A DNA stretch of 64,000 nucleotides, from IMG/VR virus record IMGVR_UViG_3300045988_005108, positions 30,118 through 94,117 of that record; one strand, written 5' to 3'. Below the pieces are notes generated by a model. It saw nothing but the letters and a program-made list of their open reading frames with translations, had not been told where the DNA came from and ran no database searches. This stretch comes from a virus. Below, piece by piece: positions 1 to 64,000 of the stretch (the stretch's first letter is position 1; every line of letters starts with the position of its first letter). The translations under genes and the position numbers were made by a program.

Positions 1-39
1 TAATCTACTCACTCCCCTTTCTATTATTAACAATTAACT

Positions 40-3000
40 TTATTGCTTAAAAAATGGAATACTTTCTTCTGGGTGTAAACCTCTATATATAGTCTTATTC
101 ATAGGAATTAATGGAGACTCAAACCATAATTTAGTTGCTCTTGAATCACCTTTAAACCTACCTGACTGAATAATAGCATCTTCACCTGCAAAAGTTTCAT
201 AGTTCATAGGATTTAGTAGTCCTACCATACCCAAAACACTCTCTACAGTATTAATACCAGCAGCAGGAGATTTCAAGATTTTAAGAGCTTCTCCTACCAT
301 TTGAGGACCTGGAACCTGAGTACCAATTTCAGTATAAAGTCTCCTTGCTTGATATTCAATCATCTTCTGTAACCAAGGTCTATCCTTATTATCATCCCAA
401 TCCATGAGACCTAAGAATGCAGCAATAATTAAGAAGTGACCTACTTCAGTAGCAGCTCTTTTAATATTAGCTTTTTCTGTCTTTGTAAGGTTTTTCCAAT
501 TAGCAGCTATTGCAAATTGACCTTCCTTCAACTCTTTAGCTAATTGCCACATAAATCTTCCTGTAGTATTATAATAACCCTCTGTCCATGCTTGCAAATC
601 ATAGTTATATGTAGCAGACTTGAACCTTCTGTTAAGAGATGGTTTAATCCACTTTCTAAACATAACACCCATTCTACCTATAGCTAATCTCTGCACTGCA
701 CTTCTATCAGCCTTATTATAAATACCGTGCATTCTCTGATTTATAGCAGCAGATTTCCTACTAAATGCTATAATATCATCTCTTGTAAATGCAGACCCAT
801 CTTCCTTAGTATAACCTTGCTTTAACTGTAACTTAGCACCTAACTTCTTGTTGTTCTTATCTATAGGAACTACCTCCATAGCATCCCATAAGGAAACTAT
901 TTTACCATCAGGAGCTTTCATCTTATAAGCATCTGCAAGTGCTAATGAAGTTCTGTTCTGCATCCAATGCTCACCAGCATTATTCATAAGGAACAAGGCA
1001 GATGTACCAAACATTCTACTGAACCAAGTCTTTCTGTCAAAGTTTACCTCTCTAACATCAGTTTCATATTCCTGCATTACATTGAATAACTCATCCCACA
1101 AAGCAAGCTTGCTTGTCTTGACTCTGTTACCTATCTCAGCCAAGTACTCTGGCAATGCTTTACCATAGTTTCTATCAGCTATTAAGGTATTGGATTCATT
1201 ATAGAACTCACCTGCAAAGGACTCAATTCTCATCATAATTTTACCAGTAGTAACATTTGAAATACCACTCAACAAGTTAAGACCTAACATATTAAGAGAT
1301 GTTACTCTATTAACAAAGTTAGCTACCTTTCCTTTATCAATCTTAGTATTACCAAATGTACCTTCATCAGCCATATATCTACCATAGACTTGCATTTCAA
1401 AGAAGTCATTCAGTCTCTGCATGAATCTTGTTTCATCACCAGATTTAGTTAAGGTTGACTCCACCTTTCTACCTACAGACTTAAACTTTTCAACCAATGG
1501 TTTACCACCCCTTGTCTGTATAATCTCCCTTTCTTTCAGCATATCTCTGCCAAGCTCAAGAACATCAATTATTTTATTCATTTCATTGAAGTCATTAGCC
1601 ATAGCTGCATAGGCTGTAAGAGTAGATACTATATCAGTAGATAAGTCATTAGGGCTTTCACCTTCTTTCATTTTGGTATAGTAGATAGGAAGTACTTGCA
1701 CCTCTTTACCTTCAAAATCCTTTACTGTAGCTCTATCTCCAAACTCAGTGTCATCTGTTCTCCTAATGAATTGGTCTTTAACTGCTTCCCATACTTGTGT
1801 ACTACCTGACCTTACACCATCAGAAGCCTTTACTCTTTCAAGTAAGTCTTTTCTGATTTTAACTGCATTAGTTAAGGTAGTGTACTTGTCAGGAAGGTAT
1901 GAATCCAGCTTGGCTTTTATCTCCATAATCCTATTGTAGTATTCTTTTTGGGCAGGGTTTAAGTTCTGATAAGCCTTATTGCCATAGATTGATACTTTAG
2001 GTTGCTTCTTTCCATTGACTACCTCCATATTAGCATCAAACCAAGCCTGTCTCTCTTTTCTGTACTTCTCTGCATTATCTCCTACAGGATTATTACCATA
2101 CTTCTCATTGAGGGACTTGAACATTTCTCTGACTTTCTCCTTGAATAAGCCTTGATTAATCTCAGAGATATAATTACCTGTAAGATTACCTTTACTGTCT
2201 CTTTCAAACATCCAATCAGTATTCTTTATGCCAGCTTGCTCTAACTTAATGGTAGCAGCTTGAAGCTCCTTCATAACATTGATAGTCTCCAACCTTGCAT
2301 TTTCTTTACTCTTCTTGACAGCTTGGTCCATAACTTTCAGCATATAATCTGAAGAGTCTGCCATAGAATCAAGCCACCTGTCAAAGAAAGATATGTCTTT
2401 GTCAGCAACCTTAACCAAGTCTTCAGCAGTCATAGTCTTACCCTTGAACTTACCAAAGGGAACAGTTATACTTTCCCCTACAAAAGGCTTAATAAAATCA
2501 ACAAAGAGAGGCATTGCCACATTGTTATATCTGACAAACAAGTCTCCAAGTAGCGTAGTTGTGTTATCTAACACAACCCTTACCCTTTGACCATATCTAT
2601 TGTCTGCATATCTCTCTTCATCAATAAGAGCCTTTCTAATATCATCAGTAATATGCTTGTAACTATACAAGTAGTTTCTGACATCTCTTAGAACACCAGC
2701 TCTTTCATTAACATTGGTAGCAGGAATATTCTGCAACATAGTAAGTCTATCACTTACCTTAGTTAATTCTTCAAGAGCATTCTCAACAAAAGTATAGATA
2801 CCTTCAATCTCATTGTTATCTGCTAATTCAATATCCAATCTGTCAATAAGTAACCTTTGATTAGCACTAAACTGGCTATTAGGATTTCTCTTTTCATAAA
2901 TCTTCAATCTCTTCAACTCATTCTCAATGATTCCTTGAAGTAACTTTTTATCTCTTGCAACTCTCTCTGAGGTATTATAGAATACCCCACTTGAAGTAAT

Positions 3001-4095
3001 ATTGCTAATGTCAATAACCTCATCCATACTACCATCAAGGATTTGCTGTGCCAAAGAACCAAAGTTCTTATCAGCCTCCTTCAAGGCTCTTTGTATAGGA
3101 CTTGCATTCAGATTCTTGAAAAAATTCTTAACTGCTTGAATTACTCTTTGCAGTAGATTCTTATAAGGAGCAGATGGAATATTCTCACCTTGAAGAAGAT
3201 GCTTTGCAAGTAGTTTACCCGCAGCTTCTTTTGCCAACTTAGCCTCATCACTATGATATAAGGTATCATAGGTGTCATAGTCCTCACCTATAATTTCTCT
3301 CGCCAATCCATTGGAAGATATGTTATTGATAAGTCTATTGATGAGTGGATTATCTCCCATAGCTTCAATGGCAAAGTGTGCAAATTCCTCAGGAAGTGCT
3401 TTTTCACCTTGAATACCATTAGCAAGCCTAATCATTTCAACAAGACCATTTGCTGCATTTCTTGCAACATCAAAGTCAGTTACACCATGAATACCCATTC
3501 TCTTTTCAAGGTCAGTCAAAGCACCTATCCCTATACCATGAGACTCAAGAATACTCCTCAACCTGTTATTAAGGTTTTCATTGTATTCCATCTTATCTGC
3601 ATTAACAGAGTTAAGCCTATTTCTTTTCTCAACCTTTACTCCAATATGGATTTTTCCTGTTTCACTGTCTTGTATCTTGATTACATTAGCCACATAATCA
3701 TCCCTATACTCTGAGTTCTGATTAAAGGCTATAGCCTTCTGTTTCAACTTCTGATAATTCTCATCATTGTTTACCCACAAGGCTGGTCTGTCCATTCCTT
3801 TCTTATAGTACCCTATTTCTCTATTAAGTCTCTCAAGTACTTTAGTCTCTGGAATAACCTTACTGAGATTAGTCTGCTTTAGCAAACTTCTCAATGTAGG
3901 TTCATTGTTTTCATCTAATGTTAATCTTGGATTCCAATCTCTTATAAAAGAGTCAGCTTTTGTAATAAGATATAGTCTTGTAGCTTCACTTCTATTGTTA
4001 GAGGTGAAGGACAGCAAGTCCTTAAATAACTTGCTGTCCACTACCTGACCATTTCTATTCTTTACCTTTGGAATAATTGCACAACTTTTTGCCAT
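40..4095 (-). CDS. Large 1351-aa protein of the virion-RNAP gene block, function unknown (possibly a virion-delivered protein)
   Basis: Uninterrupted 1351-codon ORF 17 nt downstream of the RNAP C-terminal ORF on the same strand; one hydrophobic helix near the C-terminus (VGHFLIIAAFLGLM); no catalytic motif recognised. Confidence 0.35.
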   Translation of the reverse strand: MAKSCAIIPKVKNRNGQVVDSKLFKDLLSFTSNNRSEATRLYLITKADSFIRDWNPRLTLDENNEPTLRSLLKQTNLSKVIPETKVLERLNREIGYYKKGMDRPALWVNNDENYQKLKQKAIAFNQNSEYRDDYVANVIKIQDSETGKIHIGVKVEKRNRLNSVNADKMEYNENLNNRLRSILESHGIGIGALTDLEKRMGIHGVTDFDVARNAANGLVEMIRLANGIQGEKALPEEFAHFAIEAMGDNPLINRLINNISSNGLAREIIGEDYDTYDTLYHSDEAKLAKEAAGKLLAKHLLQGENIPSAPYKNLLQRVIQAVKNFFKNLNASPIQRALKEADKNFGSLAQQILDGSMDEVIDISNITSSGVFYNTSERVARDKKLLQGIIENELKRLKIYEKRNPNSQFSANQRLLIDRLDIELADNNEIEGIYTFVENALEELTKVSDRLTMLQNIPATNVNERAGVLRDVRNYLYSYKHITDDIRKALIDEERYADNRYGQRVRVVLDNTTTLLGDLFVRYNNVAMPLFVDFIKPFVGESITVPFGKFKGKTMTAEDLVKVADKDISFFDRWLDSMADSSDYMLKVMDQAVKKSKENARLETINVMKELQAATIKLEQAGIKNTDWMFERDSKGNLTGNYISEINQGLFKEKVREMFKSLNEKYGNNPVGDNAEKYRKERQAWFDANMEVVNGKKQPKVSIYGNKAYQNLNPAQKEYYNRIMEIKAKLDSYLPDKYTTLTNAVKIRKDLLERVKASDGVRSGSTQVWEAVKDQFIRRTDDTEFGDRATVKDFEGKEVQVLPIYYTKMKEGESPNDLSTDIVSTLTAYAAMANDFNEMNKIIDVLELGRDMLKEREIIQTRGGKPLVEKFKSVGRKVESTLTKSGDETRFMQRLNDFFEMQVYGRYMADEGTFGNTKIDKGKVANFVNRVTSLNMLGLNLLSGISNVTTGKIMMRIESFAGEFYNESNTLIADRNYGKALPEYLAEIGNRVKTSKLALWDELFNVMQEYETDVREVNFDRKTWFSRMFGTSALFLMNNAGEHWMQNRTSLALADAYKMKAPDGKIVSLWDAMEVVPIDKNNKKLGAKLQLKQGYTKEDGSAFTRDDIIAFSRKSAAINQRMHGIYNKADRSAVQRLAIGRMGVMFRKWIKPSLNRRFKSATYNYDLQAWTEGYYNTTGRFMWQLAKELKEGQFAIAANWKNLTKTEKANIKRAATEVGHFLIIAAFLGLMDWDDNKDRPWLQKMIEYQARRLYTEIGTQVPGPQMVGEALKILKSPAAGINTVESVLGMVGLLNPMNYETFAGEDAIIQSGRFKGDSRATKLWFESPLIPMNKTIYRGLHPEESIPFFKQ

Positions 4096-4112
4096 GTTTA
4101 TTCTATAAACCG

Positions 4113-7100
4113 TTATAAACTATATAATGTTGGAGCACCACAAATACTATCACCATTCTCATCCTTATACTCTGTATTAGGCTGAATAGTTGTCACATCA
4201 TCAGCCTTAGGAGCATAAGTATCAAGAGGAGTACCATATACCTGTTGGAAGGCATCAGTATCTACTTGTGGAATAGAATCCCAATACTCTTGAGGCATAT
4301 CTTGATAATCAGGCATAGAATCATAATCAACCTCAGCATCTCCAAGGTCAAATCTTGACAATGTATCTGCATAAGGGTCATAATCTTTCCTGTTCTTATC
4401 AATTACAGTTTCCATCTCCTCTACATCCTTGCCATATTCATATTCAATGAAGCTGTTTCTGAAGCCTAATGGTTCAATCCTTTCATAGATTGCAACATTA
4501 GTTTGTTCAGTACCTACAGATGATAACTTGTAATAGACATAGTTTCCTCTGATTCTTCTACCTATATACTTAAAGAAGTCATAAGCAGGACCATCAGGAG
4601 TATCTATCCTTTTCTTGATAACTTTCTTATCTCCAAAGGTAGCATTATCATCAATTACAAATGTAACTTCATCCTTAACTTCATTATCCTCTCCTATGAA
4701 CTGGACAGAGGCTGTATCAGGGATTTCAGGAACCAACTTTCTATTATCCAAGTGATTATAGACATATTGGTCTACAAATTGACTATAATCATCACTTGAT
4801 GACAAGAGAGTTCTCAATGTACTTATGTACTCTGGGATAGCATTTCTCACTGCCACAGGTGCCAAATGGATAAAGGTTGAAGGTCCAAATGCAAAGCCAT
4901 TCCTATAATAGCTGTATCTGAATAAGTTAAGAGCAAGTTTCTGAGCTTCTGGGTTACTCATATACAACAGAGATGCCCAATCTCTCATATATCTTTCTCT
5001 CAAAGTAGGACTTAACTGACCTACATTCTTAAACACTACTGTGTCTACAGGATTACTGTCATTTGCCCTAATTACCTTGAGTCTCTTAATAAATTCAAGG
5101 TCAGCTATATCCTCATTATCTGTAACCACTCTCTTGAAGTACTCAGGGAAATTATTAATGAAGTCCTTTCTCTTATCAGAGGAAGTTACAATAATATCAC
5201 CTACTTCTGAGTCTGGGTTTACAATCAATTCAGAACCAAAGAATCCATTCTTTGACATGATGTAGGCAAGCAAGTCATTATAAATACTATTCATAGTCTT
5301 TACATTCAACTTACCAGTCTTTGTCATGTCTCTAAGGTCATCAATTACAGTTCTGAATGATTCAGTATATTGAGGGAAGTAAGACCCTAACATTTCCTCT
5401 GTTTTCTGTAAGCCAAGAGTGTAGAAAGCCTGTAAGAAGGGAAGAGGAGCAGACAATAGTCTTTCTCTTAGAGTGTCAGTGTCAGGATTGTCTGATAACA
5501 GACCATCAAGTATTACATTGGCATTCTTCAATGGAAACTTGTCATTATTCTCTATCTGGTCTAACAGGTCTTTTACTTTCTGCATCTTTAACTCTGTATC
5601 TGCAATAGTAGGACCAGCAGCACCTCCTTGGGTATCAGACCTTGTAGCTTGTACTAATTGTCCTAAAGCATCAGCAGAGTTCATAATTCTCTTGAACAAA
5701 TATCCAACTGCAACTTGTTTCTGGTAGAACTCAATTTTTCTGAAATCAGAAGTCTGAGACCTGTCAGTAACAGCCTCCTTAGCAAGCATTATATTGTCTG
5801 CAAGCTCTTCAATATAGAAGCTATTATTCTTGTAGTTATCATAAGTCAAGTCACTATTAAGAGCAGCCTTCTCCTTATACTTATCCAGTACTTCATCAAT
5901 GATAGTATCTTTGCCTTTACCTTCTCTACTCTCTCTAAAATAGGTCTGAGTAATCTCTTGAACTATAGGCTGCATCATTAACAAACCTATCTCAATAGGG
6001 TTATAACCTAATCTTGAGAGAAGCATAGAAGCATCAGCAGTGAAAGTATTCTGATTAAGTGCTGCAAGCACAGGGTCTTTAACATTATCCACAGAAGCAG
6101 CCAAGAATCCAGCATTATTCTTTGAGATAAATTCCTTGTCACCATTCATAATATCATGTAAAGATGTAAGTCTCTTTCCATTCAATACAAATGAGCCATT
6201 TTCTTCATCCAAAGCTAACTGAGTATGTTGCATCAAAGCATGATTTGCATTATGGTTGGCATAAATACCAATCAACTTAGCACCAGTCATGTTCTGCTGA
6301 TGTAACATTACCTGAGTTCTTGGTGATAATGGGTCCATCTTGACCTTTGTCTTTTCTGCCAACTTATCAAGAGTATCAAGGTCTAAGTCAAATAGATATG
6401 AAGCAATAGACTTGGGATAAGACTTTCCACCTTTCTGTACAGTCTTATTAAGTTCTACACCTACATCCTTTAATGCTTGAGCCAAGTCACTCTCATAAGA
6501 ATCATTGAGAATGGTCATTATTCTTGCAGACTTCTTCTGATAATCAAAGCCACCTGGGTTAAGAATTTTTGAAGCTGTATCTGCATTAGTCAGAACTCCA
6601 TACATCATATCTATCAGCAAGTTATTTCTTGCTTTAAGACTGTTCTCCTGTGGAGATTTATTGAAGTCATACTTTACCTTGCTTATAATAGGCTTGGCAA
6701 GTCTGTACTTCTCTTTATTCTCCTTGAACCATTCCTTAAAGTCATCAGTATCTGCATTGAGAATATCCTCTGCTAATTGGCTATGAGTGAATTGTGACAA
6801 TACTTGATTGAATAAGCTATTCATTCTTGCATAGTCTTCTCTTGCCTGTCTCATATCATACTTCTTAACTCTGAACTCAGGTAACATGATATACATCTTA
6901 TCCACATCAAAGTCAGAACCTGATAGAGTAGTAATCTCAGCAGGAAGCATAATTGCAGAACCATTCTGTTGAGGAAGGAATCCCTTAATATACAGAGGAG
7001 CCATTGAATATTTATCCTCCGTTGGGACTCTATATCCAATCAACTTTCTCAAATCCTCAGGAAGTTTAGTTACATCAAGCTGGTGAGTATTTGGGTCCAT

Positions 7101-7766
7101 GAGAGGCTCATAGAACTCTCTACTATATGCAGGCATATAACATTCAAGATACTTAATCCTCTTGTTAGCACCTTCACCTTCAAATACTACATGAAGTTCA
7201 TCAGTCAAGCCATAATCAGATACCTGAATTAAAGCTCCACCTCTAATCTTCTGTTTAGTAATTCTACTCTTGATTACACTATTAAGGAGTGTCTGTACTC
7301 TTTGAGATTGCACAGGGTCAAAGAGAGGGATATTGAAGTTGTTGTTCTCATCAAGAGTACAAGCCCTCATCATATCCACACCATATCTTTGATTACCCCT
7401 TATCTCTTCAAGTAAGATTTCCTCTACTTTCTCTGGTTTTTTGAATATCTCATCTACATCAGCAAATGCTTGAAGAATATTCTCAGTATTGATGGCATTA
7501 TACAGGTCAAGCCATTCTTTCTTAGTCATCTTCTTACCATCAACCTCAATGATTGTGTCATCAGAGATGTCAGCAGTAATTAGTTTTCTAATCTGAGTAC
7601 CTACCAACTGAACTGCATCAATAGCATGTTCAGGAGTTGCAGTCTGAATACCATAATCTTCATAAGATACCTTATGTACTACATTAGGATTCTCATTACC
7701 AAATCCAATGCCTGTAGCATCTTTAAGCCTCTGAATTACATCAGCCTCTGTATTTACATCATTCAA
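4113..7766 (-). CDS. Virion-type giant RNA polymerase (crAss-like), C-terminal portion carrying the DxDxD catalytic loop
   Basis: 1217-aa ORF; LSGSDFDVDKMY resembles the DFDID metal-binding loop recalled for crAss-like virion RNAP; no ATG (track start is TTG) and the frame stays open upstream to 7808, as expected for the 3' part of a split gene. Confidence 0.6.
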   Translation of the reverse strand: MNDVNTEADVIQRLKDATGIGFGNENPNVVHKVSYEDYGIQTATPEHAIDAVQLVGTQIRKLITADISDDTIIEVDGKKMTKKEWLDLYNAINTENILQAFADVDEIFKKPEKVEEILLEEIRGNQRYGVDMMRACTLDENNNFNIPLFDPVQSQRVQTLLNSVIKSRITKQKIRGGALIQVSDYGLTDELHVVFEGEGANKRIKYLECYMPAYSREFYEPLMDPNTHQLDVTKLPEDLRKLIGYRVPTEDKYSMAPLYIKGFLPQQNGSAIMLPAEITTLSGSDFDVDKMYIMLPEFRVKKYDMRQAREDYARMNSLFNQVLSQFTHSQLAEDILNADTDDFKEWFKENKEKYRLAKPIISKVKYDFNKSPQENSLKARNNLLIDMMYGVLTNADTASKILNPGGFDYQKKSARIMTILNDSYESDLAQALKDVGVELNKTVQKGGKSYPKSIASYLFDLDLDTLDKLAEKTKVKMDPLSPRTQVMLHQQNMTGAKLIGIYANHNANHALMQHTQLALDEENGSFVLNGKRLTSLHDIMNGDKEFISKNNAGFLAASVDNVKDPVLAALNQNTFTADASMLLSRLGYNPIEIGLLMMQPIVQEITQTYFRESREGKGKDTIIDEVLDKYKEKAALNSDLTYDNYKNNSFYIEELADNIMLAKEAVTDRSQTSDFRKIEFYQKQVAVGYLFKRIMNSADALGQLVQATRSDTQGGAAGPTIADTELKMQKVKDLLDQIENNDKFPLKNANVILDGLLSDNPDTDTLRERLLSAPLPFLQAFYTLGLQKTEEMLGSYFPQYTESFRTVIDDLRDMTKTGKLNVKTMNSIYNDLLAYIMSKNGFFGSELIVNPDSEVGDIIVTSSDKRKDFINNFPEYFKRVVTDNEDIADLEFIKRLKVIRANDSNPVDTVVFKNVGQLSPTLRERYMRDWASLLYMSNPEAQKLALNLFRYSYYRNGFAFGPSTFIHLAPVAVRNAIPEYISTLRTLLSSSDDYSQFVDQYVYNHLDNRKLVPEIPDTASVQFIGEDNEVKDEVTFVIDDNATFGDKKVIKKRIDTPDGPAYDFFKYIGRRIRGNYVYYKLSSVGTEQTNVAIYERIEPLGFRNSFIEYEYGKDVEEMETVIDKNRKDYDPYADTLSRFDLGDAEVDYDSMPDYQDMPQEYWDSIPQVDTDAFQQVYGTPLDTYAPKADDVTTIQPNTEYKDENGDSICGAPTLYSL

Positions 7767-8016
7767 ATCTATTACACCTTGTTTCAGTTTTGTTATCCTA
7801 TAAGCTTTTTATCTCATAGTTCTTACATTTCATTTAATGTAAGCTCGGCGTACATTTTCATCTTTAGCTTTACCTATTAAGATGCAGGACACTCTTGGGT
7901 CTATTATATTTATTCAAGACCTACGCTCTACACTACTAATTAACCTTTCGTAATTTAATTAGTTAGCTCGGTATTAGCATCTCAGCTTTCACCGATTTTG
8001 CCCTGTAATTATATCA
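7767..8016 (-). other. Non-coding stem-rich segment between the endonuclease ORF and the RNAP 3' ORF (possible intron core or leader)
   Basis: 250 nt without ORF, locally GC-richer; minus-strand stems such as CTAACTAATTAA-N11(CGAAAG)-TTAATTAGTAG, GGTCT-N14-AGACC, CTTACATT-N6-AATGTAAG. Confidence 0.3.
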
Positions 8017-8784
8017 TTAATTACTTAATGATACGGCAAACAAATATTTATTATATTTTCTATCTAAGTAAACATGGGCATTATTATAAATAGTATTTAA
8101 GAATTGTATTGCTTTACTGTGAGTAAATTTAGTTTCATAATAGTTGTTGTTACCATATTTAGTTACTAAGTTTTCAATACCAGTATACTTCAAACAATTT
8201 GTAACTATATTTAGAGTTCCTACTATATTAACTCTTGGATATGGTTTAGTACAATTCTTATGTTCATCTATTCCAACACTTCCATCACCATCAAATACTC
8301 CTCTTACAAAAGGAATAACCAATGAAGAATCTTGGAATATACTCATACTTGGGAATTTCAAAATTAAAGATTTTCTTGGAGTGCATCCATAAGATATTAA
8401 CATATCTTTTAAGTGCTTACTTTTATTCATTATACTATATGATGTATATTCTTTGTAATGTTTAATTCTTATTGGATTCTTTGAACTAATAAACTCTTTG
8501 AATTTCTCTAAGTGCTCTCTGTCTATCAATCCAATCTCTAAACTACCATTATCAGAAATACAACCATCAGCATAAATGAAACCTAGCCAATATGCTTTCT
8601 CCTCAGTATCAATATTATCAAATATATGCTCATTGAATTGAGCTTTTGATAGTTTGATATTAAAAGATTTAAGTATATAAGATACTGTAGTATAGTATAT
8701 ACCTAATTCTTCTGCAATTTCCTTAACTCTTTTTCCTTGTAAAGCAAGTTCTTTTACTTTTTCATAATTTACTCTTTTCTTCAT
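8017..8784 (-). CDS. LAGLIDADG homing endonuclease (double-motif) with N-terminal HTH-like region
   Basis: 255 aa; two LAGLIDADG motifs (YWLGFIYADGCI and FVRGVFDGDGSV); sits between the two RNAP ORFs; has its own promoter-like motif. Confidence 0.85.
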   Translation of the reverse strand: MKKRVNYEKVKELALQGKRVKEIAEELGIYYTTVSYILKSFNIKLSKAQFNEHIFDNIDTEEKAYWLGFIYADGCISDNGSLEIGLIDREHLEKFKEFISSKNPIRIKHYKEYTSYSIMNKSKHLKDMLISYGCTPRKSLILKFPSMSIFQDSSLVIPFVRGVFDGDGSVGIDEHKNCTKPYPRVNIVGTLNIVTNCLKYTGIENLVTKYGNNNYYETKFTHSKAIQFLNTIYNNAHVYLDRKYNKYLFAVSLSN

Positions 8785-8806
8785 ATCATTACCTTTATAT
8801 TTGCTA

Positions 8807-8838
8807 CAAAGGTAGTAATAATTTATCTACTTAGCAAG
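8807..8838 (-). promoter_or_regulatory. Bacteroidetes-type promoter (cTTG-N20-TAccTTTG) for the LAGLIDADG ORF
   Basis: Minus strand reads CTTG...TTACTACCTTTGTAGCAAAT, the -7 box ending 22 nt before the ATG at 8784; same motif family as the five other promoters listed. Confidence 0.5.
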
Positions 8839-8854
8839 GATATAAATAAAATAT

Positions 8855-11800
8855 TTATACTTTACCAACCTTAGTAGTAGACTCAAACTGAACTACATCA
8901 ATCTGATTATCCTCCATAAACTTATTTATGGCTTTCAGCTTGCCTGACCTTCCTAAAGGACCAGCAATTAGTTCGTGCATAGCAAGTAATAGGAACTCTG
9001 AGTTCTTATGCTGTACAGGAGTCTTAATTCCAGTATGACCTTCAATGCCACTGTTATTATTGACTTGTGTATAAACATAAGGCTTCTTAGTCTGCCAAAT
9101 GATATTGAAGTCTTTGATATTCCAATCTCCATTCTTGAAGTTGTTATATGCCTGCTCCATATCATCTGTCCACTGACCTGACATACCAAGTATTGCCCTA
9201 TAGGAACTCAAACTTCTATATGCCTGAGCATCTGCTACATTCACATTCTTAAACTTGTAAATGATATTGTCTCTGTCTATCTTGGTCATTTCATTTCTTC
9301 TAACCCTTTCATCAAGTACAGTCTTGATGTCTTCAAGTACAGAAGATATTATCTCATCATCCTTCAAGTAGATAGTTCTTTCCCAATCCCTACCAATTCT
9401 CTCACCTTTATAAGTAGCCTTAGTATTCAATCTAAGAGCAGGAGCATGAACCTCCTTATATCTCTTCTGAAAGTCCTCAAGGTTCTTATAGAAAGCAAGG
9501 TCAGTAGTAGTAAGCTGGATAATTTGTGAAGTAGCTAACTTACTGTTCCAATAGTACTCTCTAAGAGCATCTTTAGCATTGTTCTTAACAAACAGGCTTC
9601 TTGAGATTGACTGAGCATCTTTCAATTCCATCTCACCTCTTGTTGCCCTATCTGTCATCAGATTCTTAATCTGCTCCATCAGGTTATTGGCTTCCCTACT
9701 ATCAAAAGCACTATTATTGTTATAGGCTCTAAGCATTAGTTCCATATTGGTATTCCACAATGAACCTAAAGCCTCTTTAGCCTTAATAAGTGCCTTTGCA
9801 GTTATTGCATTCTGCTTAGACTGACCTTCAAAAGGAAGATACTTGTACTTGCCATTAGGAAGTTCATCAAGCAGTCCTGCCCTTGACCAATCTCTGTAGG
9901 TTTGTTCAAAACCATCTTCCATCATGTCATTAAGAGTAGTTCTTAGAAAGTTTCTGAGTTCAGCACCAGTACCTGTGGATTTAAGTCTGCTTAACCTATC
10001 AATGAATGTTTCTCCATTGTCGTATCTGAGGTTGTTAAGTGCAGGAAGGAACTTAAATTCTGCACCTCCTATACTCTTTATACTACCATCTTTCTTTCTG
10101 ACAATATCATAGTTGGCAATAGGTTCTACATTCTTATCTCCACTCTGATAAGCATCATCCCTTTCTCTAACCAGCATGATTCTGTCATACTCTTGATTAA
10201 CCAAGTCTACTAACTTGTCAAGGATAACATCATCATAGGCTCTTTTCTTACCATTTTCATCAAGTACATCACCTGTTGTGTACTTTCTGAATCTGATAAA
10301 CTCAGCAGAAGGACTATCTGAAAGAATAGGAACATGATACCAAGCATACTTTATACTTGACTTTGCAGAATCAGGGTCTCCCCAATACTCTGTAAGAAGA
10401 GCTAAAGTATAGTCCAAATCATCCCAATTGGTATAGTCTACTTTGTCAGAGTTCAGCACTACTTTATGGTTAAGACCTCTTCTCAATTCATCAGACTCTG
10501 CAAGCTGTCTTAGCCAGTCATTTCTCCAATGACCATCCTTAAAGAACCACTCATAATCCTTGAACTCAGTTTGCATAAACTGTTCAAATCTCTCCTTGTC
10601 ATTCATAACATTCTTGAGATTCTTGATAAGTTTACCTAAATAGTTAGGAGTAACATGAGAATAGTAAGACTTATCATTCTCTCTGACACTACTTTCAATA
10701 GCATCCTCAGTTACCTCTGCCATCATACTTGCAATCATATTGTAAGCAGAGCCAAAAGTATTGATAAGGTCTCCTCTCTTCTCAGTACCATCCTCCCTTG
10801 TCTCAGACTTGACTTCACCTTTCTTAATACCACTGAATATGACATTCAATTGTGGTAAAAGAAGCATAATTGGGTCAGTAAATGTGATACCTGGAGCTGT
10901 CTTTATATCAGTTAATGCAGTCTTTAATACAGAAGGATTAGCATCAATACCTAACATATGAAGTAACTTCATTATGGTATTCCATACATCTTCTCTTTCC
11001 AAGAGTTGAAGTCTGGATTCTGTATCAAGGTTCTGGAACATATTGTTCAATGTCTCAGTCCATTGCAAACCCTTAGCTGCATTATCCTTGTTTATTTCCC
11101 TATTCTTCTCATATACACTATCATCATCAAGCTGTACTCCATTCTCATAGTTATCTCTCCAAGCATCAAGGAGATAATACACACCTTCAGGCTTATTAAT
11201 GGCAATAGTTTCCATTTTGAAAGAACCATCAGGCATCATTCTTTTCTTTTGAATCCAGTAAGGCATAAAGTCCTTTCTGAAGTCTTGATAGAATTGAGAG
11301 AATAAAGTTTCATCACCTTGAAGTAATTCTATTATTTGATTAACCCAAGGTTTAATCTTAGCCACATTTTCCAATAAAGGAATCATGTCATCAGAGTTAA
11401 TCATATTCCTTAACTTGTCAATGAAAGTAGCATGAACATAGTCAGCATCAAGGTATCTTGTGAAACCTAAATCATCTTCTTCATACATACCCTCATAATC
11501 AAGTTTAGGTACTTGTCTGATTACTTTTCTTACAGCTTGTGACAGAGACTCCTGTGAACTTACCTGTCTGAAATTGGTCATCCACCCATCTTTATAAGCC
11601 TCTTCTTGTCTCCAATCCTCTGCTTCATTATCTACCTCACTGTTACCATCAGGGTCATCATCATTGAGGTTTGCATCAGCAGGTGCAATGTAGTTGGGGT
11701 CTATCCTAATACCCTCAGTCATTACAAGCAAAGTACTTGCTTCCTCAGCAAGAGCTTTATAAACACTAGGGTCATCAACTATCTTCTTATATTCCTGATT

Positions 11801-12988
11801 CTTATAAGCAGCTTTCTTCTTGGCAGCTTCCAACTTTTCTTCATCAGAAAATCTTTCAGATTCATCTATTTCTCCAGCTTCAATAAGAGCATTTTCCTCA
11901 GCATTAATCTTATTAAGTTCTTGCTGTATTCTACCTTCTTCTGTATCCTGTACATAAGAATTGAAGATGTTAGCTACTCTCTTGAATATACCAGCAGGAG
12001 TGTACTTCTTTATAGCAGAGAACCTATCCAAGCTATTAAGCTCAGCCTGTAATTCTTCTTTCTCTACACCACTGGCATCATCAATTCTTCTCTTCAAAGA
12101 ATCAGTCATTTCCTGCAAGGCATTATCAACTTCATTACTGAAGAACCTTGCAATAAGGGTTACTCTATCTCTTCTCGTTTTTGGGTCAAAGAGTAAGTCC
12201 ACCTTTTGCTGTTCCTCAACAGAAGTAATCCTTGGAGTATCAAAAGAACTGCTAAGTGTATCTGTAATTTTCTCTTCTGGTCTTGAAAGAAGGCTAATAG
12301 CCTTTTTTATCTGTATGGTATTATACTCCGTACTTCTTCCTTGTTTTAGAACATTATACTCTTTCTCAAAATAATCTTCTAAGGCAGTTCTTTTAACCAT
12401 TAAGGTTTCAGGGTCAGTTTCAACAGCAGTACTATCCATCTTACTATACTTACCAGATTCTACTAAATCTCTAATAGATTCAGGAACAATCTTATTTATA
12501 TTATTCCAATACCTATCATCATTAACATTAGTAACATTACTTCCACTACTATTGAATAAATCCCAAATCTTTCTTGTAGGACTTCCATAATAAATGGCAA
12601 AAGCACTGTTACCTGTAGTAGGACTGGTAAAGTCGATTCTGATTTCTGTTCCATTAGCTCCAGGATACATACTTACTTTAGTAGTTCCCTCACTAAATTT
12701 TTCTTTATCAAAGGAAGTACTAAGTAATTCTTCTCCTTTTTCTGTAAGAAAGCCCTTATCATTACCATTAACATTCACATATTTGCTAATAGACAAAGCA
12801 GTAATTGGGTCTTCCTTTCTTATTTCCTTAATAAAATCATTGAGTTCACTACCTAATGGAATATCCTCACTAGACTTATTATTCTTTTCCTGCCACAGTC
12901 CAACCAAGTTAAGTACTGATTGCTCTGTTTCATTAGGAAACTTCTTAGCTAATTCTCTAATTTCTGGTGTTATAATTAAACAACTCAT
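8855..12988 (-). CDS. Virion-type giant RNA polymerase (crAss-like), N-terminal portion
   Basis: 1377-aa ORF upstream of and co-oriented with the DFDVD-bearing ORF, separated only by the endonuclease cassette; combined about 2594 aa puts the catalytic loop at about 64 percent of the length, similar to what I recall for single-chain crAss-like vRNAPs. Confidence 0.5.
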   Translation of the reverse strand: MSCLIITPEIRELAKKFPNETEQSVLNLVGLWQEKNNKSSEDIPLGSELNDFIKEIRKEDPITALSISKYVNVNGNDKGFLTEKGEELLSTSFDKEKFSEGTTKVSMYPGANGTEIRIDFTSPTTGNSAFAIYYGSPTRKIWDLFNSSGSNVTNVNDDRYWNNINKIVPESIRDLVESGKYSKMDSTAVETDPETLMVKRTALEDYFEKEYNVLKQGRSTEYNTIQIKKAISLLSRPEEKITDTLSSSFDTPRITSVEEQQKVDLLFDPKTRRDRVTLIARFFSNEVDNALQEMTDSLKRRIDDASGVEKEELQAELNSLDRFSAIKKYTPAGIFKRVANIFNSYVQDTEEGRIQQELNKINAEENALIEAGEIDESERFSDEEKLEAAKKKAAYKNQEYKKIVDDPSVYKALAEEASTLLVMTEGIRIDPNYIAPADANLNDDDPDGNSEVDNEAEDWRQEEAYKDGWMTNFRQVSSQESLSQAVRKVIRQVPKLDYEGMYEEDDLGFTRYLDADYVHATFIDKLRNMINSDDMIPLLENVAKIKPWVNQIIELLQGDETLFSQFYQDFRKDFMPYWIQKKRMMPDGSFKMETIAINKPEGVYYLLDAWRDNYENGVQLDDDSVYEKNREINKDNAAKGLQWTETLNNMFQNLDTESRLQLLEREDVWNTIMKLLHMLGIDANPSVLKTALTDIKTAPGITFTDPIMLLLPQLNVIFSGIKKGEVKSETREDGTEKRGDLINTFGSAYNMIASMMAEVTEDAIESSVRENDKSYYSHVTPNYLGKLIKNLKNVMNDKERFEQFMQTEFKDYEWFFKDGHWRNDWLRQLAESDELRRGLNHKVVLNSDKVDYTNWDDLDYTLALLTEYWGDPDSAKSSIKYAWYHVPILSDSPSAEFIRFRKYTTGDVLDENGKKRAYDDVILDKLVDLVNQEYDRIMLVRERDDAYQSGDKNVEPIANYDIVRKKDGSIKSIGGAEFKFLPALNNLRYDNGETFIDRLSRLKSTGTGAELRNFLRTTLNDMMEDGFEQTYRDWSRAGLLDELPNGKYKYLPFEGQSKQNAITAKALIKAKEALGSLWNTNMELMLRAYNNNSAFDSREANNLMEQIKNLMTDRATRGEMELKDAQSISRSLFVKNNAKDALREYYWNSKLATSQIIQLTTTDLAFYKNLEDFQKRYKEVHAPALRLNTKATYKGERIGRDWERTIYLKDDEIISSVLEDIKTVLDERVRRNEMTKIDRDNIIYKFKNVNVADAQAYRSLSSYRAILGMSGQWTDDMEQAYNNFKNGDWNIKDFNIIWQTKKPYVYTQVNNNSGIEGHTGIKTPVQHKNSEFLLLAMHELIAGPLGRSGKLKAINKFMEDNQIDVVQFESTTKVGKV

Positions 12989-13009
12989 ATATTAAAAGTA
13001 TTATTTGTG

Positions 13010-13041
13010 CAAAGGTAAGGAATTTAATTGTAATATACAAG
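13010..13041 (-). promoter_or_regulatory. Bacteroidetes-type promoter (cTTG-N20-TAccTTTG) for the RNAP gene
   Basis: Minus strand: CTTGTATATTACAATTAAATTCCTTACCTTTGCACAAATAA, the -7 box ending 21 nt before the ATG at 12988. Confidence 0.55.
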
Positions 13042-13098
13042 CTTTTATTCAAAAGCTAAAGGGAGAACAAGTATTTAACTTATTCCCCCTTATAATAG

Positions 13099-13728
13099 TT
13101 ATTCAACTACATACTTGACACCATCAAAGATTAAATATTTAATGGTGTTGATATTGACTGGTCTAACTCCAGACTCTTTATCTGTCTGTTGTATGTCCAT
13201 ATCAATGCAGTTATACCTGCCATCTCTTGATTCAAATTGAATTTTGTAGCCTCTAAGAACTCTGTCTTCACCCTCTTCATAAGGCAGAATAGGTTCTCTA
13301 ATAAGTTCAGTAATAAGTTGCTTAGCCTTTTCAGCTACTCCCTTCTTATTTGCTTTAACCTTATCAATATCCTTAGAGAACTGGTCTACAAGATAGTCAA
13401 TCTCCTCATTGAGCTTCTTCTTACTCTTAGGCTTATCCTGTTTCTTAAAACATACAGTAAATACCTGACCAGAATGAATGTTCTCCCAGATACTTCTAAT
13501 ACCAAGAGTACCATCCTTCTTATCTTCCTTAGTTACCTTTACTGTAGTTTCAAACAAGTCAGCAGAATTAGTATAGTTCTTCAGATAACTCATACCAATC
13601 TGGACCTCTTCACCACTTTCAAAGTGAGTAAGCCAAGCATTAGAACCTGACACTCTGTTCACAATATAGTGAGAACTCTCACTAATAATGGAACCTTGCT
13701 TTAGCTGATTTATTTGTTCAATAGCCAT
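13099..13728 (-). CDS. Hypothetical protein (209 aa)
   Basis: Long ORF in the minus-strand gene series; Lys-rich central linker; no motif recognised. Confidence 0.6.
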   Translation of the reverse strand: MAIEQINQLKQGSIISESSHYIVNRVSGSNAWLTHFESGEEVQIGMSYLKNYTNSADLFETTVKVTKEDKKDGTLGIRSIWENIHSGQVFTVCFKKQDKPKSKKKLNEEIDYLVDQFSKDIDKVKANKKGVAEKAKQLITELIREPILPYEEGEDRVLRGYKIQFESRDGRYNCIDMDIQQTDKESGVRPVNINTIKYLIFDGVKYVVE

Positions 13729-13740
13729 AATTTTTTTTTT

Positions 13741-14637
13741 TTAGTTATCAATATAATTTCTTGTAATAAATTCCTTCATCAAAGGTTCTGCTAATTCCTT
13801 AGCCTGAGGATGTGGAGCACCTGTAGTACCTCTTGCTCTTAGGTCAAAGAAGTGATTCCAATCAGATGTAAATCCAGTTACAACCAATTCTGTCTTTAAG
13901 GAGTTTGGTAAGACAGCTCTTGCTTCCTGTGGTTTCCATCCACACTTTAACAAATTGAAGTAAGATTTCTCTGCACTTAGTAAAGTACCAAGAAATGCAC
14001 TCTCTTCAACAGATTGAGTAGGCATTCTATAGAAGGTATTAGCATCCCAATGTCCAGTATCATCTATTAGAGAACTACCAAACCAACAAGGTTTAATAAA
14101 GGTAAGTTCATTACCAAACTTATCCTTAGAGTAGTTACAGTACCTTGTACTTTCCTGAGCAAAAGACATTACTCTATGCCTTACAAATTCATGGGATACA
14201 CCTCTATCACATACAAAGTGTACAGTAACTCTTCTCTCATGGTACTTTGTAGGTTCACAGATATATTGTAGGTCATCAAGCCAACCATTCTCTACAAGTA
14301 CTCTAAAATTAGTGGTTATATATATATCATTCCCATTATAATTTACTATAGAATACTTATTGATACAATATTTATCCAACAACTTACAAGGTAAAGTTTG
14401 GTTACATAGTTCACAAGTTTTACCATCCCATAAGAATTTTAAATACACAGTACCATGTTCCAACATTGCATTATGACCAGACTTAATCATCCTATCTACA
14501 AATAGCTTAGCAGAATCTTCTGTTATCTTATCCTCAGACTTGTAACATACTCTACCTACTTTCTCAATCTGTTTATAAACTCCTTCAAGACCAGCAGACT
14601 GTTCCCATATTTCAAATAAAGGTTTACATAATTTCAT
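13741..14637 (-). CDS. thyX: Flavin-dependent thymidylate synthase ThyX
   Basis: Exact ThyX signature RHRxxSxxxxSxR in HEFVRHRVMSFAQESTRY; 298 aa. Confidence 0.9.
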   Translation of the reverse strand: MKLCKPLFEIWEQSAGLEGVYKQIEKVGRVCYKSEDKITEDSAKLFVDRMIKSGHNAMLEHGTVYLKFLWDGKTCELCNQTLPCKLLDKYCINKYSIVNYNGNDIYITTNFRVLVENGWLDDLQYICEPTKYHERRVTVHFVCDRGVSHEFVRHRVMSFAQESTRYCNYSKDKFGNELTFIKPCWFGSSLIDDTGHWDANTFYRMPTQSVEESAFLGTLLSAEKSYFNLLKCGWKPQEARAVLPNSLKTELVVTGFTSDWNHFFDLRARGTTGAPHPQAKELAEPLMKEFITRNYIDN

Positions 14638-14645
14638 CTTTTCTT

Positions 14646-14804
14646 TTATTTCAAATTTATAGTTACACTCTCACAGAACATAACACTACATTCATCAATG
14701 TTATGCCCAAGCTCTCTTAATAGTGTTTCAGTATCCTTATCTTCAGGATTAGTATACACACTTACACTACTATCAGAGAAGTCCATTACAACTAATCTTT
14801 CCAT
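14646..14804 (-). CDS. Small hypothetical ORF (52 aa), not in the ORF track
   Basis: ATG 3 nt after the stop of the upstream ORF; MERLVVMDFSDSSVSVYTNPEDKDTETLLRELGHNIDECSVMFCESVTINLK fills an otherwise empty gap. Confidence 0.3.
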   Translation of the reverse strand: MERLVVMDFSDSSVSVYTNPEDKDTETLLRELGHNIDECSVMFCESVTINLK

Positions 14805-14806
14805 AA

Positions 14807-15145
14807 CTACTCCTCCAAATTTACTTCAAGGTCATCAACACACCAATTACTTAAATCTTCATGTACTTCTGGTTTGCTCTTAACATATATATAAGCATTT
14901 TGAGGCAATGCAATCTGCTTTTCAACTGCACCTTTAAGGTCACAATTTGAGTAGTCTACATCCTCAAAATACTCACCATCTTCATCCTTTCCAGAGTCAG
15001 TAATCTCATAGTCAGATACCATAATCTTTACAGTTTTACTAAGGGTGACACTTACTGTGACCTCAATTTCCCTTTCAGGATTATCAACCTGATTCCAGGG
15101 TGCATCTTTAGTATCTGCACCCATAGGATAATTATAATTGTCCAT
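14807..15145 (-). CDS. Acidic hypothetical protein (112 aa), immediately downstream of the HicA-like ORF
   Basis: ORF starts 6 nt after the HicA-like stop; strongly acidic; no HicB motif recognised. Confidence 0.55.
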   Translation of the reverse strand: MDNYNYPMGADTKDAPWNQVDNPEREIEVTVSVTLSKTVKIMVSDYEITDSGKDEDGEYFEDVDYSNCDLKGAVEKQIALPQNAYIYVKSKPEVHEDLSNWCVDDLEVNLEE

Positions 15146-15150
15146 TATTT

Positions 15151-15351
15151 TTATTTTCTCCTTTTAATATCTGTTATCAAGTTATTCTCTTTAATCAAAC
15201 GCAGAGCAATTACACATTCAAGATTCTTAGGTATGCTGACATGCCTCCCCTTATCATTCACATAAATAGCATGGTCTCCATTATGTCTGCTATAATAGAA
15301 GCCATTAAATTCCACTATCTTTATGAACTCTCTTGATGTATATTGTCTCAT
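15151..15351 (-). CDS. hicA: HicA-like (YcfA family) mRNA-interferase toxin homolog
   Basis: 66 aa; SREFIKIVEFNGFYYSRHNGDHAIYVNDKGRHVSIP parallels the HicA pattern (L.k.GF...R..GSH......g....V.iP) including the G-[SD]-H catalytic His. Confidence 0.55.
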   Translation of the reverse strand: MRQYTSREFIKIVEFNGFYYSRHNGDHAIYVNDKGRHVSIPKNLECVIALRLIKENNLITDIKRRK

Positions 15352-15352
15352 A

Positions 15353-15811
15353 CTATACTTTCAGAATGTCTTTATACCTCTCATAAGTCTTTCTTATGAC
15401 CTCCTCTCCTATTGGATTAGGTCTCTTTGAGTCCCTCTCTATACACTCTTGAAGAGGTATAAAGAAGTCCTTAAATTCAAGGCTGTACTTTGGTTTTACT
15501 ACATCAGGCATTGCCCACTCTGGATTATTCCAACCATCAAGCACTCTATTATAGTACTCCAATTCCTTGGGATTGAGATTCATATTGTCAATAACAATAT
15601 CAAAACCATAGGACATAGAATTTAGCAAGAAAACACTTCTCAAGCTTTTTACTAAATCCTCTCTGCTGGGAACCCAATACTTACCTAACATATTTCTGAT
15701 GTCATCATTGTTGAATCTTACTCTATGTTCTGGGTCTTCAAGTGCCCATTGTTTAGCCCACGTAGTTTTGCCACTACCTGGAATACCTCGGCATAAAATT
15801 ATTTTTGGCAT
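15353..15811 (-). CDS. P-loop kinase resembling the kinase domain of T4 polynucleotide kinase (AAA_33-like)
   Basis: N-terminus KIILCRGIPGSGKTTWAKQW resembles the T4 Pnk N-terminus as I recall it; 152 aa, no phosphatase domain. Confidence 0.6.
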   Translation of the reverse strand: MPKIILCRGIPGSGKTTWAKQWALEDPEHRVRFNNDDIRNMLGKYWVPSREDLVKSLRSVFLLNSMSYGFDIVIDNMNLNPKELEYYNRVLDGWNNPEWAMPDVVKPKYSLEFKDFFIPLQECIERDSKRPNPIGEEVIRKTYERYKDILKV

Positions 15812-15812
15812 A

Positions 15813-15995
15813 TTACTTACTTTTACTGACTACAGAGTTCAAAACTAACAAAGCATCCCTAAGAGTCTTCTTTTGAGCAGGAGTACAGTTACTCAATTCA
15901 TCATACTCCTGTTCAAAAAGATATGACCTTAGGTGGTTAGATAGTTTCAGAGTCTCTTTAGCCTTTGTTTTAACACTAATCTTAATTCCACTCAT
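15813..15995 (-). CDS. Hypothetical protein (60 aa)
   Basis: ORF packed 1 nt from the neighbouring gene on the same strand. Confidence 0.5.
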   Translation of the reverse strand: MSGIKISVKTKAKETLKLSNHLRSYLFEQEYDELSNCTPAQKKTLRDALLVLNSVVSKSK

Positions 15996-16018
15996 CTTTC
16001 TACCCTCCTATGATGGAC

Positions 16019-16162
16019 TTAGAAAGATTCAATGTATTCTGCATTAGGAAATGTAGCATAGGCATCATCCCAAGCTGCATCTCTCTCATGCTCTACATCC
16101 TCATCATACCTATTACTATAGGTTTCCCTATGTCCATCTTTGAAATGAATTATAAATGTCAT
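16019..16162 (-). CDS. Small hypothetical ORF (47 aa), not in the ORF track
   Basis: ATGA start/stop overlap with the upstream DUF3310-like ORF; MTFIIHFKDGHRETYSNRYDEDVEHERDAAWDDAYATFPNAEYIESF. Confidence 0.4.
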   Translation of the reverse strand: MTFIIHFKDGHRETYSNRYDEDVEHERDAAWDDAYATFPNAEYIESF

Positions 16163-16407
16163 ACTTCCCCACCTAATTGCTTTATCCTGTCATTGATATA
16201 CCATATAGTCTTCTTCAAATCTTCAATCTCTTTCTGATTATCTGTAAGGCTTGCATCCTGCTTATGTCCTGCCCTAAGTATATATTTAATGGCATTGCCT
16301 AAGCAAAAATCCATGTGTCTTGTTATATCAATCACCTCAATTCCACACTTATCTTTAAGCCATGTATAGTGTGGAGGATGATTAACATTGTCAATCTTCT
16401 GTTCCAT
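16159..16407 (-). CDS. DUF3310-family phage protein
   Basis: NHPPHY ... IEVIDI ... GNAIKYILRAGHK matches the HPxHY / GNaiKY.R pattern recalled for DUF3310. Confidence 0.6.
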   Translation of the reverse strand: MEQKIDNVNHPPHYTWLKDKCGIEVIDITRHMDFCLGNAIKYILRAGHKQDASLTDNQKEIEDLKKTIWYINDRIKQLGGEV

Positions 16408-16420
16408 ATTAATTTTTTTT

Positions 16421-18733
16421 TTAATGTACCCAGCAAGCTGCCAGTTCAGGAACTGCCTTAATAGTTACTTTCTTACAAAAGATATTAGCTGCATACTCCA
16501 TACACTCACTTAACTTCTTAGCTTCCTGCTCTGCAATTTCCTCAGGTGGCTCTATCAGATACTCATCATGTACATCATTAGGAATGAGGACTTTGAATAT
16601 AAGTCCATCATTAACCAAGTGATTAAAGTATCTAATACCTGCTATCTTAGTCATTGCAGCAGCAGTACCTTGGGAAGGATAGTTACATGACTGATTGTCA
16701 GAAGCACTCTTTCTCTTCCATAAGTACTTCATCACTGACACATATACAGTTTCTCTGTTAATGTCAATGAATCTTTCCTCTACCTTACCTGCTTTTTTAA
16801 CCTTATATGAATACCTAACAGCTATTTCTTCAATAGGAGCACCTTGGGCAAACTTCTTTGCAATTTCTTGCATGACAGGTGGTGGGATTTCAGATATTAC
16901 TCTACCACTATCTCTTGCAGCTTTGTATATATCCCAGAAATCTTCCATACCATTCTTTCTCCTTTCAATACCTTTCAGTATAGGATAGTCATAGATATAT
17001 GCTCTTAATCCAGTTATCTTTGAGATTAGGATGTAGCCTCTATTCCACATGTCTCTCTTTTGTACCTTGAAATAACTTGCTATACCATTGAACCTCTTGA
17101 AATAGTTGTTATAAATCTCAGTTGCAAAGTCCACAGGAATATTACAATTAGTTGCCATTGTAGGAGCCTGACCATTATAATTGAAACAAAACCTTGCCTT
17201 CTTAGCCAAATCTCTAAGGTCTTTTCTTACCTTCCTGACATCCTTCTCTGCAACCCCATCAAGGTCTTTAGGGAAACACATCTTGGCTACAAAGGAGTGC
17301 CCATCTCTTTGGTTAGGGTCATTATAAAATGCAATCCATTCCCTATCATTAGATAGTTCAGTGAACACATGACCCTCTTGGTCTCCATAATCACAATCTA
17401 CCAGTAAATGCCCCTTTTCAGGTACAAATGCTGCTCTTGTTTCTTCTGTGGCTGGGAGCTGCTGAACATTGACACTCTTATCATTTGCTTGTGTAGAAGT
17501 ATCTTTGTTCTCATCCGCCTCCTCTGCAACATCATCATCTTTAGTCTTACCTCCCTTGCCTTTTCCTCCTGAACCACAACTCAACCTACCTGTATCCATC
17601 ATTTGATGGAATGTTGGATGGATTCTTTGTGTAATAGGATTAATGGCATCAAGGAAATTTTGACCAAAAGATGTTACCACCTTGAAAGCTGCTGAATATT
17701 CCAAGTATAAAGGAACAATACTGCTCTTACTTGCTTGCAATTCTATAAATTTAGACTCTACAGACTTTTTCATTTTGCCTGTTTTCTTATCTTTGACTAA
17801 TAGGTCAAATCCAAGTTCTTCAAACAGTCTAATTACCTGCTTAGAACTATTCCAGTTAATGATACATTGAGGTCCAGTATCAAATTCAGCAAATAATGAT
17901 GGCTGCGGTATTACCACATATACATTATCTGCAAGTTTGGCTGCCTTGCCTTTCTCATGGGTATCATAGTTTCTTGCAATAAGAGAAGGGTCATCCTTTT
18001 TCATTACATAATCTACTACCCAATCATTGAGTTTCTGCTCAGCAATCCTTAACCTCTCTGCATCCTTAACCATCTTAGCCTTCCATTTAACAGGGTCAAG
18101 TTTAATGCCACAATATTCAATATATGCAAGGACTCTTACAAACTCATTCTCAATATCAAGTGCCACTTTCTGACTTCTTGCATTGATAGTAATAAGTTGT
18201 AAGTTCATAATATCCTCAAGATGCACAACATCATTTGCTGCATAAACTATAACTTCTTCTGTCATACCTGCATGTATCTGTCCTCTGACAGTCTTGTCAA
18301 GATAGATATGTAAATACCTATCACAACAAGCCTGCAAGGACAAAGATACAATGCCAGGTGGAAATCCAAGAAATAGAATCTTTTCAGCTAAATAAGTATC
18401 ATAGACATTTCTGACTACAATATGTTCCTTATACAGCCATCTTAAATCAAACTTTGCATTATGAATGATGAATAATCTGTCACTTTCAAGATAATCCTTA
18501 TACTGCTTGACATCAATAGTCATACAGTCTATTACAACTTGATTTTCCTTATTACCAAGCTGAAGAGTAAGCAATTTACCTTGCCATATCTCTGTACCTG
18601 TAGTTTCAGTATCTAAACCTACCACTCGAAGAGGCTCTAATATTTTAAGAGACTCCTCTACAGAGATACACTTATACTTAGCATCAGGAAACTCAAATAG
18701 TTCTCTCTGACCAGTAACAAAATATATCATCAT
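16421..18733 (-). CDS. Family A DNA polymerase with 3'-5' exonuclease domain
   Basis: Exo motifs VGLDTETTG, HNAKFDLRWL, YAANDVVHL; pol motifs DCDYGDQEGHV (A), RDLAKKARFCFNYNG (B), VHDEY (C); 770 aa. Confidence 0.9.
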   Translation of the reverse strand: MMIYFVTGQRELFEFPDAKYKCISVEESLKILEPLRVVGLDTETTGTEIWQGKLLTLQLGNKENQVVIDCMTIDVKQYKDYLESDRLFIIHNAKFDLRWLYKEHIVVRNVYDTYLAEKILFLGFPPGIVSLSLQACCDRYLHIYLDKTVRGQIHAGMTEEVIVYAANDVVHLEDIMNLQLITINARSQKVALDIENEFVRVLAYIEYCGIKLDPVKWKAKMVKDAERLRIAEQKLNDWVVDYVMKKDDPSLIARNYDTHEKGKAAKLADNVYVVIPQPSLFAEFDTGPQCIINWNSSKQVIRLFEELGFDLLVKDKKTGKMKKSVESKFIELQASKSSIVPLYLEYSAAFKVVTSFGQNFLDAINPITQRIHPTFHQMMDTGRLSCGSGGKGKGGKTKDDDVAEEADENKDTSTQANDKSVNVQQLPATEETRAAFVPEKGHLLVDCDYGDQEGHVFTELSNDREWIAFYNDPNQRDGHSFVAKMCFPKDLDGVAEKDVRKVRKDLRDLAKKARFCFNYNGQAPTMATNCNIPVDFATEIYNNYFKRFNGIASYFKVQKRDMWNRGYILISKITGLRAYIYDYPILKGIERRKNGMEDFWDIYKAARDSGRVISEIPPPVMQEIAKKFAQGAPIEEIAVRYSYKVKKAGKVEERFIDINRETVYVSVMKYLWKRKSASDNQSCNYPSQGTAAAMTKIAGIRYFNHLVNDGLIFKVLIPNDVHDEYLIEPPEEIAEQEAKKLSECMEYAANIFCKKVTIKAVPELAACWVH

Positions 18734-18999
18734 TCAAATGTTATAGTCCATCCATAACCCTCAATAAAGTCTATAGATTTGACAACTGCCTTGGCTTCTT
18801 CAAGCTCACATCCTACCACAATCATTGGACCTCCTGATGGGTCAATAAACTTATTTCCTCCCTGAACTTCACCTACTCTTAATGTGGGTACATCAGTTTT
18901 AAGTACATAAGTTTTAGAATCAGTACCATCAGGTTTAGGCATTTTCTTGAGGTAGTTTATAGCTTCATATCTGGACCTAAGTTTTATAATATCTTCCAT
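18730..18999 (-). CDS. Hypothetical protein (89 aa)
   Basis: 4-nt overlap with polymerase start and 1-nt overlap with the upstream ORF. Confidence 0.55.
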   Translation of the reverse strand: MEDIIKLRSRYEAINYLKKMPKPDGTDSKTYVLKTDVPTLRVGEVQGGNKFIDPSGGPMIVVGCELEEAKAVVKSIDFIEGYGWTITFE

Positions 19000-19496
19000 T
19001 ATTTCTTAGAATAAGCAATAAGACTTTCAAAGTCAAAGACATACTTATACTTTTGGAAGAACAGGCTACCAAGAATACCATGAATCTGTACACCAGACTC
19101 TTCCTTGACAATAGCAAAGGCATCATCCAAGTTATGAATACAGAAATCACCTACAAATTCTTGTCCCTTATAAGTGATTGTCATTTCACAGAACTCAGTG
19201 TTCACTTTATTGCCTTCAATTCCTGTTACATCCATGTCTTTTGCCTCTATCTTCTTATGGTCAAGAAGAGGAAGAATAGAGCTGTTGATTTGGGAGATGT
19301 TACTTCCAGTGTCCAACAAGAAGTTAAGTTTCTTATCTCCATTATAGAATGTTACCACAGGCAACTCTACCAAATCCATAGCCTCTTTGAAAGACATATT
19401 TACCCTTTTACTTTGCTTACAGTAATCTTCTATACCATTAATGATAATAGATAGAATGATTACTGCAAGTATAATACCAATTACTTCTAATACCAT
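18999..19496 (-). CDS. Membrane-anchored retropepsin-like aspartic protease
   Basis: N-terminal TM helix (VIGIILAVIILSIIING); FLLDTGSNISQI (D-T-G-S active site) and HGILGSLFF flap-like motif, typical of single-domain retroviral-type aspartyl proteases. Confidence 0.6.
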   Translation of the reverse strand: MVLEVIGIILAVIILSIIINGIEDYCKQSKRVNMSFKEAMDLVELPVVTFYNGDKKLNFLLDTGSNISQINSSILPLLDHKKIEAKDMDVTGIEGNKVNTEFCEMTITYKGQEFVGDFCIHNLDDAFAIVKEESGVQIHGILGSLFFQKYKYVFDFESLIAYSKK

Positions 19497-19518
19497 GCTT
19501 CATGCTTTTTTTTAGTTA

Positions 19519-20055
19519 TTACTTGACACCAGAAGTACCAAATCCTCCTCTGTTATTATCACCTAAGTCATCCACTTCCACAAGTTCAATACCTGAACTC
19601 AGCAGCCATTTAATCTTCTGCCACATAGTAGCTTTCTGACTAAGTTGAATCCTGAATTGACAGATTCTATCACCTGCTTCAATGGCAGTCTCCCTCATAG
19701 GAGAACATACATAGTGCCACTGGTCATCATTGCCATGGTATATATTATCCACTACACCTTGACCATTTGGAATGAATAATCCTAACTTCTTAGGACCACT
19801 ACTCCTTGAATCAATAATGGCTTCAAATCCTTTAGGCAGTTGCATTGCAACTCCAAGAGGAATATAATAGGTAGGAATCTCTACATTCCTGTGACCTACT
19901 CTCTCTCCTTCAACAGTTTTTCTTTTAAGGACATCAGACTGTGGTGCAGGAATAGTAATATCTACTGCTGATTTCAAATCAACCCAATCACCATTCTCAT
20001 TAATTACAGGCATACAGCCCTCAGTCAATACTTTTACTTTAATTTTCAGTTTCAT
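19519..20055 (-). CDS. dut: dUTP pyrophosphatase (trimeric dUTPase)
   Basis: IDSRSSG, GQGVVDNIYHGNDD (motif III G.iD..Y.G) and C-terminal NRGGFGTSG (motif V). Confidence 0.85.
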   Translation of the reverse strand: MKLKIKVKVLTEGCMPVINENGDWVDLKSAVDITIPAPQSDVLKRKTVEGERVGHRNVEIPTYYIPLGVAMQLPKGFEAIIDSRSSGPKKLGLFIPNGQGVVDNIYHGNDDQWHYVCSPMRETAIEAGDRICQFRIQLSQKATMWQKIKWLLSSGIELVEVDDLGDNNRGGFGTSGVK

Positions 20056-20530
20056 GTTTCCAAAATTTACTCGTTATATCTATTAATTCTCCATCACTAA
20101 TCTTATAGAATCTCTGATTGGTAGTCCTACTGTTAAGTGGACCAAACTCTTCCTTATATGGTCCAAGTTTTATATAATCAAAGTTGCACAGGTCAATATT
20201 ATTATTCAACTCTTGCCTCCCACTATACCAAGCTACCTTTATGTAATTATAATGGTTAATAATGAAAGAAGCCAAAGTATTTATTTTGTCTGGCTCTGCA
20301 TCACCTCCCATGAGAGCTATACAGCTAATTCCACTATTCCTCTTGATAAGCTTTCCCACTTCATTGAAAGTCAATTCAGTACCAATATCCTGTGCCAAGT
20401 AAGAGCTATGACAGCCCTTACATTGACATGGACAATTAGATATGTTGATAGCAAGAGTTACTTCATCAGGAATTTCCTGAAAAACAATTTTAGTGTCTAC
20501 GTATTTTAACATTGCTCTTCTAATTTCCAA
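20039..20530 (-). CDS. nrdG: Anaerobic ribonucleotide reductase activating protein NrdG (radical SAM)
   Basis: Cys cluster NCPCQCKGCHS near the N-terminus; about 160 aa; nrdD lies upstream on the same strand; true start may be the internal Met (MLKYVD) at 20512. Confidence 0.7.
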   Translation of the reverse strand: MEIRRAMLKYVDTKIVFQEIPDEVTLAINISNCPCQCKGCHSSYLAQDIGTELTFNEVGKLIKRNSGISCIALMGGDAEPDKINTLASFIINHYNYIKVAWYSGRQELNNNIDLCNFDYIKLGPYKEEFGPLNSRTTNQRFYKISDGELIDITSKFWKHETEN

Positions 20531-21111
20531 ATATAACCTTTGAATACACCATCTCTTTTAATAGCCCTTGAAAGTGAGTTATAATTGCCATTTACAGATT
20601 TAACAGCATCTTTTAATGTATCAAATCTTTCCAAGAACTCACCATCTCTTGTAAATTTACATACACAAGTGTGGTGGGCTAAATAATCATGTTTGTTACA
20701 AGATTGTAAGAAGATAACTTGTTCTTTAGTCAAGGTTTTGCCCTTAGCTTTATGTGTCCTTGACCTTTTTAGATTACTCTCTTTGGATTGTTTAAGTCCA
20801 AGAGTCCCACCTCCTCCTAATGTTAAATTATATCCAAAATTAGGGTCATTAGATTTATAGACAGAAATGTACTTCTGCTCCAAAGTATCAAGTTTTATCT
20901 TTAACTCCTTAACATTTGCATCATCTATCTCCTCTAATATCTCATAGGCAAACTTATCATATCCATATTTCTTTATAGCATTATGGAAATATGACCTCCA
21001 TGAATTAAGAGTATGTTTATGTGCATATATTCTCTTATACTCATTTATAGTTTGACCAATATAGACCTTATTATTGACTTGATTAGTGTATTTATAGATT
21101 ATACCTTTCAT
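20506..21111 (-). CDS. GIY-YIG homing endonuclease, free-standing between nrdD and nrdG
   Basis: N-terminal GIIYKYTNQVNNKVYIGQT (GIY-x10-YIG) with downstream R and H residues; basic C-terminal DNA-binding-like region. Confidence 0.8.
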   Translation of the reverse strand: MKGIIYKYTNQVNNKVYIGQTINEYKRIYAHKHTLNSWRSYFHNAIKKYGYDKFAYEILEEIDDANVKELKIKLDTLEQKYISVYKSNDPNFGYNLTLGGGGTLGLKQSKESNLKRSRTHKAKGKTLTKEQVIFLQSCNKHDYLAHHTCVCKFTRDGEFLERFDTLKDAVKSVNGNYNSLSRAIKRDGVFKGYIWKLEEQC

Positions 21112-21162
21112 TTTTCTTATCTTTCAGCAAAGACTACCTTAGTATCAACATACTTCAACATA

Positions 21163-21402
21163 TTATAGTTTCAATCCATCAGCAGTTGGTGCTACGTAAT
21201 CTCCAGACTTTGGGTCTTTACTTTCTGGATAGGGGTCAGGACTATTAAGAGCCTTTAAGTGCATACCTAGCCACATGATACCCTCTTGTAACTTAGTTAC
21301 TGCAAGGCTTCTCTCTCTTGTAGAAGAAAGCTCTTTCACTTTTTGAAGCACCTCATCAATATCCTTTCTGAGCTGTTTTGTTTTAACTATTTCTGATTTC
21401 AT
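21163..21402 (-). CDS. Hypothetical protein (79 aa)
   Basis: ORF 4 nt downstream of nrdD; helical N-terminal half; no motif assigned. Confidence 0.55.
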   Translation of the reverse strand: MKSEIVKTKQLRKDIDEVLQKVKELSSTRERSLAVTKLQEGIMWLGMHLKALNSPDPYPESKDPKSGDYVAPTADGLKL

Positions 21403-21406
21403 ATTA

Positions 21407-23566
21407 TTAAATATTTTTACTATAAACTCTTTTACTTGCTTCTATTTGTCTATCCTTACCAAAGGACTTGATAGGTCTAAGGTACCCAATTACCCTTGTA
21501 TATTGGGTGATGTTCTTACTATGACACTTTGGACATTCAGTGATAGGATGCTTAGTAATATAACCACAATCATCACACTTACTATTAGGAATATTAAATG
21601 TGAAGTAGTTGGTTCCATTAGCTATAGCAAAGTCTATCAGCTTGAGATACTGCTCCTTACTCAGATGGTCTTCAAGATTAATGTGAGCTGCACTACCTCC
21701 ATCAGTATATTGGTAAGTCTGTCTTCCATGAAGTATGAACTTATCAAGTACTGAGGTGTCATCATGTGCATCATAGAAGTATGAATTATACAAATTCTCA
21801 TCCTCAGGAACCCAATAACCATCTTCTTTATCCCAATTATAGTTCTTACCACCAAGACCTTCAGCAGGAACTACCTCAGAATTGAATAGGAATGGTCTAT
21901 TAGCATCATGGATAGAGTGTGCCTTATTTTGCTCCTTGATAGTACCAAGAACCAGTTGCAAGAACTCAATATACTCCTTATTGTTACCAACAGTCATACC
22001 TAAGAATCTTGCAGCCTCATTCAAGCCATTGATACCTATGGTACTGTATAACTTGCTTATGTAAATATATCCACCATTTGAAGCAGCAAACATGCCTCTA
22101 TCTTCAAGCTCATAGAGCATTGTCTTGAATGCAATATGATACTTGTAGACTCTTTGTAGAATATCTACTAAGTAATCCCTAAGAAATGAAGTATTTTCTT
22201 TCCATCCTCCATTCCTCTTCAATCCATAAGCCTTATTGCAATCCTGTACAATTCTATTGATATTAAGAGTGATTACATTGCATGAGCCAGTCATTACACC
22301 AGTAAGACCTGATGTAGGACTGAAGGTATTCTCTGCAAGTTCATTTCTCAATCTACAGCATGATGCAAGACTATCAGCACTATCTGAAATATAAGTAAAG
22401 AATGAATGCCCCTCTGCATACATCTCAGCAGTGAAGTCCTTATAGTCCTTATCTATAATATCATTGGTCTTTGGGTCATACACCATAGCCATAGTTTCCA
22501 CGGGGAATGTAAGAATCTGCTTGGTTCTCAACTTATTAAAGAACTTCATAAACAGTCTTTGCAGACAATTTACTGCTTCCCATTGAGGCTTAGTACCATC
22601 AGGATAATAGAACTCTCCAAACAATGAATCAAAATATGTATGGTCGTAATAACTCACGTTTGTAAAGGGTGACTGGTAGCTTCTATTACCAGCAGGCTGA
22701 TTTACACCATAGATAAACTGCTTGAATGCCTTATATATAGCATCTCTTACAGTCCTTTGCTTGTTACAATGGTCTGTAGTAGTTACTACATCCAGCTTCT
22801 CATACCAATTAGGACCAAATTCCTGTACAATGTAATAATTCAGTGCAATAAAGTATTCACCTACTGCCACTGCACCTTTACACTGAGAGGATAGCAAGAA
22901 GATAAGATTGGTTATTTGACCACTGAATGATTGCAAGTCATTAGGAGGTGTTGGAGTGATACCATCAATATTACCTACTCCTTCCATCATAAGAGGATAT
23001 AGACTTACAGCCATACAATACTGCTTCAAGACAGGAGTGGTTGCTTCATCATGTGTATAAATGATATGAGAGTTCAAATCCTCTTCATACTTCTTTGCTA
23101 CTTCAGGGTACATTTCATTCAGCTTGTCTTTCATCCTTTGCCTCTGAATAACCCTATTAGTAGTCTTATACACTTCACCCTCAAGGTTGGCAACATTCTT
23201 CATAGTTACATTTGCATTAGCATCTGTCTCTGATGAAGTGGCTGCATTCTCATTAGACTGACTATACTCATTCATATAATCAATTCTTTCCCTAATGAAT
23301 CTTGCTTGCTTATGCTGCTCCCTATAAATGATATAACTCTTTGCTACATCAAAGTGTTTATCATTCATAAGAACATCCTCAACCTTATTCTGTATCTCTT
23401 CAATACCTATAGTATCTCCTTCCAAAGTACCAAACAAGGCACCTATCATGTCATACAAATATTGAGGCATTTCCTTGTTACAAGACTTAAAGGCTTTCTC
23501 TACAGCACTTATAATCTTATCAACATTAAATTCCTCTATACTGCCATCTCTTTTTACTACCTGCAT
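21407..23566 (-). CDS. nrdD: Anaerobic ribonucleoside-triphosphate reductase NrdD
   Basis: N-terminal ATP-cone (VVKRDGSIEEFNVDKI); C-terminal Zn ribbon CDDCGY...CPKCHS and glycyl-radical motif TRVIGYLRP; 719 aa. Confidence 0.9.
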   Translation of the reverse strand: MQVVKRDGSIEEFNVDKIISAVEKAFKSCNKEMPQYLYDMIGALFGTLEGDTIGIEEIQNKVEDVLMNDKHFDVAKSYIIYREQHKQARFIRERIDYMNEYSQSNENAATSSETDANANVTMKNVANLEGEVYKTTNRVIQRQRMKDKLNEMYPEVAKKYEEDLNSHIIYTHDEATTPVLKQYCMAVSLYPLMMEGVGNIDGITPTPPNDLQSFSGQITNLIFLLSSQCKGAVAVGEYFIALNYYIVQEFGPNWYEKLDVVTTTDHCNKQRTVRDAIYKAFKQFIYGVNQPAGNRSYQSPFTNVSYYDHTYFDSLFGEFYYPDGTKPQWEAVNCLQRLFMKFFNKLRTKQILTFPVETMAMVYDPKTNDIIDKDYKDFTAEMYAEGHSFFTYISDSADSLASCCRLRNELAENTFSPTSGLTGVMTGSCNVITLNINRIVQDCNKAYGLKRNGGWKENTSFLRDYLVDILQRVYKYHIAFKTMLYELEDRGMFAASNGGYIYISKLYSTIGINGLNEAARFLGMTVGNNKEYIEFLQLVLGTIKEQNKAHSIHDANRPFLFNSEVVPAEGLGGKNYNWDKEDGYWVPEDENLYNSYFYDAHDDTSVLDKFILHGRQTYQYTDGGSAAHINLEDHLSKEQYLKLIDFAIANGTNYFTFNIPNSKCDDCGYITKHPITECPKCHSKNITQYTRVIGYLRPIKSFGKDRQIEASKRVYSKNI

Positions 23567-23567
23567 A

Positions 23568-24617
23568 TTACAATGTATTTAACCATTCTCTTAAATCATT
23601 AGAACCAGTCTCATTAATGCCCACAGGAACTTTTGGTCTAGAAGTGAGATAAAAAGAAAGCTCTTCTCCTATCACAAAAGGACTCCTCATTTCTATTTGT
23701 TCATTCTTTCCAAACTTCAATGTACCTGCTGCCTGTGTAAATGGGCAAGTCCACACCAATGGGACAAGAATCCTTCTATTGACTACAATAAAATCATAGT
23801 CAAGTAGCTTGAAGTCTTTGAAGTACTCATCCTTATCCATATTCTGCCTTATAATAGCCCAATATAGTCTGGCTTGAATATCATATCTCCAATCTACAAA
23901 GGATTTATAGAAATCCCACTCTGTATGGGAACTTGTTTTCAAATCCACTGGCTTTACCCACTTCTCTTTATGATTGACTATGATTAAGTCAGCCATATTT
24001 CTATACTTTACACCATTGAACTTTCCTTTAAACTTCAACTGATAGAATCTCTCAATATCTGGTTCAAATGGATTATTTTCTGCAAAGTAGAACTGAGTGG
24101 ATTTACTCTCTTTCAATGCTCTTACTGCATTGCACACATCTTGATAGGTCTGAGTATCAAGTATAGTCTTACTACCTGCTATAAATAACAGGTTATAGTA
24201 GTCAGCTCCTTTCTCCTTGATAACCTTAGCCCTTGTCTCAGGCTTCCAGTTCATCTGATAACTCTGATATTCAGTCTCCTTAATGATTGCATCATCAGGA
24301 ATTGCAATAAGACTCCTATAGGAATCTCCATACTGACTGAACAAAGATTTTACCATCTTTGTAATAGAGTCTGGAGTAGAAGGAAACTCAGCAATCATAA
24401 ACCTTTCATCAAACTCTTCTTGACCACCTGTGATAATACTGTCTACAGCACTACCAAAAGTAAGAGAAGGAGTCTCTATCCTATCAAATAGTTTATCCAA
24501 GTTATTGAATCCCTCCCTCTCATATCTTGCAAGGGTTGAATAGCTTAATGCTGGGTCTGCCCTATATGTTTCCTCAGACACATCCCAAGATATACTTCTT
24601 AAAGATTTTCTCTCCAT
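23568..24617 (-). CDS. PD-(D/E)XK family nuclease (RecB/Cas4-like exonuclease fold)
   Basis: MADLIIVNHKEKWVKPVDLKTS (D...D/E-x-K) followed by WRYDIQARLY (QxxxY), the arrangement of PDDEXK_1-type nucleases. Confidence 0.6.
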   Translation of the reverse strand: MERKSLRSISWDVSEETYRADPALSYSTLARYEREGFNNLDKLFDRIETPSLTFGSAVDSIITGGQEEFDERFMIAEFPSTPDSITKMVKSLFSQYGDSYRSLIAIPDDAIIKETEYQSYQMNWKPETRAKVIKEKGADYYNLLFIAGSKTILDTQTYQDVCNAVRALKESKSTQFYFAENNPFEPDIERFYQLKFKGKFNGVKYRNMADLIIVNHKEKWVKPVDLKTSSHTEWDFYKSFVDWRYDIQARLYWAIIRQNMDKDEYFKDFKLLDYDFIVVNRRILVPLVWTCPFTQAAGTLKFGKNEQIEMRSPFVIGEELSFYLTSRPKVPVGINETGSNDLREWLNTL

Positions 24618-24931
24618 TAGTAATAATCTTGATTATATTCTTCACTACTGAAATCTTCATATCCCTCCTGCTCTGGCAATTCAAGTGCCTCACAATAGGT
24701 GTCTACTTCTGACTTCAACTTTCTCATTTCTCCAAGGTCTGCTTTCAGATACTCCTCTTTGGGACTTTCCTTACTAAGACCTTTCTTTACTCTGACAAGA
24801 GATGAATCAACTAAGAGTTGGAGAGACTCAAAGTCCCTACTATTCAAGTACCTATGTGCAAGCTTCACATCTCCCCCAGGCAATGAGGGAATCAAAGCCT
24901 TTATCCTGTCTATTGGTTCTCTATTGTCCAT
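24617..24931 (-). CDS. Hypothetical protein (104 aa)
   Basis: 1-nt overlap with the downstream gene; acidic C-terminus. Confidence 0.55.
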   Translation of the reverse strand: MDNREPIDRIKALIPSLPGGDVKLAHRYLNSRDFESLQLLVDSSLVRVKKGLSKESPKEEYLKADLGEMRKLKSEVDTYCEALELPEQEGYEDFSSEEYNQDYY

Positions 24932-25439
24932 AACTCTTGATAATTTCTATTGCCTGCAAGAGTTGTTTCTTGGTATATACCTCAAAATAGATAGACTTTT
25001 CACCTTTTTCAGTGTATAGGTTATCAAGATATTTTATAAACATCTTTTTCTTGATATAGAATACATCATTCTCTATTCCTTTGGCTTCAATATAAACATT
25101 GAGGTCATTATACTTGAAATAAAAGTCTGGTGTATATCTGATACCAACAATTTTACCTGTTTTCTGAATAAGTATCTTTGAAGTACGGGTGTCTATGCCA
25201 TCTGATAATCTTTTGATTTTCTGCTTATCAGTCTCCTTGTCATAATATGGGGTAATAGGCTCAAAACCCTCCCACAAAGTAAATGTAGTTGGCTCATATT
25301 GAGGTTCAAACCCTTGTTGAAGAAGAGTATTGTATATGCTCTTCTCCAACTGGGATTTGAATGTTATACCCTTAGAACTACTCTGTGTGGCATTCCTAAT
25401 CTTCTTATTTGCCACTCTTGAACATTTCTTTAAGTACAT
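24921..25439 (-). CDS. T7 endonuclease I-like PD-(D/E)XK nuclease (putative Holliday junction resolvase)
   Basis: IRYTPDFYFKYNDLNVYIEAKG matches the yTPDF....(x)..iE.KG core recalled for T7 gp3-type endonucleases. Confidence 0.5.
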   Translation of the reverse strand: MYLKKCSRVANKKIRNATQSSSKGITFKSQLEKSIYNTLLQQGFEPQYEPTTFTLWEGFEPITPYYDKETDKQKIKRLSDGIDTRTSKILIQKTGKIVGIRYTPDFYFKYNDLNVYIEAKGIENDVFYIKKKMFIKYLDNLYTEKGEKSIYFEVYTKKQLLQAIEIIKSYGQ

Positions 25440-25956
25440 CTCTCACAATGGAACAAGCAATTTTTGCGTCACTTACAGACCTAAATGCTGCAAAGTTCCT
25501 GTAGTTCTTGATGTGGGCTTTGTTAGCCTTGGTAATTCTACCATCAAGCATAGAGATTACATAAATCTCAGGACTCTTTTCAATATGGTCCTCATACTTC
25601 TTATCTAACTCAATGGCTATTTCTCTAAGTACCATAGAGAATGCAGCAGCAGGAAGGATAGCATATACACTATTGAGATAGTTATAGACCTTCTCAACTT
25701 TCCAGCCAAGTTTGTCTGCAATCTTCTGAATGTAGTACTCCAGTTCCATAGGAACCTCAGTCTCAACTACAGACTTTGCAGGTTTGGTAGTAGTAACAAT
25801 ACCAGCCTCAAGGAGCTTAAGAAGAATATCCTTAGTCACTTTAACATGCTCAATTACAGTACCCTTACCAAAGAAGGGGTCTTTCACTTTAGATACTTTA
25901 GTCAGAGTGTCTCCAATCTGTACCTCTTTACCATTTGTCAAATAAATCTTTTCCAT
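25405..25956 (-). CDS. Hypothetical protein (183 aa from the internal Met)
   Basis: Track ORF starts at 25992 inside the UDG gene; MEKIYLTNG at 25956 lies after a T-rich spacer and avoids the overlap. Confidence 0.55.
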   Translation of the reverse strand: MEKIYLTNGKEVQIGDTLTKVSKVKDPFFGKGTVIEHVKVTKDILLKLLEAGIVTTTKPAKSVVETEVPMELEYYIQKIADKLGWKVEKVYNYLNSVYAILPAAAFSMVLREIAIELDKKYEDHIEKSPEIYVISMLDGRITKANKAHIKNYRNFAAFRSVSDAKIACSIVRDVLKEMFKSGK

Positions 25957-25973
25957 TTTTTTTTTGTTTAGTA

Positions 25974-26651
25974 TTAATACTCTTCGTACCATTTTATTGG
26001 TACACCATAAATTCCTTTTACTCTATTACTTATATCAATAAATAGTTGGTGTGGCATCTTAGTGCCACTCCTTGCAAAGTATGCAGGATGTTCAATCTCT
26101 ATAATGTGATTGAATCTACTATTGATATAAGGTTTGAAAGTTTGAGCCTGTCTGCCAAATAGCACATATATTATAGCTGTGTCATACTCAGACAAGTTCT
26201 TTAATAGTTTAGCTATGAAAGGTCTCCATATCATCACATGGGAGCCTATCCTGTTCATCTCTACAGTAAGAGCAGAGTTTATCATTAGTATCCCTTGTTT
26301 AGCCCAACTCTCTAAAGTCTGGTCAAAGGTAATACAATAATGTGGAATCTCAAAATTAATGGCTGCTTCTTTAACAACATTTAATGAAGGAGACAAGTTA
26401 TCCTCATTAACCTCCTTCCTGTTACCAAAAAGTATGCCAGTTGCAACTCCCTTTTGTGGATAGGGGTCTTGACCTAACATAACTACTTTTAAGTCCTTGA
26501 GGGGACAAAGCTCAAATGCCCTGAACACATCAGACTGGGCAGGACACAGAGGCTTTCTCCTGTATTCTTGTCCAACCTTAGCCATTACATTATTAAGCTC
26601 TGCCCTGTCAATTACCTTCATCCAATCTCCAAAGTATTCATCCAATGTCAT
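25974..26651 (-). CDS. ung: Uracil-DNA glycosylase (family 1)
   Basis: VVMLGQDPYPQKG (GQDPY water-activating loop), IEHPAYF (HPS-like motif); 225 aa. Confidence 0.85.
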   Translation of the reverse strand: MTLDEYFGDWMKVIDRAELNNVMAKVGQEYRRKPLCPAQSDVFRAFELCPLKDLKVVMLGQDPYPQKGVATGILFGNRKEVNEDNLSPSLNVVKEAAINFEIPHYCITFDQTLESWAKQGILMINSALTVEMNRIGSHVMIWRPFIAKLLKNLSEYDTAIIYVLFGRQAQTFKPYINSRFNHIIEIEHPAYFARSGTKMPHQLFIDISNRVKGIYGVPIKWYEEY

Positions 26652-27418
26652 AGCAACATCATTATGTCCTCAATATTGTCAATAAGGCATTCATTCAGTG
26701 CATCATTAGAGCAGGCAGATGGAGTAGGCTTGATAGGCTCTATAAAGAACTTATCAAAATTATCTACTATGACCTTTACTTTTCTATCCTCTGGATTACT
26801 ACTGAAACTATAATTGTTTCTTGGGAAATTTACATCCCTACTTGTATAATAAGGAATTAATTTCCTGGTGATGCCTTTATTAATCAATTTATCAGGCTCT
26901 AAGAATACTTTAGGGCTGATGTGGCACACAGGTCTGTAATAGACCATAGTATTATCATTATCCTCAGTATGTACACTTCTTGCAGTTAATGTACATAATA
27001 GTAATGGAGTATAACTCTCATCAAAAATGATACCTTTGCCACCATAATACACTTCACCTTTATTGGTGATTATCTTCTGTAATTTTTTATCATATCCAAC
27101 ATTAGTAAACAATTGCTTTATGATACTATCAAAAGTTCTTCTCTCTTGGCTTGGTGTATTATTATATAATGGCAATATTATCTTCTTGATTCCCATAATT
27201 GTAGGAGAAGCCAAATTATCCGAGACCAACTTTTCAAAGTGTTCTCTTGCAATCACAGGTATCTCTACCTCATTACCATTTACTTCAACGATAAGGCTTC
27301 TTCTAAATACATTGTTACTATCAAGAGACAGATTCATTTCAAGCTGACCTGGTGATTCAGACTCACTGCTATTGAAAACACTACTTACACTATATATAAA
27401 TCCTGTGCTAAATTCCAT
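26648..27418 (-). CDS. Hypothetical protein (256 aa), last gene of the E1/JAB cassette; possible beta-grasp N-terminal half ending in GG
   Basis: Start overlaps the E1-like stop by 1 nt, stop overlaps the UDG start (ATGA); SLIVEVNGNEVEIPV...KIITNKGEVYYGG (GG at aa 126-127) is ThiS/MoaD-like by eye only. Confidence 0.3.
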   Translation of the reverse strand: MEFSTGFIYSVSSVFNSSESESPGQLEMNLSLDSNNVFRRSLIVEVNGNEVEIPVIAREHFEKLVSDNLASPTIMGIKKIILPLYNNTPSQERRTFDSIIKQLFTNVGYDKKLQKIITNKGEVYYGGKGIIFDESYTPLLLCTLTARSVHTEDNDNTMVYYRPVCHISPKVFLEPDKLINKGITRKLIPYYTSRDVNFPRNNYSFSSNPEDRKVKVIVDNFDKFFIEPIKPTPSACSNDALNECLIDNIEDIMMLL

Positions 27419-28554
27419 TATACTTCAGTTTTAAGATACATTGTTTCTGCATTATATGTGGTAAGAAATGGCAGGTCTCTGTCAATGAGAGGCTCACATT
27501 GATTAGCACAGAAGTTTACAAACAAATTAACCATATAGGATGCAATCATATTTGCACAGAAGGTAGTTTGTTTATAGGAGCAGACAGTTGCATCAGCTTC
27601 TGTATCAGAGAATAGAAACTCATTATTGTACCTATTGATATTGTACTCATCATCTCCCTTGATACATAATACTTGAAACTCTTCTGCTGCTAATCTACCA
27701 TCAATAAACAAGCAATTCTTTCTCTCCTTTTCTGGCTTGGATTGAACATGATTTACCCATTTATTAAAGAAAAGTCTTCTTGCTGCCATATTATCAAAGC
27801 CACAAATCATAATATCTGATGCCTCAGATTCAGTGGTAAATCTCTCACTTATTGCAAAGACACTGCTATAGCCAGCATAGTTTCTAATCATCTCAGTCAG
27901 TGCAGATACCTTAGGTCTACCTAAATCAGATTGACCATATAACTGACCTGACATATTGACAGCTTCTACTATGTCATTATCATAGATAAACATAGAAGCT
28001 GGCTTCATCCTTGCCAATAAAAAGCCTACATAACTACCAATACCACCCACACCTGCCAAAATAATAGTTTTCTTCTGAATGTTCTCATACCAAATGGCAG
28101 AACTAAACCTACTTGTAGCTTCATCTACAAGCAAAGTTGCAGAGTTTGTAGGTATCTCTTGATGTGCATCTTCTACAGCTTGACCAAGGATAGCCTGTTC
28201 CTCTTCTGAAAGTTCAAAGCTAATGCTGTCACCATCATCTTCTACAGAGTTACCTGTCCTTATAGCCCAAGCCTCTTCAATTAAACTTTTGAAGTGTTCA
28301 TTGACAAAGATTCTACCTGTTACACCTTCAGTGCTACTATATACAATTTTATAGGTATTAGGTACACCATCCAAACCAATAATATTAAGAGAGGCAATGA
28401 GACCCATTCTAATATTATTAAGGACACTATTGAAAGTGTTAAGGTCAGCATATCCCACCTCATTATATTCATGAACATTATTCTCATTGAGACTTTCCAT
28501 AAGGGAATTATAAGCCTCAGTTGCTTCTTGTGGAATTGTTACTTCTTCATTCAT
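27418..28554 (-). CDS. ThiF/MoeB/E1-like adenylyltransferase-fold protein with a novel 155-aa N-terminal extension
   Basis: KKTIILAGVGGIGSYVG (GxGGxG Rossmann loop), IYDNDIVEAVNMSGQLYGQSDLGRPKV, CGFDNMAARR: order and spacing as in ThiF/MoeB/E1 adenylation domains; N-terminal 155 aa lack Cys. Confidence 0.7.
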   Translation of the reverse strand: MNEEVTIPQEATEAYNSLMESLNENNVHEYNEVGYADLNTFNSVLNNIRMGLIASLNIIGLDGVPNTYKIVYSSTEGVTGRIFVNEHFKSLIEEAWAIRTGNSVEDDGDSISFELSEEEQAILGQAVEDAHQEIPTNSATLLVDEATSRFSSAIWYENIQKKTIILAGVGGIGSYVGFLLARMKPASMFIYDNDIVEAVNMSGQLYGQSDLGRPKVSALTEMIRNYAGYSSVFAISERFTTESEASDIMICGFDNMAARRLFFNKWVNHVQSKPEKERKNCLFIDGRLAAEEFQVLCIKGDDEYNINRYNNEFLFSDTEADATVCSYKQTTFCANMIASYMVNLFVNFCANQCEPLIDRDLPFLTTYNAETMYLKTEV

Positions 28555-29759
28555 AATATTAAGTATTTCTGAAGTGCATCAATATACCCTTTGATATAAT
28601 CATTTTCAGGGAGTTTTGTAAGCTCCTCTATCATATCATGGGCACAAATAGCACAAATTTCTGTTTCATCAAAGCCAAGCTCTTCTAATTTCTCATCTGT
28701 TGTATACCATGTCAGATATTCTGTGTAGGTATCTGCCCACATTTTGAAATTTTTCATGCCTTCTTCACCCTTACCAAATCTCTTTTCATACAATGCAGAC
28801 ATTGACTTAGCCCATTTGGTAATGTCAATCTTACTATCATTAGAGATAATAATGCTACCTGTAATCAATTGAAGTACAAGAGACTTCAAAGTGACTTTAT
28901 CAAATGTCACCTGACCATAAGGTAGATTATAGTCATCATCAAATGGCAAGTCATCTACATTATCAAAGAGAGTTGACTGAACCACCTTAGATTTATTATC
29001 TTCCTTCTTGACAAGATTTGCTGGACCTGCCTTTGTACCATAAGAGTTAGCAATAACAGGCTTATAGCCACCTTGATATACAGGTGTCTGAGCTTTCTTG
29101 GCTTTCTCTGCTTTAACTTGCTTGATTTCCTCAAGTCTTGCTGCCATATCTGGGAATGAAAATGTTTCATCTTCATTCTCTATTTTAAGATAGAACCATT
29201 CAATCTCATCTGCATCACTTATATACTCCTTAGTATCTTGCTTTTCACCATCACCAAAGAACTCATAAGATACAGATTCCATGGTCTGCTTTGACTTGAT
29301 TCTCCTTGTGATTGCAGCAGTATAGGAACCTGCATTATTCACAATAAGAGACACAAAATTATTCCTATCCCTACCTTCTTCCTTTAGAGTAGCAGTGTCT
29401 GTTCCACTAAAGAAAGTGCTCATATTATTATGTGAATGGATTAATCCCATTTGACAATCAAGCAGTTCAGGATTTTCACACATATAGGATATTACATCAG
29501 GATTCATATCAAACTCTGTATAGGCTTGAGTTCCAATATCCATGATGTAAATATCTACACACCTTATTACAAGGTCATCATTTTCAAATGAACCTTCATG
29601 TGTAAAGAACAATGTACCTGACCATTCAGTATTCCATACCTTCTGACAGGCAAACCTTATCTTTCTTTCCACTTCTGCTGGAATAATCAGCTTATAATTA
29701 TAGGTACCTGACTTCTGTACCAGGCTGATTACTTTCATGGGTTGCTTTGTTTCTTCCAT
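28551..29759 (-). CDS. JAB/MPN+ (JAMM) metallopeptidase-domain protein with a 240-aa C-terminal extension
   Basis: NTEWSG (Glu) plus LIHSHNNMSTFFSGTD = exact HxHx7Sx2D JAMM signature (H108,H110,S118,D121); 4-nt ATGA overlap with the E1-like ORF. Confidence 0.8.
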   Translation of the reverse strand: MEETKQPMKVISLVQKSGTYNYKLIIPAEVERKIRFACQKVWNTEWSGTLFFTHEGSFENDDLVIRCVDIYIMDIGTQAYTEFDMNPDVISYMCENPELLDCQMGLIHSHNNMSTFFSGTDTATLKEEGRDRNNFVSLIVNNAGSYTAAITRRIKSKQTMESVSYEFFGDGEKQDTKEYISDADEIEWFYLKIENEDETFSFPDMAARLEEIKQVKAEKAKKAQTPVYQGGYKPVIANSYGTKAGPANLVKKEDNKSKVVQSTLFDNVDDLPFDDDYNLPYGQVTFDKVTLKSLVLQLITGSIIISNDSKIDITKWAKSMSALYEKRFGKGEEGMKNFKMWADTYTEYLTWYTTDEKLEELGFDETEICAICAHDMIEELTKLPENDYIKGYIDALQKYLIL

Positions 29760-31032
29760 ATCTGTAATTTAATACTTTGAGTATTGTTGTTAATATGTAT
29801 AGTGCAATTTGAGTATTAAGAATTATGCTCTTGTTCTCATTTCTCACTTCTACAATATCTGTAATATCTACAGTTATTTCTCTTCCCTTGAATACACAAA
29901 CTTTCTTGCCTATATGCTGAGCATAGTTATTTACATTATTCCTGCTCCTATCATAGTAAATCCTTCCATTGTCTATGATACACTCTCTCAAGATACCATG
30001 TTCCTTCAAGTCTGCAAATTCAGTAGTCAATTCCCTTTTATTGAATTGGTCATTATACCACTTGATAAACTCATTACTGATAAGCACAATAAATTCAATA
30101 AGTGACATTCCAATAGAATAGGAGCCATTGACATAATTAAATTTGAGTCTCTTAGAGTTAATGAAATACCTCACAAACTCCTTGAATTTGTCAGAAGTGA
30201 TGTTAACTTCATAGTAACCAGGAAACAGATATGTAATGAATCTATTTATACCTGTTTCCATATCACTGGTGCCTAAATTCTCCAAGTAATGATAAGGTCT
30301 CCCAGCAACAGATTCTACAGTTACATACTTACTTAATTCAAGGCAAAACATATTCCACATATCCTCATCATAATCCCTATTGAGGGCACTAATAGTACCA
30401 TTAATAGGACCACTACCTGTACAAGGATTTTGGAATTTGGTGAAATCACTTTTAGGGATACTACTGACATGACTATGCAAATAATTACTCTTGAAGTGAA
30501 GCAGGGTATATTCTGACCTGTTAAGTGTGAATCCACCTCTCAATGTACCATCACACATTACTTTCACCTTAGCCCACAGGTGGTTAATATCCACAAATCT
30601 GTCATGCTCATTAGTTACTCTTACATGAGGAAAATGTACAAGAATGAATATGTCATTGAACTTAGCATTACCAATTCTTTCCTCTACTGTAGTATTTGTA
30701 AGCACATTAACAACCTCCTCTACTTGGTCTTTAGGTAAATCAGTAATGGATATTGCTCCATACATGCTCCAGTCATTCCTATTCATGCCTACAATACTAC
30801 CATTAGGAATATAAGTAGATAGAGGTTCTATATTCATCCAAGATTTGAACTTATCCAAACTCCAATATCCTTGCATATCAACTTTATCCTCCCCAAAGAA
30901 GTCATTGAATATGCCTAATACTCGGAGTGGTCTATCCATCAAGGAGTTATATAGTTCCTCTATCTTCTCCTCAATTAATTTAATTGTTTCTCCACTCATA
31001 TTACTGTAAAAAAAAAGTAGGTAAGGGGGCAT
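29698..31032 (-). CDS. Hypothetical protein (433-444 aa), first gene of the E1/JAB cassette
   Basis: Overlaps the JAB ORF by 41-62 nt; only a weak GS-x12-DxD string (CTGSGPINGTISALNRDYDED); likely start is MSGETIK at 30999. Confidence 0.5.
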   Translation of the reverse strand: MPPYLLFFYSNMSGETIKLIEEKIEELYNSLMDRPLRVLGIFNDFFGEDKVDMQGYWSLDKFKSWMNIEPLSTYIPNGSIVGMNRNDWSMYGAISITDLPKDQVEEVVNVLTNTTVEERIGNAKFNDIFILVHFPHVRVTNEHDRFVDINHLWAKVKVMCDGTLRGGFTLNRSEYTLLHFKSNYLHSHVSSIPKSDFTKFQNPCTGSGPINGTISALNRDYDEDMWNMFCLELSKYVTVESVAGRPYHYLENLGTSDMETGINRFITYLFPGYYEVNITSDKFKEFVRYFINSKRLKFNYVNGSYSIGMSLIEFIVLISNEFIKWYNDQFNKRELTTEFADLKEHGILRECIIDNGRIYYDRSRNNVNNYAQHIGKKVCVFKGREITVDITDIVEVRNENKSIILNTQIALYILTTILKVLNYRYGRNKATHESNQPGTEVRYL

Positions 31033-31055
31033 TTCTAACCTCCTTACCTACTATA

Positions 31056-31595
31056 TTATTTTGCAAATTTCCAAACAAAGCCATAAGATTGAGATACTGA
31101 GACCCACTTACCTCCTCTATAATATCCTCCTCTACAACAATTAAGTATTGGAGCAGTATTATATCCTAACTCTCTTTGTATTTGAGAAGCTGAGTCATAA
31201 GTCTTTACAAGAATATTTGCCCTATATTGCGCTATTTTTAGTCCTCTCTTTTTACTAATTTTCTTCAAAGAGAGCCTTTCTTGAGCACTTCCATAATTTA
31301 CATTGTAACTTTGACTACACCACTCAAGATTGCTCACAACATTATTAATAGGGTTCTCATCTTTATGATTTACATAAGGTAAGTTTGAAGGATTATCAAT
31401 AAAAGCCTGTGCTACAAGTCTGTGTACAAGATAATGTTTCCCTACATTTTCCTTATATAGGCTTACAGATGAATATCCTCTGTTATTCTTGTGCTTGCTT
31501 AGCAAAGCATTCCTACTTAGAGATTTTACATTCCCTAAGTTGGAAACTTCATATAACCCTTCATATCCTTGTATAGGTCTCCATATTTCAACCAT
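31056..31595 (-). CDS. HNH homing endonuclease with NUMOD4-like N-terminus, free-standing
   Basis: WRPIQGYEGLYEVSNLGNVKS (NUMOD4-like) and VNHKDENPINNVVSNLEW (HNH_3-type H-N-N). Confidence 0.75.
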   Translation of the reverse strand: MVEIWRPIQGYEGLYEVSNLGNVKSLSRNALLSKHKNNRGYSSVSLYKENVGKHYLVHRLVAQAFIDNPSNLPYVNHKDENPINNVVSNLEWCSQSYNVNYGSAQERLSLKKISKKRGLKIAQYRANILVKTYDSASQIQRELGYNTAPILNCCRGGYYRGGKWVSVSQSYGFVWKFAK

Positions 31596-31600
31596 ATAAT

Positions 31601-32335
31601 TTAGCCTACAAAATTAAACATATCATCAATCTCATCATCAGAGTAAGGAGAAGCTGACTTAGGCTTGTACTCCTCAGAAGGTTCAGCACTTACTGCAACC
31701 TTACCCCCAAGAATGCCAAGCACTTCCTCTTTCTCATCCTCTTCAATTGTGCCATTGTCCTCAAGAACTTCCACCAACTTACTGATAGCAGCTCTTGCTA
31801 CAGTATCAACACATTCACCACCATTACTTGCAGGTGCTACAGGAGCACTTGCTTCAGGAGTATTTACAGGTGTTTCCTCCTTCTTAGCCTCAGCTTTAGC
31901 CTCAGCTTTAGGAGCAACAGGTGCAGGCTTTAAAGCACCACTGTCCTGTACTAATGCAATAAGGTCAGCAGTTTTACACATAGTGAAGTTCTTACCAAAC
32001 TTCTTTACACAAGCACTCTGCAAACTCATAGACTTGATAGCATTATATGCCTCAGTTCTGCTCATTGCTCCTGACCTAATCTTCTTATTAGTGTTAGTAA
32101 GCATGAAAACCAACTCATTGGTGACAATTCCCTTGTAAGGAACATCATGTGGCAGAACTGAAGCATCATTCTTCAATTCAACCTTTGATGTGCCTTCAAA
32201 GAAGGTCATATCATCATAGTCAATATTATTGGCTCTCAAGTCACTCTTCAACTCAGCAAGGGTCGTGGCTGCTGACATAATAACACTCTTCTTCTGATTC
32301 TTAGTCTGTACGACTGTAATTTTTCTTGCTTCCAT
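31601..32335 (-). CDS. Hypothetical replication-module protein with Ala/Pro/Lys linker and acidic aromatic C-terminal tail
   Basis: 244 aa; PAPVAPKAEAKAEAKKEE linker; C-terminus SDDEIDDMFNFVG resembles SSB-type acidic tips. Confidence 0.5.
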   Translation of the reverse strand: MEARKITVVQTKNQKKSVIMSAATTLAELKSDLRANNIDYDDMTFFEGTSKVELKNDASVLPHDVPYKGIVTNELVFMLTNTNKKIRSGAMSRTEAYNAIKSMSLQSACVKKFGKNFTMCKTADLIALVQDSGALKPAPVAPKAEAKAEAKKEETPVNTPEASAPVAPASNGGECVDTVARAAISKLVEVLEDNGTIEEDEKEEVLGILGGKVAVSAEPSEEYKPKSASPYSDDEIDDMFNFVG

Positions 32336-32375
32336 GTTTTCACTTTTTTTTTTATAAATTGAACTTATTGAAACT

Positions 32376-33437
32376 TTAATCTATACAAAAGGGCAAATCA
32401 TTCCAATCATTGTCCTCTTGTCTTGAAGAGTTAAATAAAGGCTTGATTATTCTAAGGAACTCATCTTTGCCCTTAGCTTTCATCAAATCACTTATATCTT
32501 TCCCTCCATTAAAGGGTGGTAATACTACATTAGTAAATCCTGTTTCCTCAGCTAACTTCTGAGCATCTTTTAATCCTGGCTCATCATTATCCAAGCAAAT
32601 AAAGACTTGTTTATACCTTCTTTTCAGTTCACTAATTGCAGTATCACTCATCCTATATCCCTCACCTTGAATGGCAAGGGATGGTATTCCTGTATTAGCC
32701 CAAAGACATAAAGCATCTTTCAGTGAGGAGCATATACATACTTGCTCCCCATATTCAGGTACTTTAGTCCATAGGCTTACTACAGAATTGTCATGTTTGT
32801 TACTCCACTTATAACCAGCTTTATTGAAAGGCTGATATATCTTTAGGGTAACTTTTCCCTCCTTGTGTTCTACATAAGCATAGGCATACTTATCAGCTCC
32901 AAACACATATCTATGACCATCTTTTATGACAATCTTGTGAGATATGGGGTAAACTTCTGCATATTTGAGCCATTCTAAAGTTATACCATAGGATGCCCAA
33001 TATTCAATATCATAATCTCTCCAATCTCTGACTTTACACTGTAAGTCTGTATCTTTGTTGTAACTACTTGTACTTCTTATAGCACAGGGAGTATATGAAT
33101 GAATACTGGCACCACCACAGAACTTTGAAATGTCCTCATTGATTTTATTTAAGACCTTCTTGAAGCTGCAATTCCACATTTTACCAAGAAGGTCAAACAG
33201 ACCTCCACTATCCTTTGTAGCTAAGTCTGTATAAAATATTCTTACTCCATCAGAAGAATAAAGACCAAAGGAAGGTCTTCTATCCTGTCTAAGAGGACTA
33301 TTGATTATGCACGGAACCTCTGTAATTCCTAAGTAATATGACAGAATATCTGCCTCTGTCACTTTACTTAGAATATCATCAAGGCTCACAGAAGATTTAC
33401 CAGAACTGAATGCCATTACTTTTTTTTTAGAAATCAC
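32376..33437 (-). CDS. Toprim-domain DNA primase (DnaG-like)
   Basis: CSSLKDALCLW (Toprim Glu region) and FICLDNDEPGLKDAQKL (DxD) followed by GGKDISD; 353 aa, adjacent to helicase and SSB-like genes. Confidence 0.6.
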   Translation of the reverse strand: MISKKKVMAFSSGKSSVSLDDILSKVTEADILSYYLGITEVPCIINSPLRQDRRPSFGLYSSDGVRIFYTDLATKDSGGLFDLLGKMWNCSFKKVLNKINEDISKFCGGASIHSYTPCAIRSTSSYNKDTDLQCKVRDWRDYDIEYWASYGITLEWLKYAEVYPISHKIVIKDGHRYVFGADKYAYAYVEHKEGKVTLKIYQPFNKAGYKWSNKHDNSVVSLWTKVPEYGEQVCICSSLKDALCLWANTGIPSLAIQGEGYRMSDTAISELKRRYKQVFICLDNDEPGLKDAQKLAEETGFTNVVLPPFNGGKDISDLMKAKGKDEFLRIIKPLFNSSRQEDNDWNDLPFCID

Positions 33438-34411
33438 TACTTCTTACCAAAATCCCAAGGTGTACCACCAGCATCATTACCAGGAGGGAAAGGCATATCA
33501 CCTGATGCACCAGAGTTACTGAGGTCTGTAGATTCTACATTATACTCCTTCAAGTCACATACAGTAAACTCAGTAGTAGGGTATGCACTAGCAGCCTTTC
33601 TTTCCTGCAAGTTTTCATCCAACTTACTGTAATCAGTGGTGACGTTCTTCAAGAACATCTGATTATAAATAGCCTGATACTGCTTGTTATCATCAGTGGT
33701 TTTTACACCGAACAATATCTTAACCTTGTTATTAGGCTGCAATGCAATAACATCTCTTAGCTCCTTGAAATTACCCTTGAAGTACTCAGCAATGTCCTCA
33801 AGTCTTGCTTCACAATCCTCAGGGTTGTCTACCTTAACCCAAGTATTATTGACATACTTCATTACATTAGGAATGCCAAGATATGCCTTGATGAATTTAG
33901 TAAGCTCTTCCTCACCATGATAAGCAGGTCTATAATCCTTGTCAATATTGGCAGGACCATTCTTATATACAGGAATTTCATGTGCTTTAGCCTGCTCTAT
34001 AGTAACCCAAGCAGTTCTACCATATTTATCAATTACCTGTACCTTAGTTTGGTCTTTATTGTATCTGTATTCATTTCTAATGAAGAAAGATGCCTTAGTA
34101 GTAAACTCAATACCACCACATTTTTCAGCATCAGTCTTAACAATGAAGTCAAGTCTGACATTCTGTACCTTGTGCTTGTCCTCACCTACTTCAACTTCAC
34201 TCAAATATTCAGGGTCATTTTCAAGCTGGGTATTATACAGCTTCTCAAGCTCTGACTTGCTAGGATTTACAGCCAAAACAAATACAGGAGCTACACCTAT
34301 ATATCTCTTTACTGCATTGCCTTCTTTACTCTCTGTTCCTTTACTGAATGCCATAAAGGCATATCCAACTTTTCTATTATTATTCATATTCTTATTTTTT
34401 TTAGTTTCCAA
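33437..34411 (-). CDS. Putative single-stranded DNA-binding protein (tentative)
   Basis: 324 aa, position next to the primase, C-terminal SGASGDMPF...WDFGKK acidic/aromatic tail; no OB-fold motif verified. Confidence 0.3.
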   Translation of the reverse strand: METKKNKNMNNNRKVGYAFMAFSKGTESKEGNAVKRYIGVAPVFVLAVNPSKSELEKLYNTQLENDPEYLSEVEVGEDKHKVQNVRLDFIVKTDAEKCGGIEFTTKASFFIRNEYRYNKDQTKVQVIDKYGRTAWVTIEQAKAHEIPVYKNGPANIDKDYRPAYHGEEELTKFIKAYLGIPNVMKYVNNTWVKVDNPEDCEARLEDIAEYFKGNFKELRDVIALQPNNKVKILFGVKTTDDNKQYQAIYNQMFLKNVTTDYSKLDENLQERKAASAYPTTEFTVCDLKEYNVESTDLSNSGASGDMPFPPGNDAGGTPWDFGKK

Positions 34412-34415
34412 TTAA

Positions 34416-34895
34416 TTATTCTTCAAAAGGCATATCACCAACCTCTGCATCATTAAAAGAGTTAGTAGGGTCAAAAGGAGACTCTTCACCAGCCTTTACT
34501 TCTGTCTCAGGTACCTTCTCAGTATCATCTACTGTTTCAGGCTCAACATTATCAACCTCAGGCTCTTCTACATGAATTTCATATACATTAGCCTCCTCAT
34601 TGAATACCATTATGCCAGCCTTAGGCTCATACTTAGTAACTTTTACAGGCTTACCATCCTTATCAACCTTACCAGTATCTTCTACCTTCTTGACAACCAA
34701 GTCTTCACTTGTGAGACCACCTGTCAAAGCCTTGACACCCATTTCATGTCCCTCAATCTCCTCAATCAGAGCATTATACTCTGCATTAAGTTCATCAATC
34801 TTGGCAGCAATCTTATTCTTCTTTACTACCAAAGGGTTAACATTCTGTGCAATTCTTTTTACACCTGCAAACTGTCTTACTGTTAATGTCTTCAT
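34416..34895 (-). CDS. Hypothetical protein with acidic C-terminal GDMPF tail
   Basis: 159 aa; coiled-coil N-terminus; C-terminus NDAEVGDMPFEE shares GDMPF with the next gene. Confidence 0.5.
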   Translation of the reverse strand: MKTLTVRQFAGVKRIAQNVNPLVVKKNKIAAKIDELNAEYNALIEEIEGHEMGVKALTGGLTSEDLVVKKVEDTGKVDKDGKPVKVTKYEPKAGIMVFNEEANVYEIHVEEPEVDNVEPETVDDTEKVPETEVKAGEESPFDPTNSFNDAEVGDMPFEE

Positions 34896-34906
34896 AATTG
34901 TTTCTT

Positions 34907-35170
34907 TTAATATATTAAAATAACTTTGTTATTATTACTTAATCTAAATACATTGTACTTGGTAATATAATAATCAATTGCAGTTGAATAGAAATTAAGA
35001 GTTATTTGTATTGGTAATTGGGATAGTGTTTTAATAAACAAATCAATCTTACTTTTCTCTTTACCTTTTTCCAATAAGAACTCTTCTAACATCTGTAACT
35101 GACTATTCATATTAAATGGTGTAATACCATATATTTGATTACCAAGTTCTACTGTCTTCTCTCTATCCAT
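34907..35170 (-). CDS. Hypothetical protein (87 aa)
   Basis: ATG overlaps the stop of ATPase exon 2 (ATGGATAG). Confidence 0.5.
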   Translation of the reverse strand: MDREKTVELGNQIYGITPFNMNSQLQMLEEFLLEKGKEKSKIDLFIKTLSQLPIQITLNFYSTAIDYYITKYNVFRLSNNNKVILIY

Positions 35171-35379
35171 AAATCTCCCTCAATTTGTCTACTACTATAG
35201 ACAAATCATTAGGAATCTCATCAGGAAGGTCATCCAATGCACCCAGACTGTCTTTAGCAGGATATTCTCCATCAAACTCCTTGACAAAGTGCTTGATAGG
35301 TCTCTTGTTTTCTGCATCATATCCTACCTTGCCAAAGAGGATAATATCAAACTTACCTTCTGGTGTGATGTAATCGTCC
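35163..35379 (-). CDS. AAA_24/Sak4-like P-loop ATPase, exon 2 (predicted)
   Basis: Start-less open frame ...(V)DDYITPEGKFDIILFGKVGYDAENKRPIKHFVKEFDGEYPAKDSLGALDDLPDEIPNDLSIVVDKLREIYG*; joins exon 1 in frame at the P1/P10-predicted splice site. Confidence 0.65.
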
Positions 35380-36272
35380 CATTTTATGAAACATAACTTA
35401 TGTAGGTAATCATTCTACTATGTTTCCTTAATATTTCTATTAAGATTTGACTATATCTTCAATAGATTTTCTCTTAGCCCACCAAAGTTTAATAGATTCA
35501 CTTCTTTTTCTTTTGGATTCCTCACTTTGGGAAATACCCTTATGAGATTCTGATAGCTTCTTTCTTGTAGACTCTGAAGCCCTTCTTCCCTTATTAGCTA
35601 AACCTATTTTACTTTTATGTTCTTCACTAAGAGGTACACCTTTAAGCCTTTTACTCATAGCCTTCCTAAACTCTATAGAATGCTTAGTTCCAATCTTAGA
35701 CTGTCTAATCTTTTCTATAGCTTCAGAATTATGAATAAATCCTGTACATCCATCACCCCCAGCAGTAAGATTAATTAAATTGGGAAACTGTGAAATCCAA
35801 TATTGCTCCCTTTCCTGCCAAATACCACTTTGACAGGTTTCCAAGAGTTCTATTATAGGTTTCTTATTCTCCTTTAAGATATTAAGAATCCAATTGCTTA
35901 AATGCTTATTATGCTTATTTCCTTTAGCATTGGCAATATGGTTTCCCAATCTCCTACTTAGACTTCTTACAGTCTTACCTACATATCTTACTTCTAAGGT
36001 ATCAGGATGCTTTAATGTGTAAATGTGTACTTCTCTATTGTCTACCATTTCCAAATATAATTGATTACTTTATAAATGTACTCCCCCACAACAGGGGATA
36101 GTCGATGAACCTTGAACTTGTAAATAAGCCCCTTGGCTGCTGATTGCCCATTCCTCCATCACTAAGAATACAACTAATTTTCAAACATTCAAGCTTATTG
36201 TTACCAATTACTTTGTAGTTTAGTTGTCTTTAGGGTGTTCCAGCAATTAGATAGATAATGGCAGACTATGCT
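35380..36272 (-). mobile_element. Group I intron (893 nt) carrying a GIY-YIG endonuclease ORF, inserted in the AAA-ATPase gene
   Basis: 5' exon GAUGGU pairs with intron GCCAUU (splice-site U:G wobble); adjacent GUCU pairs with 3' exon GGAC (P10); intron ends in G; about 210-nt GC-richer core (36055-36272) precedes the ORF. Confidence 0.7.
35440..36054 (-). CDS. GIY-YIG homing endonuclease (intron-encoded) with NUMOD3-like repeats
   Basis: HIYTLKHPDTLEVRYVGKT (GIY-YIG variant), conserved R/H/N downstream, C-terminal repeats SEEHKSKIGLANKG / SESHKGISQSEESKRKRSES. Confidence 0.85.
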   Translation of the reverse strand: MEMVDNREVHIYTLKHPDTLEVRYVGKTVRSLSRRLGNHIANAKGNKHNKHLSNWILNILKENKKPIIELLETCQSGIWQEREQYWISQFPNLINLTAGGDGCTGFIHNSEAIEKIRQSKIGTKHSIEFRKAMSKRLKGVPLSEEHKSKIGLANKGRRASESTRKKLSESHKGISQSEESKRKRSESIKLWWAKRKSIEDIVKS

Positions 36273-36826
36273 ACCATCTTTCCAGTGGTCTTGAACTTAT
36301 AGGAAATAGAGTCACCATTCTTATCCTTATACTCCTCATAGTGGGCACAGCAGATGATATTCTTATCCTCAGGAAGTCCCTTGAAAGCATCAAAGATAAG
36401 ACCCATTCCATAGCCAATTTGCTTAGGAGTATCCCATCCACCTTTCATGGCATTTGCCATATAGAAATCCTGTGCAAGATAATTGAAATCATCAATTACA
36501 ATGTTCTTGAAAGGAGACTTCTTCAGCATATCTATGAGTTCTGCTATCACTGCAAACCTATCAAGACCTGTAAGACTATCTACCTGTACCCTGTTACCTG
36601 TACCAAGGGCATTTGTATTTGTAAGTTTCTGTGTAGGCTTACCTACATTCTCTATTCCAATGCTACCCTCAATTAGTTTGAAGTTAGGGTTAGGAACACC
36701 CCTACCAATACACTGGATAACATAAGTTTCCTTTGGGTCAAGCCCCTTAATACCTAACTTCTCCCTACCACAGTAGGAAGTAGTCTTTCCAAAACCACTT
36801 TTTGCAAGAACTAAAATCTTTGCCAT
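36273..36826 (-). CDS. AAA_24/Sak4-like P-loop ATPase, exon 1
   Basis: MAKILVLAKSGFGKTTS (Walker A), NIVIDDFNYL (Walker B); the track ORF runs 2 codons into the intron before a TAG and is short for this family. Confidence 0.7.
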
Positions 36827-36849
36827 TGTTTTTGTTTTATATGTTACTT

Positions 36850-38055
36850 TTACTTGAAAAGGGCTGCAAATTTACTAAATAGTTTAGTTATCCACAACCC
36901 TTTATTTATTTTACTTATTCCATAGCTAAAAAATGACTTAGCTATCTTTGCTCTCATGTCTTGAAGAGATTTATATACATTCTGTATCTTAGGGTCATCA
37001 GCTTTTGGAAGTTCACTGAAATAATTGGCAGCTCCATCAAAGTATAAAGCTATTATACCTCCTGGGCTTCCACCTCTATTAATAAGCACCTCCAAGAACC
37101 TACAATTATCCCTTAGCTTTGAAATGTCATAACCAAAATATTCTTTAAGTTCATACTTGAAAGGACTAAATATACCTAAAGCTACATTACAATCTCTCAT
37201 AGTATACTTTGAATCAGCAGCTCCTGCAACTGTAGGTCTTACTCTATTGAGTTTTATGTTCTCAATACCTTCATTTTCAAAGGCTTGCTGTTGTACAATT
37301 ACAGGACTAAAGTTATATCTATTTCTAAGTATAACACAGTACTCACTTAATTTGTCAATACTCTGTTTCAAGGACATTCCTCTCTCAGTATTAGTCAATG
37401 ATATATGGTCATAGAATATAATTCTATACTCATCTGGGTCATTAGACTCATACCAATCAAAGGCATCTACAGTAGTAGTTTCTCCTAATTCTCCTTTTAT
37501 AGTTTGCTTCTTAGTATGTACAATACCATTACTCTCTGCATACTTCCTACACTCATTATATACTCCTGTAGGGTTTGTAGATGCACTAAATATAACATTA
37601 CTTTCAAAGAATTTAAGAATATCTAAATACTCATCCTTTTTGAGTAAGTCTATTATAGTTTCATCTAATACCTTATTATTCCTGACAGACCTTAGGTCAG
37701 TTGGACTAATTCTTATCTTGTAACCACTCAATGTGTAGAGTAGATAAGACATGAATCTTGTCATAATATCCTCAGGAGTTTCCTCCAAAGGATAATAAAA
37801 TATCTTAACCCTCAGCTTGTCAGGATTATTATAGGCATAAAGTAGAGTATTATATATGAATAAATAAGATGCTATTTGAGTCTTAGCTGACTTTGTTGAG
37901 CCAGTTACAACATAATACTTACCCTGTTCTACTCCTAAGAAATCCTCACTAAACCTAATAAAAGGAGAAGGAATAGAGTTTATACCACCATTGATGACTT
38001 TTTTTCTCCTTTCTTCAAGACCATTTAATACTCTGTTTATAAGACTTTTATCCAT
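36850..38055 (-). CDS. DnaB-like replicative helicase (RecA-fold C-terminal domain type)
   Basis: YYVVTGSTKSAKTQ (Walker A-like), YYPLEETPEDIMTRF (SLEMS-like), IIFYDHISL (Walker B), VIVQQQAFENEG, DSKYTMRDCNVALGIFSP, VLINRGGSPGG: colinear with DnaB C-domain motifs. Confidence 0.7.
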   Translation of the reverse strand: MDKSLINRVLNGLEERRKKVINGGINSIPSPFIRFSEDFLGVEQGKYYVVTGSTKSAKTQIASYLFIYNTLLYAYNNPDKLRVKIFYYPLEETPEDIMTRFMSYLLYTLSGYKIRISPTDLRSVRNNKVLDETIIDLLKKDEYLDILKFFESNVIFSASTNPTGVYNECRKYAESNGIVHTKKQTIKGELGETTTVDAFDWYESNDPDEYRIIFYDHISLTNTERGMSLKQSIDKLSEYCVILRNRYNFSPVIVQQQAFENEGIENIKLNRVRPTVAGAADSKYTMRDCNVALGIFSPFKYELKEYFGYDISKLRDNCRFLEVLINRGGSPGGIIALYFDGAANYFSELPKADDPKIQNVYKSLQDMRAKIAKSFFSYGISKINKGLWITKLFSKFAALFK

Positions 38056-38056
38056 A

Positions 38057-38656
38057 CTATCTTAACTCTGTATTCCAATCCCTACTTAGAGTATCTTCTT
38101 GTCCGAAGTTCTCAATATAACTAATCAATTCTGAGTCTCCTTCAACCTCACCAGCAGCACCAACTTTCTCTTTGAATATGAAATACTTCAATAACCTCAT
38201 ATATGTATAGTTCCCATTGAAACCTTCTACATACTTACTGGTTGCCTGTATGATTTGCTCATCAGTATAAGTATTTCCATACTTCTTAAAGAATAGCTTT
38301 AATCTTCGTACAATCAAAGCCACTCCATCTGCCCAATAATAGTTAGTGCCATCCTTCTTACCTTTAGGGAATATCTCCTTTAGCCTTGTAGCCAACTGAA
38401 CTAACCTGTCATTAGGTTCTTGCTTCTTGTCAGAATCTACAATCACAGAATCTATCACCTCAGTACCTTTATTAGTGAGTCTCCATCCAACCTGCTGGAA
38501 CAGGTCATCCCTATTAGCAGTTATATAACCTTTCTTGATTAGCTCCTTTTGGGCTGTATCAAGGTCAGCATTATTATGGATAGCAAGCATTAAAAGAGCC
38601 TCAGCAAGACTAATGTTGTTCTTCTGACACCCTTCCTTACTTAAACATATTGTCAT
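38057..38656 (-). CDS. Hypothetical protein (199 aa) between the two helicases
   Basis: Overlapping or adjacent to both helicase genes; no motif recognised. Confidence 0.55.
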   Translation of the reverse strand: MTICLSKEGCQKNNISLAEALLMLAIHNNADLDTAQKELIKKGYITANRDDLFQQVGWRLTNKGTEVIDSVIVDSDKKQEPNDRLVQLATRLKEIFPKGKKDGTNYYWADGVALIVRRLKLFFKKYGNTYTDEQIIQATSKYVEGFNGNYTYMRLLKYFIFKEKVGAAGEVEGDSELISYIENFGQEDTLSRDWNTELR

Positions 38657-39792
38657 AGCTTAATGTCATTAATACTATCAACACTAATGATAGAATCCTC
38701 AGAGTACTCCTCTATCATCTTCTGCACAAGTTCCTCTTCTCTTGTATCCTTGAAATAAGGTATGATGATAATAGGGGATTTATGTCTAAGTATTCTACCA
38801 ACTCTTTGCTTTACTACAATCTCTGAACTATTCAAATTGCAGAATATACCTATTCTACAATTAGTCAAGTTCACACCTTCATTGAGTATATTACAGGCAG
38901 TAATATGCTTAATCTTGTTGAGATTAAACATTTCAAGGTTCTTCACTGAAGCCTTATTCTTCGAGGTGATATTGTATTTACCTAACCTCTCTGACTGTTC
39001 AATACTACTACAGAAAGTCAAAGTCTTGTAATTCCTGAACCTGTCAAGAAGATGTAATACAAGGGCTTCCTTCTGTTCAGCACACCATTTCAACCTTTTG
39101 CCTGCTGTTGAAAGCCATAAGTTCTTTATTCTCTCATTTCTTGAGTTAAAGTACTTATTCTTGTACCACTCTATAAGTGAAGAGACATTATCATAATAGC
39201 CTTTCTGAGTAGTAGTGACCTCCTTACCAAATCTTTTGGTTCTGTACTTGCATATAGAGTTATCCAAAGTTAAGGGCAATAGGTATACTGTAGGCTCAGG
39301 CAATACTTCATCTTCTACAGCTTCCTTGAGACCACACTTAATGACCTCAGCCTTATGATTGTAGGTGAAATAGTCTCTCATATCTCTCTTGATAGTAGCA
39401 GATAGCCCAATGAAAGATTCATTGATATGGATAGTCTCCAATACATCAATTCTTGCTTCTGACAAATGCTGCATCTCATCTGCTACTACTATATCAAAGT
39501 ATGAGTCCTTATAGTTCTTTAATGACTCATAACACTCAATGGTAATATGGTCAGACTTAATACCTCCCCATTTCTTAATCTCATCCCTCCAAGTCTGCTT
39601 ATGTACAGTCTTTGCCACAAGAATAAGTATAGTAGTAGGACATTCATCATTCCTGAATACCCTATCACATATATGATTAATAAGGTCTATCGCCAATTTG
39701 GATTTACCAAAGCCTGTGATTAGCTCCAATATCATATACTTAGTCATATCTACCTTAGATAAGGCTAAATCATGTATCTCTTCTCTTGTCAT
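38653..39792 (-). CDS. Superfamily 2 DEAD/DEAH-box-type helicase
   Basis: Motif I LITGFGKSKL, motif II VVADEMQHL, motif III GLSAT, motif VI QRVGRILR. Confidence 0.8.
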   Translation of the reverse strand: MTREEIHDLALSKVDMTKYMILELITGFGKSKLAIDLINHICDRVFRNDECPTTILILVAKTVHKQTWRDEIKKWGGIKSDHITIECYESLKNYKDSYFDIVVADEMQHLSEARIDVLETIHINESFIGLSATIKRDMRDYFTYNHKAEVIKCGLKEAVEDEVLPEPTVYLLPLTLDNSICKYRTKRFGKEVTTTQKGYYDNVSSLIEWYKNKYFNSRNERIKNLWLSTAGKRLKWCAEQKEALVLHLLDRFRNYKTLTFCSSIEQSERLGKYNITSKNKASVKNLEMFNLNKIKHITACNILNEGVNLTNCRIGIFCNLNSSEIVVKQRVGRILRHKSPIIIIPYFKDTREEELVQKMIEEYSEDSIISVDSINDIKL

Positions 39793-40292
39793 TCTTTGTT
39801 TACAATACTTTTTAATGTACTTATATATTCTTTATCACTTGCATAGTTAATATTCTCAAGAAAAGCATAGTAGTTATTCGGAGGTTGATATTTCTTTTGA
39901 ATCCACTCCTTATAAGCTAAAACACTTTCAGTCCAATGCTTGAACCTACAATATCTCTTTTCTTTACTGTTATAAAGACCAAAGAGATTATTATATTTCA
40001 AACATGCCTCAGACTTGAAATGTCCTGTTTCAAGAACAGCTTGAGCATAGACAATATCTTTATGCTCTAAACCATAATAAGACAAAGCCTCCTCCAGACC
40101 CTCCTTAGGGGTCTGAGAGAAGAACTTTGGTTGCTCATTAATAATGGTATCAGCTACCTCTATTACAGGGACAGTTTCAACCTTTGGCTGTTGAGAAACT
40201 ATACTCTTGACTTGCAAGAGTAATACAATTACTGCACTCCACGGCACCACTGTAGCTGCTACAATTAGTGCTTTCAACCATTTATTTCTCAT
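39789..40292 (-). CDS. Glucosaminidase/FlgJ-type peptidoglycan hydrolase with N-terminal signal anchor (candidate endolysin)
   Basis: AQAVLETGHFKSEACLKYNNLFGL matches the LETG..S....NN.FG core of the glucosaminidase family; N-terminal hydrophobic helix. Confidence 0.65.
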   Translation of the reverse strand: MRNKWLKALIVAATVVPWSAVIVLLLQVKSIVSQQPKVETVPVIEVADTIINEQPKFFSQTPKEGLEEALSYYGLEHKDIVYAQAVLETGHFKSEACLKYNNLFGLYNSKEKRYCRFKHWTESVLAYKEWIQKKYQPPNNYYAFLENINYASDKEYISTLKSIVNKE

Positions 40293-40606
40293 ATTTTTCT
40301 TGAAAAGAATTTATCCTTAAATCTCCAATATGTGTACCAAACATCATAGCATGGACCTTCGTCAGGGTCTGAGTAGTATTTTAACCATATAATCCAAAAT
40401 ATAATGGTCTCTACTATATTAACAAATGGTATAATACTGGTAATCAGCATGATAAGTGCTATCCACAATGGAATACCTATCTTTTCAGCTTCTTTCCAGT
40501 TTAAGGAGAAGACTCCTTTTACTGGGATTGTATAAGTATGCTTTAGCACATATATTTGGATTATGAAGGATATTAAACCAATTATAACCCAATTAATCAA
40601 ATTCAT
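40289..40606 (-). CDS. Small membrane protein, 2-3 TM helices (holin-like candidate)
   Basis: 105 aa; hydrophobic segments VIIGLISFIIQIYVL, IPLWIALIMLITSIIPFV, IIFWIIWL; 4-nt overlap with the hydrolase gene. Confidence 0.4.
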   Translation of the reverse strand: MNLINWVIIGLISFIIQIYVLKHTYTIPVKGVFSLNWKEAEKIGIPLWIALIMLITSIIPFVNIVETIIFWIIWLKYYSDPDEGPCYDVWYTYWRFKDKFFSRKI

Positions 40607-40608
40607 AG

Positions 40609-41394
40609 TTACTCTATACCTTTAAATAATGTAGGCAAACTACCATATACAGGAAGCTTACCATCCCATTTATCAATCCACTGCTGCTTGAGAATCATAG
40701 GAGTCAAAGCCTGTGTTCTAAGCTTATTAGCCTCTGCTTCTGCCTGAGCTGCAACTACTTTCTTCTCTGCCTCTGCCTTAACTACAGCTAACTCATTCTG
40801 AGCCTTCTGTGCTTTTTGAATTGCAGCATTCTTAGCATTAACTGCCTCTACAATAGACTGAGGATATTTCAATCCAGAAGTTAGCTGTTCCAACTGAAAA
40901 TTCTCTTTAAGCAGTGCCTTGGACAAATGTGCTTCAATAGCTTTCTCTACCATATCTCTGTTTGATACAATCTCATCAGTAGTATACTTATTGAGCTGGA
41001 TTCTGAAAGCATCTTTTACATAGTTAAAGAGAGTTCCATTAATAACATCAGCAAGCTCCTTCCTATATTTCTTGAATACCTGAGGTGACTTACCATCAAC
41101 AATCTTCAATGAAATAGTAGGGTCAATACTGAACTCTGAACCATCCTTTGCATTAATTGTGAAAGCAGGATAATCTATTGTCTGGACATAAGTAGGATAC
41201 TCATAAACCTGCTCAGTGAATGGATTATACCATACTGCACCAGTAACCAAAGATATATCATCTACACCCTTGTCAGAGCCATAGAGATTTACCTTAATAC
41301 CCTCACAACCTGCATCTACTCTCTCATAACCACATGAGGACATACCCAACATGGTAAACAATGCCATAAGGCACATAATTACTTTACTTTTCAT
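40609..41394 (-). CDS. SPFH/Band-7 (prohibitin-like) lipoprotein
   Basis: Signal peptide with lipobox LGMSSC; SPFH-like core followed by an Ala/Glu/Lys coiled coil (VVAAQAEAEANKLRTQ). Confidence 0.65.
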   Translation of the reverse strand: MKSKVIMCLMALFTMLGMSSCGYERVDAGCEGIKVNLYGSDKGVDDISLVTGAVWYNPFTEQVYEYPTYVQTIDYPAFTINAKDGSEFSIDPTISLKIVDGKSPQVFKKYRKELADVINGTLFNYVKDAFRIQLNKYTTDEIVSNRDMVEKAIEAHLSKALLKENFQLEQLTSGLKYPQSIVEAVNAKNAAIQKAQKAQNELAVVKAEAEKKVVAAQAEAEANKLRTQALTPMILKQQWIDKWDGKLPVYGSLPTLFKGIE

Positions 41395-41575
41395 CTTCTT
41401 TTGTTTTAATGAATTTAATTATTACTTCTACACCTATCCATATAGCTACTATTAACAATACAATTCCTGCAATGTTAGCAGCTGTGTTACTCATGGTGAG
41501 TAATTGAGTAACAGCATTTAGTGCTATGAATAAACATAGTACTAAACATACTACCTTGATAATGAATTTTCTCAT
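41384..41575 (-). CDS. Small 2-TM membrane protein (63 aa)
   Basis: Two hydrophobic helices, charged C-terminus KTKEDEK, holin-like topology. Confidence 0.4.
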   Translation of the reverse strand: MRKFIIKVVCLVLCLFIALNAVTQLLTMSNTAANIAGIVLLIVAIWIGVEVIIKFIKTKEDEK

Positions 41576-41579
41576 ATTA

Positions 41580-41798
41580 TTAATCCCAATACCAAATACT
41601 TCTTGATACCATCTTTCTCATAGATATATGACCATCCAAGGTCTTCCAAAGCTTTTTATGTCTGAAAAACTTAAACTTTGCTTTTTCACCATTTTTACCA
41701 CCCACTACCTTGTACCTACGCCCATACTTATTCCATTTTCTGACTGGGTACTTATGAAGATACTTACGTGGTATATTATACTTCTTTCCTTTACTCAT
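41580..41798 (-). CDS. Highly basic small protein (72 aa)
   Basis: About one third Lys/Arg; no motif recognised. Confidence 0.45.
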   Translation of the reverse strand: MSKGKKYNIPRKYLHKYPVRKWNKYGRRYKVVGGKNGEKAKFKFFRHKKLWKTLDGHISMRKMVSRSIWYWD

Positions 41799-41989
41799 AT
41801 TGTAAATAGATGTATGTAATTTCTTACTATTTCTGGCTTATTAATAAAGTGGTTCCATTGGTGCTTGTTATACCATAATAGAACCTTATATCTGTTGCCT
41901 ACTACTATTATATCTATTGATGGCTCATAATGATTAAATAGGACCATCACGTATATTATGAGTAAAATTATAATCCATACCCTTACCAT
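41795..41989 (-). CDS. Small protein with N-terminal TM helix (64 aa)
   Basis: VWIIILLIIYVMVLF helix; 4-nt overlap with the downstream ORF. Confidence 0.45.
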   Translation of the reverse strand: MVRVWIIILLIIYVMVLFNHYEPSIDIIVVGNRYKVLLWYNKHQWNHFINKPEIVRNYIHLFTI

Positions 41990-42000
41990 AAATTACTTTT

Positions 42001-42567
42001 TTATTCATCCTCTTCTGATTTAGGACAACACACTACATACTTAAATCTTGAACAAATTCCTTTCCACTTCTTATAATCATCACATGAGTTCTTCTTCAAT
42101 GTTTTTGCATCAATGAAGTTACTTACACAAAGCATATCATACTTATTAATAGGATGATATGCTGTATTAGCAAAGTACCCATCCAGTTCCCGTATAATTG
42201 CTTCAATGGTTTCACCTGATGCTATAAAGTCATCCACAACTGTAAACCTTGTAACACCAACATCATCAATCCCTCTTAATGAAGAACAATGAGCATGTGT
42301 ATCCTCATCCTTCCTGACAATCAGGATATAGGTCTTAGTAGTTGGGTTAATGTTGTTTAACTGATTGAGTATAGCACCTGCAATCATGGCTCCTGATGTG
42401 CCTCTTGCTACAAAGGTTATGCTTGTACCTTTCTCAATGTCCTTTTTATATGTATTGAAGATTGCTTCTGCACATTGTTGTATATAACTATGCCTCCAAT
42501 GAACACCAAATGGATATACTACGCTAATAAAATGGTCAAGATGTATAAATTTAGGAACATATCCCAT
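42001..42567 (-). CDS. Type I phosphoribosyltransferase-domain protein
   Basis: RFTVVDDFIASGETI is the PRPP-binding loop (hhhhDDhhtTGgT) of PRTases; 188 aa. Confidence 0.65.
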   Translation of the reverse strand: MGYVPKFIHLDHFISVVYPFGVHWRHSYIQQCAEAIFNTYKKDIEKGTSITFVARGTSGAMIAGAILNQLNNINPTTKTYILIVRKDEDTHAHCSSLRGIDDVGVTRFTVVDDFIASGETIEAIIRELDGYFANTAYHPINKYDMLCVSNFIDAKTLKKNSCDDYKKWKGICSRFKYVVCCPKSEEDE

Positions 42568-42602
42568 AGTCTCTTAGTTTTATCCTACTTGTTCAGTAGG
42601 TT

Positions 42603-42647
42603 GTAAAAAAAAAAGAAGGACAAGGATATTATAGTACCCTTGTCCTT
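42603..42647 (-). terminator. Rho-independent terminator
   Basis: Minus strand: AAGGACAAGG-N12-CCTTGTCCTT (10-bp stem) followed by a TC-T10 run, just downstream of the ORF ending at 42668. Confidence 0.7.
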
Positions 42648-42667
42648 TACTATAAGAATATTCCCAG

Positions 42668-43102
42668 TTAGTCCTCAAACACTTGATAAGTGTACGAAGT
42701 ACCTCCAAGATGTTCTACTGTTCTCTGCAAATGAGCTTCAAGCCTTTCCTTTTCACTCATTGCAGCCCACTTGCCAGGCTTAGACCATGAAGGACAAGAA
42801 TCCTTGTCAATCATGTACTCATAAGCCTCCTTGCTCATGTTCAGGGACTGTGCAGCTGGCTTGCACTTCCTTGTATGGAAAGTGATAATTTCTGGATTGG
42901 TACCATCCTTGTCAGTCACTCTCATAGAGCACTTCTCCATCTTGTCCCAATCCTCTACTTTTACCTTAATGGTTTTCCTGTAAATTTTACCAGCTTTGGT
43001 CTTCTTCTCAATCACTTTGTGAGTTGTTTTAAGGCACTCCTCCTTGCTGAACATTGTGCTTCCTTGAAGCTCAATACTCAGACTTAACTTGATTTCATTC
43101 AT
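42668..43102 (-). CDS. Hypothetical protein (144 aa)
   Basis: ORF followed by a strong terminator. Confidence 0.55.
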   Translation of the reverse strand: MNEIKLSLSIELQGSTMFSKEECLKTTHKVIEKKTKAGKIYRKTIKVKVEDWDKMEKCSMRVTDKDGTNPEIITFHTRKCKPAAQSLNMSKEAYEYMIDKDSCPSWSKPGKWAAMSEKERLEAHLQRTVEHLGGTSYTYQVFED

Positions 43103-43107
43103 GTTTA

Positions 43108-43479
43108 TTAATCTTCTTTAGATTCTTCCTCCATAATTGTAGCAAGCATAAGAGCAGTCATTGCATCTGTCACTGTAGCTTCTCCTTTGTCTGCTCTTTC
43201 CTTCAGCTCCTCTACCATCTTCATGTGGAGAGCATGTTTCAGGACTCCAATAGTGCCCATTAGCTCTCTTGCATTGAGGAATGTTGTACTTGTTACAATC
43301 ACCTCAAAAGGTGCTTGCACTGTCTTACCTTTGTAGCTTTCTACCAAGTTTTCAATAAGTTCAACATTGGTCAAACTACCATTCTCTTTGCCACCTTCAA
43401 TGGCTTTTGCAGCATCTTCAAAATGCTTCTGTTCCAGATTTCTATCAAGAACAGTCTTTTCACTCTTTTCTCTTTTCAT
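43108..43479 (-). CDS. Hypothetical protein (123 aa)
   Basis: Helical, acidic; packed 5 nt from the next gene. Confidence 0.55.
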   Translation of the reverse strand: MKREKSEKTVLDRNLEQKHFEDAAKAIEGGKENGSLTNVELIENLVESYKGKTVQAPFEVIVTSTTFLNARELMGTIGVLKHALHMKMVEELKERADKGEATVTDAMTALMLATIMEEESKED

Positions 43480-43494
43480 ATCTTACTGTTTTAG

Positions 43495-43890
43495 TTATTC
43501 ATGCAAATGTTTTAAGTAATCCTTATCTAAGTCAGGATGTTTGTGTATTAAGAATTTGCAACTTATACACACTATCAGGTGAGCTACACCCTCTGCTGCT
43601 ATAATTCCTATTACAATATCCTGCCACTTAGGAAGTGAATCCCAGCTTGTCAGGAAGAGTATAAGAATGAGTATAGTTATCCAAAAGGTACTACAATAGA
43701 TGCAGAATCCTAATGGATATGCTATAAAATGTAAGAATCTATTGCCACTTTTAACCATAGGTACAAACACTTTACTGTACAAAGGATAGAATATCATATC
43801 CTTAACCTTCAGGCAATTCCTATAGAATATACCTAATAGTCCACCTATTACTCCCAATAGCATGAACTCTAACATTAATTGTGTAAACAT
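43495..43890 (-). CDS. Integral membrane protein, about 4 TM helices (131 aa)
   Basis: Hydrophobic segments LMLEFMLLGVIGGLLGIF, FIAYPLGFCIYC, FWITILILILFL, IVIGIIAAEGVAHLIV. Confidence 0.5.
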   Translation of the reverse strand: MFTQLMLEFMLLGVIGGLLGIFYRNCLKVKDMIFYPLYSKVFVPMVKSGNRFLHFIAYPLGFCIYCSTFWITILILILFLTSWDSLPKWQDIVIGIIAAEGVAHLIVCISCKFLIHKHPDLDKDYLKHLHE

Positions 43891-43904
43891 AAATGATTTA
43901 TTTA

Positions 43905-44186
43905 TTACTGTATATTAAGTAACTTAGCAATTCTTTGAAAAGCCCTCTCTTCATACTTTCTGTCCTCAGGGTAATTTATTGCATCTTTGCACCATTCTTC
44001 ATAGCACTCTTTATCCATAGTATCATTTAATACTACAGGGTAGTAGATGTCTCCTAATATAGGATTATCACATTGCATACAGACACAATCTCCAGAGTCT
44101 GATATACCCCAACCTAGTTTACCTGCTTCATCTACTGACAACTTGATTACCTTGAACCCTTTGTCATTCTTAACTAACTTTGCCAT
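43905..44186 (-). CDS. Hypothetical Cys-containing protein (93 aa from the internal Met)
   Basis: Track start at 44225 lies inside the tmRNA 3' end; MAKLVKNDKGF at 44186 is the more likely start. Confidence 0.5.
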   Translation of the reverse strand: MAKLVKNDKGFKVIKLSVDEAGKLGWGISDSGDCVCMQCDNPILGDIYYPVVLNDTMDKECYEEWCKDAINYPEDRKYEERAFQRIAKLLNIQ

Positions 44187-44217
44187 AAAAAAGAAATTAT
44201 TATTAAAATACTTATTG

Positions 44218-44597
44218 TGGAGCATAGGGGACTCGAACCCCTGTCTTACTAATCTTTAATAAAAGAATTACACATGCTTACTACTTTTTAATGTGGTCAG
44301 TTACCCACTGAGCTAACTGAATTTACAGCATTTCCACCACCTTATTTTATTGTCCATAAACAAGGAAAAAGTTGAGTTACCTTCTGCGAGACCACAGCCC
44401 ATTAATGCTCTTAAAGTCGGACCCTCAGCCTTAGTCTTTAATCAGGCTTTGCACCTTTCTGTTTCCAAGTAAGTGCTACTCAGCCTATTTAGGCAGCAAC
44501 TCTATAAGAAGTATTGCCAGTTATTGTTTTGATGTCTTTCCATCAGTCTTTGCATGTTCTCTTACCAAATAATTAGCAATCAAAACCAAAATGCCCC
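44218..44597 (-). ncRNA. ssrA: tmRNA (SsrA-like), tag peptide GNTSYRVAA
   Basis: 5' GGGGCAT pairs with 3' ATGCTCC (G3:U70), canonical T-arm AGGGG-TTCGAGT-CCCCT, no anticodon arm; 5' GGGGCATTTTGGTTTTGATTGC resembles the tmRNA 5' consensus; mini-ORF GGC AAT ACT TCT TAT AGA GTT GCT GCC TAA at 44518-44489 with the stop in a hairpin loop. Confidence 0.8.
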
Positions 44598-44603
44598 ATT
44601 GTG

Positions 44604-44634
44604 CAAATGATGGGAGTTGTTGATTATTAACCAA
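44604..44634 (-). promoter_or_regulatory. Weak promoter-like motif upstream of the tmRNA
   Basis: Minus strand cTTGG-N19-ATCATTTG-N6-GGGGCAT; the -7 box deviates from TAnnTTTG. Confidence 0.3.
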
Positions 44635-44667
44635 GCTATACTTAATTAAGCTCCCACCATTGCAATT

Positions 44668-44883
44668 TTATCCTACACTCCTTTCGGGATTAGGTATAAT
44701 TTCCCATCCATCATCCCATACAGAACCTTGTCTATATCTCCAGAACTCCTCTGGGTCACACATTACACCATCTTCCAAGCATAACATACCATTAGTGCAT
44801 TGAGTTACCCACTCTTCTTTACTGAAGTATCTATGCCTTACTCTGTGAGTCTGCATAGCTTTAATTGCTTCCTCTTTTGTCAT
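44668..44883 (-). CDS. Hypothetical protein (71 aa)
   Basis: 4-nt overlap with the upstream 2H phosphoesterase ORF. Confidence 0.5.
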   Translation of the reverse strand: MTKEEAIKAMQTHRVRHRYFSKEEWVTQCTNGMLCLEDGVMCDPEEFWRYRQGSVWDDGWEIIPNPERSVG

Positions 44884-45290
44884 TTCTTTTCAAGTTTTAC
44901 AGTTATAACTATAGGTTCAATATTCTTCCAATTAGTAATCTCATTGCTATCTACAGGCTTTCCTTCCCTAAATGTGGCAATGGTAATGTGTGGAATATCA
45001 TTGGCACATACTACACCCTTTTTATCTACTCTAAAAGCCATAGCTTTGCTAGAAATGCCTACACCATTAATGACTATTTGGAACTCTTTTCCCACATAAT
45101 CTTTAAGGTAATTATATATTTCAGAGTTGCCATGTAGCTGAGATACATGTAATAGTGTACAATGGTCTATGAATATTCTATCTGCAACACCCAAGGCTAT
45201 ATTATAGTCTATGTTATCAGTCAGTATATCCATTAGTCTATTCTTGGTATCTGTATCAAGAAATAGACCAAAGTAATGAAAGTTGTTCAT
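44880..45290 (-). CDS. 2H-phosphoesterase superfamily protein (Acb1-like or LigT/CPDase-like)
   Basis: Two H-x-T motifs: DHCTLLH (H43,T45) and PHITIAT (H101,T103) in a 136-aa protein, the defining feature of 2H phosphoesterases. Confidence 0.55.
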   Translation of the reverse strand: MNNFHYFGLFLDTDTKNRLMDILTDNIDYNIALGVADRIFIDHCTLLHVSQLHGNSEIYNYLKDYVGKEFQIVINGVGISSKAMAFRVDKKGVVCANDIPHITIATFREGKPVDSNEITNWKNIEPIVITVKLEKK

Positions 45291-45529
45291 ATTGTGAGTT
45301 TTAAGAATTTTCTGTTTTTGGATTCATTTCTTATTGAAAGAATGTCCTAACAAAGTCAAATATTGTTTCCTATTGAAACATCATTATTAAAGTCACGTAG
45401 CTTCCTCTTTATATCCCCACATTTGAAGCAGTTGCATTTATTAAGTGGTGATAGCTTACCTATCAGCATCACATTTTGCTTTCTTTAGGTCCCATGCTTA
45501 GTAGAAATAGTGAGCTAAATCCACCATTG

Positions 45530-45603
45530 TATCTCCAGTGAGACTCGAACTCACAACCCACAGCTTAGAAGGCTGTTGCTCTATCCAATTGAGCCATGGA
45601 GAC
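45530..45603 (-). tRNA. tRNA-Arg(TCT)
   Basis: Hand-folded cloverleaf GTCTCCA-TG-GCTC..GAGC-A-ACAGC-CTTCTAA-GCTGT-GGGTT-GTGAG-TTCGAGT-CTCAC-TGGAGAT. Confidence 0.8.
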
Positions 45604-45703
45604 ATGCAAAAGGAAACCTGTATATCACATACCAGTTTCCTATAATAACCATTGATTTACTTACCTAAAAACAATCAAATTACCTTTACAAATAACACCT
45701 TAG

Positions 45704-45775
45704 TACTCCCAACAAGACTCGAACTTGTGTCTACTCTTTAGGAGAGAGTTATTCTATCCACTGAACTATGGGAGC
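45704..45775 (-). tRNA. tRNA-Arg(CCT)
   Basis: Cloverleaf GCTCCCA...ACTCT-CTCCTAA-AGAGT...ACAAG-TTCGAGT-CTTGT-TGGGAGT. Confidence 0.8.
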
Positions 45776-45831
45776 ATTTATCCTAATGTTGCTAAGCATA
45801 AAGGGAGCAGCTAATTCCCACCATTAGGAAA

Positions 45832-45906
45832 GGTAATAGTACTTACCATTATGGTAAGAACCCCAACATTGAAAAAGCTGTGCTCTACTTGAGCTATACT
45901 ATTACC
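45832..45906 (-). tRNA. tRNA-like element, possible degenerate tRNA-Glu(TTC) with a non-canonical T-loop
   Basis: 10-bp acceptor-like helix, D-arm GCTC-AAGTA-GAGC, anticodon loop TTTTCAA, but T-loop is CATAATG instead of TTCRANY. Confidence 0.35.
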
Positions 45907-45958
45907 TTATTAACTATACTAAATTTCTGGAATTTCCATAATCATACAATTTAGTGTC

Positions 45959-46717
45959 TTAATCAAATAATCTTTTTACTTTATCACCAAGAATTTCAAC
46001 TGCTTTAATTACATCTTCTTTATTCTTGAAGTATATAATTCCTGCATGTTGTACACAGAGATGCTGATATATATCTACACCATTGTAAGCACAAACTACA
46101 TTATTGCGTCTACTACAATTGCTAATGAAATATCCTGCATTGTTTATAGTTTTCTTCCAAGAGCCATTGAAGAACTTAGCAATGATTGCCAAGTCTGTAA
46201 GTGTTTTGTACTTCTCTACTTCATTAACAGGGGCATTGACATAGAAGCCTGTATTACATACCTTGCTGTTGATGTATTTGAAGTTGAGCTTCAATTCATC
46301 CTCAGTGTATGCACTCAGTGCTAATGTACGCAATGTACTATTACCACTATTATACCACTCCATTGCCTGTTCAAGTGTTACCTTGATGTTTCTTTCCTCT
46401 TCCATGTTATTTGTTCTTTGTTTATCAATATCAGAATCACTTCCTACCAAGCTACCATTAACCAATCCAGCAGGCTGGGTAATAACCTGTCCATTTACCT
46501 TGGTAATGTAGATGTCTTTCAGAGTTATTCCTTGCTGAACTCTATCAGTATCAAAAGTAAACCCTACTACCATCATTTTACTAGTGTATCTTGGGTCTTC
46601 TATCATATCATAGAGAGATACAGTATCATAGTTGCACAAGAACTTATACTTCTTGTAAGAAGGTATTGCACCAATAGGCACCTTTCTGTCTGTGAAAATT
46701 ACAGTTATTGTTCGCAT
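45959..46717 (-). CDS. Hypothetical protein (252 aa)
   Basis: Long ORF following the minus-strand tRNAs; no motif recognised. Confidence 0.6.
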   Translation of the reverse strand: MRTITVIFTDRKVPIGAIPSYKKYKFLCNYDTVSLYDMIEDPRYTSKMMVVGFTFDTDRVQQGITLKDIYITKVNGQVITQPAGLVNGSLVGSDSDIDKQRTNNMEEERNIKVTLEQAMEWYNSGNSTLRTLALSAYTEDELKLNFKYINSKVCNTGFYVNAPVNEVEKYKTLTDLAIIAKFFNGSWKKTINNAGYFISNCSRRNNVVCAYNGVDIYQHLCVQHAGIIYFKNKEDVIKAVEILGDKVKRLFD

Positions 46718-46944
46718 AATTTTTCTCCTATTATTTTGTTAAACCATCTGTATAAAGACAATATTTCAAATTCTTTCTCTGAAATTAGTTTACAGCAACA
46801 GAATATCATTACTACAACAGCTATAAAAGTCTGAAAGAAATATCCATTGTCACAAATGCTGTCTGCTCCTGCTATGAAGAACATAGTCACAAAGGCTGTT
46901 GTCCATAACAATATACCTTTGATTATAAACTTAAATTTGTTCAT
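46705..46944 (-). CDS. Small 2-TM membrane protein (79 aa)
   Basis: Hydrophobic helices ILLWTTAFVTMFFIAGA and FIAVVVMIFCCC. Confidence 0.5.
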   Translation of the reverse strand: MNKFKFIIKGILLWTTAFVTMFFIAGADSICDNGYFFQTFIAVVVMIFCCCKLISEKEFEILSLYRWFNKIIGEKLCEQ

Positions 46945-46961
46945 TTTTGTTTAATTGTTTG

Positions 46962-47192
46962 TTAAGTTGAAAATAATTCAAGCACATCTTCTGTACTAAA
47001 TTCTACCTTATTCTTATAGTCTATATTAGACTTACTCATAGATTCATTGCCTTGATTATTCATAATGTTGCTATGAGCTAAAGTATTATTATGTACAGAG
47101 ATGTACTTTATGTATTCATCAATGACCAATCCCATACTCTTGTCAAGAAGAGCATGAGATTGGGCAAAGATGTATAACTCTCTAATTGTCAT
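46962..47192 (-). CDS. Hypothetical protein (76 aa)
   Basis: ORF in the co-oriented series. Confidence 0.5.
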   Translation of the reverse strand: MTIRELYIFAQSHALLDKSMGLVIDEYIKYISVHNNTLAHSNIMNNQGNESMSKSNIDYKNKVEFSTEDVLELFST

Positions 47193-47203
47193 ACAGTAAG
47201 TTA

Positions 47204-47635
47204 TTATTTTAATATTCTCACTTTGACTTTATCTAACTTTACCCTTCTATTATCTTTAGGATGTATAAGTATGTCAATACAGTGATTGTATCTTTTATTC
47301 ATTACATCCCTCACTTCATATACTCCATAACCTTCAATGTAGACTCTCTTAGGCTTATTCTTGGGAAATAGCCATAGTAAATCTCTTGAGACAGCACACC
47401 ATTTGATTCTATTATTCTTCAAATGATTTAGGTTAATCTTACTTCCATCTGCTGTAATAAGAGGCTGGTTATTGCATTGCTTTTTTACAGGTTGATAGTA
47501 TGTAAGAGTAACATGAGTAGTCTGTGCCTTACAATTAATTGTACCAAATAGTATAAGCATTACAATGCCTATACTATTCAGTATAAAAAACCTTAATTTG
47601 CACATTCTACTCATTGTATCTTTTATGGAATCCAT
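47204..47635 (-). CDS. 3D-domain (RlpA/MltA-like double-psi beta-barrel) cell-wall hydrolase with signal anchor
   Basis: TLTYYQP..ITADGSKI..WCAVSRDL..VYIEGYGVYEVRDVMNKRY..CIDIL follows the 3D-domain pattern; N-terminal hydrophobic helix. Confidence 0.55.
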   Translation of the reverse strand: MDSIKDTMSRMCKLRFFILNSIGIVMLILFGTINCKAQTTHVTLTYYQPVKKQCNNQPLITADGSKINLNHLKNNRIKWCAVSRDLLWLFPKNKPKRVYIEGYGVYEVRDVMNKRYNHCIDILIHPKDNRRVKLDKVKVRILK

Positions 47636-47858
47636 CTAAGAAAGTAGAGTCAAGCTCATGTCTAAGATTAAGATAATCAGACATATAATCTGAACCATCT
47701 TTATCCCAAATCCCATTGTTATCCAGTATATTATCTGAATAATTTAGGCACTTGTCCATCAATCTTATAGTGTCATTCTGCTTGGATATTATTTCACCCA
47801 TATTTAATGCTACCAGCAACAGGATGATAGATGAAAGTGTAGTTATTATCTTATACAT
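47607..47858 (-). CDS. Small protein with N-terminal TM helix (83 aa)
   Basis: LSSIILLLVALNMG helix. Confidence 0.5.
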   Translation of the reverse strand: MYKIITTLSSIILLLVALNMGEIISKQNDTIRLMDKCLNYSDNILDNNGIWDKDGSDYMSDYLNLRHELDSTFLDGFHKRYNE

Positions 47859-47954
47859 TGTATTATTTATTTAATTGTTCGTTGGTACTTTTGGCATACT
47901 CTATCAATAAATATATGAATAGGATGCCAAGAATTTGTGCGAGGATGAATAGTA

Positions 47955-48191
47955 TTATTTCCATATTATAGTCATCTCCTTTTCAAATCTGGTTACTTCA
48001 CTTGGAGTAATAGCTATCAAGTTGCCAAACACTTTTACATATGCTTGTCTCTTAACAACTATTTCTTCCTTTACTACCATTTCCATGAGTGCTTTATGAT
48101 TTTCCTTCAGCATATTCATGTGTAGTCTCTTTGATTGCTTATAGTTCTTTGAACTACAAACAGCATTTGGGTTTATTCTGTATCTTGCCAT
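47955..48191 (-). CDS. Hypothetical basic protein (78 aa)
   Basis: ORF in the co-oriented series. Confidence 0.5.
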   Translation of the reverse strand: MARYRINPNAVCSSKNYKQSKRLHMNMLKENHKALMEMVVKEEIVVKRQAYVKVFGNLIAITPSEVTRFEKEMTIIWK

Positions 48192-48194
48192 AAT

Positions 48195-48383
48195 TTAGTC
48201 CATTAAATCCCATAAATATGATTCATACTCACATGCAATTTCCTCATAGGTTAGTTTGGCATCCTCTAAATACTCTGAGAGAAAATTACTTACTTGTTGG
48301 AAATTGTTAATGTCACCATTGTATGTGACATTAAGCCACTGCTCACAGAAGTGAACAGCAGCTTTCTGGCTATTTGTGGTCAT
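48195..48383 (-). CDS. Hypothetical acidic protein (62 aa)
   Basis: 4-nt overlap with the upstream ORF. Confidence 0.5.
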   Translation of the reverse strand: MTTNSQKAAVHFCEQWLNVTYNGDINNFQQVSNFLSEYLEDAKLTYEEIACEYESYLWDLMD

Positions 48384-48571
48384 AATCCTATTCCTTTGAT
48401 AAGTTTATATGGTACATATACTGAATCACTAACAGATACTCCATGTTTGTGATACTTTATAGTATCCCATTCTGAGATACAAGCACACATATCATCTTTA
48501 CCTATTATAGTGCAAAAGCCTTTACTATTCTTCAAGACTTTCTTTATTCCTTTAATACTGCCCATACTCAA
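48380..48571 (-). CDS. Hypothetical protein (63 aa)
   Basis: 4-nt overlaps on both sides. Confidence 0.5.
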   Translation of the reverse strand: MSMGSIKGIKKVLKNSKGFCTIIGKDDMCACISEWDTIKYHKHGVSVSDSVYVPYKLIKGIGL

Positions 48572-48891
48572 TCATCATAAGGTATAACAAGAGTAAATAC
48601 AAATACATCCAAGTTCTCATCATAGGTGAATTTATAGTATGGATGAAAAGCATTAGTCATAGATGGGTGCTGTGTATTCTTTATATAATAATCACCCGCA
48701 GACCATAAATATCCTTGCTTATATCCTAACTCTTCTTCCATGATAGATACAATGGCTTTTCTTGATTTGCCATAGTTCTCTTCCTCTGTCTTGATATGAT
48801 ACACTTTGTGTTGTGTGTAATCATTGTTTGACAGTTGTGGCTGATACTCTATCTGATAAAGTATGCCATTGTAAAATGCTGGTTTGCTCAT
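48568..48891 (-). CDS. Hypothetical protein (107 aa), first gene after the 0.95-kb non-coding region
   Basis: Tyr-rich ORF. Confidence 0.55.
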   Translation of the reverse strand: MSKPAFYNGILYQIEYQPQLSNNDYTQHKVYHIKTEEENYGKSRKAIVSIMEEELGYKQGYLWSAGDYYIKNTQHPSMTNAFHPYYKFTYDENLDVFVFTLVIPYDD

Positions 48892-48920
48892 TTGATTGTT
48901 TGTTTATGGATTGATAAAAG

Positions 48921-48991
48921 GGAGGTATGATAGACTTGAACTATCATTATAACTGCAATTGAGTTATGTACTAACATTGTACTAATACCTC
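48921..48991 (-). tRNA. tRNA-like element with a non-canonical anticodon loop (CAATTGC; A33, anticodon ATT)
   Basis: GAGGTAT-TA-GTAC-AATGTTA-GTAC-A-TAACT-CAATTGC-AGTTA-TAAT-GATAG-TTCAAGT-CTATC-ATACCTC: perfect cloverleaf geometry but lacks U33. Confidence 0.4.
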
Positions 48992-49069
48992 CTAATTCCT
49001 AAATCATAATATTAGTTGCTGTCTTTTATATGCCTTAATTCTCCTAATATATTCAGTTTCAAAACCTTC

Positions 49070-49249
49070 TTACTCTCTGTGCAATTCTATGTTGATTCTG
49101 TTTCTTTCTATCATCACTAAGTCTATTGAGTAATTATTAATATCACTCTCACCACAGTCCTGTAGTAGTGTACTATTCTTTACATCTGCACCCAATTTCA
49201 GTAGCACTTCCAATATATTGGTACTCAATTGAAGACATTTTAACAACAA
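49070..49249 (-). pseudogene. Short ankyrin-repeat-like ORF or remnant (59 aa, no ATG)
   Basis: TTG-initiated frame ...NILEVLLKLGADVKNSTLLQDCGESDINN... resembles one ANK repeat (LL..GADVN); isolated in the large intergenic region. Confidence 0.25.
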
Positions 49250-49375
49250 TTAATATGTGTTTGTTTGCTTGTTAGAGTGTAGTTTTGTATTATTATTGTA
49301 ACAGTAAAAACAGTCATACATTATTGGATGATTGTTCCTTGTTGTTGATTATAATGAGGTAATAATTATGTGGTA

Positions 49376-49409
49376 GTGACATAATGTCACACATCTGACA
49401 ATATGTCAG
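49376..49409. promoter_or_regulatory. Two adjacent operator-like palindromes sharing TGACA/TGTCA half-sites
   Basis: GTGACAT-A-ATGTCAC (49376-49390) and CTGACA-ATA-TGTCAG (49395-49409), centres 19 bp apart. Confidence 0.35.
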
Positions 49410-49706
49410 TCCATTCTATTAACTCTCAGTAAATCAACAAGTTACATTCAATACAAAACAAGGAAGATAGGATATAAAGTGTATTCCACACTCTATTATC
49501 CTATCCTACTTATCCAATGTACTAAACCTCTAAATACTCTACTTACCTCTCTAATCCTCTTGTCAGGAAGAGATGTAATAGAGCATTCTTCATCTCACTC
49601 TAACCACTAACAGAATTAAATCCTATTACATATAATATAATGTGTAACATATCTTGGAGTTATACTAAGAGCATACTAATGCCTACTCATATAACTTTTA
49701 CACACA

Positions 49707-49800
49707 AATACTATTAATGTTCAAAGGATTAAACTATTAATGTTCAAGTGACTAAACACTATTACAACTAAATAAGAATTGTATTAATGCTTAAAGGAAA
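49707..49800. repeat. Imperfect direct repeats (iteron-like)
   Basis: ACTATTAATGTTCAAAGGATTAA / ACTATTAATGTTCAAGTGACTAA in tandem with 24-nt period, third degenerate copy GTATTAATGCTTAAAGGAAA at 49781. Confidence 0.5.
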
Positions 49801-49828
49801 TGAAAAGGCAAACAGGCATTCCTGCCTG
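49801..49828 (-). terminator. Probable Rho-independent terminator of the 86-aa gene
   Basis: Minus strand CAGGCA-GGAA-TGCCTG followed by TTTGCCTTTTCATTT, starting 13 nt after the stop. Confidence 0.5.
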
Positions 49829-49840
49829 CTGCCCTCATGC

Positions 49841-50101
49841 TTAGAAGCTTGCCAATGTGGGTGCTCCTCCCTGACCTTCCTCATGCAGAAGCCAGAATGA
49901 GCTACCATCAGAGCCAGTGACATTGCTCAGCATAGGATGTGAGGGGATGCCTTTGACTGCAACTGCTCCTGTCTTTGCACCATAGGTGAAGAAGAGCTTG
50001 CCTGTCTTAGGATTCTTCTTCACGTCAATGCGTGATACATTCATCTGTGCCTTGAACTGCTCTACTGTCAGAGTGTCATTGAAAATAAGATTCTTTTCCA
50101 T
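49841..50101 (-). CDS. Hypothetical protein (86 aa), apparently monocistronic and GC-richer than its surroundings
   Basis: First minus-strand gene at the divergent region; own terminator; KNPKTGKLFFTYGAKTGAVAVKG; no motif recognised. Confidence 0.6.
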   Translation of the reverse strand: MEKNLIFNDTLTVEQFKAQMNVSRIDVKKNPKTGKLFFTYGAKTGAVAVKGIPSHPMLSNVTGSDGSSFWLLHEEGQGGAPTLASF

Positions 50102-50269
50102 AATGTAAAAAGTTAATTTGTTAATAATGTTAAGACCCAGGGGTAGGACCCCCTTGGGCTAAGTGATGGGGAGGGTGTGGTTGGTGTAAGTACCACTCAT
50201 GGAAATACAATAGAAAAAAAAAAATTAAAAAAAAATTATTTTCTATGCAGTAAATTTTTCATTTATATA

Positions 50270-50301
50270 TTTGCATATATCAAAACTTTTACTTATCTTT
50301 G
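50270..50301 (+). promoter_or_regulatory. Bacteroidetes-type promoter (TTTG-N20-TAtcTTTG)
   Basis: TTTGCATATATCAAAACTTTTACTTATCTTTGCA; shares the TTACTTAnCTTTGCA core with the 54314 and 61065 promoters. Confidence 0.6.
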
Positions 50302-50593
50302 CATCCCAGTAGAGGTTAATGGTGGGTTAACCTTTCACCCATGAGGTTAAAAAGTAATGGGTCAGAAGTTGGGTTGGTATCTACAAATAGTAGAGAGATT
50401 GTCCCCAATACTACTAAAATTGCTACTATATAAATTAGATTGCATGAGCACATCCACCTGAGAAAATGCACAGGGAATCATGCTATAGGGGTATAATCAA
50501 GAACTGGTCTAATGAAGTTAGTAGTTAAAAGGAGATTAGAGATAACTCTTATGAAGCCATAACAAAGCTTCAGGGATATTACTATATACAAGA

Positions 50594-50995
50594 ATGAAGA
50601 AGATAGGTAATTATATTAAGGATTCTATTAAATGGTTATGGCAGTTTCCACAGAATATGCTTGCTTTATGTATAGAGGGTATATTGTGTCAAGCTGCATA
50701 TAGAGAAGGTAAGGCAGATGGTAATACCATTATAGTGAATAATGTTCTACCTTCAGCTATGTCATTAGGAGATTATCTCTTTGTGAATCCTATGTCATCA
50801 CAAAAGTCTATTCAACATGAATGTGGTCATAGTAAGCAATCTGATATATTAGGTCCACTATATTTGATAGTAATAGGAATCCCATCATTACTACATAATA
50901 TAATACATTATCTATGTAGTAAGATAGGAATTAAATGGAACTACTACAGTTTTTATACTGAATCTTGGGCTAACAAGTTAGTAGGAATTACTTAA
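50594..50995 (+). CDS. Small HExxH-motif protein (putative zinc metallopeptidase) with a hydrophobic C-terminal half
   Basis: IQHECGHSKQS contains HExxH; 133 aa; hydrophobic stretch GPLYLIVIGIPSLL. Confidence 0.4.
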   Translation: MKKIGNYIKDSIKWLWQFPQNMLALCIEGILCQAAYREGKADGNTIIVNNVLPSAMSLGDYLFVNPMSSQKSIQHECGHSKQSDILGPLYLIVIGIPSLLHNIIHYLCSKIGIKWNYYSFYTESWANKLVGIT

Positions 50996-51084
50996 AGAAT
51001 ATAGATTAGACCTAAATCCAAAAACCAACTTTACTCCTTCAAGACAAGAAAATGGTACTTGAATTAAAAATAATTGAGAAAAAG

Positions 51085-51116
51085 TTTGGTGGTTTCAAAC
51101 ATTTTGCTTACCTTTG
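51085..51116 (+). promoter_or_regulatory. Bacteroidetes-type promoter (TTTG-N20-TAccTTTG) upstream of the tRNA array
   Basis: TTTGGTGGTTTCAAACATTTTGCTTACCTTTGTAG. Confidence 0.55.
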
Positions 51117-51164
51117 TAGAGCAATTAAGAAAGAGAGATTGGTTTTAGGAAATTTCCATTGTTA

Positions 51165-51208
51165 GGAATGTTACTTTAACCAGTTGTTTAGAGTAACATT
51201 CCTTTTTT
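51165..51208 (+). terminator. Terminator-like hairpin between the promoter and the first tRNA
   Basis: GGAATGTTACT-N16-AGTAACATTCC (11-bp stem) followed by TTTTTT, ending 3 nt before tRNA-Gln. Confidence 0.55.
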
Positions 51209-51210
51209 AT

Positions 51211-51283
51211 TGCCCCATAGTATAGTTGGTTATTACACGGGATTTTGGCTCCTGTAACATAAGTTCGAGTCTTATTGGGGTAA
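51211..51283 (+). tRNA. tRNA-Gln(TTG)
   Basis: TGCCCCA...CGGGA-TTTTGGC-TCCTG...ATAAG-TTCGAGT-CTTAT-TGGGGTA. Confidence 0.8.
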
Positions 51284-51299
51284 CAATAGAAAGGTAAAT

Positions 51300-51371
51300 G
51301 CCCTCTTAGTTCAATGGACAGAATAAGAGACTTCTAATCTTTTGATATAGGTTCGATTCCTATAGGGGGTA
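51300..51371 (+). tRNA. tRNA-Arg(TCT)
   Basis: GCCCTCT...AGAGA-CTTCTAA-TCTTT...ATAGG-TTCGATT-CCTAT-AGGGGGT. Confidence 0.8.
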
Positions 51372-51385
51372 CTAAATAAATTAAT

Positions 51386-51748
51386 ATGAAAACATGCAGG
51401 ATATGTAATAGGAATTTAGATGATATACTATTCCCTAAAAATGGAAATGCTTTAAGGAATGTATGTAAAGAGTGCCAAACAAAAAGAGTAAGAGCAAAGC
51501 AACTGGAGTTTGTAAATTGGCTACAATCTTTGAAAACAGAATGTTCTATATGTGGGTATAAAAGATGTAAGGAGGCTTTAGAATGGCATCATACTGGAGG
51601 AGATAAGGAGTTTAATGTAAGTAAATTTGTCAATAGTAATTATCCATCACTAAAGAATAAAGAAAAAGTACTTACTGAGTTAAGTAAGTGTGTTCTAGTA
51701 TGTGCTAACTGCCACAGAGAGATACATAAAAATGTTGGGTTAGAATAG
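51386..51748 (+). CDS. HNH endonuclease inserted in the tRNA array
   Basis: Cys pairs CRIC/CKEC and CSIC; WHHTGGDKEFNV ... CANCHREIH (H-N-H); the last 15 nt overlap the 5' end of tRNA-Glu. Confidence 0.75.
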   Translation: MKTCRICNRNLDDILFPKNGNALRNVCKECQTKRVRAKQLEFVNWLQSLKTECSICGYKRCKEALEWHHTGGDKEFNVSKFVNSNYPSLKNKEKVLTELSKCVLVCANCHREIHKNVGLE

Positions 51749-51806
51749 GTGGCTAGTTCGTGAGATTTTCAATCTCAAGAGATGGGTTCGAGTCCCATAC
51801 CCAATA
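51734..51806 (+). tRNA. tRNA-Glu(TTC)
   Basis: GTTGGGT...TGAGA-TTTTCAA-TCTCA...ATGGG-TTCGAGT-CCCAT-ACCCAAT. Confidence 0.8.
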
Positions 51807-51812
51807 CAATAT

Positions 51813-51884
51813 AGAGCTATCTACTAAGGGATAGGTAACTGCCCTCTCAAGGCAGAAATTTGGGTTCAATTCCCAATAGCTCTA
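51813..51884 (+). tRNA. tRNA-Glu(CTC)
   Basis: AGAGCTA...CTGCC-CTCTCAA-GGCAG...TTGGG-TTCAATT-CCCAA-TAGCTCT. Confidence 0.8.
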
Positions 51885-51890
51885 CAACTT

Positions 51891-51963
51891 AGGGTGTGTA
51901 GCATAGTGGTTAATGTGCCTGACTGTCAATCAGGAGATTGGAGTTCAATTCTCCCACATCCTG
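51891..51963 (+). tRNA. tRNA-Asp(GTC)
   Basis: Anticodon arm CCTGA-CTGTCAA-TCAGG; acceptor helix AGGGTGTG/CACATCCT reads as 8 bp with a 4-bp T-stem GGAG-TTCAATT-CTCC. Confidence 0.7.
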
Positions 51964-52017
51964 CTAATCCACTTTTAATCTACTGAAGTCCTATCCTACA
52001 GAGGTAGGATAGGCAAT

Positions 52018-52101
52018 GGAGAGTAAACCTAAAAGGTTTAGGAACTGTCTGCTAAACAGATTGTACCAACATGGTATGTGTTTCAAGTACACTGCTCTCC
52101 G
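52018..52101 (+). tRNA. tRNA-Ser(GCT), class II
   Basis: GGAGAGT...loop CTGCTAA; long variable arm TACCA-ACA-TGGTA; T-loop TTCAAGT; acceptor 3' GCTCTCC. Confidence 0.75.
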
Positions 52102-52107
52102 CAATAT

Positions 52108-52179
52108 ATGGGTGTAATTCAGAGGTAGAATGCTGGCTTTGGGAGCCAGTTGTCCTTGGTTCAAATCCAAGTACCCATA
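52108..52179 (+). tRNA. tRNA-Pro(TGG)
   Basis: ATGGGTG...CTGGC-TTTGGGA-GCCAG...CTTGG-TTCAAAT-CCAAG-TACCCAT. Confidence 0.8.
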
Positions 52180-52182
52180 CTT

Positions 52183-52256
52183 GGGCTTTGTAGTGTAATC
52201 AGGTTAGCACAAGACATTTGCAATGTTTTAGAGGAGTTCAAATCTCACAAGGTCCA
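52183..52256 (+). tRNA. tRNA-Ala(TGC)
   Basis: GGGCTTT/AAGGTCC acceptor with G3:U70; AGACA-TTTGCAA-TGTTT; weak T-stem. Confidence 0.7.
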
Positions 52257-52362
52257 CACGATGTTTTCATGTTTTCATAATGTTGAGCTTTTGCTTGAAC
52301 CCTCTTTTGGGTAGTTAGAGGTTAAAGAAACTACCTATCTACTCTCTATCTAGAGAGTATTT

Positions 52363-52434
52363 GGGTCTTTAGTTCAAAGGTTAGAACAAGGGGCTGTTAA
52401 CCCTTAGATGTAAGTTCGAGTCTTACAGGTCCCG
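52363..52434 (+). tRNA. tRNA-Asn(GTT)
   Basis: GGGTCTT...AGGGG-CTGTTAA-CCCTT...GTAAG-TTCGAGT-CTTAC-AGGTCCC. Confidence 0.8.
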
Positions 52435-52543
52435 CAAAAACTTTTGCAAGGAGTTTAGTCAAGTAGCTTGCAATACTTGATGCCATCATTTCTGAAAGTT
52501 CTCTGAGTGCAATAAGGAGAAGTAATCAATGATTTGATGTTTT

Positions 52544-52616
52544 AGCAGGTTAGAGAAGTAGTAATCTTGCCCCACTCATAGTGGGGAGACCAGTGGTGCA
52601 AATCCACTACCTGCAA
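52544..52616 (+). tRNA. tRNA-Met/Ile2(CAT), copy 1
   Basis: AGCAGGT...CCCCA-CTCATAG-TGGGG...AGTGG-TGCAAAT-CCACT-ACCTGCA; A1:A72 mismatch. Confidence 0.7.
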
Positions 52617-52625
52617 CTAAGTAAT

Positions 52626-52698
52626 TGGGAAGTAGCTCAATTGGTAGAGCACTGGTCTCCAAAATCAGCGGTTGTGGGTTCAATTCCTACCTTCTCAG
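52626..52698 (+). tRNA. tRNA-Trp(CCA)
   Basis: TGGGAAG-TA-GCTC..GAGC-A-CTGGT-CTCCAAA-ATCAG...GTGGG-TTCAATT-CCTAC-CTTCTCA. Confidence 0.8.
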
Positions 52699-52703
52699 CA
52701 TAT

Positions 52704-52780
52704 TGGGATATATCTCCTCTGTCTGATAAGCAGTTGAAAGAGTAGTTGGTTACAGGTGAGTTCAATTCTCACTATCCCAA
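52704..52780 (+). tRNA. tRNA-like gene, anticodon undetermined (aberrant D/anticodon region)
   Basis: Perfect acceptor TGGGATA/TATCCCA and T-arm GTGAG-TTCAATT-CTCAC, but the 45 nt between do not fold into canonical D and anticodon arms. Confidence 0.4.
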
Positions 52781-52800
52781 CATTAGTCAAGAAGAGTAAA

Positions 52801-52872
52801 GTTGATGTACTTTAATGGTAGAAGGCTGCTCTCATAAGGCAGTAGTTGAAAGTTCGAGTCTTTCCATCAGCA
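52801..52872 (+). tRNA. tRNA-Met/Ile2(CAT), copy 2
   Basis: GTTGATG...CTGCT-CTCATAA-GGCAG...GAAAG-TTCGAGT-CTTTC-CATCAGC. Confidence 0.8.
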
Positions 52873-52874
52873 CT

Positions 52875-52948
52875 GTGTTAGTAGCTCAGTTAGGTAGAGC
52901 AGAGGATTGTGGCTCCTTATGGCATGGGTTCAAATCCCATCTAACACC
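52875..52948 (+). tRNA. tRNA-His(GTG)
   Basis: GTGTTAG-TA-GCTC..GAGC-A-GAGGA-TTGTGGC-TCCTT...ATGGG-TTCAAAT-CCCAT-CTAACAC. Confidence 0.8.
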
Positions 52949-52955
52949 CTAATAT

Positions 52956-53029
52956 ACTCACATAGCTCAATTGGTCAGAGCAGGAATCTTATACATTCAA
53001 GGTTAGGGGTTCAAGTCCCTTTGTGAGTA
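52956..53029 (+). tRNA. tRNA-Ile(TAT)
   Basis: ACTCACA-TA-GCTC..GAGC-A-GGAAT-CTTATAC-ATTCA...AGGGG-TTCAAGT-CCCTT-TGTGAGT. Confidence 0.75.
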
Positions 53030-53033
53030 CTAT

Positions 53034-53108
53034 CTTGGAGTACCTGAGTGGTCTAAGGGCACAGACTGCAAATCTGATGATTCGTGGGTTCAAATCCCAC
53101 CTCCAAGT
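53034..53108 (+). tRNA. tRNA-Cys(GCA)
   Basis: CTTGGAG...ACAGA-CTGCAAA-TCTGA...GTGGG-TTCAAAT-CCCAC-CTCCAAG. Confidence 0.75.
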
Positions 53109-53110
53109 CT

Positions 53111-53362
53111 ATGTGTTATATAGATAAACTTATAAAGAATAATACAGGAGTTTCTTCAAAGAACTTCTTCTTAGTGGCAGTTACCTTAATAGGTTTAATC
53201 CTACTATTAGTTCCTGCTGTACTTCTTATAATAGAAATATGTTATAATCATACTATACAGACAGACCTTAATGGTCTTGCTGCTTATATAGGTGCTGTTG
53301 CTGGAGTATTTGCATCAGCAGGTATTACTAAAGCATGGTCTGAAAAGTATGAAAAGAAATAA
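53111..53362 (+). CDS. Small 2-TM membrane protein (83 aa from ATG) inside the tRNA array
   Basis: Track ORF begins with GTG inside tRNA-Cys; ATG at 53111 is 3 nt after the tRNA; helices FFLVAVTLIGLILLLVPAVLLII and LAAYIGAVAGVFASAGI. Confidence 0.5.
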   Translation: MCYIDKLIKNNTGVSSKNFFLVAVTLIGLILLLVPAVLLIIEICYNHTIQTDLNGLAAYIGAVAGVFASAGITKAWSEKYEKK

Positions 53363-53363
53363 T

Positions 53364-53437
53364 GCTCCTATAGCTGAATTGGTTAAAGCAACAGTCTCTT
53401 AAACTGTGGACTCAAGGTTCAAGTCCTTGTGGGAGCA
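53364..53437 (+). tRNA. tRNA-Lys(CTT)
   Basis: GCTCCTA...ACAGT-CTCTTAA-ACTGT...CAAGG-TTCAAGT-CCTTG-TGGGAGC. Confidence 0.8.
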
Positions 53438-53459
53438 CAACCTCAACCTTGGCAAATAC

Positions 53460-53530
53460 TCCCCTAAAGCATAGTGGCGATGCTCAAGACTTTTAATCCT
53501 GAGAGTAAGGTTCAATTCCTTATGGGGGAA
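53460..53530 (+). tRNA. tRNA-Lys(TTT)
   Basis: TCCCCTA...CAAGA-CTTTTAA-TCCTG...TAAGG-TTCAATT-CCTTA-TGGGGGA. Confidence 0.75.
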
Positions 53531-53565
53531 CATAACATATTATTAACTCTAAATTTTTAATTGTT

Positions 53566-53673
53566 ATGAAAAAGGTTATTTCATTAATTAAGAGAGGTGC
53601 TAAGGCATACTTTAGACAAGCTGCTAAGACCTATGCTTGGACACCTACAGGAACTATTCCAGTTGGGATATAG
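53566..53673 (+). CDS. Possible 35-aa basic peptide ORF in the tRNA array
   Basis: MKKVISLIKRGAKAYFRQAAKTYAWTPTGTIPVGI; only support is ATG..TAG in a tRNA-free spacer. Confidence 0.25.
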   Translation: MKKVISLIKRGAKAYFRQAAKTYAWTPTGTIPVGI

Positions 53674-53708
53674 TTCCTTTGATGTGGAGTGAGTAATAAA
53701 TATTATAT

Positions 53709-53791
53709 GGGGTAGCTTTAATGTGGTGAATTAGTGTGGACTGTAAATCCACTGCCTCAGGCTATTTAAGGTTCAATTCCTTTCTGCCCCA
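53709..53791 (+). tRNA. tRNA-Tyr(GTA), class II
   Basis: GGGGTAG...GTGGA-CTGTAAA-TCCAC, variable arm GCCT-CA-GGC, TAAGG-TTCAATT-CCTTT-CTGCCCC. Confidence 0.75.
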
Positions 53792-53859
53792 CTTCAATAG
53801 AAATTTTTGTCCTTGACTTATGGAAAGTGATGTGGGTAGAGACACAAATAAGTCATTAT

Positions 53860-53934
53860 GGGTGTTGGGCAGGTATGGTTACATTGCAGAGGACTGAAAA
53901 TCCTTAGAACAAAGTTCGATTCTTTGAACACCCA
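53860..53934 (+). tRNA. tRNA-Phe(GAA)
   Basis: GGGTGTT...GAGGA-CTGAAAA-TCCTT...CAAAG-TTCGATT-CTTTG-AACACCC. Confidence 0.8.
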
Positions 53935-54198
53935 CAGTAGTGCTTGCATGTTTAACCAAGGTATGTGAGCACTTAAAAAGAACTAACAAAGCTATGAGTT
54001 CTAGATTATATGTAGCAACGTAACTCTTAGGGTTCTTAATAAGGTAAAACTAGCCCCTTTTGGATGTCGTAGAATCCATGTGAATGCCTTGCACAGAGTT
54101 CATTAAGGCTATAAGTAACAGATTAGTTAAGCAGAAGTCCTGCCCCTGCCTAGTTTATAAAAGGGTGTGTAATGAAGATTACACTAATCTAGGCTTAT

Positions 54199-54280
54199 AC
54201 CCTCTTGATGGAATGGTAGACATAAAGGTCTTAGAAGCCTTGACCATAATGGTGTAAGAGTTCGAGTCTCTTAGGGGGTA
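54199..54280 (+). tRNA. tRNA-Leu(TAG), class II
   Basis: ACCCTCT...AAGGT-CTTAGAA-GCCTT, variable arm ACCAT-AA-TGGT, AAGAG-TTCGAGT-CTCTT-AGGGGGT. Confidence 0.8.
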
Positions 54281-54313
54281 CTAAAAAATAATTTGAAAAT
54301 AATTAGGAAAATA

Positions 54314-54345
54314 TTTGGTTAATTGAAATATTTTACTTAACTTTG
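54314..54345 (+). promoter_or_regulatory. Bacteroidetes-type promoter (TTTG-N20-TAacTTTG)
   Basis: TTTGGTTAATTGAAATATTTTACTTAACTTTGCA, the -7 box ending 20 nt before the ATG at 54366. Confidence 0.6.
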
Positions 54346-54365
54346 CACCATCAAAATAAGAGAAT

Positions 54366-54812
54366 ATGTTTGAAGAAGATAACCTATTTACTCCAATGGA
54401 ATCAAGCAGAAGTACAGAAGTATCTGGTTCTCAGCTCTTTATTAACTTCTTGAATCAGCTTGAGGGTTGGAAGACTAAGTGTAAGAATCTGCATTGGGCA
54501 GCACCTAAGAAGAATATCCATGTATATCTTGATGAGTTCCTTGATATATTGTCAGACTATCAAGATGGTCTTGCAGAGGGATACATGGGAATACTTGGTA
54601 AGATGCAGCCTAATGTAATCAAAGGAACTTCAAGTGATGCACTGAATGCTTTTGACTTTATAAGTGAAGTTAAGTCTGCTACTATTGCATTCTATGATAA
54701 GATTCCTCAAGAGACTATTTATAAAGGTATAACATCTGAATGTGAGACCTTTATTCAGAATATCAATAAGTATGACTACTTATTCCACTTATGTGATATA
54801 AGACCTTACTAA
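54366..54812 (+). CDS. Dps/ferritin-like four-helix protein (tentative)
   Basis: KNLHWAAPKKNIHVYLDEFLDILSDYQDGLAEGYMGILGK parallels the Dps pattern aHWN..G..F..vHe.lD.f....D..AER...LGG; 148 aa. Confidence 0.45.
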   Translation: MFEEDNLFTPMESSRSTEVSGSQLFINFLNQLEGWKTKCKNLHWAAPKKNIHVYLDEFLDILSDYQDGLAEGYMGILGKMQPNVIKGTSSDALNAFDFISEVKSATIAFYDKIPQETIYKGITSECETFIQNINKYDYLFHLCDIRPY

Positions 54813-55279
54813 TGACAAAACTGAGAAGTAGAGAAGTATATGAAGAGGCTATAAGAAACAGTCTTAGTATAGCACAGGTATGTAGATACCTGCATATAAA
54901 GCCTATAGGAGGGAATTACAGAACTATACATCAAGCAATTGATTTATACAATATAGATACTTCCCACTTTACAGGTCAGGGATGGAACTCTGGTGAAAGA
55001 TATTCTCCAGTAGTTAAGAAATTCCCTCTTAGTAGGATTCTTGTAAATCCTTCAAGATATAACTCAAACAATCTAAAGAGAAGATTGCTTTCAGAAAATA
55101 TAAAAGAACATAGATGTGAGAGATGTGGATTGTCCGAATGGCAAGGACAAAAGATACCTTTAGAGCTGCATCACAAAGATGGTAATAATAGTAATAATGA
55201 AATAGGTAATTTACAGCTCTTATGTCCTAATTGTCATGCTCTGACAGACAATTACAGAGGGAAAAATAAAATGGTCTAA
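54812..55279 (+). CDS. HNH endonuclease inserted in the tRNA array
   Basis: CERCG...ELHHKDGNNSNNEIGNLQLLCPNCHALT (H-N-H with two CxxC pairs); stop codon lies inside the acceptor stem of tRNA-Leu(TAA). Confidence 0.8.
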   Translation: MTKLRSREVYEEAIRNSLSIAQVCRYLHIKPIGGNYRTIHQAIDLYNIDTSHFTGQGWNSGERYSPVVKKFPLSRILVNPSRYNSNNLKRRLLSENIKEHRCERCGLSEWQGQKIPLELHHKDGNNSNNEIGNLQLLCPNCHALTDNYRGKNKMV

Positions 55280-55356
55280 TGGTGGAACTGGAATACACAA
55301 GGGACTTAAAATCCCTCGCCCTTTAGGGATTGAGGGTTCAAATCCCTCTTAGACTA
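55273..55356 (+). tRNA. tRNA-Leu(TAA), class II
   Basis: GGTCTAA...AGGGA-CTTAAAA-TCCCT, variable arm CCCT-TT-AGGG, GAGGG-TTCAAAT-CCCTC-TTAGACT. Confidence 0.8.
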
Positions 55357-55360
55357 CAAT

Positions 55361-55434
55361 GCCTCCTTAGTGTTAATGGTTTAGCAAGCCTGTCTTGTAA
55401 ACAGGAAGAGAGGGTTCAAATCCTTCAGGAGGCT
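55361..55434 (+). tRNA. tRNA-Thr(TGT)
   Basis: GCCTCCT...CCTGT-CTTGTAA-ACAGG...GAGGG-TTCAAAT-CCTTC-AGGAGGC. Confidence 0.8.
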
Positions 55435-55441
55435 CTATAAT

Positions 55442-55514
55442 GTAGGTATAGTGTTAGTGGTTAGCATATGACATTGCCAATGTCAAGGGGTCAGTTCAAA
55501 TCTGATTATCTACT
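55442..55514 (+). tRNA. tRNA-Gly(GCC)
   Basis: GTAGGTA...TGACA-TTGCCAA-TGTCA...GTCAG-TTCAAAT-CTGAT-TATCTAC. Confidence 0.8.
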
Positions 55515-55519
55515 CAAAT

Positions 55520-55591
55520 GCAGGTATAGTATAAAGGTTAGTATGTAACACTTCCAATGTTAATGTGTGGGTTCAATTCCCACTATCTGCT
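55520..55591 (+). tRNA. tRNA-Gly(TCC)
   Basis: GCAGGTA...TAACA-CTTCCAA-TGTTA...GTGGG-TTCAATT-CCCAC-TATCTGC. Confidence 0.8.
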
Positions 55592-55609
55592 CAAATTATG
55601 TATATATAT

Positions 55610-55682
55610 CGTGGGGTGATAGCAATGGTAGCTAACAAGGCTCATAACCTTGAGGTTGAGAGTTCGAGTCTCTCCCCCGCAA
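55610..55682 (+). tRNA. tRNA-Met(CAT), copy 3, initiator-like (C1:A72 mismatch)
   Basis: CGTGGGG...TAGC-AATGGTA-GCTA-A-CAAGG-CTCATAA-CCTTG...GAGAG-TTCGAGT-CTCTC-CCCCGCA; one extra nt at positions 8-9. Confidence 0.7.
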
Positions 55683-55696
55683 CTAATTTAGATAAT

Positions 55697-55894
55697 ATGG
55701 AAGAGATAGAAAAGACAAAGATGACAAAAACTAAAAAGACCAATGGTTCAGAGGTTCATCAAGTTATGACTGCATTAACTGATATCACAATTAGAGGTAT
55801 TGTAAGGTCAGCCAATGAGGAAGGAATTAAGAGAGAGGATATAGTTTCTCTACTTAAAGAAAATGGTCAGTTTGTATTAATTTACTTTAGATAA
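55697..55894 (+). CDS. Hypothetical small protein (65 aa from ATG)
   Basis: Track ORF starts with GTG inside tRNA-Gly; MEEIEKTKM at 55697 follows the last tRNA. Confidence 0.5.
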   Translation: MEEIEKTKMTKTKKTNGSEVHQVMTALTDITIRGIVRSANEEGIKREDIVSLLKENGQFVLIYFR

Positions 55895-55901
55895 AAACAT
55901 T

Positions 55902-56231
55902 ATGGAAATGGAAGAGCAGAAAGCAATAGAAAGACCCTTGATGAGTGAAGAGGAGTTCAAGGATTATATGGAGAAGAATAGAGTAGATGTTGTGGAAGAT
56001 TTCTATGAAAAAGGTATTCTCCACCTGAGAACTTATGAAGCAGTGAGCAAGTTCAAGTCTGTAAGGAGAGCAATCAAGAGAGGTTATGTATCTCTTGATG
56101 GTATTATCTTCCCTAAGAGACCTTTCAATAATAAGGCTAATACTTGTAAGAGAAAGGGACATCACAGTAGGACTATCAATGAAAGAAAGAAGATGATTTA
56201 TGAGCAACTTAAACACAGAAAATCAGCCTAA
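55902..56231 (+). CDS. Hypothetical basic protein (109 aa)
   Basis: ORF in the co-oriented plus-strand series. Confidence 0.55.
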   Translation: MEMEEQKAIERPLMSEEEFKDYMEKNRVDVVEDFYEKGILHLRTYEAVSKFKSVRRAIKRGYVSLDGIIFPKRPFNNKANTCKRKGHHSRTINERKKMIYEQLKHRKSA

Positions 56232-56421
56232 TGATTACAATGAAGTGCCAGTATTATACTGCAAGCATTGTCTATCATTGAAAATTAGGAACATTCCAAG
56301 AATGGAGGATTCAGATTACTGTGATGAGTGTGGCTCCACTGATATAGGAGAATGTTCAATAGAAGAGTGGGAGACTCTATACAAGAATAGATATGGACAT
56401 AAGTATCTTGAAGAATATTAA
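56200..56421 (+). CDS. Small zinc-ribbon protein (73 aa)
   Basis: CKHC...(x19)...CDEC Cys4 arrangement. Confidence 0.5.
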   Translation: MSNLNTENQPNDYNEVPVLYCKHCLSLKIRNIPRMEDSDYCDECGSTDIGECSIEEWETLYKNRYGHKYLEEY

Positions 56422-56441
56422 TAACTTAATTATAAATTAAA

Positions 56442-56774
56442 ATGGAAGAGCAGAAGGGAAAGGTTGTAGAGATGCAGCCAACAACAAAGGAAACAGAGAG
56501 ACCTGAGAAGATGTCTTATGAGCAGTTAGAGAACATAGCTCACCAGCTTAGTGAGCAAGCTAAGCAGTTATATATGAAGTTACAGGCTGCTAATATGAGT
56601 AATACATTCAAGAGACTTGACTACTTGTTTAAGGTAGTAGAGAATGGGCACATGTTCAAGCAGGACTTCCTTGAAAAGTGTATTGCTGAGATTGAGGAAA
56701 TTATGACAGTTCCTGAAGAGACTGAGGAAGATAACAAGGAAGAGGAAACACCAGATATTAAAACTGAAGATTAA
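56442..56774 (+). CDS. Hypothetical acidic coiled-coil protein (110 aa)
   Basis: ORF with a Glu-rich C-terminus. Confidence 0.55.
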   Translation: MEEQKGKVVEMQPTTKETERPEKMSYEQLENIAHQLSEQAKQLYMKLQAANMSNTFKRLDYLFKVVENGHMFKQDFLEKCIAEIEEIMTVPEETEEDNKEEETPDIKTED

Positions 56775-56785
56775 TATAGTCATGT

Positions 56786-57166
56786 ATGAAGAAGCCTAAT
56801 AATATAGTTAGAGTACCATGTTCTTTGAGTGGGAGCTTCTTCAGGTACTGGTTCAAATTCTTAGAGCCTTTTCATAAGCTAACTGATAGAGAGATTGATG
56901 TAATTACATCCTTTGTTAAGCAAAGATATGAACTCAGTAAAGTTATCAAGGACAATGAGATACTTGATAAGGTTACAATGAGTGAAGATACAAAGAAGAA
57001 AGTAAGGGAAGAGTGTAATATCACTCTTCCACACTTTCAAGTAATTATGGGCAAGCTAAGGAAGAATAAGGTTATCATTGATGGTAAGATTAATCCAAGG
57101 TTTATTCCCAACATTGATGAAGAGACTGGTACTTTCCAACTATTGTTACTTTTTGAATTAAAATGA
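56786..57166 (+). CDS. Hypothetical protein (126 aa)
   Basis: 4-nt overlap with the next ORF. Confidence 0.55.
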   Translation: MKKPNNIVRVPCSLSGSFFRYWFKFLEPFHKLTDREIDVITSFVKQRYELSKVIKDNEILDKVTMSEDTKKKVREECNITLPHFQVIMGKLRKNKVIIDGKINPRFIPNIDEETGTFQLLLLFELK

Positions 57167-57435
57167 ATTATCCTGATATAATTGGTAAGGTTTCTGAAGA
57201 GTTGAATTTACCTAAAGAAGTGGTAGATAAAACATATAAAGCATTTTGGTTATTCATTAATCAATCTATACAGTCCTTGCCATTAAAGGAGGACCTTAAT
57301 GAAGAGGATTTTGCTAAGTTAAGAACAAATTTCAACATTCCATCACTGGGTAAACTGACTTGCACTTATGATAGGATGTTAGGTATGAAAAAGAGATTCA
57401 AGTTTATTAAACAAATAAGGGAGAAGAAATGTTAA
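57163..57435 (+). CDS. HU/IHF-like DNA-binding protein (tentative)
   Basis: IIGKVSEELNLPKEVVDKTYKAFWLFINQSI resembles the N-terminal helices of HU/IHF (li..va...gl.k..v...v.af...i); 90 aa. Confidence 0.35.
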   Translation: MNYPDIIGKVSEELNLPKEVVDKTYKAFWLFINQSIQSLPLKEDLNEEDFAKLRTNFNIPSLGKLTCTYDRMLGMKKRFKFIKQIREKKC

Positions 57436-57851
57436 AAGTTAGAAAAATACGTCCAATGTTTACCTCGCTCATCACTACCATGGATAAGTATGAGCATGAT
57501 ATGATGGTAGGAGATAGTCTTATTGATGTGACTAAGAGAGAAGGCAGCTTGAAGGAATATCAGAGAGTACTTGCAGTAGGTAGCTCTGTAAGAGACATTA
57601 AAGTTGGTGACTTGGTATGGGTTAATCCTACAAGATTTGGTGTAAAGAAGCACCAAGAGGGTACTCTAAAAGATGGAATAGTAACTGATAATCCTATCAT
57701 AACTTACAATTTTGATGTTGTTGAGATGGATGGAAAGCAGTGCCTATTACTACAGGATAGGGATATTGACTTCATTATTGAAGAGTGGGAAGAGGTTCCT
57801 GATAAGTCTTCACCTATCATTCAACCAGAGAAAAAGAAAATAATAGTATAA
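57429..57851 (+). CDS. GroES/Gp31-like co-chaperonin (tentative)
   Basis: KIRPM...YQRVLAVGSSVRDIKVGDLVWVNP...LLLQDRDIDFIIEE is colinear with GroES IRPL...GEVLAVG...VKVGD.V.f...ilai.e. Confidence 0.45.
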   Translation: MLKVRKIRPMFTSLITTMDKYEHDMMVGDSLIDVTKREGSLKEYQRVLAVGSSVRDIKVGDLVWVNPTRFGVKKHQEGTLKDGIVTDNPIITYNFDVVEMDGKQCLLLQDRDIDFIIEEWEEVPDKSSPIIQPEKKKIIV

Positions 57852-57857
57852 CATTAT

Positions 57858-57898
57858 AAGCATCAGGAGATTAAAACCTTTTGATGCTTTTTTTTTTA
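57858..57898 (+). terminator. Rho-independent terminator
   Basis: AAGCATCA-N15-TTGATGCTT stem followed by T10, 7 nt after the stop at 57851. Confidence 0.75.
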
Positions 57899-57908
57899 TT
57901 CATAAAAT

Positions 57909-58235
57909 ATGAAAGTGGAAGACATTATAGAGGGATTTAATAAGCATATTGAGGAAAAAAGGAAAGAGTTAAATATAAACACTAAAGGACATTTAGTTCT
58001 GCAAAAACTTATTACCCCGAGTCCTACATTTAAGGCTTATAAATTTTATGAGATGATATTGTGGTTTGTTAAATCTAGTAAAAAGCAGAAACTTTTTACT
58101 ATTTCTCAAACTGTTAAAATGATAGATAGTCAGGAAGAGAGTGTAAATAGGTATATGAATATTTTGCTAAGTACTGAGTTATTTTCTTTTATAGGCACTA
58201 AGGAGTATGAACAAATAATAAAGGGAGAAATATGA
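57909..58235 (+). CDS. Hypothetical protein (108 aa)
   Basis: First ORF after the terminator; 4-nt overlap with the next ORF. Confidence 0.55.
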   Translation: MKVEDIIEGFNKHIEEKRKELNINTKGHLVLQKLITPSPTFKAYKFYEMILWFVKSSKKQKLFTISQTVKMIDSQEESVNRYMNILLSTELFSFIGTKEYEQIIKGEI

Positions 58236-58774
58236 AACTGTTAAAATATGAAGGATACAAGCTTACTTTTGAGCCAGAAATTCTAACTCTAAAAGTATTT
58301 AAAAAGCTATATATAAGAGATAAGACTAAAGACAAGTCAAGGTTCATTCAAGAATTAGGACTAATATATTTCTATGTGGACCCTAGAAGTGATTATCAAT
58401 ATTTGACTGATGAAGATGAAAGACTTAAAGCTATCATTGAGGGTGAGGGACTACCTCAAGATTTTAAAATAGATAGTCTACTAAGTGAGGCTATAGAATA
58501 TTATAAGAAATTTAGACCTACATCTGCATTACTCCTTGAAGACACAAGAGTGGCAGTAGATAAACTAAGAAAGGCTCTCAGAGAAATAGACTTAGATGCT
58601 AGAGATGATAAGGATAAGCCTATCTATACTCTTAATTCTATCACATCCACTATTAAATTAGTACCTTCTCTCATCAAGGACTTGGATGAAGCAGAGAGAA
58701 CTATTGCCAAGGAAATAGTACAAAATGACAAAGTGAGAGGTGCAGTAGAAAAGAGCATGTATGAAGACCTTTAA
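58232..58774 (+). CDS. Hypothetical protein (180 aa), positional candidate for small terminase
   Basis: Ends 2 nt before the large terminase start; no motif verified. Confidence 0.3.
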   Translation: MKLLKYEGYKLTFEPEILTLKVFKKLYIRDKTKDKSRFIQELGLIYFYVDPRSDYQYLTDEDERLKAIIEGEGLPQDFKIDSLLSEAIEYYKKFRPTSALLLEDTRVAVDKLRKALREIDLDARDDKDKPIYTLNSITSTIKLVPSLIKDLDEAERTIAKEIVQNDKVRGAVEKSMYEDL

Positions 58775-58776
58775 TT

Positions 58777-61020
58777 ATGACAGAATTAATAAAGACTAAC
58801 AAGTACCAAACTCCTATAACTGAAGAGTTACTAAGTTCCTATCCAGATGAGGTTAGAGAACAGTTTATGGATGCTATATCTACTGTACCTCTCATCCAGA
58901 ACCTAATTTCACCTTCTAGACCAGCTATAGAAACTCTTCCTAGGGACTCTCAAGGAAGAGCCATAATAGACATTACTAACCCCCCTACTTTTGAAGATGC
59001 AGATTGGTTTAGGCAACCTGCACTATTCTTCTTGAAAAATGGTTGTTATACATTCCTTAGACCTAATAGTAATCCTAATAGTGAATATAGGAAGTACTGG
59101 GATAGAGAAATAGATAGGTGCTACAATGGATTATTAAGAGAAACTGATGGTATGTATATACCTGGGTATCTTTATTGGTTCCTTAATTACTGTCCTATGA
59201 TGATTAATAAATATAAAGAAGGACAGAAAAAGGCTATAAGAACTGAAGGATTTGCATATTTCTTTGAGGGTATTTGGTGGAGATATTTATATCTTAAAAA
59301 TGCAAGAGATAAAGGACATCATGCAGTAGAATTAGCCAAAAGAGGATGTGCTAAGTCTTATGGATTAGCAGCTATAATGTCCCATAACTTAATAATAGGA
59401 GAGTCAGAGGAATCAAAGAAAAGAACCATTACTGTGCTAACTGCTTACCAAAAAGAATATCTTAAAGATGATAAAGATGGTACATTAAGTAAGTTTGTTC
59501 CTATATTATCTTTTTTATCAAAGAATACCCCATTTCCTAGATTAATGCTAAAACAGTCTTCTAATGAAATGACTTGGCAAATGGGCTATAAGGATGAGTA
59601 TGGCAGAAATCAAGGTTCCTTAAATCAAGTAATGGGAGTATCTGCAAAGGATGATTCTGATAAATTAAGAGGAAAGAGAGGTTATATTCTATTTGAAGAG
59701 TTTGGTAACTTTCCTTCTCTTCTTGACCTCTATGATGTTACTAGGAAATCAGTGGAGGATGGAGATTATACATTTGCTTTAATGTATCTAATAGGTACTG
59801 CAAATAATAAAGAAGCAAATTTTCAATCTGCTAAAACCTTGTTATATGCTACAGAATCATATAATATTGAGTCCTTGAAAAATGTTTATGATAAGAAAGG
59901 ACAGGGCAGAGATACTTTTGGATTCTTCTTTCCCTCTTATATAAATAGGGCAGGGTGCTATAATAAAGATGGTATAAGTGATGTAGTTAAAGCTTTACTA
60001 CAAGTGCTCATGAATAGGTATAAGGCAAAGTATGGTGCAGACCCTACTTCAGTACTTAGAGTTATAGCAGAGGACCCCATTACACCTGCTGAAGCTATAA
60101 TTAAGGTTAAGGATGCCTATTTTCCTGTGGCTGCTTTAAATGAAAGAGCACAACAATTGGATACTAATCCCCATATCTATGATGATATATATGTAGGAGA
60201 ATTATTTTTTAATAATTCTAATCAAGTAGAGTTCAGACCTACAGGAGACATACCTATTAGAAAATTCCCAGTGGATAATGATACCAAGGGAGCTTTAGAG
60301 ATATATACTATGCCTGAGAAGGATAGTACAGGAACAGTATTTAATGATAGGTATATATTAGGATATGACCCAACAAATAATGACCAAGCAGAATCACATT
60401 CACTAGCATCTGTATTTGTATTTGACTTATTTACTGATAGAATAGTTGCAGAGTTTACAGGTAGAACAGAGTTTGCAGATGATATGCACGAAATAGTAAG
60501 AAAGCTATGCTTATTTTATAATGGTAAAGTGTTATATGAGAGTAACATTAAAGGATGTTATTCTTATATGGAAAGAATGCACAGTACCTATTTACTAGCT
60601 GATACTCCTCAATATCTTAGAGATAAACAGATTATCAAATATAGTGGATTTGGGTCATCAGCTAAAGGAGTGTCTGCAACAGCCCCTGTTAATAATTTTG
60701 CTAATAGATTAATTAAAGATTGGTTTAATAAGTTAGTTCCTATAGAGAGAACAGATGAAGATGGTAATAAGGAGATAGTACAAACCCCAAGCCTTTATCT
60801 TTTAAAGACAAGGGCACTAATTGAGGAAGCCATACAATTTAATCCAGAAATCAATGTTGATAGAATCAGGGCATTAGGTATGGTAATGCTTTATAGAGAA
60901 GAATATATTATATTGTATGGTAATAATCTTAATAGAGAATCTAGAGAAAAAGTAAGAAAGGATGACCCTTCAAATGACCCATTCTTCAAGAGAAACTATG
61001 ACTTTAGGTTTAAACAGTAA
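58777..61020 (+). CDS. terL: Terminase large subunit
   Basis: 747 aa; P-loop-like AKRGCAKSYG, Walker-B-like GYILFEEFG, C-terminal nuclease-like ILGYDPTNND; immediately upstream of the portal-sized gene. Confidence 0.65.
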   Translation: MTELIKTNKYQTPITEELLSSYPDEVREQFMDAISTVPLIQNLISPSRPAIETLPRDSQGRAIIDITNPPTFEDADWFRQPALFFLKNGCYTFLRPNSNPNSEYRKYWDREIDRCYNGLLRETDGMYIPGYLYWFLNYCPMMINKYKEGQKKAIRTEGFAYFFEGIWWRYLYLKNARDKGHHAVELAKRGCAKSYGLAAIMSHNLIIGESEESKKRTITVLTAYQKEYLKDDKDGTLSKFVPILSFLSKNTPFPRLMLKQSSNEMTWQMGYKDEYGRNQGSLNQVMGVSAKDDSDKLRGKRGYILFEEFGNFPSLLDLYDVTRKSVEDGDYTFALMYLIGTANNKEANFQSAKTLLYATESYNIESLKNVYDKKGQGRDTFGFFFPSYINRAGCYNKDGISDVVKALLQVLMNRYKAKYGADPTSVLRVIAEDPITPAEAIIKVKDAYFPVAALNERAQQLDTNPHIYDDIYVGELFFNNSNQVEFRPTGDIPIRKFPVDNDTKGALEIYTMPEKDSTGTVFNDRYILGYDPTNNDQAESHSLASVFVFDLFTDRIVAEFTGRTEFADDMHEIVRKLCLFYNGKVLYESNIKGCYSYMERMHSTYLLADTPQYLRDKQIIKYSGFGSSAKGVSATAPVNNFANRLIKDWFNKLVPIERTDEDGNKEIVQTPSLYLLKTRALIEEAIQFNPEINVDRIRALGMVMLYREEYIILYGNNLNRESREKVRKDDPSNDPFFKRNYDFRFKQ

Positions 61021-61064
61021 ATTTAGTAAAAATGAAGGCTAATGGTTAATAAATTATTTATATA

Positions 61065-61096
61065 CTTGTATAGGTCAAGGATTTTACTTACCTTTG
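61065..61096 (+). promoter_or_regulatory. Bacteroidetes-type promoter (cTTG-N20-TAccTTTG) for the portal gene
   Basis: CTTGTATAGGTCAAGGATTTTACTTACCTTTGCA, the -7 box ending 13 nt before the annotated start. Confidence 0.6.
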
Positions 61097-61109
61097 CACA
61101 ATAATTAAA

Positions 61110-63548
61110 TTGAAGTATATGGGATATGAAATGATAAACTTGCCTCCACAGCAACTTCCCTTCAGTAAGAAAAATAAAGCTTGGAGGAAGAAGCACTTGG
61201 ATTGGGCAGACAGTAAGACCTTCTTCAATTATAGCTTAGTTAGAAAATCTGTAATACATAAGAAAATTAACTATGACTTGCTCAATGGTAAACTCCACAT
61301 GAGTGACCTTGAGATGATACTGAATCCTGAGAAGCTACAGGCAGGTTTCATACCTGATAGGATTCAACACTATCCTATTATGAATAGTAAGTTGAATGTG
61401 CTTAGAGGTGAGGAAAGTAAGAGAGTCTTTGACTTTAAAGTAGTAGTTACTAATCCTAATGCTATTACAGAAATAGAGAATAACAAGAAGCAAGAATTAC
61501 TACAGAAGCTACAAGAGTGGGTATCTAATACTTCTCAGTCAGAGGAAGAGGCTAACCAGGAGCTTGAAAAGATAAATGACTATTACAGTTATGAGTGGCA
61601 GGACATGAGGGAAATTAGGGCTAATGCCTTATTAAACCATTATATAAAGGAGTTGAATGTTCCTTTAATGTTCAATCAAGGGTTCATGGATGCAATGGCA
61701 GTTGGTGAAGAAATTTACCAATGTGATATTGTAGGAGGTGAGCCTACTATTGAGAGATTGAATCCACTTAAAGTAAGAATCTTTAAATCAGGATATAGCA
61801 ATAAGATTGAGGATGCAGATATGATAATCCTTGAAGATTTTTGGAGTCCAGGCAAAGTCATTGATACCTATTATGATGTATTGACAAAGAAAGACATGGA
61901 GTACATAGAGAAGATGCCTGACCATGTAGGTCAAGCTGCTACAGACTCTATGGATAATATAGATGAGAGATATGGCTTTGTCAATAACCACATGGTAGGG
62001 GATGAAATAAGTACAGAGGGATTCTTTTGGGACCCATTAGGAGGGTATGATGGAGTTAATAATTCACTTCTTCCTTATGATGTTGCAGGAAACTTGAGAG
62101 TACTTAGAGTATATTGGAAGTCAAGGAGAAAGATTAAGAAGGTAAGAAGTTATGACCCTCAAACAGGTGAAGAAGTATTTAACTTCTACCCAGAGACTTA
62201 TGTAATAGATAAGAATGCTGGGGAAGAAGAGCAAATATTCTACATCAATGAAGCATGGGAAGGAACTAAGATTGGTACAGACATTTATGTCAATATGAGA
62301 CCAAGAGTAGTTCAATATAACAGATTAAGCAACCCTTCAAGATGTCACTTTGGAATTGTAGGCTCTATTTATAACCTTAATGATAACAGACCATTCAGTT
62401 TAGTAGACATGATGAAGCCATATAACTATTTGTATGATGCAATACATGATAGATTGAATAAACTGATAGCAAGAAACTGGGGTTCATTAGTTAGACTTGA
62501 CTTTGCCAAAAAGCCTAAAGAATGGGATGTAGAGAAGTGGTTATACTATGCAAAGACAATGGGTCTTGCAGTAGAAGACAGCTTCAATGAGGGTAATGTA
62601 GGTGCAGCTACAGGTAAACTTGCAGGTGCATTAAACAATGCTTCCACTGGTGTAATTACAGCTTCTGATGGTAATCAGATACAGCAATACATTAATCTTC
62701 TTGAGTTTATCAAGATGGAAATGGCAGAAGTTGCTGGTATTACCAAGCAAAGAGAAGGTCAGGTAAGTAATAGAGAGACAGTAGGTGGAGTAGAGAGAGC
62801 TACCCTCCAGTCTTCTCACATTACAGAGTGGCTATTTGTAGTACATGAGGATGTCAAGAAGAGAGCATTAGAGTGTTTGCTTGAAACAGCTAAGATAGCA
62901 TTAAGAGGTAGAAGCAAGAAGTTCCAATACATCTTATCAGATAATTCAATGAGAGTTATGGAGATAGATGGTGATGAATTTGCAGAAGCTGATCATGGTC
63001 TTGTAGTGGATAATAGTAATGGTATACAAGAGCTTAATCAGAAATTAGATACTTTAGCTCAGGCAGCATTGCAGAACCAGACTCTATCATTCTCAACTAT
63101 TATGAAGTTATTCAGTTCATCTTCACTTGCTGAAAAGCAAAGACTTGTTGAAAAGGATGAAAGAAGTATCCAAGAGAGACAAGCCCAAGCACAGCAACAG
63201 CAGTTGCAAGTACAACAGCAAGAGATAGAACAGAAGGCTCAAATGGAACAAGCTAAGATGCAGCAGGAAGATACTCTTAACCAAAGAGATAATGAGACAA
63301 AGATTCTTATTGCACAGATGCAAGCCTATAGCAAGAATAGTGAAGATGATGGCATAATAGAGCCTGAGTATTCACAAGAGGCTAAGGATAAGCTCATGGA
63401 ATCAATGAGACAGTTTGATGAAAGAATTAAGCTTGATAGGGAAAGATTGGAGTTTGATAAAGATAAGGCAAGGTCTGATGCAAAACTTAAAGAAAAGCAG
63501 ATAAACAAAACAACTCAAAAAAAAAATCAGATAAATGAGAAGATTTAG
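61110..63548 (+). CDS. Portal protein
   Basis: 812-aa ORF directly after terL; C-terminal Gln/Glu/Lys-rich coiled coil; track start is TTG, alternative ATGs at 61119 and 61131. Confidence 0.6.
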   Translation: MKYMGYEMINLPPQQLPFSKKNKAWRKKHLDWADSKTFFNYSLVRKSVIHKKINYDLLNGKLHMSDLEMILNPEKLQAGFIPDRIQHYPIMNSKLNVLRGEESKRVFDFKVVVTNPNAITEIENNKKQELLQKLQEWVSNTSQSEEEANQELEKINDYYSYEWQDMREIRANALLNHYIKELNVPLMFNQGFMDAMAVGEEIYQCDIVGGEPTIERLNPLKVRIFKSGYSNKIEDADMIILEDFWSPGKVIDTYYDVLTKKDMEYIEKMPDHVGQAATDSMDNIDERYGFVNNHMVGDEISTEGFFWDPLGGYDGVNNSLLPYDVAGNLRVLRVYWKSRRKIKKVRSYDPQTGEEVFNFYPETYVIDKNAGEEEQIFYINEAWEGTKIGTDIYVNMRPRVVQYNRLSNPSRCHFGIVGSIYNLNDNRPFSLVDMMKPYNYLYDAIHDRLNKLIARNWGSLVRLDFAKKPKEWDVEKWLYYAKTMGLAVEDSFNEGNVGAATGKLAGALNNASTGVITASDGNQIQQYINLLEFIKMEMAEVAGITKQREGQVSNRETVGGVERATLQSSHITEWLFVVHEDVKKRALECLLETAKIALRGRSKKFQYILSDNSMRVMEIDGDEFAEADHGLVVDNSNGIQELNQKLDTLAQAALQNQTLSFSTIMKLFSSSSLAEKQRLVEKDERSIQERQAQAQQQQLQVQQQEIEQKAQMEQAKMQQEDTLNQRDNETKILIAQMQAYSKNSEDDGIIEPEYSQEAKDKLMESMRQFDERIKLDRERLEFDKDKARSDAKLKEKQINKTTQKKNQINEKI

Positions 63549-63642
63549 AGATATTGTAGAAGATATTAAAGCACCAAGTCCTCAAAGCCTATAGCTTGAT
63601 AACGGAAAACTGAAGTTCTTTGGAACTAAGGGATGGGTTTCA

Positions 63643-64000
63643 ATGGTAGGTGAAGGGGATGATGATAGGCAAGAGCTTGAGGAAAAAGTAGATAATCTTG
63701 ATAAAGAAGTAGGTAGTATACAGAAAGATGTAGCAGTGCTTAATAGTAAAGCTACAATAGAGCTTGAAATAGGTAATAGTGAAACTGTTAAAGCTAATAA
63801 CTTAGCTAAACTGCAAGCTATACAATCAGTAGACCATTTATTCTTTGCTGATATAGACTATGGCTATGGAGCAGCTAAGTGGTTATCTACTACAGGAGGT
63901 GAAGCTTTTATTGTAACAAGTAGTGGTAGAGCTGTTATTTATAATATAGGTAAGGATGGTTCAGTTACTAAAGCCAGTACTGACATAGACCTTACTAATC
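63643..64000 (+). CDS. Partial ORF (5' part) of a structural-module protein with coiled-coil N-terminus; start uncertain
   Basis: Open to the window end from ATG 63643 (MVGEGDDDRQELEEKVDNLDKEV...); the same frame is open upstream to ATG 63535 except for one TAG at 63592. Confidence 0.5.
   Translation, partial: MVGEGDDDRQELEEKVDNLDKEVGSIQKDVAVLNSKATIELEIGNSETVKANNLAKLQAIQSVDHLFFADIDYGYGAAKWLSTTGGEAFIVTSSGRAVIYNIGKDGSVTKASTDIDLTN

Follow-up and report, generated by a model that had tools for sequence, protein, structure and literature searches.

An accessory one-piece tmRNA gene of probable Bacteroidota ancestry in crAss-like phages

Introduction

crAss-like phages are among the most abundant human gut viruses, and their takeover of Bacteroides translation is poorly understood. 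In one such phage (Steigviridae, Asinivirinae), a non-coding segment downstream of tRNA genes resembles a transfer-messenger RNA (tmRNA) gene, which raises the question of whether it encodes a functional tmRNA, where the gene came from and what a phage with a genome of ~100 kb could gain from it. A tmRNA together with a large set of phage tRNAs has been described for huge phages (PMC7162821), with a presumed role in keeping translation going (also PMC12484599). We analysed a 64,000-nt stretch of the crAss-like genome (the window, whose positions are used throughout) together with homologous phage loci and Bacteroidota host genes. As judged from sequence comparison, positions 44218..44597 on the minus strand most probably constitute a functional, standard one-piece tmRNA gene (ssrA) of Bacteroidota ancestry, an accessory gene of this phage.

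Results

Identity and boundaries of the tmRNA gene

ARAGORN called a tmRNA at 44217..44597 on the minus strand with the tag GNTSYRVAA*, and the Rfam tmRNA model RF00023 matched the same strand at 44215-44597 over its full length (model positions 1-374 of 374) with 69.8 bits (E 3.9e-25; gathering score 47). A one-piece phage tmRNA with this tag, as put forward in a preliminary description of the locus, was thus upheld by both programs. Counted from G1 to the discriminator base, the gene comprises 380 nt (44218..44597, minus strand: GGGGCATTTTGGTTTTGATTGC...AGGGGTTCGAGTCCCCTATGCTCCA) and is uninterrupted, which sets it apart from intron-form tmRNA genes.

The tRNA-like domain has no anticodon arm. 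Its 7-bp acceptor stem is formed by GGGGCAT at 44591..44597 (gene nt 1-7, with G3 at 44595) and ATGCTCC at 44219..44225 (gene nt 373-379, with the U70 equivalent at 44221), and is followed by the discriminator A at 44218. The adjoining T-arm, AGGGG-TTCGAGT-CCCCT with a 7-nt T-loop, lies at 44226..44242 (gene nt 356-372). A survey of the 3' trinucleotides showed that CCA is not encoded; CAA comes next. In the mRNA-like domain, an A-rich tract (TCAAAACAATAACT, 44519..44532), which is conserved in the family, abuts the resume codon on its upstream side. The tag frame, GGC AAT ACT TCT TAT AGA GTT GCT GCC TAA (44489..44518), begins at this resume codon without a start codon and runs to Ala-Ala and an in-frame stop; the coding part called by ARAGORN (gene nt 80-109) coincides exactly with the codons that had been read from the letters. 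The stop codon sits in a hairpin, GCC-TAAATA-GGC (44483..44494), at the position of helix 5. Acceptor stem with G3:U, T-arm and stop-codon hairpin were thus all present as originally described.

A minimum free energy fold recovered the acceptor stem, the T-arm and the long helix P2 (z = -2.64). P2 pairs 44552..44579 (gene nt 19-46: P2a 19-27, P2b 29-40, P2c 41-46) with 44246..44277 (gene nt 321-352). Of the pseudoknots PK1-PK4, which the preliminary description had proposed to look for, the full set was not demonstrated: PK1 appears to be a 4-bp hairpin only, and the stems of PK2-PK4 are supported in part.

The downstream ORF 43905-44225 seems to overlap the tmRNA gene only because the acceptor 3' strand supplies its first ATG. 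Because its PHROG match begins at residue 14, the true start is probably the ATG at 44186-44184, in which case the non-coding gap is ~480 nt.

Covariation across the phage family

Homologous genes were found in ~63 IMG/VR contigs and three GenBank crAss-like genomes. Family members were fetched by exact conserved words, so that their diversity is limited (median identity 80%); gene lengths range from 301 to 450 nt, intron-split forms apart. We examined the canonical helices in 48 distinct copies. Over 59 canonical pairs, 99.3% of cells were paired, compared with 43-53% in slid controls. Changes on both sides occurred at 10 pairs in 72 cells, a level reached by 0 of 500 shuffles, a statistic that is inflated by kinship among the copies.

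All seven acceptor pairs, G3:U included, were invariant in 48/48 copies, and an acceptor variant in L185 and L189 (GGGGCTA/TAGCTCC) carries two compensatory swaps and retains G3:U. Four of the five T-stem pairs showed compensatory changes across the family, giving five complementary variants (AGGGG/CCCCT, AAGGG/CCCTT, GAGGG/CCCTC, TTGGG/CCCAA and TCCAG/CTGGA). The 27 pairs of P2 were paired in 99-100% of cells, with many G:U/A:U and U:A/U:G changes and one compensatory pair. The stop-codon hairpin was paired in 47-48 of 48 copies; being nearly invariant, it provides no covariation evidence.

Covariation supports a single stem at each of the PK1, PK2 and PK4 positions. At the PK1 position, a 4-bp hairpin (44531..44544; gene nt 54-57/64-67) shows an A:U to U:A compensatory change in five copies, and by inspection we found nothing that would pair to give PK1 a second stem. 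PK1 matters for tagging in E. coli. The two copies of a direct repeat, AAAGAC/AGAGAC (gene nt 47-52 and 59-64), vary in parallel. The stem at the PK2 position (44451..44476; gene nt 122-127/142-147, with an inner part at 130-132/137-139) was paired in 98.6% of cells, and a G:C pair is replaced by U:A or A:U in seven copies; a second PK2 stem, GGAAA/TTTCC, is plausible by inspection in a central region that aligns poorly. In the PK4 region, three of the four pairs of the 3' hairpin GTGG-GTAACTGA-CCAC (44293..44308; gene nt 290-305) are compensatory (GTGG/CCAC, GTAG/CTAC, ACAG/CTGT). Over the PK2-PK4 region the length is highly variable across the family, MAFFT misaligns the size classes and Rfam posterior probabilities of the window gene are low. 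This region holds a variable module (44369..44450; gene nt 148-229), identified from alignments, which is present in the ~380-nt class and missing from the ~302-nt class.

The tag frame was intact in 65/65 copies, with length differences of whole codons only and synonymous changes (AAC/AAT, GCT/GCA/GCC, TCT/TCC, TAA/TGA). The consensus is [G/D]-N-T-(S)-Y-[R/K]-[V/A/M/I]-A-A, in which the C-terminal Y-[RK]-x-A-A is conserved and the final Ala-Ala, kept in nearly all copies, is the most conserved part. The preliminary description had staked its reading on conservation and covariation in related phage genomes; both were found, in the helices, G3:U and the tag frame. By these substitution patterns, the helices and the tag frame are under purifying selection in ~65 phage copies.

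Distribution, decay and previous annotation

Judged from its distribution, the gene is accessory and dispensable in crAss-like phages, because it is absent from the crAss001-group phages, missing in the closest relative, bajarodcaudo virus 1, and decayed in three copies. In Kehishuvirus tikkala, the one cultured relative that we found, the acceptor 3' strand is replaced and G3:U lost, leaving an Rfam score of 41.7 bits, below the cut-off; L004 is truncated at the 3' end; and in L040 an internal deletion results in a 91-nt molecule without a tag, the only relative with little more than the tRNA-like domain (TLD-only form). L040 is known from one contig, and its shortening may be an artefact of assembly.

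We found that the record of uncultured phage cr106_1 (Mahstovirus faecalis; MT774378/NC_055871) already annotates its homologue as 'transfer-messenger RNA, SsrA', so that the earlier remark that such a gene was not described for crAss-like phages has to be narrowed: our literature search found no paper discussing this annotation. The cr106_1 gene belongs to another Asinivirinae genus, is ~91% identical to the window gene over alignable blocks and likewise follows tRNA genes. It differs in size class (302-304 nt, without the ~80-nt module of 44369-44450) and in its tag, DNTYRVAA, with Asp instead of Gly as the resume codon and one Ser codon fewer. In the GenBank records of cr128_1 and Kehishuvirus tikkala, the region is unannotated or lies under spurious 'hypothetical protein' CDSs. 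Genes of ~445-450 nt and those split by an intron escape detection by ARAGORN.

A group I intron in six relatives

Six relatives (cr128_1/L002, L013, L038, L043, L053 and L063) share the intron form that the window gene lacks, their genes of 1317-1318 bp being split in the T-loop by a group I intron (RF00028, 86-88 bits). The intron is placed so that splicing restores a perfect T-loop; the internal guide sequence offers a G to pair with U-1, and G is the last base of the intron. In our reading of the numbering of PMC11915505, the insertion site TT|CGA(A/G)T corresponds to 'position 3', at which that paper reports T-loop introns only from the class Bacteroidia. The phage introns, at 869-871 nt, are longer than those of that study, which reports none above 700 bp and gives 1152 bp as the greatest length of a tmRNA gene. 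On their opposite strand they contain an ORF for an HNH/EndoVII-type endonuclease, whereas the homing endonuclease genes recorded there are of the LAGLIDADG type only (PMC11915505). BLAST of the introns against 120 host loci detected no homologue. Eleven host loci without an ARAGORN call were considered as intron-bearing and rejected, since their tmRNA is merely cut off at the locus ends.

Comparison with Bacteroidota host tmRNAs

The phage gene shares its architecture with the tmRNA of Bacteroidota: a 7-bp acceptor stem with G3:U70, discriminator A, T-arm and long P2, a resume codon for Gly (GGC) preceded by an A-rich tract and ANCT, a short tag that closes with Ala-Ala-stop, a stop codon in a hairpin and the absence of an encoded CCA. 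An A-rich variant found in the phage family, AAACAATTAACT, is identical to that in eight Bacteroidota host tmRNAs. The host tag GE[NT]NYALAA, as given in the preliminary description, is correct; GENNYALAA or GETNYALAA was present in 107/109 Bacteroidota tmRNAs, a sample fetched by a pattern built on that tag. The phage tag differs from it at most positions, with Arg/Lys for Ala at -4 and Val/Ala/Met/Ile for Leu at -3.

Further differences concern length (380 nt, family 301-450, versus 390-400 nt in Bacteroidota), the place of the resume codon (gene nt 80-82 versus 92-100), which comes earlier because the PK1 region is ~15 nt shorter, and GC content (38.9% versus 48.8%). Identity to any sampled host gene was ~59-64%, whereas the host-host median was 74%. 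The AT shift together with this low identity therefore points to a gene that has long resided in phages and was not acquired recently. Pairwise identity to the 109 Bacteroidota tmRNAs was uninformative as to the donor lineage, all hosts falling at 59-64%.

Genomic neighbourhood and dependence on host factors

The tmRNA occupies a conserved internal position in the ~100-kb genome. Two co-oriented tRNA-Arg genes (tct, cct; 45529..45775, minus strand), called by ARAGORN, lie upstream, and at least one co-oriented tRNA-Arg gene stands within 1.5 kb upstream in 61/64 family copies, the nearest at 5-10 nt. Between the tRNAs and the tmRNA, a 136-aa ORF on the same strand (44880..45290) contains a 2H-phosphoesterase domain of the tRNA-ligase cyclic phosphodiesterase type (PF08302, E 4e-6, 26.9 bits, cut-off 23), which we take as context only; homologues occur near the tmRNA in 12 family loci. 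The phage encodes 26-28 tRNA genes, and polynucleotide kinase and HicA-like mRNA interferase domains are also found in the window.

We searched for SmpB, the protein partner of tmRNA. PF01668 was found in none of the 81 ORFs of the window, which covers 64 kb of the ~100-kb genome, and tblastn with two SmpB sequences gave no match in the window or in any family locus. Among the matches listed (60 of 68 SmpB-positive phage records) there was no crAss-like record, and SmpB was found in records of Lak phages and of 630-735-kb phages. With no phage SmpB detected, host SmpB would have to serve the phage tmRNA, and alanyl-tRNA synthetase (AlaRS) would likewise be that of the host.

A sigma-70 promoter scan of 43800-46100 gave fewer promoter-like sites than shuffled sequences and no usable candidate, with a model unsuited to Bacteroides or crAss RNA polymerases. 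The sole 'terminator' in this region is a hairpin that overlaps G1-G3 of the gene and is not conserved. Stop-codon recoding was considered as a rationale for the tmRNA and rejected, as the standard code gives long ORFs (81 with 50 aa or more, together 18,761 aa in 64 kb) and ARAGORN called no suppressor tRNA.

Discussion

The most probable reading of the locus is that the phage makes a functional tmRNA. The steps proposed here follow established tmRNA biology, with the conservation of the gene seen at the level of sequence only. The RNA would be transcribed along with the adjacent tRNAs, host enzymes of tRNA processing would trim it, and the host enzyme would add CCA, since this is absent from phage and host genes alike. 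Host AlaRS would recognise the invariant G3:U70 and charge the molecule with alanine. Host SmpB, proposed here because a phage SmpB was not detectable, would bind it, and the charged complex would enter ribosomes stalled on broken or stop-less mRNAs. Translation would then switch to the tag frame and end at TAA, freeing the ribosome and leaving a nascent chain that ends in (A)GNTSYRVAA.

What the phage would gain is a more balanced question. The likeliest benefit, to which we give roughly even chances, is that the phage gains capacity to rescue ribosomes while host defence nucleases or phage-induced host shut-off cleave mRNAs in the infected cell. This fits the 26-28 tRNA genes, the polynucleotide kinase, the 2H phosphoesterase and the HicA-like mRNA interferase domain. 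Host tmRNA is normally abundant and stable, so that the need for extra copies is not obvious. A wider and rather doubtful extension is that tmRNA, tRNAs, polynucleotide kinase, 2H cyclic phosphodiesterase and HicA-like domain form a translation-maintenance and counter-defence kit. With host SmpB, the phage tmRNA would clear, for use by the phage, ribosomes stalled on truncated mRNAs that the phage or the RNA-cleaving defences of the host produce, while the phage tag would re-route tagged host fragments; the 'position 3' introns would have been exchanged between phage and host, or those reported would stem from crAss-like contigs binned into Bacteroidia MAGs. On the main reading, too, the tag is unlike that of the host beyond Ala-Ala, so that the kinetics or the adaptors of the handling of tagged proteins may differ.

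The divergent tag could also be the point of the gene. The phage tmRNA might compete for SmpB and stalled ribosomes and swap the host degron for a phage tag, with tagged proteins being degraded more slowly, not at all or by another protease or adaptor, or with a trans-translation-dependent host response being blunted. Such interference would agree with a phage-specific tag pattern that is itself conserved and with the sharing of host SmpB that the lack of a detected phage SmpB entails. A precedent is the TLD-only RNA of mycobacteriophage DS6A, whose presumed effect is to titrate SmpB and so to inhibit tmRNA (PMC4131195; PMC11915505), and L040 has been reduced to a tagless 91 nt. However, the Ala-Ala C-terminus is kept in nearly all copies, a pure decoy would need neither an intact, codon-constrained tag nor a resume context and stop codon, and L040 is one contig of possibly artefactual assembly; we therefore regard interference as improbable. 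For the window gene, a TLD-only inhibitory RNA of the DS6A type is ruled out by its full length and conserved tag frame. A Y-RNA or other tRNA-like RNA, considered on account of the TROVE/Ro60 gene situated 2.2 kb from the tmRNA gene of cr106_1, is likewise ruled out by the full-length model match and the tag frame; in the window itself no TROVE domain turned up.

The remaining explanations deny the gene a role. A host-derived passenger that hitch-hikes in a variable tRNA region, brings the phage no benefit and is being lost would account for the patchy distribution, the three independently damaged copies and the invasion by an intron bearing a homing endonuclease. Against this speak five helices with compensatory substitutions, the invariant G3:U70 and a tag that stays intact through synonymous changes, in copies down to 64% identity, which together argue for sustained purifying selection. 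In addition, the composition has become phage-like while the structure was retained, and the intron sits where splicing yields a perfect T-loop, so that a neutral passenger seems very improbable. Least credible of all, to the point of being negligible, is an attP-type copy of the 3' end of a host ssrA in a temperate phage. tmRNA genes are frequent integration sites (PMC11915505), and host-type tmRNAs with the tag GENNYALAA do occur on 24 IMG/VR contigs, many of them at the end of the contig, where a prophage beside ssrA would be expected to place them; these host-type copies, however, are a set separate from the phage family. The window gene is no 3' fragment but has its full length, is only ~59-64% identical to host genes, has its own tag and lies internally at a conserved position of a ~100-kb crAss-like genome, with no integrase domain found among the window ORFs.

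A functional phage tmRNA, which we prefer to these explanations, has parallels elsewhere. In huge phages and megaphages (PMC7162821; Lak phages; Bacillus phage G), tmRNA also lies beside many phage tRNAs, but these genomes exceed 200 kb and often encode SmpB and translation factors of their own, whereas the crAss-like genome is ~100 kb and no SmpB was found, so that the window does not show their module of tmRNA and phage SmpB. Closer in this respect are the mycobacteriophage tmRNAs (Bxz1, Cali, Catera and others), which also occur without phage SmpB and are a precedent for ssrA in ordinary-sized phages, in another host phylum and an unrelated phage lineage; the DS6A RNA, thought to be inhibitory, has no tag frame, in contrast to the conserved frame of the crAss-like gene (PMC4131195).

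The finding is thus another tmRNA of known type rather than a new type of element, as phage tmRNAs were already on record from mycobacteriophages, Bacillus phage G, huge phages and one annotated crAss-like RefSeq genome. A conserved phage tmRNA that would borrow SmpB and AlaRS from the host and bring its own tag offers a handle on ribosome rescue during infection, and the phage tags provide a natural test of the importance of individual tag positions in Bacteroidota.

The tmRNA gene and the phage that carries it

At the level of sequence, the gene at 44218-44597 (-) carries every hallmark of a tmRNA and is conserved. The minus-strand reading of this interval in the preliminary description, which had proposed a phage-encoded tmRNA with the tag GNTSYRVAA, matches the window exactly. 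ARAGORN found one tmRNA in the window, at 44217..44597 (-), with the tag GNTSYRVAA* encoded by nucleotides 80-109 of the gene (window 44518-44489), and the Rfam tmRNA model RF00023 matched 44215-44597 (-) over all 374 model positions, with 69.8 bits against a curated threshold of 47 (E 3.9e-25). By both searches, the proposed identification was right. Folding yielded an MFE structure (-105.7 kcal/mol, z = -2.64 relative to shuffles) that contains the 7-bp acceptor stem, the long closing helix and the T-arm.

The terminase and portal genes (58777-63548) share 73% DNA identity with the uncultured phage cr128_1 (Mahlunavirus) and about 72% with the crAss001 group. Pfam domains in the window include family-A DNA polymerase, NrdD, ThyX, UDG, ThiF and a Band-7 protein, 26-28 tRNA genes are present (ARAGORN, Rfam), and the standard code gives long ORFs throughout. 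Judging from these genes, the window is a crAss-like phage of the Steigviridae/Asinivirinae whose genus is absent from the reference collection. ARAGORN reported a tRNA-Asn with the unusual anticodon ATT (48920-48991, -) that lies below the Rfam reporting threshold, and missed tRNAs at 45834-45903 (-) and 55361-55434 (+), scored by Rfam at 34.3 and 51.9 bits. A 79-aa ORF at 21163-21402 (-) matches the Acb2/Tad1 hairpin domain PF24729 just under the curated cut-off (E 2e-5) and is possibly a sponge for cyclic-nucleotide defence signals. A 255-aa ORF at 8017-8784 (-), flanked by two very large ORFs, has the LAGLIDADG-like candidate motif WLGFIYADGCI and no match in the Pfam bulk scan at E <= 0.001.

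Distribution of the gene and damaged copies

BLAST against 50,697 phage records located three crAss-like genomes with the gene, cr106_1 (MT774378/NC_055871), cr128_1 (MT774392/NC_055885) and Kehishuvirus 'tikkala' (OQ198717), and two exact-word scans added about 63 contigs from IMG/VR, mostly of 50-100 kb. The 52 unique sequences fall into size classes of about 302, 316, 380, 385 and 445-450 nt, with a median pairwise identity of 80% (minimum 64%); copies of the longest class, and those split by an intron, escape ARAGORN. Phages of the crAss001 group are without the gene, as is the closest overall relative, bajarodcaudo virus 1, which keeps the paired tRNA-Arg genes. The tmRNA gene is accessory in these phages.

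Damage is seen in three copies. Tikkala is the only cultured phage among the carriers of the gene; its copy (L003:3004-3310, OQ198717 about 87736-88042) has the sequence after GGGTTCGAGTCC swapped for AACCATCCCCA; because of this replacement downstream of the T-loop, the T-stem and acceptor stem are unable to form and the alanine identity pair G3:U70 is lost. The remainder is intact, including the tag DNTYRVAA, the Rfam score of 41.7 bits is below threshold, and the record lays two short 'hypothetical protein' CDSs over the region. The copy in IMGVR_UViG_3300045988_100107 (L004) is truncated at the 3' side, its end being lost after AATTCTTTGATTA. In IMGVR_UViG_3300008272_000065 (L040), an internal deletion from nt ~57 to the 3' strand of P2a, including the tag, leaves 91 nt with acceptor, P2a helix and T-arm; this would be either a tag-less mini-tmRNA reminiscent of the DS6A TLD-only RNA or an assembly artefact.

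Covariation and the tag frame

Canonical helices of the window sequence were projected onto 48 aligned distinct copies. Standard pairs filled 99.3% of 2,832 cells, compared with 43-53% when the 3' partners were slid by 1-3 columns, and two-sided changes occurred at 10 pairs (72 cells), compared with 4.8 +/- 0.9 pairs in shuffles, none of which (0/500) equalled the observed values. The conservation and covariation in related phage contigs that the preliminary description had named as a check were thus borne out. Since all copies were retrieved via conserved words and are hence related to one another, the slid controls and independent pair types weigh more than the shuffle counts. The T-stem occurs as AGGGG/CCCCT, AAGGG/CCCTT, GAGGG/CCCTC, TTGGG/CCCAA and TCCAG/CTGGA, and the 3' hairpin as GTGG/CCAC, GTAG/CTAC and ACAG/CTGT. 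The acceptor stem with its G3:U pair is invariant in the 48 copies; two later-found copies have GGGGCTA/TAGCTCC, two compensatory swaps that keep G3:U.

Downstream of the conserved ...TAA(C/A)T, the frame is open in all 65 copies and always closed by an in-frame TAA or TGA. Its 15 DNA versions encode GNTSYRVAA, DNTYRVAA, GNTYRAAA, DNTSYRVAA, GNTSYKVAA, DNTYKVAA, GNTSYRAAA, GNSYRVVA, GTSYKMAA, GTSYRIAA and AKSYRMTPALMAA; lengths differ by whole codons only, and synonymous changes affect Asn (AAC/AAT), Ala (GCT/GCA/GCC) and Ser (TCT/TCC). Such a pattern, an open frame with codon-sized indels and synonymous changes, marks the frame as translated.

Flanking the 5' strand of the hairpin at the PK1 position, the hexamer AAAGAC is present as two repeats, at gene nt 47-52 and at 59-64 (window 44534-44551), and both repeats change jointly to AGAGAC in 11 of the 48 aligned sequences. 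No simple pairing explains this linked change because the repeats are identical, not complementary.

Relationship to host tmRNAs

A search with the pattern ANCT plus G-E-[N/T]-N-Y-A-L-A-A-stop matched >120 genomes, nearly all from Bacteroidota; six Bacteroides and several members of Parabacteroides and Prevotella are among them. Among 109 ARAGORN tmRNAs at these loci, 81 encode GENNYALAA and 26 GETNYALAA; the host tag GE[NT]NYALAA named in the preliminary description was therefore correct, holding for 107/109 genes of a set retrieved by a pattern built on that tag. Phage and host genes have a common architecture, and some phage size classes share all 12 nt ahead of the resume codon (AAACAATTAACT) with the host. 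The phage gene, however, reaches no more than about 59-64% identity with any host gene, where host genes compared with each other have a median of 74%, and it is AT-shifted, with a GC content of 38.9% (hosts 48.8%, window 35.3%). Host tmRNAs measure 390-400 nt and place the resume codon at nt 92-100; in the phage gene, the PK1 region has shrunk to a single 4-bp hairpin, which brings the codon about 15 nt nearer to the 5' end. Since the host architecture is shared, yet the gene is divergent and AT-shifted, it seems to have been taken up long ago from a Bacteroidota host and to have evolved since then inside phage genomes.

Another 24 IMG/VR contigs (L191-L214, 9-67 kb) carry a host-type tmRNA of ~397 nt with the tag GENNYALAA or GETNYALAA, often beginning about 60 nt from the contig end. 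These are probably prophages excised with the host ssrA integration site, not owners of a phage tmRNA.

Group I introns in related phages

A group I intron (869-871 nt; RF00028, 86-88 bits) interrupts the T-loop at TT|CGA(A/G)T in six copies, including that of cr128_1; it is located at L002:3431-4299 (cr128_1, MT774392 about 8254-9122), at L063:13474-14344 and in loci L013, L038, L043 and L053. The two intron types are 76% identical to each other; U-1 forms a pair with the G in the guide sequence GGACCC, the last nucleotide of the intron is G, and splicing it out gives a perfect T-arm. The cr128_1 record annotates neither tmRNA nor intron. A 186-aa ORF inside the intron and on its opposite strand (L002:3645-4205, -) is of HNH/EndoVII type with a zf-FCS finger (phrog_3322, E 7e-20) and is probably a homing endonuclease. 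Group I introns are reported from four subsites of the tmRNA T-loop, 'position 3' being found only in Bacteroidia (PMC11915505), and on our reading of its numbering the phage introns occupy this same site. By contrast, that survey found no tmRNA intron >700 bp, a longest tmRNA gene of 1152 bp and LAGLIDADG enzymes only, whereas the split phage genes measure 1206-1318 nt. At L063:11596-11707 (+), an Rfam tRNA match (51.5 bits) spans 112 nt, long for a tRNA, and may be another interrupted tRNA gene.

Neighbouring genes and partners

One or two co-oriented tRNA-Arg genes lie upstream of the tmRNA in 61/64 copies, sometimes at a spacing of 5-10 nt, which suggests co-transcription and tRNA-type processing. 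Between them and the tmRNA, the window has a 136-aa 2H phosphoesterase ORF (44880-45290, -) with two H-x-T motifs that matches PF08302, the cyclic-phosphodiesterase (CPD) domain of fungal tRNA ligase, above the cut-off (E 4e-6); homologues occur near the tmRNA in 12 related loci. Away from this locus, two small adjacent ORFs (15151-15811, -) encode a HicA-toxin-like domain (15151-15351, PF07927, E 1e-6) and a polynucleotide kinase (15353-15811, phrog_505, E 8e-27). Together with the 2H phosphoesterase, they suggest that the phage has RNA cleavage and RNA end-healing functions.

Pfam detected no SmpB domain among the 81 window ORFs, and tblastn with an E. coli SmpB query gave no match in the window or any phage locus; the same query found real SmpB in the genome locus L178. 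The L178 protein matched 68 phage records, and the 60 listed of these comprise Lak megaphages, phages of 630-735 kb and records of prophage edges or fragments; crAss-like genomes are absent from these 60.

The tmRNAs of eight mycobacteriophages, of Bacillus phage G and of DS6A are already on record (PMC4131195); that of phage G is reported again (PMC12484599), and in huge phages the tmRNA was reported together with SmpB (PMC7162821). The preliminary description overstated the novelty of a tmRNA in crAss-like phages: our full-text literature search found no paper discussing one, but the cr106_1 record already labels the gene 'transfer-messenger RNA, SsrA'. What appears new from the sequences is the conserved phage-specific tag, the lack of a phage SmpB, the reduced PK1 region, the modular size variation and, in relatives, the introns of unusual length that carry an endonuclease ORF and sit at the subsite specific to Bacteroidia.

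Proposed function

Beyond conservation of the gene, we infer a mechanism from established tmRNA biology. The transcript would be matured by host tRNA-processing enzymes and receive its CCA, which is encoded in 0/58 phage tmRNA genes and 2/95 host genes, from the host enzyme. Charged by host AlaRS via G3:U70 and bound by host SmpB, it would enter ribosomes stalled on truncated mRNAs; translation would move to the tag frame, the ribosome would be released at TAA, and the nascent chain would end in (A)GNTSYRVAA. The likely benefit, which we would believe about as readily as doubt, would be more rescue capacity while mRNAs are cut during infection.

The divergent but conserved tag, combined with competition for host SmpB, might instead redirect or blunt host trans-translation. 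We consider this main rival rather improbable; its precedent is mycobacteriophage DS6A, whose TLD-only RNA is proposed to act by titrating SmpB (PMC4131195). Readings of the gene as a neutral passenger or an att site conflict with the covarying helices, with a gene that is full-length and divergent from its host counterparts, and with the absence of integrase domains among the window ORFs.
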